A stretch of 64,000 nt of DNA. It comes from Phaeosaccion multiseriatum (lineage: Eukaryota; Protista; Ochrophyta, other classes). The notes beneath the pieces are model-generated. The model was not told the origin of the DNA and did no database searches. It saw only the letters and a program-made list of their open reading frames with translations. The translations under genes were made by a program, and so were the position numbers. The number at the start of each line of letters is the position of its first letter. Positions within the stretch are counted from its first letter, which is position 1. The stretch spans positions 3,381,102-3,445,101 of the forward strand of contig OZ218959.1 of NCBI GenBank assembly GCA_965112735.1. Reading direction: 5' to 3'. Of the stretch, positions 1 to 64,000 are shown one piece after another.

Positions 1-1017
1 GAGGACGAGGCCCTGCTGGTCGCCGTGCGCGAGACGTCAACATTCGGCACGGGTGCCGGCGGTGCGGGCCTCTCTCCTCCTGTATTGCGCATCGTGGACG
101 CGCGTTCCGTCATCAACGCAAAGGGCAACGCTCTCCTTGGCAAGGGGCATGAGGTGGTGTCGAGGCTGGCACACACTGAGATCTCCTTCATGAAGATTGA
201 GAACATTCACGCCATGAGGAACAGTTTTGCCGCCTTGGCCGTGGCTTGTGCATCTGACGACGAGCTGTGGTTCTCCTCCCTGCACGACTCGCGATGGCTG
301 CACCACATTGCTGCGCTCATGAAGGGGGCAGTCGCTGTGGCCAGGCATCTTGACGCAGGAGACCCCGTGCTCGTGCATTGCAGCGACGGTTGGGACCGGA
401 CGAGTCAGCTCACCGCGGGGGCGCAGCTCCTCTTGGACCCGTACTTTCGCACCCTCCGGGGCTTCCAGACCCTCATAGAGAAGGACTGGTGTGCGTTTGG
501 CCACCAATTCGCCACTCGGACAGGGAGCGGCGGCAACGAAGGGCATGAGGTCTCCCCGGTGTGGGTTCAGTTCCTCGACATGGTGTTTCAGCTCATCAGT
601 CAGTTCCCCTTGGCCTTCGAGTTCAACGAGGCGCTGCTGCTCTTTCTGCTGCGAGCGGGCTATAGTCGTTGGTTCAGCACCTTCCTCTTTAACTCCGAGA
701 GGGAGCGTTCGGCAGTTCTTTCTCAGTGCACACCAGAGGCCACGGTGACGGTCTGGCAGCACGTGCACCACAGCAGGGAGCTGTACCTCAACCCCATTTA
801 CGACTCCTCCCAGGGCTCTCAGAGTTGCGGTAGGGGAGGGGGGGCACGGCGGCGGCTGAGTCCCTCATGCAGCGTCAGGTTGTTGAGCGTGTGGCACCAG
901 GCCTACGGGGGGGGGCACTCCCAGGGGGAGTCGAGTAAGGAGGATGTCCTGCTGCGCAAGGTGCAGAGCCTACAGGCCATAATTACTGCTCAACAGAGAG
1001 CGGCGGACCGAGCGTGT

Positions 1018-1057
<40 letters not shown>

Positions 1058-1230
1058 TCCCCCCAGATCCGCCGGCAGGCCTAACCGATAGTATGCAGCA
1101 GGCCGCCGGGATGTACAGCGAGAAGGGTGTACGTGGCTTTGATGGCTTGGACCACGCGGAGCACGCGGAGAGTGGCGATGGAGACGACGGAGACGGCGAA
1201 GACAGCGACACGATCATGGTCGTCCGTTAG
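1..1230 (+). CDS. Myotubularin-family phosphoinositide 3-phosphatase (5' end outside window)
   Basis: Active-site signature VHCSDGWDRT plus the conserved IVDAR, IENIHAMRNSF, LLLDPYFRT, EKDWCAFGHQF and FPLAFEFNE blocks; frame open from the window edge; polyQ tail. Confidence 0.95.
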
Positions 1231-1370
1231 CGTTGGCCGTGCTTCCCTCTCAACTATGTTTATATCCCATGTATATATTAGCGGAAAGGGGTTTATTTTA
1301 TTAGAATTAACGGAAGGTTTATTCACATTGTTTGCATCTCCGGCCCCTGTTTCATGTACAATCGCTAGTG

Positions 1371-4231
1371 CTACTCCCCTTGCCCCTGCCCCAGCTGCTG
1401 CTCGGCTGCGAGTCCGTTGAGGTGGTCGTTGAGCTCATTGCCACCCTCGAAGGGGTTGTTGGGGATCATGTCGGCCGGCTGCAGCAGCAGCTCCCCACAC
1501 TGCACAGTGCCGTGACTGTGCACCCAATAGCTCATGGTGAGGAACACCACAAGGTGCAGGGCCACCACGTACAGGAAGAGGAGGTGGCGGGCCTGCTTGT
1601 TACCCAGGAACATGCGTGTGGTGCTGAACATGATGCGCTCCGGGACACTCAGTTCGTCGTATTTGCGTGCCTGCTCCCTTTGACTGAACTGCGAGAAGGG
1701 GCTGATGCGCGTCTCGTACATTTGTCGGTAGCGGCCCGTGGAGTGGCGGGACCCGCCCTTTCGGTCGGCGGCAGACAAAGAGCCTTCAGGAGGTGGCGAT
1801 GGCGCGGTGGCACTCAGCCCAGCCCCAGACTCGAGGTCCTCGGCCGGGAGGGGGGGGTTCTGCTGCTGGTACTGATAGCTCTGCAGAAAGCGAACCTTCT
1901 CGTACAGCTGACAGACACGTGCGTGTTGGTGGGGAGCGCCGACACGTCGTTAGTTACAAGCAGCAAACAGCGAGCATGCCCGACCCGGACGGACACAAAA
2001 GACACACTCACACACACACAAATACACACACCTTGAGGTTGTCCTTCTCCATCTCTTCGAAGGACGCGGCCTTATCCGTTGCCTGCCTCTTGAGCTCCTC
2101 CTTCTCCGCGTCAAGCTCCGCCATGCGCTTCCTGAAGCGATCTCTCTGCGCCTGGACGATGCGCAGGACATCAACTCCCTGGTGCTGCTGTACGACCAAC
2201 TGCTGCTGTTGCTGCTGCTGCTGCTGCTGCCCGTCTTCCGCCATTGCTTTGAGCAAGGCCTCTTCGCTGCCGTCGGAATCTTGTTTGAGGTTGGGGGCAG
2301 TGTTGCTGCTGCTGCCGCCGCCGCCGCCGGAGTACTTGCCCGCAAGGTGCTCCTCGAGCTCGTGTATCACGCTGAGTCTCTCTGCCAACACTCGATCTGC
2401 CTCCACCAGCTGCACCCTGCCAAGCTCCGCCACCGCCCGCTGCTCCTCGGCCTCTCGTCGGGCAGTCACGAGGTCGCCCTCAAGCCGCCGAACCTTCTTC
2501 TTCACAATGGCCTCCATGCTCCTCGCCTGAGGAGGCTTCTCGATGAAGTCCTCGGGGTCGACGCTGCCATCTGTATCGTCCTCCTCCACGACATTGAATT
2601 CCAACTGCTGCAACATGAGGATCTGCTTCTTGAGCTGGTCCACCTCCTCTTTGGAGGCGCTGCCCTTGAGGTGCTCCTGAGCGGCTTTCCTCTCCTCTCG
2701 CGCAGTCTCAAGCTCGTCTTTCAACGCATGCGCCTGCAACAGCGCAATAGTCGTGTGTGTGTGTGAGAGTGTGTGTGTGCATGTTGGAAAGATAAACAAC
2801 AAAAGCATCGACCCGCCCGTCGCTCACTCACCTCTCCCACGAGAAGCTTCTTCTCCTTGAGCAGCGCGGCCTCCCTTGCGGCAAACTCCTCTCTGTGCCT
2901 CGCGTACAGCGAGGAGACACTCTCCAGCTCCTGCTCGAGCGCGGCCGTGGCCCCTTTGAGCTCGCTCTGGAGAGAGAGGGAGGCGTTTGTGGGGCTGCTG
3001 CTGCGAGGCTCCCGCCGCTCCAGCTTGTGCTGCAACTCCTTCTTGTCTCCCTTGAGGAGCGCCACTTGCGCGTTTGCCGTATCGATGGAAGTCGTCAGAA
3101 TGTCTCTCTCCGCTGCCCACGCTGCCTCTCTCTCCTGGGCGCCCCGTGTTGACTCAAAGAGCAGCGTCTGGGCGCGATCGGACCTCGCCTGGGCATCTGC
3201 AAGCTCGTCCAACGCCGCCTGGACCCTGTTGTTGGGGGACGGAATGTACTAAGTGAGTTGCTGTGCTTCGCTTCCTTTGCTCTTACTAGAACGCACAAGC
3301 TCCCGCACCTTCGCTGGAGCGTGGCCTCGTTCTCGGAAACCTCCGCCAGCTTGAGTCTCGCGTCCTCCTCCAGCTTGGCCTGCTTGGCGGCCAGCGATGA
3401 CGCCACCTTCTCCGTCATGCTCTCGTCGTACTCCTTTAGCCTGTTTTTTTGGCCAACGTAAAAGAGAGAGGGTTAAGGCCACACACACAAAAGGCTTACG
3501 CTTTGGCTGCTTACTTCGGTCACATGCAATTTACTCACTTGTCCTCCAACTTGCGGATGGTAATGTCCTGATTCTTGAGCTTGCTGAACTCCGTCTCGTA
3601 GTCCGCCAGCTCCTGCTTCAGCCTCTGCAGCTGCAGCTCCGACACGGCGGCCTTGGGGGCCTCCTGCAGGGCAGCAGACAGGGCTGCAGCGGGGTCTGGC
3701 GCCTCGTACAGAGCCTTGTACAGGGAGTAAAAGGCATTGTCGCTGAACTTACTCCGCCGAGTCAAGGCATCCACCTCTTCTTGGTACGCCTTGAGCAGGT
3801 CCTGTTTGTTGTTTGGTGTGCTTTGTGTGGGCTCAGGCTTAACTTGAAAGCCTGTTCCCTTTGCCTCTTCATCCTCACCTTGATGCTGCCAATCTTCTCC
3901 TCGTCGCTTCTCCTTCGGAAGTCTTTTGTACTCTCCGCCAGTCGCTTCCGCCCTCTCAGGCTCACGTCCTTGGCGTCCTGCATCTGCAGCGCTTGCTGGT
4001 CCAGCTGTATCCGCCGCCCGTCCAAGTCGAAAGCCCGCCAGTACTCTAACACAGACTTTCACAGCACAGCAACGGGGATGGGGGGGGGGGGATTCAATTA
4101 ACACCTGCCCATTCTGGGAGAAGGTGGAAAATGTGATTGCTTACGTGAAGGTGCCCTCCTCCCTGCGATGTCGCCGTCGGACTTTCGGGCCCGACGACCT
4201 CCACCGGCTCGCCCACGGCCTCCATCTCCAT
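1371..4231 (-). CDS. Golgi protein CASP (CUX1 alternative product / Coy1-like), multi-exon
   Basis: Spliced ORFs give the CASP N-terminus (RKRLAESTKDFRR, LLKAYQEEVDALTRRSKFSD, LKNQDITIRKLE), coiled coils, QRDRFRKR, DNLKLYEKVRFLQSY, YETRISPFSQF and a C-terminal TM (LLFLYVVALHLVVF); inferred start ATG at 4231. Confidence 0.9.
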
Positions 4232-4431
4232 CGGTGCCGACGATTAATGTTGTGTTGCTTCGTCGATCTTTTTCTCCCTTCTCGCCGGGCCAGCCTGTGA
4301 GCTGTGGCGAAGCACCAACATTTTACCTCCTGCTGCTCTTCAATAAAGGATTTTGCAGGTGCTTTTTGCGTCCACCCCCAAAACATCCCTGTAGGCATAC
4401 TGTGCGGGGAGGGGGCTGGGGGCTGGAGGCC

Positions 4432-7201
4432 ATGCGTCGCTTTGTGCTCGCGGCCACCTTACTGCTGGTGAATGTGGCGGCCGTCCATGGCTTCCATGGC
4501 CCACCACTGCGGCTGCATACTTCCTTTGAGCAGCAGTGTAGACGAAGTAGCAGCAGCAGCAGTAGTAGTAGTGGTAGTAGCAGAAGCAGTAGGATATATA
4601 GCACGGACGGCGGCACGGACGGCGGCACGGACGGCAGCACGGACGTCAGCGCTGCGACGAGGGACGTACTGGCAAAGCTCAAAGAGTCCGGCAAGATGAA
4701 GGCCAAGGCGGCAGAGGCGGCGAGGAGCAAAGGACGGTGGAAGCGAGCTCGGGCCATGTCGAGATTGACTCGTCGGGAAGACGACTCTTTACCCCCGAGC
4801 GAGGACCCTCTTCCTCCCCTTAGCGGCATTGGTGTGGTGACGCCAAGCCCCCCGCCCGAAGAAGAGACGCCGGAGGACCGTGCCTTTCGCATAGCAAAGG
4901 AGCGGGCTAGAACAGACGCGGCAGGAAACCGAAGGGCTGCCGCAGCGGCGGAGGCTGTGGCAATGGCTCGAGCGAAGGCTAAGGTAGAGGCCGAAATGAA
5001 GGCCAAGGCGGAGGCGGAGGCCAAAGCCAAGCTGGATGCAGGAATCACGCCCGAGGTGGAGGCGAGGATGAAGGAGGAAGAGGAGGCGCGGATGAAGGCG
5101 CAAGCCAAGGCGCAGGCAGAGGCTGATGCGAAGGCCAAGGCGGCCAAGGCGGCTGCGCTCGCCGAAGAGAGGGCCGCCAACTTGGCGCAGAGGGAAGCAG
5201 ACGCAGCGTGGGAGGCCAAGGCCCTTGAGCGAGCTCAGAACGAGGACGCCCGTTTGAGGGCAGAGGAAGAAGAACAGCGGCGCGCTCGGAAGGAAAAGAT
5301 GGAGGAGGAGGATGCCAAGCTGAAGGCAGAAGCGGCGCTGTTGTCTCCCGAAGACGTCCCCATCGGGCAGGAGTACGTGTCTCCGGAGAATGACAACCCA
5401 GCCTACATGGACACGCGCAACATTGTCATTGTTGCCAAAGTGGAGCTCGACGAGGGGCAGGCGCTGCTCGATGAAGCCATTCGTCGCTGGCAGAGTGCTA
5501 CGCAAAAGGTGGGGGCCATACGCGACGAGCTCTCGCCCCGGAAGCTCGCCGCCAAGGAGGCTGACCGGAGGCGTGTGTGGGCCAACAAATTCGGCACTGT
5601 TGAGGAAATGAAGTTGGCGGAAGAGCAGGCCAAGCTCGCCGCATCCAAGTCGGTAGTGATGGTCAGGGAGAGGGAAGTTGCCGACGTGCAGGTGAGCAAC
5701 CGGCTGCATGAGGTCCAGATTGAGCAGTTCCAGGTAAAGAAGCTCAACCTTCGCATGGAGGACGGGACGCTCAAGTACAAGGCGGCCTTGCGGGACATTG
5801 AAACGGGTATTGAGGCGGCCAGAGATATCTCGCGCAATGCCATTCGATCCGCGATGGCGGAGGCGGAGGCCCGACACCGCGCCGACGAAGAAGTGACCAT
5901 CCAGAAAATGCTCACTCTGAACTTTGGGAGAGAGGAACGGGACCGGTGGATGAGCTCGCCGGAGGGGCAGGCTGTGCAGCAAGAGGCGGAGAGGCAGAAG
6001 AAGGTGGAGCAAGAAGCAAGGAGCTTGTACTTTAAGGAGCGTGCTGAGCAGCAGCGACAGGAGGCGGCCGAGAGAGAGGCCAAGGAGAGAATGCTGGCGA
6101 AGCTCAAGCCAGACGAAGATGCCGACACGGAGGGCTACAAGGCGGAGGCGAGCCTGGTGGAGTCCAAGCTCAATCTAAGGAAGAATCGCGCTGCGGCCAA
6201 GATGAAGGCCGAGGCATGGCTCAAGGAGGAGAGGGAGATGGCCGTGGCGGAGCGCACATGGCTCTCCAAGAGGCGTGACTACGAGAAGAAGCACTCGGTG
6301 CAAAAGAAGGAGACGCAGCTTGCCAAGGCGCTTGCACGCCTCTCGCCCGCCGAAAAGGAAGCCCGGAGCAGCATGTTGCCCGCAGAGATGGCTCTCTTTG
6401 ACGCCGAGCTCGCTCTGGCCGCCGCCACTGACGAGGAATGGGAGACTACGGCAGAGCTCAATGTCAAGGAAAGCCCCGACAGTGCGTCTGGAGGGGCGGA
6501 TGCCTCAGTCGCGGCGGGTATGGTCGAGCTACAGAAGATGATCAAGAGCGACGACGAGTTTCGAGAGCAGAAGAAGAAGGACCTGCAGGAGCTCGTGGAG
6601 GAGAACAGGAGAAACGACCCCCCCCCCACGGCCAAGGACCAGGTGGACACCATCATCAAGCACACGAGCATCATGGGGCTCAAGGACATTCTCAAGCAGC
6701 AGGTTCGTCGTGTCCACTCCTCCTCCCTATCTCGTACGTGTTGTTGTTGTTGAGTCCAGGATGGCCCCCTCCTTTTTCTTGTACTTGTACAGGGTGTAAA
6801 CTTGATGTCGCTGCCCACTGGAGTCTACGCTTCTCGCAAGAAGCTTGCCCCCTATCTTGTCAAGATCCTCGCCGGGGAGGAGGAGGACTATGACCTAGCT
6901 CTGCAGACTCTTCGGGTATGTATGTGTGTTCGTTTCGTCTGTGCTTTTTGTTTTTTGTTTGTTTGTATTTGTGTTTGTTCGTGTGTGTGTGTGGTGTGTC
7001 TCTTTGCGCTTTTGCCTTGTGACGAACGAGCAAGTTGTGCCATGCTTACCTCTGCTCCGCTGTTTTGCTTCTTTGCTTTCTCAGGACGTGGACCGCCTGA
7101 TGCTTGAGTCTGTAGCGGATAGGGTGCCCAAGCCGCCCAAGACGTGGTGGGGCAAGTCCAGACTCTTCAACCTGGAAGAGAAGAACAACTACACGGACTA
7201 G
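4432..7201 (+). CDS. Putative plastid-targeted coiled-coil protein of unknown function (exons ~4432-6702, ~6793-6915, ~7086-7201)
   Basis: Long ORF starting MRRFVLAATLLLVNVAAVHG-F (signal peptide, then Phe and a Ser-rich transit-like stretch); A/E/K/R-rich helical body; GT-AG introns lead to a stop at 7201. Confidence 0.75.
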
Positions 7202-7357
7202 GGCATCAGGAATTTTTAATTGAAAACAGAGATACAGTACCCCCTCTCCTGTGTTTCAGTGTCTATTATTCTATTAGCCTCCAGGGTATGAGGAAGCGAC
7301 GGAGCGGAGGTGAGAGCGAGAGCAGGAGCACAGCAACACTGCCCAGGGGGAAACCAA

Positions 7358-7946
7358 TCACGACATCATTGTCCTTGTCGCTTTCACCAGAGACTCGTTG
7401 CTAAACGGGTACCGCAAGAGGCTGCTGAAGAGGTGCTGCTCGTACTCGTCTTCCCGCCACTTGGACGACGAGTCGACGAGGAGTGTCAACTGGATGTTCC
7501 GCTGTCGCCCCGAGGCCACGGCCTTTATTAGCCTCGCCGCTTCTTCCCCGCTCAGATTCTTCTCGTCCTTCTGCACGAATACTGCGTGATAGCTGGAGGA
7601 TAGAGCACAGGTCGGGGGGGGGAGGGGGAGGGGAGTAAGTGGGATTGGGGGAGAGGGAAAGAGCAACGAACTGGACGGGGTTGACTACCCGGAACTTTAA
7701 AGCCCGCCGCAGGCCGCAGCATAAGCCTGTAGCCTTCGGCACCCACCTCGTGTCAGCCATTCTCTCCACCGCCTCGAAGTTGGAGGCCACCACGTCAAAG
7801 ACCCAGGCTTTGCCCAGCGCCGCACTCACAGCTTCCCCGAGAACATTACCAGTCTCCAGCAGAACCGCGCTATCGGTGTGTGTCGTAACAAACAGGGCCC
7901 GTACTGCTGCAGAACATGACTGACCTCGCAGTCCTTGGTCTTCCAT
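7358..7946 (-). CDS. Small protein resembling a degenerate response-regulator receiver (pseudo-REC) domain; 5' end uncertain
   Basis: An in-frame intron (~7746-7594) joins FDVVASNFEAVERMAD to SYHAVFVQKDEKNLSGEEAARLIK...LLRYPFSNESLVKA, matching the receiver pattern. Confidence 0.5.
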
Positions 7947-8409
7947 GTTCCTCTCCCGCAAAGCTGGGGTGGGTACGCGTAAATCCCTTTTCCTCTATTC
8001 CCCCTTCTACTAGAGTCACTACTCCTCAGTACCCTGAGCTCATCAGCTTTCGAACATACCTTGCACCGCTTCCCTAACGCCCTTCACAAGGGTGTGTTGC
8101 ACCTATCTCGCTGGGCCTTTCTTTGTTAATACTCAAAGGGGGATCACAAAACTAAAGCTGCTGCTGGCTGCTGCTGCTGCTGCTGCTGCTGCTACCGCTT
8201 ACGTACTCGGACCAAATAACCGTCCTTAGCCCCAGAAAGCCAGAAAGCAGTGCTGTCCTGTGTACTGTCTCCGTCCGAAGTGGTGAGTTAAGGTGGTGGA
8301 CTGTGATGTGTGGCCCTCCAACTGCCAACACCCTGCGCGGGAAGGAAACCCATCGTGAAACTGTCACAGACTTATTACTGCATTCTATGAAAGGGGGGGG
8401 ATAGATGAA

Positions 8410-9247
8410 ATGACCTCCGCGCCCCTCTCTTCCGAAGAGAGTGCGAAGGATGGAGACGAGGCGTGGAGGCGAAGCGTGATACAGGTAAAGTATACAAAGT
8501 AGCTCTCTTTCCCTATCTCTGTCTCCCTCTCTACTTTTTTTTGCCGTCGCGTCTCTCTCACTCTACTTCTCTTCTCCCAACTCTCGCATGCGCTGAGCAC
8601 AGGCGGTTCCCATCCCGGACCTGAGCCACACTGGAATCAAGACAGCGTTTGACTACCAGGCGACACAGGCTCTGTCCCCGGATGGCAACGTGACTCGAGA
8701 GTTTCGTGAGATCATCAACCATAGAATGAGATCGTGCACAATAGTCCCGGACGAAAAAGATCAGGACATGAGCGCCAAGGACTACAAAAGGACGGTGCGG
8801 CGCTATCGGAAGGGGGTTGGTGGTGCCTCCCCCCTAATGTCCCGGATGTCGCTTCTGGAGGGAGATGGGCAGGGCAACGGAGGCTTAGGAAATAGTGACA
8901 GTGCCCTCACCAGCGGCAGCAGCGTAAGCAACAAGGAGCGCCACCATCGAAGTGTGCGATTAGCCGCGTTTCGGCAGGACCTCGCTGACTTACAGGAGAC
9001 CAACGACCCGTCCTTCTCCAGAGAAAAGGACTGCCCTTGGGGCCAGGCAAGACAGCTGGACAACCTGCCAAGAAGGAAAAGAGGGAGGAAGAAGAAGGCG
9101 ACGACGACTGCAGCTCTTCTGGGGTGCTTACTCGATCTCGCCTACGAAAAGCGCCCGGAGGAGGCATGGGATTTGCAGGGGTTGCCGGATAGTATCGTAG
9201 AGACCACGGCCCAGAACCGGAGGGCGAGAACGCCACTGCCGCGCTAG
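8410..9247 (+). CDS. Hypothetical basic protein (exons 8410-8484, 8603-9247)
   Basis: ATG exon with CAG|GTAAAG donor splices in phase, via a pyrimidine-rich intron, into ORF 8690-9247; no recognisable domain. Confidence 0.5.
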
Positions 9248-9928
9248 CCCTTTTGGTAGCTTTTGCTTAGATCATTCGAATAACTTAGTCGTTGTAAATC
9301 TTGGCGTTTGGCGTGGCGCCAAGCCTCCTCCCCTTCCGCCTGAAGCAGCAGAGAAAGCCGCAAAGGGGCTCTCTCAGCGTCTCGGTGGAGTTCTGGCACT
9401 CAAGGCGGGCCTTTCGGAAGGAATGACAGCGCCCACAAAGGGGACGCTCTCAACCTTTGCTATTGGCCTTTCAGTATGCCCCACCACACCTGTACTTGGT
9501 CTCCTTCCGTTCAGGAGGTGTAGACACAACAACACGCCTCCGATCCGAACCAGACTAAACCGGGCGTAATACATCCCTAGGGGCAATCACCCCCGTCGGG
9601 GTCCATACACGCGCTCACGCTTCTTAACTCCGGCTCTCGAGACGCAGTTTCTCCCTGGACTCCTCTCTGCGAAAGCAGAAGCTCGGTGGGCGATGCATTG
9701 CTGTAGAGCAAAACTTCTTGTAGTCAGAAGCCACCTCCATGCCCTTGCAATCTCCACCAAATGTTGAAGGACAAACTCTTTACAGAGTGCTGTCCCAGGA
9801 TTCATATCTCGGAAGCCGAACAGAGTCTCACGCACTGGTCTTCGGACGTAGCGGTGCTACGATAGAGGGGATAACGTAGTCAGCCCCCACAAGCTCGGCT
9901 CCTCGCACCTCTCATCACCCCACTGTAC

Positions 9929-11008
9929 CTATCGCGCCCGCCCCCCCTTTCCCAGCACGCTCAGGGCCATGCCGAGACCCGTGCCAAGGATGACGAGTCC
10001 GAAAGCAGCAAACAAGTGGCTTCCATGCCGCTCCTCCTTGTCGCTGACACCCAGGCCGAGCGCATAGGCGTAGAGCCGAGCATCGATCTGGAAACCCTGT
10101 TCTTGACTCAGCCGATCCAAGCTCTCTCGTAGGGAACGAAGGGGAAGCCTGTGAACCGTGATGAGCTCCCCCTCTTCAGGCGTAGCCACAGCGTTCACAT
10201 TCTCCGGGGCATCCCTGAGATTCGGCCCGGGTGCGATCGAAGGGTATGTTGCAGGCCCAAGCGTGAGCAAGGGGGAGGGGAACTGATGGAACACAATTTC
10301 TCTGAGCTCACCCGTCGATGTCCATCGCCACGTATCTCATGTTGGCATTCGTCATACCTGGATCGCACGGGGTAATGGGCGACTGGAACAAGTGCATTGG
10401 GCGGAGCGAAGGCAGCAACACTAAATGGGATAGGCTGAAATGGATTTAGAGTCACACAAGAGCACCGACCTGCGAGACGACGGTGCCTGAGTATCCGGTT
10501 TCCTCCTTCAGCTCTCGGACAGCAGCTTCACTTGCGCTTTCCCCGGCATCCACTAGCCCCTTCGGCGCATTCACGTAAGACAAGAGCGTCAGCTGCGGTG
10601 GCGAGTGCTTGGTTTCAATGCCCTTCTACTCTATCACTCACCGCCGGTGCTTCGATCATATCTCCGTCCGGACAGGGAGGCCTAAACTGCGACACAAGCA
10701 AGAGTTCTGCTGGCTTCCCCGTCTTGGGGTACCGAACAACGCCCATTACAGCCACGCCATCGCACTCGGATCTTCGCGTCGGACGAAAAGCCGCCTCCCA
10801 GAGTCGGTCTTTGCCAGCAGGATCTTGCCAAAAAATCTTTACAAAAAGGGAAGAAACGAGCAGGCAGCGCGCGTTTAGCTGCAAGGGTCCCCGCTGTGTC
10901 TTTCTTTACAGGGTTGCTTGCCTTCTTCAGGGACACCCATCGGAAATCGGGCGCGGCGAGAAGCTCCTCCTTGACGACAATACTGCTTTTCATCCTCTCT
11001 CCCTTCAT
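9929..11008 (-). CDS. ADP-ribose pyrophosphatase (NUDT5/Ysa1-like Nudix hydrolase) with C-terminal hydrophobic tail, multi-exon
   Basis: WVSLKKIFWQDPAGKDRLWE, QFRPP, intact Nudix box GLVDAGESASEAAVRELKEETGY (~10490-10560), DPGMTN, GELITVH, IDARLYAYALG. Confidence 0.9.
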
Positions 11009-11301
11009 TTCCTCAATCCGTCCTTGCTCCGTGGTTTCTCTGTCTTACTGTCTTACTCTATTTTAGCGTGTGGAGAGAATGGGGGGGCGATGAAGGATCG
11101 GCGAAGGATCGGAAAAGAAGGGAGAATCCATGAGCCAGTTGTGAATTCTGTAACGTTCCTTTTCTTTATCATCTCTCCTCTCCTTATCTCTCCTCTCCTT
11201 TCTCCCTCCTCCCTCTTTTTCTCTCTTTTCTACAAAAGAAGGGGCACTGCTTCCCCCCTCTATTCTCTGTTTGGTCGAAAGCCCTGGCTGTTGCAGATAA
11301 A

Positions 11302-12459
11302 ATGGGTAGCACGACGCTGCCTGCGACGTCATGCGCGATGCGGGAGAGCATCGCGCAAAAGAGCGGGCCGAGGGCGTCAGTGTACAGTGTTCTGCGGAGC
11401 CAGGCGTATGCGACCGACATCCGCTTCTTTAAGTCCAGTACGAAGCAGCCGTACCGCACTGGGGATGTGTACAAAGGGAATTGGTTAAAGGACAAGAAGA
11501 GTGGGTACGGCACAATGACTTGGGCTGGGGGTAGCAAGTATGAGGGGGAATGGGGGGGGAATGCGAGGGAAGGCAAGGGGACGCTTTGGATTAAAGATAA
11601 GAAGCACAACAAGCTGCGGAAGCAGTATGCTGGGGATTGGGTCAAGGACAAGAGGGAGGGCATGGGGGTGCTGTACTACAAGGACGGGGGCCGGTACGAG
11701 GGTCAGTGGAAGGCCAACAAGAGGGACGGAAACGGCAAAATGGTGTTCGCCGACGGCTCCATTTACGAGGGCGCTTGGGTAGCAGGGGCACGGCACGGCA
11801 TTGGGGCCATGAAGATGCCCAATGGTGACATGCACGAGGGCCACTACATGCACGACAAGAAGGAAGGACCGGGCAGGTACCTCTACTTCTCCACTCGGAA
11901 GATCTACGAGGGAGAGTGGGTGGACGATGCTCCCCGCTGCGGAGAGTACAAGGACTTGCCGGTGGACCTTGTGTTGGAACACGTGCCGGACGAGAGCTTC
12001 ACGCTCCCCTCCCTGCACATGGCGAGTGCCAAGGCCGTGCTGAGCTTCGCGGCGGCGAGTATTAGGAACCAGAGGGCCATCCGCCTGGGGCAGTCAGAGC
12101 GGGCCTTCTCCGAGGAGGAGTTTGCCATCCTCAAGCAAGGCTTTGACGCCTTCGATGAAGACAAGTGCGGTCTCGTGGCGTGCAGGGCTAAGGGGGGCAA
12201 CACACAAAGCCCTCTGCAGCAGGTGCTGCACAGCATTGGGCTCGAAATGGGGGCTCATGAGTACGAGGCGCTCATCCAAAACCTCGGTGCCGCAGACCAG
12301 AACACCTCCGTCACCTTCCCGGAGTTTATTGACATAATCGGGTGGATGACGAGCTATCAGGACCAGGAAGAAGAGCGAGCGGGAGGGGGGGAGAGGGGAA
12401 GTGAGCGGGAAGAAGAGCAAGAGGACCAATGGGAAGGAGCTGAGCATCAAAATGTATGA
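11302..12459 (+). CDS. MORN-repeat protein (MORN3-like) with C-terminal EF-hand-like region
   Basis: About 7 YxGxWxxxxxxGxG repeats, followed by FDAFDEDKCGLV and VTFPEFIDII EF-hand-like motifs; single ORF. Confidence 0.88.
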   Translation: MGSTTLPATSCAMRESIAQKSGPRASVYSVLRSQAYATDIRFFKSSTKQPYRTGDVYKGNWLKDKKSGYGTMTWAGGSKYEGEWGGNAREGKGTLWIKDKKHNKLRKQYAGDWVKDKREGMGVLYYKDGGRYEGQWKANKRDGNGKMVFADGSIYEGAWVAGARHGIGAMKMPNGDMHEGHYMHDKKEGPGRYLYFSTRKIYEGEWVDDAPRCGEYKDLPVDLVLEHVPDESFTLPSLHMASAKAVLSFAAASIRNQRAIRLGQSERAFSEEEFAILKQGFDAFDEDKCGLVACRAKGGNTQSPLQQVLHSIGLEMGAHEYEALIQNLGAADQNTSVTFPEFIDIIGWMTSYQDQEEERAGGGERGSEREEEQEDQWEGAEHQNV

Positions 12460-12529
12460 AGGAAAAACATCTATTGTAATGTGATTTATTAGAAATATGA
12501 GTCACAAAGACTGAAAGAGCGAAGGTGAA

Positions 12530-15500
12530 TCAAAACCTGTCTTCCCCGAGCTCCACGTCTTGTGGCACTTGGGACAACTCGTAAAAGGCGTGCTCGACGG
12601 GCCCGTTGTACACCCTCACCACCCGCAGCCCTACGGAGGACTCGGCTTCTGTCCCCAGCACACCACCGCCTTCTAATTGCAGAGGGGGCAGGGGCCCGCC
12701 CACGGAGCTGGTCACGACCTGCTGTACGTCAGGCCGATCCTCCACCATCCAGTCGTCGTCGCTCCCTGCTTCCTCCTCCTCTTCTTCCGCTGCCGCTTCC
12801 TCCTTCGTCTCCTCGTTAGCACCTTCCGCAGCAGCAGCCTTCGCTTTTTTACCCTGTGTGGGAACTCTCAGCTTACACACCCGCTCGCCCCCCGCCTCGA
12901 AGCGCCCCCAAACACCCTCCACCGTCTCCGTTTTTCTGATGTGCCCATACGCCGCCTTGGCCTTGAAGCTCCGCTCCACATTGCGGTGAAGGTGCCCTGC
13001 GAATATGAACTTAACCTTGTTCCTGGCAAAGGTGCTCAGCCACCGCAGGCGCGTCTCCTTCGGTATGGGACTAAACACCTCGTGCGGCTCCTCGGACAGA
13101 CTCTGCGGGGGCAATAATAAATACAGGAGGTGGGGGGGGGGCTGAATTAGGGACTCACACTCAGCAGTTCGCGAGCTTATTAGAAGTGACGAAGTATTCC
13201 TTTTGCCTCCTCCCCGTCCACTTCACCTGCAGAAAGAGCGGGTGGTGTCCAAACACAAAGATGTGGTGTGCGTTGAGCTGGGACACCCCCAGTTCGGCCT
13301 CCAGCCACACGTCCTGCAGCCTGGCTCGAGAGGACGAACTCAGCGGCGGGCACATCAGGCATGTGTTGATGACCACACAGCGCGCCCCGCCGAACCAGTA
13401 AGCATAGTAGTCCGCCCCAAAGTGCCGGAGATAGGGGGCCATGGCCACGTCTCCGGGGTCATCGCCGCCCTTCTCTTCCTGCTCCCCCTCAACCTCCTCT
13501 ATTGCGGCTGGGGGCGCAATGTCGTGATTTCCTGGCACGTACATGACCTGCCGAGACAGGACCAGGAGCAGCGTCAGGCGCGTGTGTGTGTGAGAGAAAG
13601 AGATGTTGGCCTGGAGAGCAAACCAATCCACAACTCAAGCGGGTGGGGGAGGGGAAGGAGGGCACTTACAGGAATTGTTGCCGACACCTTGCCCATGATC
13701 TTCAACACCTGCTGCACCTGCCCCTCGTAGGAGGCACTGCCTGGCACGCTCTGTGTCATGTCCCCAGACACCACCACGAACTTGGGCCTGAGAGTGTTGA
13801 CCCGCCCCACCGCGTCACGCAAGCGGTCGGCCTCCTGCGCCCAGTCCTCGCCACCCTGCGCCATGCCCACCTGGGGATCTCCGAGGTGCACGAAGAAGAA
13901 GGGGTGCTCCCACTGGCCGTTATTCTCCCACGTCAGGCCCAGGTAGTCCCGCAGGCACTCGTCCGCCCTTTGTGCCTTGGCCTCCGCCCCAGAGGAGTGG
14001 AAGAGGCGCTGCACCCCAGGCTCGGACAAATCCCCCTTCCTTGTCAAGTAGTGCCGCAGGGCGCACAGCTCCAGAGGGTAGCGTGCCTTGATACGGGACA
14101 CGTCCACGTGACTGGGAAGCGGGGCGCGGACGATGTGTTGGGCAGTGGCCCACTGACTTATGTGCCGGCCTGTTGCTCGCAGGCAAAGCTCGTTCAGCCT
14201 GGGGATTCGAAGTGCACTCTTTGAGTATAACTCGTCCACACCCCCTTCGCCCAAGGCGTCCCAGTACCTGTGATGCGGGGGGGGGGTGGGATGAGTTGGA
14301 GGGAGCTTGTAGCATCAAAGCAAAAGAAACAAAGCACACAGGAAGGAGCTGATTTCATTTCATCGGCTTCTTCGTACCGATGGGCCTTGAGCGCCTGGTA
14401 CCCACCCCGGCCCTGACTGCCCAGCCTACTCTGCGGCTCGTACTGCAGCAGCTCCTTGATCAGAGAGACCAAGTCCTCCCCCATGTGCGGCGGGAAGCGC
14501 AAGAGGCCCTCCTTGATCCGCAAGAAGCACAGGTAGGGGCTTGGCGCGTGGAACGGGGTGTGGCCGCTGCTCAAGTGGAATAAACAACACCCCAGCGCCT
14601 GTCCCCCGATAAGACAGACAGACAGACAGACATACATACATACATACAGACAGACAGACAGACAGACAGACAGGCAGACAGACAGACAGGCAGACAGACA
14701 GGCAGACAGACAGGCAGACAGAGACAGGTTTGGTTTTGGCCAGATACAATGTGGAGTTCGCGTGGCCGCGATGGCGTCACACCTATCCCCCCCCCCCCCA
14801 ATACTCACCCACAGGTCTGCCTCTGTCCCCTGCGTCTCACTCTTGACGGCCTGCGGGGACATGTACTGAGCAGTGCCCACAAACTCCGGCCCGTTGAGGT
14901 CGGTGTTGGTCAGATCCTTGGCGGTCCCAAAGTCAATGAGCTGAAGGGACGGACGGACGGACGGACGGAGGGAGGAAGGGCAGAGGAGGACCGTAAGAAG
15001 CAGCCTCGCTACGACCTGGGCTGATGAAAGTAGCCTCACCACCCCCATTAGGTGGGGTGAGACCCCGACGCACCTTGATGTGTCCGTTGCCCATAATCAT
15101 GATGTTCTCGGGCTTTACATCTCTGTGCACCATCTTTTTAGAGTGCATCCACTCCAGAGCAGCCACCAGCTCCCCCATCCAGAAGCGCGCCAAGGATGGC
15201 TCCACCCCGACTGCCTTCCCTCTGTCCATGGTGCGCTGCCAGACCTCCCCTCCCTCGCATAGCTCCAGCAAGTAGTACAAGCTGCCATAGTCCTGTGAGC
15301 GAACGATTGTTCAGCGCGTGGAGCGGCAGCACCCTGGCCCATTTAGTGAGTTGGTCCTTCATTGTGGTTGGAGGAGGGTTCTCAGTTGGTCTTTCCCTCC
15401 GGTCCTGCCTGCTTCTCTGCGAACTCTGATGGTGGGATGGACGACGCATCTACAGCTGCCCTTTGGCTGGACGGTCTGCCTGGTGGGGGCAGCATAGGGT

Positions 15501-16053
15501 TCGGGCGGAGTACCGGCTGCCTGCATATGTGATTCGCTGCCAAGGGCGAAAAGGCACCACCCTCTACTCCTCCCACACCCACAACCCTCACCGAGCCAAA
15601 CGACTCACACCCCACACTCCAGACCATCACGACGTATATACTCAACGATGACGGCCCCCATTGCTTTGGCGTTCACCTGAAAGGTTGCAAGCATCTCAAT
15701 GATACCCGGATGCCCGTGAAGGTGCGTCAAGGCCCTCTTCTCCATGTAGATTTCATTATATATATTCGCATGGCGCCGCTTCATCCTGTTGGCCTCGCTC
15801 TTGTCAATCACCTTGGGGTTGCACACGATAATAGAGGAATTGAGGGAGATGCTGGCGCGAGTTGATGACAGCAACAGCCGCTCACCTTGAGAGCCAGGAT
15901 CTGGCCCGTGAGTTTCCTCTTGACCTTCATAATGGTGCTGAAATTGCCTTGGCCTAGCTCCTGCAGCACCTCAAAGTCCTTTATGCTCGGCTTGCCCAGC
16001 TTCATGCTGTCCTCCCCCTCATCCCCCTTCTCTGGCTCATCTGCTCCAGACAT
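12530..16053 (-). CDS. PDK1-like AGC Ser/Thr kinase fused to a CPPED1-like calcineurin-type metallophosphoesterase, ~8 exons
   Basis: Kinase motifs LGQGNFS, ALK, HRDVKPEN, DFGTAKD, FVGTAQYMSP; phosphoesterase motifs GDPQ, SGD, GNHD, GHHP, GHLH; junction intron (~14376-14268) is in frame. Confidence 0.88.
14613..14722. repeat. Intronic (GACA/TACA/GGCA)n tetranucleotide microsatellite
   Basis: Visible gacagacagaca...catacata run within a kinase intron. Confidence 0.9.
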
Positions 16054-16111
16054 CCTCCCTCCCCAACCCCCTATACAAGCCCAAAGTCACTACTGGAGGG
16101 GGAGGGGCTGG

Positions 16112-18419
16112 ATGTTCGACAAAGGAGCGATGCAGGTCAAATCGCGTGAAGTGCCATCCCCCTCAACCGTCCTTCCTTGGATTGGATCATCCCGACTTCG
16201 TAATAAAATATTCCTTCCTTCGATCCGCTAGGCATGGCGTGGAGGCGCGATGCGTGGAACGGATCGTCTTTCCCGCCGAGAAGCTCTCCGTCTGGTAGGT
16301 CTCGAGTGCGTAGTGAGACCTTGTTCTCGTTCTTGCTTCCCTTCTCGTCCTCCCTCTCTCGTCCTCCCTCTCTTCTGCCCTCTCTCCCTCTGTTGCTGCC
16401 CTCTGTCCTTCCTTGCTGTCCTCTTCCGTTCCGTTTTGCTTCTCGGGTCTCTTGTTACCACTTCCGTTGCCGTTCCTGTCCTGTCGTCCTCTAATACTAC
16501 TTCGAACGCTTCTGGTCACCATAACAGCCCCCTCTCGTATTGTCCTTTGCTCTCATCCCCTTGCTGCTCTCCTGTACTGCGCTCAGCGCTTTTGAATAAC
16601 TTGTCTACGAACAAGGATTCGCTGGTGAGTGGACGTCGCATCAGTCAGTCAGTTACGGGGAGGGGAATGAAAAGGGTGGAGTAAAAAATGCATAGGTGAA
16701 TGATAACCTCTCTGCTACTTATCCAACCCCCACCGCGCCCTTCTATCACCTTCTCAACGCAGTGCTTCGTAGGAAGTGGCAAGCTAAGAATGTTGAGTCG
16801 GAAGTCGGGGTCAATATCCACCCTGGGTTCAGGAGGGAGCAGTGGGGAGGTGGTGGAGGCCAAGTTTGTAGTGCTGAACGGAGAGGATGCCCTTGTCTGT
16901 TGTTTGCGCGGAGGTGAGTAACTGAGAACAAACTATATGTGATTCTGGTGTTTTGTCCTCCTCCTCCTCCTCCTCCTCCTCCTCCTCCTCCTCCTCCTCC
17001 TCCTCCTCCTCCTCCTCCTCCTCCTCCTCCTCCTCCTCCTCCTCCTCCTCCTCCTCCTCCTCCTCCTCCTCCTCCTCCTCCTCCTCCTCCTCCTCCTCCT
17101 CCTCCTCCTCCTCCTCCTCCTCCTCCTCCTCCTCCTCCTCCTCCTCCTCCTCCTCCTCCTCCTCCTCCTCCTCCTCCTTCTTGTTCTTGTTCTTGTTCTT
17201 GTTCTTCTTCTTGTTCTTGTTCTCCTCCCAATCTTGCTCTTCCTCCTCCTTCCCCTCCTCTTCCCCCTTCTCCTTCTCCCCCTCCTCCTTCTCTCTCTCC
17301 TCCCCTCCTCCTCCACCTCGTTATCCTCCTCCTCCTCCTCCTCCTCCATCTTCTTCTCCTCCTCCTTCTCAGGGGTTGAGATTTGGCGGGCCGATGGGTC
17401 GGTTCGCGTGTTCTATTGCGAGCTGGACAAGGTGCTGGAGTTTACAAATGATGTGGACAGTCAGGGCGCGTTTTGTCAAGGCCTGGCCACAGCAGCGGAT
17501 AGCTCCACACTCTTAGTAGGGGTGAGTGTGCGGTAGGCGCCCTCTCGATACGCGTACATGCTCAACCACACTTGCTGCTGCTGCTGGTGGTGCTGCTGCT
17601 CGCTCTCCCTTCACTGCCAGACGAGTGAGGGCGACATTCTCCAAATCCAAGCCGAGCTCGGCCTTACAGACCCCAAAGTGTCGAAAGTGTGGCTGGCGAG
17701 CTTGCTCAAGGGGCACGTGCGGGCCATAGTAGACATCGCAGTGGCGTCAGCCGGAGATGCAGCGGCATCCGCGGATGTGTGAGTGGCTGTGTTTTGGTCT
17801 TGTCGTTTTGGTTGAAGCATGCACGCAGGGAACACACACACATGCACATGTTATCTTAAGACCACAATCTCTCTCCGATCTCCGCGCCCTTACAGGGGGG
17901 GCAGCATCACGGTGTGGGACGCCCAGGCTCTGAAGAAGCTTTTCGTCCTGGACGGGGAGGGCTACCCCGTGACGAGCCTGGAGATGCAGGGGGACTCCAT
18001 CATTGCAGCCTTCTCCACGGGCCACATTCGTCTCTACCGCCTCAGCGTGAGGGAGCTCTCGTGCGAAATTGTCGCACACAGCAGGAGCATTACAGCCACT
18101 TCGCTTCATCCCTCCTTGAACATTGTGAGTCGTAGGAGTGCTTGGGACGGCCGTATGGATCCCACACATCACTCATTTCTGGGCCCCTCTGTTTCCCGCC
18201 TCCCTCCCCCCTGCAGCTGGCAACTGTGAGCGAAGACACCTACGTCAGCGTTTGGTCCCTTCCTGAGTTCAATTCCTCGCACCCTCGGGCAGAGCTTCTG
18301 TTCCACGAGCAGCCGGGCGAGGGGGTACTTCTCACGGGCGTGTCGTTCCTGGACCCGGCAGGTACCCTAATGGCAGTGGCCTATGACACGGATCATCCCT
18401 TCTGCTGGCAGCGGTCATA
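16112..18419 (+). CDS. WDR54: WD40-repeat protein, WDR54-like, multi-exon (start exon uncertain)
   Basis: LLNNLS near the N-terminus, GHVRAIVDIA, IIAAFSTGHIRLY, EIVAHSRSIT, LATVSEDTYVSVWSL and LLTGVSF..AVAYD follow the order seen in WDR54. Confidence 0.75.
16956..17370. repeat. Intronic (CCT)n microsatellite (~220 bp pure) with degenerate pyrimidine-rich tail
   Basis: Pure cct run ~16957-17177, then (tcttgt)n and mixed cct, inside a WDR54 intron. Confidence 0.95.
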
Positions 18420-18574
18420 AATACTAACAAAACATGTACAATTTAAAATGTATTCTAAAAGTATTAACTTTCCTGCGCTCGCGCGTGTCTCCGCGAGTGA
18501 TGTCCTCTCGTCTCTCCCTCCTCTCTTCTCCCGTTTGTGTATGCACAGTAATTAGTAAATATCAACAATTCCTC

Positions 18575-21500
18575 TCAAATGGCCTTCCTCCACACGTCCT
18601 CCTCCCCCTTCTTCCTGGCGGGGTCAATCCTATTTCGAAAGCCCAAAAGAGTGCAGGACAACGCCTGCGTGGCCCCCACCACCGGCCGCAGCACGGCAAG
18701 GGGTAGGGCCCTCACGACGGCAGTAGCGACGCCCGCCTCTTGATCCTCGTAGGGGATGGCAAGGATCGTCTGCGTCGCAAACTGAAACTCGCGCGAGAGA
18801 TTGTCGTACGCGGCTTCCACACCCTCCCGAATGCCGCTGGGCTGCAGGTCGTAATACTCCCCACTGCTGCTCGTGGGCTTTGCGTTGCCCTGCGGCGTAA
18901 TGACGTCGTCCAGCGTCCTCGCCAGACACCCCGCCATGCGCTGAGTCGTGTCCAAGCTCTCCACGGTGAGAACTCGGAGAAAAGCCGCAGAGCCCGCCCG
19001 CATGCCCCTTAGAATCCTCCCGTCCCGCTTGTACTGCTGAATGGGAAGCAGCACGAGATCCGCCACGCCCTTGCCCACACTCACGAGGGGCCGGATGGGC
19101 GTTGCTCCTGCCAAGAATTTGTGCAGCTGCTTGGACGAGATTGCGCCCACCCAGGCCTCCATTACGTCATTGCCCACGCTCACCCACCCCGAGTTGCCCG
19201 TGAGCAGCACCTGGCCCAGCGTGAGCTGCACTCCCTCGAGAGGGAAGAGGTTGAGCAGCTCCAGGAAGTTGCCTTCCTGCAGATCCTTGACCTTGATGTT
19301 GCGCGGCTGGTAATCGATCTTGACCTTACATGGGCCAAAGTCGCAGCTCTGGAAGAAGGCCCCCGCCTGCGCAGGAGCGGCAGGAGAAGCAAGACGGCCA
19401 TCGCCTTTCTGCTGCTGCTTTGTCCCTCCCGCTGCTGCTCCTGCTGATGCTGGGCTGAACCCGCGCAGAAAGTCGATGGTGTGTTGCCCAAACGTAATGT
19501 GGAGGGGGAGCACGCGAACCTTGAGCATGTACTCGTCGTTGAGGGGAGACGCCACATCCTGGGCAGTACTGCGGCTCGTCAGCTGCATGGTGAGCATGCT
19601 GTGGTGCGACTGCCGAGGGTGGGCCTTGTCAGAGCGCCAGTGCGTCACCACCTTGCGGGGGCGGGTGCTCGTAAGGGTGTCAAAGATGTGAAAGTCCTTG
19701 ACAATGAAAGCCATGTTGGACAGCAAGTCGCCGTCGGACAGCTCGTGGAAGGAGTTCAAGCGCAGACTGGCGTGGCTCAGCACGAGCTCGAGCATGTGCA
19801 AAGTCCTCCTCCCAGATGCAGAGCCCGCCTTTGCCTGCGAACGACGCCGCCTTTGGGGTGCATATCGGGTGTAAGAGGCCTTCCCTCCGTCCAGGACGCC
19901 TCCTTCTCCTTGGTAGTTCTCCAAGAGAGCGTCCATCAAGGCGGACTTTCTGTCGCTCTTTGCTGTGTGAGCGGCTCGCACAGGCTCTAGCTGCTGCTGC
20001 TTCTGCTGCTGCTTCTGCTGCTGCTGATGCTGCTGATGCTGCTGATGCTGCTGCTGCTCTTCGTCCACCTCTCTCCAGTCCAGACCGCCGAAGAATCTCC
20101 AGCAAACGGTAACGTCGTGCACGATGAGCTGCAGAGTGGGTTGGGGCTTGCCATCCGACGCCCCAGCGGGATGTTGGGCGGCAGCAGCAGCAGGAGGCGA
20201 GTTCTCCAGAAGGTCAGGGACCGCTATATGGTGCGGATAGATCCGTAGCTCGTCAGAGGAGAACCATTGAGCCCCTTCGGCCTGATGATGAGGGACGGCA
20301 GCGTTATTCCCCGCTGCCTCTCCCATACTACTGCCGACGTCGTGTTGCTCCTCATAGTGGTCCTCGTTCTCGTCGTCCTCGTCCTCCTCCTCGCTGCTGC
20401 TACTGCTGCTGCTGCTGCTCTCGTCCTCCGAACTGCTCTCGTCTTCCGCGTGCTTCAAGCCCCCCTCCGCGGCGGAGGGGAAAATGCCATCTTCCAGCTC
20501 AATGTCAATAGCGCCGGGCAGGCGAAAGCCAAGAGACGCAGTCGAGCGTGAAGAAGACAGCCCTCCCAGGCCCTCGGTGCCACTTCCGAAACCCAAGAAA
20601 CCAAAGTCAGCGCCAAAACCAAAGTCACCACCGTGGCCTCGGCCGCCATCATCGTGCGTAGGCGACAGCCACCGTGCACCCCCTTCCTCCTCCTCCTCCT
20701 CCTCCTCCTCCCCCTCCTCAACCGCTGGTTGCGTGGACGTCTCATCACCTCCACTATCGCCCGCACCACCCTCCTCCCCCCCTTGGTAAAGCGGCTCCTG
20801 GACCGCCACGCAATAGTAGTCCTCAATGACCGGATAGTTCCCTTGGTTGGACTGAGACCGGCGCACAGTTCCCGTGGTGGCCTCCTCATTGTCTCCCGCA
20901 TCCTCCCGCCCGAGGGCAGGCACCACAGACGATGAGACTGTCCGAGGCGCCGCAAAAGAGTTCTCATCCACCTCGTCCAGAAGAGACGTTCTTCTTTTCC
21001 CCGCAACCGCAGCAGCAGTGGCAGCAGCAGAAGCCGCTCCGCCATCACGAGCCACCCTCAAAACCCCTGCAGCCCTCGCGGCGTTCACCTCTTGAAAGGT
21101 TGCCCACCAATCTGAGATTAAAGCAGCGCAAGACACGAGAGAGTCCCGGCAGATGTACACGTGCAGAGTACCCATCCAGACCTCCACAGTCATGTGCCCG
21201 TCGACAGGGGATGGGGCGTTCGTCTTGATCCGAATGAAAGAATCTAGGAAGTTCAGAGTGGCCACCTGCACAAAATCAACCCCCTCCAGGTACTCCTGCA
21301 GAGAGGCGCTGCGATTTCCCCCCAAGGAACCACCGCAGGAGCAGTCGCAAAGGACTGAGTCTTCGGCCGCGTAGTCTGTCAGGCGAACGGCAAGGTGATA
21401 TGCAATGTCGCGCACCACGAGCTTGACGCACTGCACGGCCGCGCCCGGCACGAAATTGCACGACAGGCGAAAGATGCCCGCCGAGATGACTGCGCGAGCA

Positions 21501-24500
21501 CTGCTGGAGTAATCTACCACCCCGTTGGTGACGGTGACGAATAACTTTGTCAAGCAACCGGTGCTGCTAGGCTGCTGCTGCTGCTGCTGCTGAACCTCCT
21601 CCTGCTGCTCGCTGCCTTGCACATCCCCCGTAACGAAGCCCAAAAGGCGCATGAGCCAGTTTGAGCGCACGGTGTAGCGCAGAGACAGGTCGTGCAAATT
21701 CGACACAATCGTCATTGTGCTTCCTCCCCCTTCGGCTGGTGCTGGCAAAGAGGTGACACACGCATCCAATGCCGTGTCCGACTGCGCCTTGACCCACTTG
21801 GTGCGATACAGAACGGGAATGAAAGTGGGAGAAGGGCCGCCATGTCGAGCCGAGACTTCTCCGTTGGCCTCATAGATGCAGAGATCCGTCGCTGAAAAGT
21901 GCTTCTTTGAGCTTTGGGCAGGAGGAGTGAAGTCTCCCAGCACTCCAGCTGCTCGAATCTTGAAGGAGTAAAAGCCTCCCTCAAGGCTGGGCGTGTGTCC
22001 GCTCGACTCGTGCAGCAGCACTGTAGCTTGGCGCACTCTCAGCTGGCTTCCACCCCCGCCTTCATCGCTACCCCTGCTGCTGCCGCTGCCGCTGCTACTG
22101 CCGCTGGTCTCAACCCCGCCCCCCGTGGACGTTACAATCTCCAGCAGAAGCTTGTATTCCACGAACGCCAAATCCAGCGTCACTGCTGGTAGAGTGCACA
22201 GGGGCTTGGGGGCGCTTTCAGGCTGTCCCTCCAAGGGCGAAACCTTGTTCTCCTCCCAAAAGGCGTCTTCCCCCCACCCTTTTGGATCGGGCTGGGGCTC
22301 CCACGTGTGTAAGAAATCCTGGGCACCCGCTTGTCGAGGCGATTCCGCCCCTGCCTCCCTGTGGATACGAACCCCTCGCTCCAGCGAAATAGGGCCCTGT
22401 GAGTCGCTCGTCACATTAAGGAATGAGAGGCGGTGCTGCTGCGAGCATTGACCGTCGTCGGACAGGGCCGAGAGGACCAACACGGCCTCCAAAGTCCGCG
22501 CCTCTACACGCATCCCCGACGCCACGTCTGGAAGTCGCACCTCAGCAGTTAGTTGCTGGACGACAACTAAAAGCAGAGCCGCCGAGGAACACGAAGCGGG
22601 GGGGGGGAGGACGTTTTCCCACTTGCGTTGGAGGAGGCCGTCGTTACACGAGCGCAGCAGGTCACCAAAAACGGCCGAGTTGCCCATGGTCGCATTGTCC
22701 GCAGGGAGATACAAATCGAGGCGCGGCAAGACCAATTGAAGCGCCTTGCCGCCATTCGCCGCCGCGGTGGGACTACTGCTGCTGCTGCTGCTGCTGCTGG
22801 TGCTGGTGCTGCTGCCGTCTCGCCCATCCTCCATTTGGCCCGAAAGAGATGCTAAAAAGGAGCTTGCATGCCCCAGAGTCTCTGAGTCCAGCGTTACTTC
22901 CAGTGCCTGCTGGCAAGTGCAGCGCAATAGGTTGTCCTTTCCATCGTCCGAGAACAATATACAGCTCTGCGGGGACGAAACTACTGCGCTCGAGCTGGAT
23001 GCGGAGAGGGGAAAGTGCGCCACGCGCTGGGCTTGGCCTTTCCAAAAGTTGCTGAGGTGAGCCTTCCCAATCTCAGCATGGCGCTGCGCCCCCGTACCCC
23101 CAAGCTGCAGACGGAAGCAAGAGTGGCGAACCACGAGCCGAAAGTGGGCATCTTCCTCCCAGTTCTCCGATGCAGGTTGCTGCTGCGGCCCATGGAAGAG
23201 CACAGCCGTACACGCGTCCAACCGAATGCGAACCTCGACCGAGGTCGAGGCGGACTTGAGAGAGGAGGAGTCCAAAAACTCCTCGTCGTGGCAGTCGAAA
23301 AACTCGTCATCGCCTTCGAGGCCCATCGACTCCGCGAGCCGATGCCTCGCTTCCGCGTACTCTCGCAGCATGTCCTCCAGTCTCCGGAAATTCATCTCCT
23401 GCTGCTGCTCTCCTCGCACGCTGTCCTCACCCAAGAAGCCGTCAAGCACCAAGGAACTGCTCAGGAGAGTGCCCAGAGGATGATGATGAGGTGCCTGCTG
23501 CTGCTCCTGCCCCCCCCCGCCCCCCAAACTCTCTGCAAACAGCAGGATACGACAACACAAGTCTGGACACATAGTCACGTGCAAACTTTTTAGCGACGCA
23601 TCCATATCCAAAGCTGAATTGGCTGGCTTCCCTCGTCCCGGAGAGGACTTGATACAAACGCTTGCTCCCGTTGAGCTCGCCACCTCGCTGTCAACGCCCT
23701 TCTCGGCGTCCTCGTAGCGTACTTGCACGCCCCCCACAGCAACGCTCTGTGCACGGAACAAGAGCAGCCGCAATTCGATTGAGGCCACAGCGAAGAAACG
23801 ATGCGGGGTAGAGACAGTGATATAACATCAGGTGGGAAATCTTCTTGCTGAAAGAGGGTGAGACTGAAGGGCCTAAGTCCTCCTTTGGAATCCAAAATAG
23901 AACTCACCTTGATGACATCCTCGTCCCAAGCCGCAGCAGCGTCCAGCGGCGAGGGTACCGCGTCTGGGGTGTCATCCACATACCGCGCAGACGACGCATA
24001 AACCACCAGGCTGGCGCTGCCTCCCCCCCCGACTCGCACACACACATCAGATACGGCCACCTTTATCTTGGACGAAATCTGCTTGATCCAGCTGGCCACA
24101 AAGTCCAGGCCCTCCATCGATTCATCCTTACTATTTGATTCGGGAAAGGTGCTGTTGGGCGGAGGCGGGGTCCGCCTATGGGAATTTGAACCACTCCCGG
24201 CTGCACCAGCGGTAGCACACCCCCCTCCCAGAGCAGAAGCCTCCACATCCAACGAGAGCTTTTCCACCTCGAACGACAGACTCTCCGACAACAAATTGCT
24301 GTAGCAAATGTGGACCCTCAGCTTGCCCACGTGCGCTGCCTTCACGCGGAAAGGGGTGCCTTCCATATACGGCGCGAGCGAAGCAACATTGAGCTCCAAG
24401 TCCGAGAGCTCCACACTTCCAGCCCTGACTGACACGGACAGTTGCTAGGGGGGCACGAGGGGGCAGGGGAGGGCTGACTGGGGTAAGGAGACGGAGCGAC

Positions 24501-24639
24501 GACACAAAACGTCCGCTTGCCTTGGCAAACGCACCTCAAGAAGCAGGTCATCCTGGAGGAATCTCCCAATCAGCTTCCGCAGAACGAACTTGTACAGGCG
24601 GCAAAGCGTTGAGTCCGCCAGACGCTGAAGCGCCTGCAT
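18575..24639 (-). CDS. ATG2: Autophagy-related protein 2 (lipid transfer)
   Basis: Chorein-N start RLYKFVLRKLIGRFL...GSVELSDLELN; WRFFGGLDW; C-terminal KIDYQPR..LELLNLFPLEGVQLTL, GKGVADLVLLPIQQYKRDGRILRG and LLGFRNRIDP. Confidence 0.93.
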
Positions 24640-24957
24640 GATGGCTTCTGGCTTTTGTACAAATGTTGCTCCTTTCCTCCGCTGACTCGGTCAGGGCTGC
24701 AGTTTTCTTGACACTTTTCGGACTCCTTCAAACCCCCCCCCCGCCCTCTCTTACTCATTTCATCCCAAGCTGGCAGGTGGGTTGGGCTCAGAAGGCCACT
24801 CTAGCGGGGCATTGTGGAGGAAGAGCCCACCTCTCTTTCGATTGAAGGCTTGGAGTCCAGGTTGATGAAAGAATCCTGGCGACGACGCTACGCTCTGGAT
24901 CACCACATCACGAGCCTGCCGCTCCGATCCCTCGACATCACGAAATCAAACCCTCAA

Positions 24958-26777
24958 ATGGCCGAGGACTTGGAAGCACAGGTGCTTGGGGGCAATTTTG
25001 TGACTCTGGAGCTTCCTGTTTCAGTGAATAGCTCCGACAAGGCTTTGAAACTAGTGGGGGGCTTGGAAGCGGTGGGGGATGCCGTTCGGGGGCAGAAGGC
25101 GCTGGGTCTGCACTTTCCCTCCCCGGAGTCCTCCTCGATGTCCCGGTGCACGCCTGTAGTGTCCTGCACTGAGACTGATTTTGGGGGAGAGCGCTGTTTG
25201 GTTAGGGTCAGGAGATTGAAGCGCCGCCGAGGCGCGGTGGAGGCTGTCGTGATGGGCAAGGTTGACGCCGCCATTAGCTTCACCTCCCCAGCGGACTTTC
25301 AGTTCACGTCCTCTTCGAAGAGGGTCGAGGCGGACCGGGAGAGTTCCACAGCTGACGAATCGCACCCGCAGCCGCAGCCGCAGCCGCTAGGAGATGGCCA
25401 ACAACTCTTGCTGGACATTCTGCCTCCAAACTATTTCCTGCCCCCATCCAGGCAACCCATCTCGTACAGATTCGTCCAGCGAGAGCAGGTCAGCAGTTGC
25501 GTTGATTAAAACTATGCTTGCTTTCTTGCTTGACAAAGGAAGAGAATGAAAAACAACCTGTCACTCCTCCTCCTTGTCGCAGAAAAAACCCCCGGCCAAG
25601 AAAAGCGGGGGACTGGGCGTTGTTGTTGTCGGGTTTGGCGAAGTCCCGCAGCAAAGGGATGAAGCTAAGGCGCTCATTCGGAATGCGCAAGAGTGGCAAA
25701 AGAAGGAGATGCTGCAGCAATCTGAGTCGAGCGGGGGCACCACCGGCAGGCCCAACGCTGCCCAGGCGACGACGAGGAGGTACAGCGTGCTCCTGAAGCT
25801 GGACGAGATCTTTCAAGAGAAGCCTATGTGGAAGCAGCACGAGGTCATTGCGGCGTTCCCAGGTTAGTATGTTTACGGCTCTGGAGTTCCCGCCACTTTC
25901 CACGCCAACATCCACCTGCTTGACGTGTGTAAACAAACCAGGGAACATGCGCTATATCGTGGTGGAAATGATCCATGCGGTGGCCTACTACGCTTCCAAC
26001 GGCCCCTGGAGGTCTTACTGGATCAGGTTCGGCTACGACCCCGCTTCGGACCCCCAGACACGTTTCCTGCAAGTGCTAGAGTACAGGGTATCCAGCAACC
26101 AGTTGAGCGTGTGGCGGGCTCGCATCAGCTCGAGGAGGCAAGGGCAAGAAGGCGAAGGGACCGACGACGTGTGCGTCTTTGGACACGCGCTCCGTGTACA
26201 GAACCGGCTCATCTTTAACACGCTGGTGGACGCCCAAATACAGGTAAGACGTTTGTGCCGAGTCCGCCCTTATGTGGAGGTTGGCTGATACCGCCATCGC
26301 CGTTGTGTGGGCCGCAACAGGAAATGCTTCTGCAAGCGCCTCGCCTCAAGACCCCTCACCCCAAGACCGGGTGGTTCACGGCGCAGTTCATTGCTCAGCT
26401 TCGATCGGTAAGTCGCGTCTCGTAGACTTATTCCCCTTGTGGTGGGCGCAGCACAAAGAATATTAAAGCTGTTCTTGGGTTGGGCCGCCTCCCCCCCCTC
26501 TTCTCGCGCAGGAATTGGAAGCCTGCATTGATGCACTGACGAAGGGAAGGGCGCCGTCACAGGCCTTGACCCCGACCGAATTTCTCGAAAAGGCGCAGAG
26601 AGAGGGCAAGAATGTGCCGGTGGTTCCGGGGGCGCAGTCGGGAATTCGCATCAGAAGGGGCAACACGGGCACGGAGCAGCCAGGCAGATGGACCGTTACG
26701 CACACGCGGGGCAGCGGCCAAGCGTTCCCTCCCCACCAATCGCGCGCTCCCGCTAAGCGCCAGCAGCAGCAGGATCT

Positions 26778-26825
<48 letters not shown>

Positions 26826-27177
26826 GGAGCAGCAGAGCAGGAAGCGGGTGCGAGGCAGTCGGGGAGGCTCGGCGGCCGCAAGAAGAGCAGCGGCAGGAGG
26901 AGGGGCTTCCAGCAGCGGTGCCAGAGCAGCCGTGACGAGTCTGCAGAGCGACCACCTCACAAAGAGCGGACTTTTCCCAAGCTCCGACTTGCTGGGGGAG
27001 AAGCTTGGAGGCATGATGCACCACCTACAGCAACCCCCGACGCTGACAGGGGATGGGGACGAGGCCGAGAAGCTCGCTGCGGAGGGACAGGAGGAGGACG
27101 AAGAAGAGGAGGAAGAAGAGGACGAGGAGGACGACGACGACGAGGAGGAGGACGAAGAAGAGGAAGAAGAAGACTAG
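24958..27177 (+). CDS. GTF3C5: RNA polymerase III transcription factor IIIC subunit 5 (tau95/Tfc1), ~5 exons
   Basis: LELPVSVNSSDKALKLVGG, FTSPADFQF, IFQEKPMW, YYASNGPWRSYWIRFGYDP; acidic C-terminal tail. Confidence 0.88.
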
Positions 27178-27254
27178 CAACAGCATCTAAAAAGTCTATA
27201 TTTTTACCCAACCCCCCCGATTACGATACAATAACTGCTGAAAAATGCCGTCCT

Positions 27255-27823
27255 CTAAATCATGTCCTCTGTGGGCAAGTTTAATACTGTTGCGACCGCC
27301 ACGACCAGTGCCACGGCAAGGAGACCTGTTTACGGAGGCAAGAGAGGGGGGAGGGCGTCAGAGACGTGTGACACCTTGCCTGCGTCTCACAGACCACACA
27401 ATTCGACTCACCTCCACCGATAATCAGCTTGTTGTCCGCCCTCTCCTCTACTTCGCCCTCCACCTTGAGCTCGGGCTCTACGCTCCACACGTTCGTCTTA
27501 CCGTCCTGGTCGCGGAACGAGCCAAAGCGAACGTTTTTGTTTGGCGAGAAGAAGCCATCTGAACCAAAATCGGCGTTTGTGGGACTCGCTTCGCCCTCGG
27601 TAGCAACAGCTTGGGTCTCCGTCTCTGCCTCCGCCCCCCCCTCGCTCATCCTCCGGGATATCCGCTGCGCTCCGTTCTGGTGTGCCCTCGCAGAAACTCG
27701 CTGATGCGCCCGAGAGAGCAGCACGCGGGAGCTCGCTGGAGGTGAAAGCACTGTGAAAGCCGCGGCAGTAGAAAGCAGCAGAAGGAGGAGCATACTCACG
27801 CTCGAGGCACCCATCATTGTCAT
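27255..27823 (-). CDS. Small plastid-targeted single-pass (probably thylakoid) protein, 2 exons
   Basis: Signal peptide ending AAA-F plus a transit-like region; motif RDQDGKTNVWSVEP; spliced C-terminal TM IIGGGLLAVALVVAVATVLNLP. Confidence 0.75.
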
Positions 27824-28061
27824 TATACTAAAGAGGAGGGAGTAGAGAAAGGCAGTGAAGGACGAGAGTGTGTGAAGACGCTTCCAAGAGGACGCTTCCA
27901 AGAGGTGTGAGATTTTGGTGGTGTTTCCCCACCAGCACACAAAGAGAGTGGTTGCCAGCATACGTATGCAGGCCGTGAACTGCCATTTTACTTTTACCAG
28001 GCAATCCTTTGAAGCATCGACTGTTTCTCCGAGGGAATGTCGCCCTCGTGAGGCTGCCGGG

Positions 28062-30169
28062 ATGGATCTCCCAAACCCTTACGTTGGCGGCCGTGCGCCA
28101 CAACGCAGCCTTCTGAGGAGATGTCTGAAGTGCGTGGGGACTGGGCTGTGCTTGCCTGTTTTCTGCTTTGTGGGCTGTTTGAGCTGTACCGGGAATAGCC
28201 TGGCGGGAAAGAGGGGGAGGAAGCGCCAAGTGAAGGCTGTGCTCTCAATACTGGGCCTGCTTTTCGTGTATCAGCTCCTTGCTGAGACAAACCTGTCGCA
28301 CGACAAGGTGGCGACCATGATCGACTTCTGGAATGCGAAGGTGAGGGAGGGAGGGTGGAGGTGACCGGCGACCCCCCATTTCCGTACACATGAGCTCCTG
28401 AATAGCTCACCAGGGAGGTGCAAGGTGCAGGGAGCGGCAACTCGCCATTTTGCTTACACACCAGCACATGAATACCTCACTATCTGAAGCGGTGCTTTGT
28501 TGTTCTGTACTTCTGCGGAACGGCGCTGGCAGAGTGCCCAGTATGACCAGCCCTTGGTGGAGCACTGCACGCCCGACCAGGAGTACAACGAGCCGTCGAC
28601 GGCTGTGGCCATTCTGGGCCTTGGTGTCATGGCTAGCCAGCTCAAGTGCGAGGCTGCCGTGGAATCGCTGGGCAAGATTGGAGGCTGGACGGTGAGTGGG
28701 AATTTTTCTACTAAATGCCCCGTCGACCAAACCCGAAACCCAGGGAAGCGTGTATCTCTTCAATTCTCTACTAAATGCCCCATCGACGAAACCCGCAAAC
28801 CAGGGAAGAGTGTATCTCTTCACGGATAAAGAGGACTGCTACGACGTGGAAAAGATGAAGAAGCTTGGGGGCAACGACTTACGCATTGTGGGCATTAGTG
28901 GGGATTATAGTGGGGCTTTCGCAATGCCTTCTCTCTCGGGCACCAAGGGAAATCGCCTGAGAGCCAAGCTGCTGAAGAGTCGGCTTTTCAAGGAAATTGA
29001 CGACCCCGCGGTTGAGCAGCTCTTGTATATGGACTGCGACGAGGTGCTTGCACAGACGGGCTGTGCCAAGCCGATGATGGAGGAGATGTTCGGGGGCTGG
29101 TCGGACAGGTGAGACGGCTGCAACCAGCTGCAACCACGGAATGTACTTGGCGACTTGGTTTTCCGTTGCCTGACGGACCTTGCCTCTGCCCTTCCACCAC
29201 CCCCCCTCGCTGCAGCGAGAATATTCGATTTCGCATCACGAGGACGAGTGAGCAAATCGGGGGTCCAGACATGGCCCACCACTTCGACGAGGCCATACAG
29301 GCCCAGTTCGATAACCCCTTCTTTATGATTCACGCAGGCTTCTTCGCAGCCAAAAGGGATAAGGTACACAGTGTGTGAGGGGCGCATCACTTTTCTTGGT
29401 CGATCCTCTCACTTTGCCTTTTGCTGTGCTTGTCGTTGCGTTGACACGAAAAGTCCTGGAAGGCCTTGGAGGAGTGGGAGAAGGAGCTCTCTACCATGAA
29501 GTACGCGGCAGACCGGATGGCCTTCGTGACCGCCATGCGAAACGTCCAAGCCGCGTCCAAAGCCAACCACACGGAGAATCACATGCAGGTGGGTCGGACA
29601 TGGGCACACCTGGTTGACCCCTACACGCTTTACTTGCGGATGGCACGCTGTTGTTGCTCATAAGTGATCGCGCGCGATTCTCTCCCCCTCCCCCCCAAAA
29701 GTGGCCCTAGAAACTGACTGATGATGTGCCTACCCTCTTTCTCTTTGTCCTCCTCGTCGGCTGGCAGATCGGGTCGTGGAAAACAGGCTGGGAGAAGTTC
29801 GCAGACGCAAGAAGTCCGCATCTGCCCTGTGTGGTTCATGTGTCCCACAAGAGGTAGGCCATTGTGTGAAGTGTGAAATGCGGGCACCTTAGGGGACGCT
29901 CACATCTAGTATCCTGACGTAAGCCTACCATCGAATATTGGCTTTCAAAAGCGGTTCATACATTTCAACCCCCCCCCCCCCTTTCCTCACACAGGTGCCT
30001 CTGGCAAGGAAGGAAAAACGTCCAGAGCATTATCGACCGCTTAGGCCTAGAGACCTACAAGCAGGAGGATGGCACTACGCTCAACTATTGCGAGAGCCTT
30101 CTCACCTACCCCTTCACTCTCGGTTGGGTGCCCTACAAATCATGTCGAAAAATAGAGACATGGGTTTGA
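28062..30169 (+). CDS. Putative type II membrane glycosyltransferase (GT-A-like, DxD), multi-exon
   Basis: N-terminal TM (AVLSILGLLFVYQLL), VYLFTD, LLYMDCD (DxD), IHAGFF; exons splice in frame to a stop at 30169. Confidence 0.6.
28702..28821 (+). repeat. 60-bp tandem duplication spanning a splice acceptor
   Basis: ...tctactaaatgccc(c/a)..cgac.aaacccg.aa.ccagggaag.gtgtatctcttca occurs twice at a 60-bp offset. Confidence 0.9.
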
Positions 30170-30711
30170 ACCCCCCCCCCAAAATGGTCACAGCCATATG
30201 TTGTAACATGCGAGAGATAGACTGTAGCAGCCCTTTCCACCCTCGACTCCTAGGCGCGGAAAGGAGGCCGAACGGGTCACATCACAGATAGGATGGCACT
30301 TTACGGCGGGTGGACGGCAGCCGATGGCGACCCCACTTTTGCCTCAACAAAACCCCTCACTGAATCCAATCCAGCGGCAGCCGCGAAGGCGAGCAAGGCG
30401 CTGCGGCACCAGCCTCAGCATCAAGCGCAGCAGCACGGCAGGTAGTAAGGAAGGGAGGGGGAAGGGAAGTGCAAACCCTCAAGGAAGCCGAAAGGACTAC
30501 GGAAGGGGGGGAAGGGACGTGCCAAAAATATATAACTAAGGTCTTCCCTGCCTCTTTCTCGCCCTCTACATGCTACTTCTCTTTGTCTTGATCTGTGGTG
30601 CATTTCCCTGGATTGGGCGCGAATTTTCCCAGACGGAGAGTAACAGAGAAGCAGCGGAAGCGGCAGCGGCGACGAGGCGGACGAGGGCAGGCAAAGCAGC
30701 AATCCCCTTTG

Positions 30712-32903
30712 ATGGAAGCCAACAAGTCAGCTGAGGGAGGAGAGGCCGTAGCGGTAGGAGCTCCACAGCCTTTGGACAATGCGCCTGCTCCGGCTGTTCC
30801 CGCTGCTGCAGTGCAGTCAGCTGAGGGGGGAGAGGCCATAGCGTCTCCGCAATCTGCGGCTGCTCCGCCCACCGATGATAAGGATGAGACTTCTCCGGCT
30901 GCGGATGATTCACCCTCGCCCCTCTCTCTCGATTACTGGATGGGAAATAGCAATGACGATGACCACACAAGCGTGGTGTACGATAGGTACATTACGAGCG
31001 CCAACCGCGCACTGACGAGATCAACCTCACACCCACTCTCAGCAGAGCATAAGGAGGAGCTGTATCGCTCACTCCGCGGGGGTAGCTTGTTCAAGTTTTG
31101 TAGCGAAGACTCCATCGAGAGGGTGGCAAAGAAGATGAAGCGAGTGCCTTTCCAGCAGGGCGATGTTCTCATGGAGCAAGGAGAGCCGCAGGCACGTGTC
31201 TTTCTCATCGCCAAGGGCTCCGTGAGTCGCTTGAGGTATATAAACGATCAGCTACATCAAGTAGAGACCATCGCTTCTGCGCCAGAGCATCGGGGAATGT
31301 TCGGAGCTCTCCACGTGTTGCGGCAAGAGCCAACCTACGCCACGGCCCTCGCGGAGACAGACGGCGTGGCTTACACACTCGACTCGAAGCACTTTCACAC
31401 TATGCTTGAAGAGGATTCTGTGCTGGCCAAAGAGGTGAGGGAGGGAGAGTTTTCTCTTGGCGGTGGTGCAGGGGTGTGCCCTCTTTGTGATACTGCTTAC
31501 TACCCTGTCCTCCCTTGCTGTCAGAGTTTCGGAAAGAGATGTGCCTTTTCATAAATACTGCAGTCAGAACCATTACGGCTTGTCTTAACGTAATTTGAAA
31601 CGGGCTCCTGACTTGACTGAGTGCAGGTCATCTACTCGCTGTCCAAGGAGATATTTCGTATGTCCAAGTTGAGGACTCCGCTGCTGGAACAGGACCCCAA
31701 GCCCAACAACGTCATCGCAACGTCCATCGGAGCAATCATAGAGAGCTATTACAGAAGCGGTAAGAAAGGCCCCCTTTCAGCATCGTATTTCGTAGCAAAC
31801 ATCAGCTGTACCTCATCCCTCTCTCTCCCCGTTGGAAACAGGTCTCAATGCCCTGCTTAACGCAGCGTTGACGGGAAGTCGGCCAGCTGCCCTCTTTCCA
31901 AACTTTCACATCCAGATTCCCTCCCGCGTTCTCTACATCAACGGCTTCAAGACTGTGCGGCAGTACCTCACAGAGAATGTGGACCCCACCTCCTTTGCCT
32001 ACCCGACCGCCACTCGTTTGGGCTTGACGTGCGTCCCAGGCCTCTGCATGACCCCGGTTAGGTGCGTAGCTGCTGTGTGCTGCTGAGCTCCCCTCCTCCC
32101 ACGTGTGTGTGGGGAGCTTGGCTGAAAGGGACGCAAGCTGTTGTGACGTACAGGTTTTGCATGTCCCACCTCACCACCGAGTCCCTTGGATATAGCCCTC
32201 CCCAACATGGCTCTTCTTTCTCTCTCTTGATACTCTTGTGCAGCTCGGTGCTGGAGGCATGCAATGCCGATCACATGAACTCGGAGCCGCTCCTCCGGCG
32301 CATCACCCGCGGCCTCTTGCCACGGTCTCTTCGAGAGGTGATTTTCGGTATCGGCATCAATCAGCTTTCAGACGCCTGCGAGGAGCGAGTGGCCTACATC
32401 GAGAACGCCTTTATGCGGACAGCGGTGGGCTCCATGACGGCAGGCAGCATCGCGGGCTACCTGAGCCACATTCCGCACAACCTGTCCACGCTCAAGCTGC
32501 TACAGCCCCACCGCTCCTACGGGGACATATTGCGCAAGATGGTGGACGACAACATGAAGGTGAGACAGGCTTTTGTTATTTTTCTATATTGTTTTATTGT
32601 ACTTAAAAGACAGTCATTCTAAGGCTATAAACGGATGCCTGACTCCTTCTGCTGCGTCGTTCGCTTCTTATCCACCAGTCCGCCCCCGAGGAGTGGATGC
32701 CGGGACCCCGACGAATGAGCGCCGCCTTTGTGACCTTCTTTCTACCCAAGGGGTGCCTGCTTCGCACGGCCCAAATATGTGGTAGCTTCATGATTATTAA
32801 TGGGGCTATCAACATCTTCGCTGCCACGTCGGACTCGCTCGGTGTGGAGCCAGAAAAGAGGCCACTCCGCAGACGGGAAGTGGAGGCGACCAAGCGGCTA
32901 TGA
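30712..32903 (+). CDS. Cyclic-nucleotide-binding domain fused to a divergent mitochondrial-carrier-like membrane domain, ~5 exons
   Basis: cNMP motifs LFKFCS..IERVAKKM..FQQGDVLMEQGE..FLIAKGSV..FGALHVL..YATALA; then hydrophobic helices with carrier-like spacing (GLCMTP.SSVLE, RGLLPRSLREVIFG, AGSIAGYLSHIPH, KGCLLRTAQI). Confidence 0.7.
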
Positions 32904-33022
32904 CCCCACGAATCAAGGCAACGTAAAACAAGTCGTGTTCACTACAAAATAAACAGATAGAGCGATGTGTACTTAGAGGAAGTGCCACATCGTGTGATGT
33001 GCCCTCATTTGGTGTTAAGTCC

Positions 33023-34575
33023 TCAGAGCTTGACGGGTTGGCCTGACGCGGAGGAGTCCTTGCAAGCCTTGCCGATGATGTACGCAGCCATGCCGTCGGC
33101 AACCCCCACAGGCACCGGCGTGTCGTTCTACAGGTAATGGTACAAGGGGTGAGGCCATGCGTCATTGTTGTTGTTGTTGTCTCCGTTTCGCAAGATACGC
33201 ATACAAGACTCACCTGGCAGCAGTCCACAAAGGTCTCCATCTCGCGGCTGTAGGCGGCGGCGTAGCGGTCCATGAAGAAGGACATGGGCTTGTCAGCCGA
33301 CACGGCGGTGTCGTTGAACACCTGAGGGAGAGAGAGCACAAGGAGGGGGGGGGGCTTGTTAAGGGCGGTTCGTTGGTGGGAGGGTTTCCCTTGTGGGGGG
33401 GGGAGTGGAGTACCTGGCACGAGTTCTCGTGGCGGTTGTTGCTCTGGATCATCCCGCCGCTGCCAAATACCTGAGGGCGAAAGCGCAGCACACAAGATTA
33501 GTTTCATAGAGCACCACAAGACCGTGTATTGTACGAAAGCAAGCACACTGAGACTTTCCACCCACCTCCACACGCTGGTCGTAGCCGTAGACCGCCTTTC
33601 GGCTGTTGTCCACAGTGACCACCACTCCGTTCTTGAATGTCAGCACCGCCAGCGAAGAGTCAATGTCTCCGGCCTCCCCGATCTCCGGGTCCACCTTGCA
33701 TGACCCTACGCAGAACACAGATTCCACTTCGTCGCCCACGAGGAAGCGAGCAATATCAAAGTCATGCACCGCCATGTCGTTGTGCAGCCCGCCTGACACC
33801 TTCACGTAGGCAATTGGGGGCGGCCCGGGGTCCCGGGACACAATGTGCACGCGGTGCATCTCCCCCACCTCTCCGTCGGCGATGCCCTTCTTGACCCGCA
33901 TAAAGTTGCTGTCGAAGCGGCGGTTGAAGGCCACAAAACACTTCACCCCGGTGGCGTCCACCTTTGGATCGGGGGGGACATACAGAGAAAATGCGGCAAT
34001 TGAGTGAAGCGCTCACAGACTTTCCTCGGTGCTGAGTAGCGCGTTCGGTACCCACCTTCGCTTTGACCGATTCGATGATCTTCAGGTCGAGGGAGATGGG
34101 TTTCTCGCAAAAGATGGCCTGATAGAAGAAGCAAGGCACAATTCGTTTGTCAAAGCTCTGTGCGTACTACACACCATGTACGTGCGTGTGGCTGCTGCCC
34201 TGCTGTCTGAGGAGGCCTCCACCCTGCCAGCTTACCTTGCCCGCATCAGCCGCGGCCATGATCTGCTCGGCGTGTTGGTCTGTGGGCGCGTCAGAGGGCG
34301 GAGAAGGGTGTGAGCTTAGCGCGTGGGCAATGAAGGCATGCCTAAATAAGCCCTTCGCGTACCCGTTGGTGAGCAGATGATCACTGCGTCCACCTCTGGG
34401 TCGTTGATGAGCTCGAGAGGGTCCTTCGTTGTCTGTACCAGGAAAAACAAGGGGGGGCGGGGCTGTCAGATGAATTCGTGGACTTGCCCATGCCCTCCTC
34501 GCTCTCGATATAGTCGTGTGAGTATCGTGCGAGCCTGAGAGGAGGGGGAAGCACCTGTCCCAGTGAATATGGTCT

Positions 34576-34614
<39 letters not shown>

Positions 34615-35202
34615 GCGTGTGTCTGTGCGTGTGTGAGGGGCGGAGCTCTTGCGCTCATCGCTCTCAATGTCAGCATTGTGCGAGTCTTGGAGAGAGGAAG
34701 CACATATCCTGCGGCCTGCCCCAGCTGAAATGGATGAGGTGTCCAGCTCTATGCTCGACACTTACCTTGGGGATGCTGTACATCTTGGACACCTTCTCGA
34801 GGGCAGGCTCATACACGTCGCAGATCATGTGCACCACCGCCTGGGACACAGCACGTGGAGAGACGGCAGGTAGGCAAGTCGCATGGGTTTGGGACAAGGT
34901 GCTCTGCCCCCGAGAGGGGCGCTACACGGGGCACGCCGAGAGACGTCTCACCTTGGTGGGCAGCGAAGCTGCAGGAGGATGAGGCAGGACGAGAGGCGGG
35001 CAGTCCCGAGTTAGTTCAGGGGCAGAGGGGGGGGGGGGGGACTTCAGCGTCGCCCAGAGGGGGCGGGAGAGGCAGGTGGGTTCAAGAAGACAACAAAGAT
35101 TCCCTGACTGAGCAAGATCTTACCGACTGAGGCACAGTGGCATTGGCCGATCCGGCCAACTCCGATGATGCCGACCTTCAGGAGGGGGGGGGAAGAAGCC
35201 AT
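33023..35202 (-). CDS. iolG: Myo-inositol 2-dehydrogenase (Gfo/Idh/MocA family), multi-exon
   Basis: KVGIIGVGRIG, PTDQHAE, IFCEKPI, AFNRRFD, SRDPGPPP..Y..SGG...DMAVHDFD, NSRKAVYGYDQRVEV, FFMDRYAAAY. Confidence 0.92.
34579..34634. repeat. Intronic (GT)n microsatellite
   Basis: Visible gtgtgt run. Confidence 0.85.
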
Positions 35203-35420
35203 TGTCTCAAAGGGGTGGGGTTGTGAAGAGGCTTGAGCAAGAGAAGAAAAAAAGTCCACGTAGAGCTCTCCTCCCCCTTCAACTTGTTCATGTCGAGGTG
35301 CTCGATAAAAAAATCGATGTGGCGGTTATCGACTCGCTCAAGTTGTTCTACCCAACATCTTTGTGTGTGTGTTGGCTGTGCTGCTCGCCGCTGCCTGCTG
35401 CTGCTTGCTGCTACTGCTAC

Positions 35421-35456
<36 letters not shown>

Positions 35457-35566
35457 GCTGTGCTTCAGCTGGCGCTGCCCCGGGCGTCGGGACTACCATA
35501 CGACGTGAAAAACTGTTAGTGATTTCCACCCCGGCGCCCGAGTTGGCTTCTTGGTAGCATCGAAAC

Positions 35567-37313
35567 ATGTTCAAGGCGCTGTCGAGGAACATCTCAAAGG
35601 TACTGGTTGATCTCTGCGTCAGAAACCTGCGCCTGGTGTTTGGTTACAGCCCCTGTGTCGGGAAGAAACCAAGACCATAACCATCCTCCCGGCCGTGCCT
35701 CGTGTGTTCTCTTCTCTCTCGCGGCGTCCTCTCAGCTCGGGGGCGGCAAAGGAGATGGAGATGACGATAGGTCAGAGTTCTCCCCTCGTACCCGAACACG
35801 GTTCGGGCTAGATGATTTCGACGTCATGGAAACTCTCGGTGAGTGAGTGCCTTCTCCTTTGCACTGGAGCAATAGGATTATTGAGTACGTAGCAGCGGTC
35901 TTGGGCCTCGAGTGAGCGAGTCGGAGCACTAGAGGTCTCCTGAGGCAGCAAAAATTGGGTTGGCTTCGGTAGAGACCCGCTGCCTATCCCCACCTGCTGA
36001 CTGGATGATGATGATCGAATGTTCCCCGCTCGTGCCGTGTGTGGGTGCAACACAAACGTCTGTCCTCTCCTTCCAGGGACGGGCACCTTCGGGCGGGTTA
36101 GGCTGGTTCGCCACCTTAACAACGGCAAATATTACGCATTGAAGATATCCAAGAAGGTGGGTTGCATGTGGCCCCCCTGGTGTGGTAGGGCTTCCGGGAC
36201 TCAACACGCCTCTCTTCTTCTCTCACTGGCTGGCGCTCACGCAGGCCGCCATCATTCGAATGAAGCAAGTGGAGCACATCAAGAACGAGGTGTCCCTGCT
36301 AAGCAGCATCGAGCATCCCGCGATTGTGAACATGTACGTGAGGGGGGGTATTTGGGAGCGGCATGACAAGCATTGTGCACGAACGGCCCTCTGACGGACC
36401 ACCTCTCTACCTCCCACCGACAGGTTCGGGCACTTTATGGATGCGACCAAGCTGTACCTGGTGATGGAGTTTGTTGATGGGGGTGAACTCTTCTCTCACC
36501 TACGTGCCGCTGTCAGGTGAGAGGCAGCACGATGGAGGCGTTTTGGGCCCTCCACGTGTGTCTGACTCCTCGTCCGCCCTGCCTTTATCAGGTTCCCCGA
36601 TCACCAGGGAAAGATCTACACGGCAGAGATCGTGCTGGCCTTTACCTATCTCCACAGCCTTAATATTGTTTACCGAGACCTCAAACCAGAGGTGGGTGGG
36701 TGGGTCCTCGTACCGGGCTTTTGTCTTCTTTCGAGAAAGAGGTCTCGTGTCCAACCCTCTTTTCCCCTCCTCCACTTGCGTCGCCCAGAACCTGCTCATT
36801 ACGCGGCAAGGACGGATCAAGGTAACAGATTTTGGCTTCGCCAAGGTCGTAGAAGACAGGTAGGTCTACAGTCTACACGGTAGAAGAAGGGCTCGACAAG
36901 GCGGTATACCACCACCGCCGCAAGTAACCCGCGTGCCTGCCTGCCATTGTGACTTGCCCGTGCACAGGACTTGGACGCTATGCGGGACTCCAGAGTACCT
37001 GGCGCCAGAGATCATTCAGGTTGGTCCTCAAACCAAAGGCAACGAACTGACTCTGTGTAGCACATTGCGGACCGTCTGCTAACCTCCTTCCTTCTCTATT
37101 TCCTCACCGCCCTACCAGAGTAAAGGGCACGGCAAGAGCGTGGACTGGTGGGCGCTTGGAGTGCTCATCCATGAGGTGCGTCGCTGGCTGAAGCAAGCCC
37201 TCCCCTCCGGTCGCCTGTGCCAGTCACCGTGTGTGTTTGAGAGAGCAAGTGCTCACACGGTGAGGGACCTTTGTGGACAAGACCGTTTGGAATTGAAGCC
37301 CCCCCCCCCCGCC

Positions 37314-37351
<38 letters not shown>

Positions 37352-37959
37352 TTGACACCAGATGCTTGCGGGCTACCCGCCCTTCTACGACGACAACCCG
37401 ATTGGGATTTACCAAAAGATCTTAGCCGGGAGGCTGGATGTACCTCGCCACATATCTCCAACCGCCAAGGATCTCGTCAAGAAGCTCCTTACTATAGATA
37501 GGACAAAGCGAATCGGTGAGCTGGGTTGGGTGTCCCCCTTTGGCCCTGGCCTCTTGTTGTTCCTTCTCTCTCTACTCTCTGTTGTCTCCCTCTCCCGCTT
37601 CCTCTCTCCTCTCTCTCTGTCTGTCTCTCTCTCTGTCCCTGTCTCTGTCTCTCACCATGTGTCTCCCTCTCTCACACGCGCACACATGTTGTCCCGCTGA
37701 TAATCACCTTGTCTACTCTTCCTCGCGTTTAATAGGCTGCATGAAAGGCGGACCAAAGGCAATAAAGGAGCACAAGTGGTTTGCTGGACTGGACTGGGAG
37801 GCAGTTTTCCACGGCCAGATTGAGCCCCCCTTCCTGCCCAAGGTGCAAGGTGCGGGAGACAGCTCCAATTTCGAGAGCTATCCCGAGTCCGTGGAGGATG
37901 GAGGGAATGTGCTTTCGGCCGACGAGCGAGCCCTGTTTGATGAGCTGGACAGGTACTGA
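35567..37959 (+). CDS. cAMP-dependent protein kinase catalytic subunit (PKA-C/PRKX-like), ~12 exons
   Basis: [81 protein letters not shown]; start exon [11 protein letters not shown] inferred. Confidence 0.95.
37318..37347. repeat. Intronic (CT)n microsatellite
   Basis: Visible ctctct run before the splice acceptor. Confidence 0.85.
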
Positions 37960-38174
37960 GGCCAGTATTCGAGCCGCCACGGTGCAGCAGCGGTGTGTAC
38001 AGTAGCAGCGCACCTTTGGATTTGACCGGCCTAAGCGCCTTCCGTGCAGACAGGAATGCACGGCAGGACACGCCAGAGGGACGAGCCCGAATGGCGAGAG
38101 TCTCTTCGTGCGCTATAAATATCATTACATTTATATTCAATCCTTCAATCCTTTCGGCCCCTGACAAGGTTCTG

Positions 38175-38317
38175 GGTTCCAGGTTCTGGCCGGCGCCAGC
38201 CGGCCGGGTTCCAGGTTCTGGCCGGCGCCAGCCGGCCGGGTTCCAGGTTCTGGCCGGCGCCAGCCGGCCAGGTTCCAGGTTCTGGCCGGCGCCAGCCGGC
38301 CAGGTTCCAGGTTCTGG
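38175..38317 (+). repeat. Left subterminal tandem repeat, 32-bp unit x ~4.5
   Basis: ggttccaggttctggccggcgccagccggcc(g/a) starting at 38175, 38207, 38239, 38271, with a partial copy at 38303. Confidence 0.95.
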
Positions 38318-38709
38318 GGGAACGCCATGTAATAAGGCAATGATAAAGTGAGCCACCTAGGATGTGGGACAGACCACACACCCAGACAACCAACAGCAAG
38401 GGGTTCGTATCCTATGTTGAGCGTGTATTAGCTTTCTTTATCAATCTCACTTCCTATCTATCCTTCTCCTGCGACATGCAGCCATGCCGTTCATATGAAG
38501 CACGTGTTCCCCAACTGGCGACAATCCGGATTCGAACATACCAAACACCTTTGAGACTCCACAAAAGGCCAACCTTCTCTCTCTCCCAGCCTTCTTGTAT
38601 TACTTCGATTACTTATATGGACACCAACTACACTTATGTTCCTCATGCTACCTAACTTCTCCCCTCATGCCTCTGGCAAAACTCGCTGTACTCTGTTCTC
38701 GGCATTCTG

Positions 38710-41700
38710 TTGATGGTCAAAGTACAGCACGTGCCGGCGACATGCACAGTTGTCCTGCGAGATGCTCGCCTCAAGGATACCGGCGGAGTGGCAGTAGTAG
38801 GCGACTGTGTGTACATTTGCAGCAGCAGAGACAACAAGTTGTACGTTGTTCACGTCAAGGAGTCATTGACAGGGTCTCACGAGACGCGCGATTTTGACGA
38901 GGGCCGGGATGGGATTGACACTGTGGAAGGTGGGGCGGGTGTGCCAGGGAGGAAGAAGAAAGCCGAGCTCAAGATAGTGCAGACACTGCAGCAAAGTCAA
39001 GGTGACGCCCCAGGGAAGGTCGTTGAGCACTTCATGCCGCTTCGGAGTCCCATTGCGGTGTGTGTAGGCTTGGGCTCGGACAAGGACTACGATCTTTTCG
39101 TGTCTCAGCAGCTGCCGGGGCGTAAAGGGGGGCTCGTTCAGCTCTCCTTTCGAGCGCGCGACCCCACCTCTGCCCTTTGCACTGTGGTCGCCTCGCTTCC
39201 CGGAGAGCCGGCAGGTGTGACTGCTCTTTCGGCTTCTTGTAGTGCAGTACTCGTGGATAGGTCCTTGTTCGTGTTGGACAGATCTTCCCGACAAGACGAA
39301 GAAAAGGAGGGGTGAGAAGAGCAGAAGGAGGAAGAGGAGGAGGAGAAGGTAGAGGAGGAGGAGGAGAAGGAGGAGGAGGAGGAGGAGGAGGAGGAGGAGG
39401 AGGAGGAGGAGGAGGAGGAGGAGGAGAAGGAGGAGAAGGAGGCGGAGGGGGGGGGAAGGGGACAGGGGGCGGAGGTGGAGGAGGAGAAGGATTCTGCAGA
39501 GACGGTCGAAGCGCGGAATGAGCATCGCACGAGGAGCAGAGCTGGAGGAGAGTCTAGGGGGGTGAGGGGGGGGGCGGGAGAGGGTGGAGGGCATCTATTG
39601 CTCGCAGTGGAGAGCGTTGGCGAGGCGCCCTGTGGATTGCATGCAGCACCGACTGAGGTGTCCGAAGATGCGGATGCGAGACACGTCATGTACGTGGTTG
39701 ATCAAGGCGACCACTCCGTCAAGATGTTGTGGCAGAGTGCTGCCACAGAGCAATGGACTGTACGTGTGGTGGCAGGCGGCATCGGCAACGACAAAGCGGG
39801 CAAGAGCACTGGGAGCGGCACGGCCAAAATGGTCGCTCTCTTCAAACCTACCTGGGGCTGCTTCCTTGGTGGGAAGAGCTTCCTGTTCTCAGACAGTGGC
39901 ACACAGTGTATCCGGCTTCTTACGGACATGTACCCTCTAGCGGAGCGCCTTCTTCCAATGCTCCGGCGCTTGGCCGAGGCGTACCAGCTCCTCCCTTCCT
40001 GCGCTGTTGACGGCGTGGACATGCACAGAAATGCCAAGTCATTGACCGAGTCTGCAGCCAAGATGGCCTCTGTGCACCTCCACGTCGAAAAGCTGGCAGA
40101 GGACGCCGCAAAGCGGACCGGGAAGTCGCTCGCATCCGTTCAGGGGCCCGAGAGCGCCATCTCGCCTTCGCTAAGGAAGAGCATCAAGTGCGCCGTCATC
40201 GCCTTCTCGAAGCTGATGAAGAGGCTGAAGGAGGAGGTGAGTCACAAGTGCCACGACACGACGGAGGGGAAGAGCCCACTGCCTGTCTGCCTTGCTATTT
40301 TTTATCTTGCGCTGACATTTCCCCCATCTCCCCCTCCTCTTATATCGATGCTCCCTTGCTCCACTTTGGGTCTCTCTTGTCCTGCAGGGAGTGCCTGCAC
40401 GTGTGACCGACAAGATTATGGCTAAGGCATTGCTCACCTTAAATGTGGAGACCAGCTTCACGCAGTACCGCAATGGGGGTGGGGGGAACACCAACATTCC
40501 AGATGTGCTCCAAGTGCTTCGACGGCGACAGATTGTCGGGGTTGAGATGGCGAAGCGATGGAGTGGTGGCAGGGGATATGTCTACAACACGGACAGCAGG
40601 TCCAGCGGCCAGCAAACGTTCCGCGGCCACTACCACCACTCTCTCAATTTCAGCAGGCGTGTCGCTGCCCCCGTCTATACATGAGAAGGAAAGTTCCAGC
40701 ACGCTCTCTGTCTCCAGCGGAGCAAGCGACGAGAGAGCAGGAGCTGCGTATACTTCGTCAGGCGGCTCGAATCATGAGGCCATGATGCGTAACGCGGGTC
40801 ACAGACAAGGGAAAGGCCCAAGTTGGTTCTCTTCCCCTGTCAATCGCGTACGACAAGATCGAGAGTCTGGGTGATGACACGTCTGGGTATAAGCCAGGTT
40901 CGAGCAGCTTCAGGGGTGGAGGGGGGGGGCAGAGCAGCACGGGCACCCAGATCGTGCACCAAGAGGGAGATCTGGTCTACGTGAAGGCTGCGAATGGCTC
41001 GGGCAATGAGCTCTTCTTTGTGGTCCAGCTAAGAGAAGACGTAAAGGAGGCGTACAAAAAGGTCCGCAGAGGAGCTGGAAAGACAGGGAAGATGGGAAAG
41101 ACAGTAGAGCCTTCACACCCGGGCGTGCGACATTTTTTCAAGGGCAGCGCAGGTGGGGATGAAGCAAAGCGTGGCTCCGGTGATGTGGTATACAACTACA
41201 CCCATGATGCAAGCGTGAAGGTGGAGGCGATTTATGGTGCGTTGACTTCGTTCGGCAACGCGGCCTACCAGTACGAAGGCTTCTCAGTTGGGACGGAGGG
41301 AAAGCAAAAAAAGAAGGGCAAGAAGAAGGGAGGGAAGGGTCAAAGCGCTTTGTCAGTCCCCTCTGATGTCGCCACCACCAGCCCGACCATGCAGACACTT
41401 TTGACCAGGCGCTTGATGCGCTTTACCATCACGGAGGAGGAGCATGACAGCATCGTCGGTATTGTCAATGACTCAAGCAAAGAGGATATCGACAGGCAGA
41501 ATCGAGGCTTACGCGAAGCAGATGAGGAGGAGGAGGTCGCATCAGAAGACGAGGACAGTGAAGACGAGGGAGAAGAAAGCACGCCTCATCAGCGCAAGCT
41601 GGGAGTTATGGTCAGCACGAGGTCGTCCCGGGGCCGGTCGACAGGGGCGCCAGTGAGTTACAGAGATTTGCATCTACAAGAAGAGGAGGGGAGGGACAGT

Positions 41701-41757
41701 GTGTGTGGTGTGCAGGCAGGACGTCACAGAGGAGCGTCCACACATGCTGCTATGTGA
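38710..41757 (+). pseudogene. Decayed transposon gene: NHL-like beta-propeller + transposase-like C-terminal motif + BAH-like domain
   Basis: NHL-like blades (GVAVVGDCVYIC, MYVVDQGDHSVK, FLFSDSGTQCIR); LLTLNVETSFTQYRNGGGGNTNIP; frameshift near 40650-40680; in-frame TGA at 40783-40785; GDLVYVK..FFVVQL. Confidence 0.65.
39326..39490 (+). repeat. (GAG)n tract inside the transposon
   Basis: Run of gag/aag triplets just after a G|GTGAG donor-like site. Confidence 0.85.
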
Positions 41758-42019
41758 TACTGACGCGTGTGGTGGAGAGTATCACCTCGGCTGTGCGACG
41801 CCTCCTCTCACTGAGGTACCTGGGGGGGATTGGTTTTGTCCGGCGTGCCGCGAAGGGTAGGCTAGTAGGTTGGCGCGCGCGAAAGAACTCTGAACTCTCC
41901 ATTATAAAATGTACATGACGTACTATTTTTTTATTATTTGTATACTATTTTGCGGTCCCAGCCACACACGATGGGCACTCAGGGCTGGGCATCAGTCCCT
42001 CTTTCCCTCAGTCACCCCT

Positions 42020-42093
42020 AACCTGGAACCGAAGAGCTGGGTCAGGTTCCAGGTTCTGGCCGGCGTCAGCCGGCCAGGTTCCAGGTTCTGGCC
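42020..42093 (+). repeat. Right subterminal copies of the 32-bp unit (~1.5 direct copies plus an inverted 11-mer)
   Basis: ggttccaggttctggccggcgtcagccggcca at 42045, partial copy at 42077, inverted aacctggaacc at ~42020. Confidence 0.9.
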
Positions 42094-42232
42094 AGGGTCG
42101 CCTCAGAACCTTGTCAGGGGCCGAATCCTTCGACTCACTAAACATCTGTGATTTCATCCTCGTATCACCACATCTTCCACTCAGCTCGTCCACAGGACAC
42201 ACACAAGCACAGCACAAAGATAAAAATATAAA

Positions 42233-43684
42233 ATGCGGGTGCCGTCCGTGGTCATCTTATCCTCACTCCTGCGGTCCACAAGGGGTTTCAGCAGCCCTTG
42301 CAGAAGCAGCAGTTGCAGCGGGGTGGGTGTTGTTAGCTTCAGCAGCAGGGCGGCCGCACGAGGCGTGCGGTGCGCTCGGCACGGGGCTACAGCACGAGGA
42401 GCAGCTTCAGGCTTAGGGAGAAGGTCAATAGCAGCACCAGCGGAAGCACAAGATGGGTTCGGCTCGGGTATGGGGAAACACATGGGGAAGAGGCGTCGGA
42501 AGCAGAAGAACAAGTATGCGGAGTTCAGCAAGGCGGACGCTTTGGACCCTGTGAGCCAGAGGCTGGCAGATATTCGAGAGGAAGAGGAGCGTGAGAATAC
42601 GGAAAGGGAAACAGAAAGGGACGCGATACGCGCAGAACTGAGGAAAAGAGGTGCCATAGCCTACCCAGATGAGACTACGATTGATCCCTACGATCCAGCG
42701 ACGTTTGGTTTTCTCGAGGTGGGCACAATCTCTGGGGCCCATGGGGTGAACGGGGAGGTAAAGGTGCGCACGGTGACCGACTTTGGCGCGGAGCGGCTCT
42801 GCCAAGAGGGCGTCAAGCACATGCGAGTGAGTGCTGGGCAGGTGCAGCAGTGGTGGTGGTGGTGGTGGTGGTGGTGGTCGAGGACTATGTGTATACACCC
42901 CCTCACCAAACAGATAGGACGTGTACACACGGGCTCCTCTGACCCCTCTGCGCGCGATGTATTGGTCCCTTCAGGCGCCGGACCGTCGTTTCCCCCGCCC
43001 TGTCGAGCTAGTGTCTGGGAGACAGCAGCAAGAAGATGTCTTCATTGTCCGTATCCGGGGAGTGACTGATCGAGAGCAAGGTAGGATCGATTTTTGAGCG
43101 CGCGACCCCAGCCCCACAGCAGGTGCTCACTTTCATGTGGCGTCGGACATGCCTCCTCCCCCCCCACCCCCAGCGGCTAATCTCCGAGACTACACACTGT
43201 ACGCGTGGGAGACCGACCGGCCGGAGCTGGACACGGACGAGTACATGGTGGGGGACCTTGTGGGGCTCTCGGCCTACGACTTCGCGGACCCAAATCGGCT
43301 CATCGGAAAGGTTTCGAGTGTCGTAATTCGTTCGGACCTCTCGCAATCGGCATTGGTACGACACTCATTCACCCATGGCTTGGGGCACGAATGGGCCTGA
43401 GAATGTTTTTTAGCGACTGATCTCACCCGTCTATACCCCCCTTGCAATCAATTGGACTGTCTCAGGGCCAGGACTTGTTGGAGCTCGATCTCCCCATGGA
43501 AGAGGGCGGAGTGGTGAAGTCGTGCTACATCCCCTTCGTACCCGATATGGTGCCGGAGATTGATATTCCAGCAAAGCTCATGCTGCTGGACTTGCCCGAC
43601 GGGATGCTCGACTTGGCCTTCGTCAAGACGGTCAAATTCAGGATTCGAGGGTTCCTCCCAGGAAGGGTGGTGGGCGACGAGTAA
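42233..43684 (+). CDS. rimM: Organellar 16S rRNA processing / ribosome maturation factor RimM, 4 exons
   Basis: VGTISGAHGVNGEVKVRTVTDF, GVTDREQ, LDTDEYMVGDLVG, QDLLEL, YIPFVPDMVPEID; Ser/Arg-rich targeting-like N-terminus. Confidence 0.93.
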
Positions 43685-43730
43685 AAATGCCGTGTACTAA
43701 AATATATATGTATATTTGTTTTTGAATCAA

Positions 43731-46700
43731 TCAAGCAATGTCAGCACTCGAAATCCCTTCGTAGCAAGTCAGTCCGTCGGCATTGGTGATGCCGTCGTCG
43801 GCCCCCTTGGAGATGAGGTACTGGCCCAAATCGTCGAAGCCGTAGCCGAAGGCGTAGTGCAGAGCTGTTTGCCCGTTGTGGTTCTGCTTGTTGACGTCGG
43901 CTCCCTTGCGCAGGCACAGCTTGATAATTCTCTTGTTTCCGTTCTGCGCAGCCACGTGAAGGAGCGCGAGACCGTGCTCATTCTGATAGTCAATCGGCAT
44001 GAGCCAATCGGGTTGATTCATCGCCGTCTCCACGTCGCCATATCTTCCGTGGCGTGCCCAGCTCGTGAGCATCTCAAAGTCAGTGGCCATCTTTGCCTCT
44101 TCGGCCGACACCATGGCCATCTCCATGTGGCCCTTCTCGTCCTTACTCTCGATGTACGATGTCTGCGGCACGACGGAGGAGCCCTGGTCTATGAGGTCCT
44201 CCTCCTTGATGGTGAGCGTGGATACAAACTCGACCGAGAGAGGCTCTCGGCCCGCAGACCACGGGTCGAAGCCGACTGCAAACCAATCCTCTGTCGCCGA
44301 GCGCGGCTTTACCCTCCCCACCGCTCGGGAGACGGGCAGGTTGGGCACATGCGGCAGGTAGTCTACGTGCTGCTTGCCCACGTGCGTGTGCGTAATCGCG
44401 TTGAGGAACCCCACCGGAAGGGGCTCGAAAGTGCGTCGCAGCTTCAGACCTTGGCCGCTCTTGACTTCCGTCTTGCCCGTGGCGGTCGATGCGGAGGATA
44501 TCCAGGACTCGCCCTCGCCGGTCGCCGCATGCGTATTGTACTCCTTCTTCCAGAGCGTCTCGGGGTACGCCACAATCGGTACTTGAAGGTCTGCCTTGCT
44601 TCGCGGATCCGTTTCAATGTCCTTTGGATCCTTCCCGAAGTTGGGATCCTCGTCAGGCGGAAGAGTCGGCTTGACCATGGTAAGGCCCATAAAGGCCGCA
44701 CTGTCCTTCCGGTCCGCGCTGTCCGCCAGCATCTCCTGCCGGTGCCTTTCCTCTTCGCTGTGGTCTAGCTCCAGCACGTCTCTCTGAATGTTGTTGGGGT
44801 GGGCGTGTCCGTGGCCAATCGGGTGCCCTTTGTGTCCGTGGCCTTGGTGCTGACGAGGTGCCTCTTCGTCGTGCAGCCCATGCGTAGCATCCCTCTCGCC
44901 GCCCTCGCCTTGCGCCTTGGCGCCAGCAACAGCACCGTCGGGGTGCTGAGCATCTCCATCGGTAGAAGAGCCTCCGATGAGGCCTTGCTCCTTCAGAGTG
45001 ATGCCCAGCCCCATGCCAATCCTAATCATGTCTTCTGGAGCAAGTTGTTTGTCCGCGAGGGCGTTGGTGATGGTGGTGATAATGGCGGCGTCCCCTGGGC
45101 TAACGCTGCTTGTCGCTGCTCCTTCACGCTGCCCGACTCGCCGAGTAGCAGGAGAGGTGGCATCCTTCCGCTCCACCACACCGACAGCGACGGCCGGCTC
45201 GTCTCCTCCAGCGGCCTTTGACGCCTGAGGATGACCCATTTGCGAGCTCACAGCGGCGCTTCCAGACGAAGACGTCACCGTCGAGTCCTGCTGCTGCTGA
45301 TGTTGCTGACTATCTAGCTCGACGCCCGCCGAACCTGACGCGTCGTCCTCCCGGCTCGGGTACAGCCCATCCACATCAGACGGAGGCGGGAGCTGTCCGT
45401 TCTCTCTGGCCCATTTCACACTCTGGGCCACCGCTCTCCGTCGCTCCTCGACCTCTTCCAGGGTCTCGTGCTTCCGTTTCATGAGCTTCCTCATCTGATG
45501 CTGATCGTAGCGAGGTTGAATCTCTTCGTACGCCCCCGCAGCGCTGTCCGGGGCCTCTCCGACTCCACTCAACACTGTCCCTCCTTCCTTAACGGGAATT
45601 AACTCCTCGTTGGCTAGCGGCCTCTCCCAAAAGGTTTCCCCTGTCCGCCGATCAAACCAATACGGGATGCCGTCGTCGGTTTCAAACTCCTCAATCGCCT
45701 GTCGCTGTAAGAATGCCCAGCTTCGGTACACGACGCTGACGCAATGGCCCATGGGCTGTCTTGGATCGCTACCTCGCATGAACTCGCCGCACTCCTGAAT
45801 GCCGAGGTTGGTGAACACCTGCTCCTTGTTGGGGCTGCACGACGAGGTGAGAAGGAGGTGATAAAAGTCGAGGGTGGTGTTGAGGCGATTGCTCGGCTCG
45901 CAGAATGGATAGGAGCGGTCCGCGTGCGTGGTGACGGTTCGATTCGCGCAGCAGAGGTTGGGAGTAGCAATGTCCGCAGAGGGTTTGAACGTCCGCATAT
46001 CAAGGCTTCCGGAGGTGGGTGGGGCCTCGGCGTAAGACGACGTCCTGAAACCGTGCGACAGTTCCTCCCCGGTCTGCTGGGGTCTGTTCGTGCCGTAAAA
46101 AAAGCGCTCCGACGGCTTGATGAGGTTGCAGATCATGACTGTGGGCCCCTTGCGAAGATTCAGCTGGTGCCGGAGAGGTCTGGGGACGTAGACTTGCAGA
46201 ACAAAGTCTAGCTGCAAGCTCGGGTACAACACGCTGATTTCCAAGCTCACCGTCGGAGCTGTGGATGACTTTTGCATCACCGTAATGTTGCCGTACTGAG
46301 GAGGCACGTACGTGGTCACCACTGCTGACGCGATCAATTCCACCGCGAGGCCACCCACGGCGACGTTCCGAGGGCAAGGCTTGCGCGAAAACGTTGCGAA
46401 GCGTACGGTCAGTGCAGGCGGGTACTTGGTCTGTGAGATTTGATCTGCGCCCTTGACAGGGGAGCGTACGGCCACCTGCATCTGCGCCAATGCTGTCACA
46501 TCCCCGGCAACCACCCCGCAGAACCTTTCCACCCAGCTAGCAGCATGTCCCTGCTCCATAATCCTGTTGATGGCCGCTGCAGGGGGCTCCATGGCGTACG
46601 AAGGCTCGGGCATGGGAATCGAACTTGGGGCCGGCAAGAAGTACTCTCTGGGATCGTACAGAGCCTCTGGCACAGGCACCGGCCCATCCATAATACACTT

Positions 46701-64000: not shown

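Follow-up and report, generated by a model that had tools for sequence, protein, structure and literature searches.

Transposases of the P element/THAP9 group (PDB 6P5A and 6PE2; Pfam families PF21787, PF21788 and PF21789) provide the nearest solved structure for the catalytic core described here. A further point of reference, by analogy only, is RAG1-RAG2/ProtoRAG and Transib, with their combination of a DDE enzyme, a six-bladed propeller and a PHD finger. In RAG2 the propeller is of the Kelch type and the PHD finger reads histone H3. Target-site duplications (TSDs) in the P superfamily are 7–9 bp long, being 8 bp for P, 7 bp for 1360 and Galileo and 8–9 bp for BuT5 (PMC3698922). The roles of DmTNP residues D303 and D339, and the [C/D](2)H signature string found after the second Asp, have also been described (PMC8230255). 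In the system formed by BuT5 and the D. buzzatii P element, non-coding and internally deleted copies share the termini and the TSD length of the master (PMC3698922).

We analysed a window of 64,000 nucleotides from the 67-Mb genome of Phaeosaccion multiseriatum (the whole stretch of DNA under study, to which all positions refer). With a probability of roughly 85%, we consider the interval 38154–42124 to be a non-autonomous deletion derivative of a cut-and-paste family, presumably moved in trans, whose transposase is a divergent P-element/THAP9 relative. The element is 3,971 bp long. A sequence-only reading had described perfect 21-bp terminal inverted repeats (TIRs) flanked by a 6-bp direct repeat, atcctt, and both are found at its ends: the TIRs are 100% complementary over 21 nt (22 nt when one further base is included), and the 6-bp repeats are identical. 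The ends and the adjoining non-coding parts are as follows.

38148–38153, no strand: left TSD, atcctt, the same as 42125–42130
38154–38174, plus strand: left TIR, TCGGCCCCTGACAAGGTTCTG, 100% complementary to 42104–42124
38174–38333, plus strand: subterminal array of a 32-bp repeat in direct orientation, about 4.5 copies, each with the 16-mer GCCGGCGCCAGCCGGC
38349–38565, plus strand: ~215-bp piece of an unrelated, very abundant repeat, a filler that separates the truncated gene from the left end
42044–42103, plus strand: right subterminal repeats, about 1.5 units, with the 16-mer at 42059 (one mismatch)
42104–42124, minus strand: right TIR, pairing with the left TIR
42125–42130, no strand: right TSD, atcctt

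The 16-mer, which starts at 38189, 38221, 38253 and 38285 in the left array, is a near-palindrome and a putative transposase-binding site. Among sister copies the number of subterminal repeats varies, in steps of 32, 64 or 96 bp. The filler repeat has about 40 matches elsewhere, at 87–93% identity among the matches listed. An Rfam search of the element found nothing. BuT5/P likewise has TIRs with subterminal repeats, MITEs that accompany it and a gene of several exons (PMC3698922).

Scoring the genome for the 21-mer terminus at up to two mismatches gave 156 + 162 = 318 sites, compared to 0 + 0 for the reversed control, and the 12-mer core TCGRCCCCTGAC occurs 984 times compared to 10 for its control. 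MITEs of the family of the window element amount to about 490 element equivalents. Three sister copies of the ~4-kb element (C3, C12 and C7) lie on other contigs with TSDs of their own, such as gaacct for C3 and gcttctc for C12. Since the four copies are 98–99% identical and have different TSDs, the ~4-kb unit must have transposed whole. The search with the TIR thus bears out the transposon proposed from sequence: other TIR-flanked copies exist, and TSDs are consistently 6–7 bp. Across the family they are of 6 bp in 18 cases and of 7 bp in seven, meeting the P-superfamily range at 7 bp only. In C3 the filler repeat is longer by 739 bp and includes an ORF of 245 aa that matches the genome in at least 150 places.

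We inspected the assembly for an intact transposase with exactly the TIR of the window element and found none. A 4,991-bp TIR-flanked element on C9 was rejected as a longer copy, its cargo being unrelated. Gene copies on C16 and C9 (92% identical) were rejected as the intact master, as they contain stops and lack the exon for the first catalytic Asp; the C16 copy retains the second-Asp region, and a MITE of the family is inserted within the older C9 copy.

The gene inside the window copy was delimited in searches with single exons or ORFs, or with intact public homologues, and has the following parts.

38707–39312, plus strand: start of the retained transposase coding sequence with the first NHL blades, by tblastn against ORF2 of an 8.4-kb relative
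39313–39315, plus strand: in-frame TGA stop, private to the window copy (T at 39313, A in C3, C12 and C7)
39316–39585, plus strand: poly-Glu/Gly-rich low-complexity insert, (GAG)n, within the propeller region
39586–40236, plus strand: rest of the NHL blades and a helical linker ending QGPE...KRLKEEE
40237–40387, plus strand: intron of 151 nt, GT..AG, the frame being kept after its removal
40388–40675, plus strand: exon encoding the helix motif of the catalytic Glu, LTLNVETSFTQYR, with the Glu codon at 40448–40450
40676–40677, plus strand: 2-bp frame break, common to C3 and C7 and not in C12
40783–40785, plus strand: in-frame TGA stop, also in C3 and C7, TCA in C12
40786–40836, plus strand: family motif (R/K)QxxVTDKxKxxxGxxP, G and P nearly invariant in 26 sequences
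40954–41260, plus strand: beta-rich C-terminal domain with the conserved pattern GDxVxVK...FFxxQL...VRWF...IxG
41500–41652, plus strand: acidic tract, then a basic SRGR motif
41668–41673, plus strand: 2-bp deficit, window copy only, which shifts the frame of the PHD finger
41699–41857, plus strand: PHD finger (Pfam PF00628, E 1.9e-10)

The gene had been called spliced and decayed from its sequence, and both descriptions hold. A 1,317-nt contig from a public run (X5, kind of run unrecorded) joins 39596–40236 to 40388–41029, skipping the single 151-nt GT..AG intron in frame; the assembly contains no intronless genomic copy, all copies keeping the 40237–40387 interval. The lesions are the TGA at 39313, the frame break at about 40676, the TGA at 40783 and the deficit at about 41670. 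In the window copy the frame of the homologous stretch changes between 40675 and 40681, and C12, which is without the 2 bp at 40676–40677, has an open frame of 299 aa there. Near 41670, C12 has two additional bases and C3 five, and contigs of all four public runs carry an extra CA behind 41670. We had considered a second intron before the PHD finger; since sister copies and reads differ from the window copy by 2 bp, we reject it and regard the apparent intron as a frameshift private to the window copy. The motifs that had been quoted from the translation (QGPE, LLTLNVETSFTQYRNGGGGNTNIPDVLQV and RP*CVTRVTDKGKAQVGSLP) are present in it.

What the window copy has lost can be read from an 8,373-bp relative (the 8.4-kb element), present in seven copies about 99.6% identical to one another and flanked by 6–7-bp TSDs. 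Its TIRs begin TCGACCCCTGAC, and its open frames are of 533, 813–861 and 475–485 aa. The window gene is 35–41% identical to these ORFs. The segment 38707–39312 matches ORF2, the middle ORF, at 35% identity (tblastn E 6e-25), starting at about residue 287; 39586–40236 is 41% identical to the same ORF (E 5e-42) and does not differ from the sister copies (100% identity); and 40388–40675 is 40% identical to the beginning of ORF3, the 3' ORF. Upstream of 38707 all coding sequence is gone, including both catalytic Asp exons. The corresponding exons of the 8.4-kb element encode two invariant D residues, the first in DGM..KPGL and the second in SDCE, together with PDxxHxxK, so that a longer relative of autonomous appearance with an upstream D..D region does exist in this genome. 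Moreover, the three ORFs of the 8.4-kb element run contiguously within single metagenomic proteins. What the window gene encodes is the family's own transposase, of which it retains the 3' two thirds; it is not captured host cargo. That it is the 3' part of a DDE transposase had been inferred earlier, and this agrees both with the upstream Asp exons of the relative and with the match of the core to P-element transposase given below.

At the DNA level the two elements have 11 of their 12 terminal bases in common, and the 16-mer occurs in the subterminal arrays of both. Here the comparison with the BuT5 system breaks down in part, as the intact master shares only these terminal 12 bp and the 16-bp motif with the window subfamily. 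MITEs with the exact 23-bp end of the 8.4-kb element were not found. On the opposite strand of the 8.4-kb element a second ORF resembles a ULP1-like protease by eye (H...D...QQ..SNSCG); no Pfam match, PDB match or homologue was found for it (word-indexed search), and we set it aside as an eye-level lead only.

We compared the core of the family transposase to known structures using an AlphaFold model (pLDDT 92.4) of a metagenomic homologue that is only ~27% identical to the genome's protein. The core was folded alone because Foldseek and VIA-wide searches with a 1,101-residue model were filled by propellers throughout. Foldseek matched the core to 6pe2_A at E 9.1e-8 and to 6p5a_A at 3.5e-7, the next-best match being at 0.078, and P scored five to six orders of magnitude better than Mos1, TnsB, RAG1, Hermes and Transib. 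With VIA-align, 6p5a_A reached Z 11.6 over 282 residues, which include the N-terminal helical domain, and was the sole chain at 8 or above (next 7.4). D165, D328, D355 and H358 are invariant in alignment A2, and in a HMMER alignment the second D of the family falls on DmTNP D303 and its D(2)H on D339. As in the P element, the RNase H fold is interrupted after beta5 by a large insertion domain, with the Glu helix (alpha4) on its far side. The quoted motif has a Glu that is invariant across 35 homologues and is the only catalytic residue kept by the window copy. We take the Glu helix motif (hExFF..R...P) to resemble that of P/THAP9.

At the sequence level matches to P are weak (E 0.7–1.1). PF21787 is matched by two of 47 homologues, at best with 1.9e-4, and the genome's own ORFs (window and 8.4-kb) match no Pfam transposase family at E up to 10; single-sequence PDB searches likewise found no transposase. 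With Pfam, ORF pieces of both elements, entire as well as divided into domains, yielded the PHD finger only. An Atlas feature search returned PF21787 clusters, its ten best named clusters all sharing P-type families. The strong evidence for the resemblance to P/THAP9, pointed out in the earlier reading, is structural: the core model of the homologue strongly matches P-element transposase alone.

The family departs from P in what is attached to this core. Its insertion domain consists of helices and a six-bladed NHL propeller, with no GTP-binding domain found: PF21788 had no Pfam match in the genome's ORFs or the 47 homologues. In the homologue model the propeller occupies residues 442–768, with D(2)H ahead of it and the Glu helix behind, just where a propeller had been placed from sequence, and it has Z 29.5 to NHL propellers. 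VIA Z values of 27.6–29.5 to the NHL domains of SOQ1, TRIM71, Lin41, NHLRC2 and PknD mark it as six-bladed. Pfam found NHL repeats in six of the 47 homologues (best 9.6e-10), and a profile headed by the genome's sequences, window pieces included, matched Pizza6 (5.8e-22), NHLRC2 (1.3e-11) and PknD (1.6e-11). We found no literature that joins an NHL domain to a transposase.

Unlike in the P element, the two Asp residues are separated by a Cys-rich zinc-type module, and the C-terminus bears a beta-rich domain as well as a PHD finger. TSDs measure 6–7 rather than 7–9 bp. No THAP domain was found in the 8.4-kb ORFs or the 47 homologues (two of which have SAP), and open stretches lying 5' of the first conserved exon lack a C2CH pattern. 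The beta-rich domain had been called BAH-like, which is unproven: it has no Pfam match at E up to 10 and no PDB profile match, and its language-model (Atlas) neighbours, BAH and PWWP clusters at 0.77–0.79, fall below the noise level of the tool. In the homologue's model it forms five short strands with pLDDT 57–85. The PHD finger is of the Cys4-His-Cys3 type and scores 41 bits against a cut-off of 24; that of the 8.4-kb homologue reaches 1e-11 in Pfam and matches PHD fingers of KDM5A/B, BAZ2A/B and UHRF1 at 1e-13 to 1e-9. Not named in the earlier reading, it is the certain chromatin reader of the transposase.

Read from the 8.4-kb relative and the metagenomic homologues, the full enzyme begins with a helical domain, an RNase H-like core with the first Asp (DGM..KPGL) and the Cys-rich zinc-type module. 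The second Asp (SDCE), D(2)H (PDxxHxxK) and the insertion domain of helices and six-bladed NHL propeller come next. The C-terminal part comprises the Glu helix (LxVExFF..R), the VTDK..G..P motif, the small beta-rich domain and the acidic/basic tail, followed in the nearest relatives by the PHD finger. Because both Asp exons are missing and the gene carries two stops and two frame breaks, the window copy can make no active enzyme and can move only in trans. It keeps the parts needed in cis, namely the 21-bp TIRs and the 32-bp repeat arrays with their 16-bp near-palindrome, and a family transposase cutting with a 6- or 7-bp stagger may have moved it. The candidate trans mobiliser is the 8.4-kb element, as the assembly now contains no other intact source, although cross-mobilisation by a transposase ~40% identical is unproven. 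The propeller and PHD finger may mediate contacts with proteins or chromatin by which the transpososome is assembled or aimed.

The element could instead belong to another DDE superfamily, or to a new lineage of that rank (Kolobok, CMC/KDZ/Zisupton, MULE or the like), resembling P only because P is the nearest solved structure. No structure has been solved for Kolobok, CMC/KDZ and MULE transposases, which leaves a closer kinship of the core to one of them conceivable. TSDs of 6–7 bp, the lack of a THAP or GTP-binding domain, the Cys-rich module between the Asp residues and the genome's own ORFs lacking a Pfam P-family match point the same way, as does a basidiomycete Atlas cluster without a family among the top three. 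D(2)H belongs to the P signature but occurs in other superfamilies too. We nevertheless consider such a placement unlikely, given the margin of five to six orders of magnitude by which Foldseek puts P above Mos1, TnsB, RAG1, Hermes and Transib, the finding that with VIA-align, an independent method, P alone exceeds Z 8, aligning over 282 residues, the two family members that reach PF21787, and the P-type identity of the ten best named Atlas clusters.

That the window gene might be a host NHL/PHD fragment captured between MITE ends, in a Pack-type manner, could be argued from the PHD finger being its only Pfam match and from the 5' part of the element, which does hold a captured piece of an unrelated repeat. 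However, the order of core, propeller, Glu helix, C-terminal domain and PHD is common to the 8.4-kb TIR element and metagenomic proteins, and the window exon has the family's invariant Glu motif. Paralogues in the genome are all multi-copy or degenerate copies of the same family, with no intact single-copy host gene found. Gene order and Glu motif contradict host capture, which we reject as very improbable. We give still less credence to two independent MITE insertions bracketing an old transposase pseudogene, the 3,971-bp interval then not being one unit. The ~490 MITE equivalents, one of them within the older C9 gene copy, would make such an event conceivable, but the matching 6-bp TSDs on the outer flanks oppose it, and the sister copies, which carry the same TIR-to-TIR unit at three other loci with different TSDs, lead us to reject it.

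Together these data suggest that the family is a P-type variant, for which we found no description in Pfam or the searchable literature. It has 98 database relatives, all from metagenomes, and ten records that we checked are unnamed or "hypothetical". Its architecture is unusual for a known P-type DDE core, with a propeller in place of the GTP module, a zinc-type module between the Asp residues and a fused PHD finger, and with this family the insertion domains known from RNase H-fold transposases would span a wider range. Unlike in RAG1-RAG2, the propeller and PHD finger are on the nuclease's own polypeptide and the propeller is NHL, not Kelch; the core, too, resembles P instead of RAG1/Transib (Foldseek E 0.2–1.0 for the latter). 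If the site or timing of the enzyme's action is under the control of propeller and PHD finger, this would be a convergent coupling of transposase to chromatin, as in V(D)J recombination. More tentatively, and we hold this to be possible rather than probable, the family may form a clade that branches deeply, is so far undescribed and is allied to the P superfamily, perhaps with superfamily rank of its own. An NHL propeller would have replaced the GTP-binding insertion domain in it, and a Cys-rich module and PHD finger would have been gained. It might then act as a single-chain analogue of RAG1-RAG2, with integration gated or aimed by the state of the chromatin, and the 8.4-kb element would be active, with ~490 MITE-type dependants.

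The seven near-identical full-length copies with open frames and the hundreds of MITEs with identical ends suggest recent activity. The 8.4-kb element is a candidate for testing as a genetic tool in its host, and is worth masking and annotating in the genome.

The two 21-nt ends of the element at 38154-42124, TCGGCCCCTGACAAGGTTCTG and its reverse complement, are complementary without a mismatch, and atcctt lies on both flanks, so that the perfect 21-bp TIRs and the 6-bp repeat claimed in the sequence-only reading are both present. A search of the genome with the TIR, a check proposed with that reading, returned many copies with TSDs of 6–7 bp. Since the 21-mer end, with up to two mismatches, was found at 318 sites in the 67-Mb, 22-contig assembly compared to 0 for a reversed control, the end of the window element is not a chance occurrence; for the terminal 12-mer TCGRCCCCTGAC the figures were 984 sites and 10 for the control. 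Most sites form pairs that bound MITEs of 100–360 bp. Beside the ends of these MITEs, the 4-kb copies and the copies of an 8.4-kb relative, perfect TSDs were of 6 bp (n = 18) or 7 bp (n = 7). The register of the 7-bp cases differs from that of a 6-bp match, and the 7-bp TSDs are therefore real, giving a stagger of 6 or 7 bp.

Sister copies 98–99% identical to the window element were found on contigs 3, 12 and 7. Those on contig 3 (739 bp longer, the difference lying near the 5′ end) and contig 12 (inverted) are complete from TIR to TIR and differ in their TSDs (gaacct and gcttctc), and that on contig 7 is truncated. The window element is thus one mobile unit that has moved whole at least four times recently. 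The number of 32-bp direct repeats differs from one sister copy to another; the window element itself has:

Inside the left end: 32-bp direct repeat, ~4.5 copies
Inside the right end: the 32-bp repeat, ~1.5 copies

Contigs 16 and 9 hold older copies (~92% identity), and degenerate paralogues at a greater distance occur elsewhere in the genome. One of them, a transposase-gene paralogue with 59% protein identity, is on the window's own contig (contig 10: 2890483-2893559, fetched as locus L042) and is degenerate, with five TGA in the core region.

Protein searches of the genome, in which each exon was queried on its own as it stands in the sequence, identified a second family that is 41% identical to the window gene. 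Its seven copies are nearly identical and have long open frames. Defined at contig 4: 4892380-4900752, this 8,373-bp element has TIRs starting TCGACCCCTGACGTGC, TSDs of 6–7 bp and copies that are mutually ~99.6% identical. It is a longer relative with an upstream region of the kind that the sequence-only reading had called for, and carries three co-linear, same-strand open frames of 533, 813–861 and 475–485 aa. The window coding sequence aligns with ORF2, the middle frame, from residue ~287 on, and with ORF3, the 3′ frame, up to its end; the window element is therefore without the 5′ third of the gene. When ORF2 was compared with 1.84 billion representative proteins, 98 relatives were obtained (35 at E ≤ 1e-10), and all ten that were looked up are unnamed or ‘hypothetical’ entries from metagenome or assembly records. 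Many relatives are single polypeptides holding equivalents of all three frames, which are therefore exons of one gene. The host is a eukaryote with spliceosomal introns, and relatives were seen, at a small share, in public runs labelled plant metagenome. On its opposite strand the 8.4-kb element has a second, divergent ORF set (L047:7711-9390 (−) and L043:704-2113 (−) of the fetched loci), made up of a stretch rich in Arg and Ser, an acidic tract and a C-terminal portion in which a ULP1/C48-like H...D...QQ..SNSCG pattern was seen by eye; no match to this set was found in Pfam, the PDB or a word-indexed homologue search.

Four converging lines tie the family to the P element, the decisive one being the fold match of the modelled core. 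Against Pfam, the genome's own ORFs gave a PHD finger alone and no other family; among 47 homologues the matches were PF21787 (TNP-like RNase H, N-terminal) in two, NHL in six, PHD in two and SAP in two. An alignment of 26 N-terminal regions (A2) has an invariant Asp in DGM..KPGL and a second in SDCE, followed by PDxxHxxK, the D(2)H motif. In P-element transposase the triad is D230, D303 and E531, D339 is the D(2)H residue and the insertion domain occupies residues 339–528 (PMC8230255). Profiles of the N-terminal regions matched 6p5a as the sole transposase among the PDB matches listed, weakly (E 1.1 and 0.71) and over residues 296–351, placing the family's second Asp on D303 and its D(2)H on D339. 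A language-model neighbour search returned P-type clusters throughout. The AlphaFold core model (residues 319–744, pLDDT 92.4) is of P0035, a metagenomic homologue ~27% identical to the genome's protein; it matched the P-element strand-transfer complex with Foldseek E-values of 9.1e-8 and 3.5e-7, the next matches (Mos1, TnsB, RAG1, Hermes and Transib) being at 0.08–1.0. Using an independent aligner on 48,161 chains, 6p5a (Z 11.6 over 282 residues) was the only chain with Z ≥ 8, followed by retroviral integrase cores at ~7. The same 26-sequence alignment contains a conserved block of nine Cys, apparently a zinc module that interrupts the RNase H fold. In every family member these nine Cys (plus His; A2 columns about 380–490, L043:3039-3800 in the fetched locus) separate the first catalytic Asp from the second, and the block gave weak RING-like and Zn2Cys6-like PDB matches.

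A larger P0035 model (residues 300–1400; pLDDT 86.5, pTM 0.82) predicts the order D(2)H motif, helical stretch, all-beta domain (model residues 442–768) and helices with the Glu motif. The all-beta domain matches the six-bladed NHL propellers of SOQ1, TRIM71/Lin41, NHLRC2 and PknD with Z 27.6–29.5, and a propeller profile headed by the genome's sequences, including both window pieces, found PDB NHL propellers at 5.8e-22 to 1.6e-11. From this domain order and these matches the propeller takes the insertion-domain position, and the earlier proposal to that effect is borne out by the model, where it sits between the D(2)H motif and the Glu helices. Within the propeller coding region the window has a (GAG)n poly-Glu/Gly-rich tract (39316-39585) whose length varies by 3–12 bp between copies.

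The window's LNVETSF aligns with a Glu that is invariant in 35 homologues (pattern hxVExFF..R....P..LQY) and lies in a helix of the P0035 model (residues 872–881). Downstream, the CVTRVTDKGKAQVGSLP stretch picked out in the sequence-only reading is a motif conserved across the transposase family, and is followed by a beta-rich segment, for which the earlier BAH-like call was not confirmed, an acidic tract and an SRGR motif. A PHD finger ends the protein in the window family, the 8.4-kb element and the two nearest metagenomic relatives. In the PDB this finger is best matched by those of KDM5A/B, BAZ2A/B, WSTF and UHRF1, several of which read the unmodified H3 tail; for the family's finger this is a lead only.

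The family works in the manner of P-type cut-and-paste transposons, and its modelled core has P as its nearest match in fold. Several defining features of the P superfamily are lacking or uncertain in it: neither a THAP domain nor a GTP-binding domain family was detected, its own ORFs match nothing in Pfam except PHD, and its TSDs are shorter (6–7 bp, compared to 7–9 bp described for the superfamily; PMC3698922). There is a minority chance that the family deserves a superfamily of its own, or belongs to one without a solved structure. Literature searches returned nothing on an NHL domain joined to a transposase. A propeller together with a PHD finger calls to mind RAG2 beside RAG1, by analogy only.

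The window copy of this P-like family cannot encode an active enzyme; its ends and subterminal repeats are intact. It begins within the propeller, and both Asp exons are absent. The TGA at 39313 occurs in this copy alone (the others have A at 39313), as does a 2-bp deficit near 41670 that shifts the PHD finger out of frame. The window copy shares a 2-bp frame break near 40676 and the TGA at 40783 with the copies on contigs 3 and 7, and not with that on contig 12. One intron is real: in a 1,317-nt contig of a public run (X5), 40236 is followed directly by 40388, so that 151 nt with GT..AG ends are missing and the frame is kept. The interval 40237-40387 is retained in all genomic copies. The 1,317-nt contig is probable evidence of a spliced transcript from the window-element subfamily, the kind of run being unrecorded. 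Another contig of the run (record 17, 496 nt) matches 38576-38884, with 186 upstream nt unlike the window, and may stem from another copy or from a transcript that differs in its 5′ part. A 215-bp fragment (38349-38565) of an unrelated repeat of very high abundance separates the left repeats from the gene. The extra 739 bp in the contig 3 copy (L033:793-1530 in its fetched locus) belong to the abundant repeat as well. They hold a 245-aa ORF (...LMIDVTLTD...LVPFAIEQQGAFG...) for which the genome has at least 150 matches, some within open frames of 1,000–1,180 aa, and Pfam none; the repeat is probably a further (retro)element, one with a nuclease-like domain.

We suggest that the window element is mobilised in trans. 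The assembly has no intact transposase with its exact TIR, and only the seven 8.4-kb copies offer an intact source. The two elements have 11 of 12 terminal bases in common, as well as a 16-bp near-palindrome, GCCGGCGCCAGCCGGC, arrayed in each at ~32-bp spacing:

Window element: four GCCGGCGCCAGCCGGC copies left, one right
8.4-kb element: one left, three right, in the other orientation

The 12-mer may be the cleavage/recognition end and the 16-mer a putative binding site. In the genome, the 8.4-kb element's exact 23-bp end is confined to its own 14 termini, and if this element drives the ~490 others it would do so across subfamilies; alternatively, those elements had masters of their own that have been lost. 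The window element's TIRs also bound a 4,991-bp element with unrelated cargo on contig 9 (2020275-2025265, L031:501-5491 in its fetched locus; 6-bp TSD gtctac), which is inserted in the beta-rich-domain region of an older transposase-gene copy and has another MITE end 350 bp upstream.
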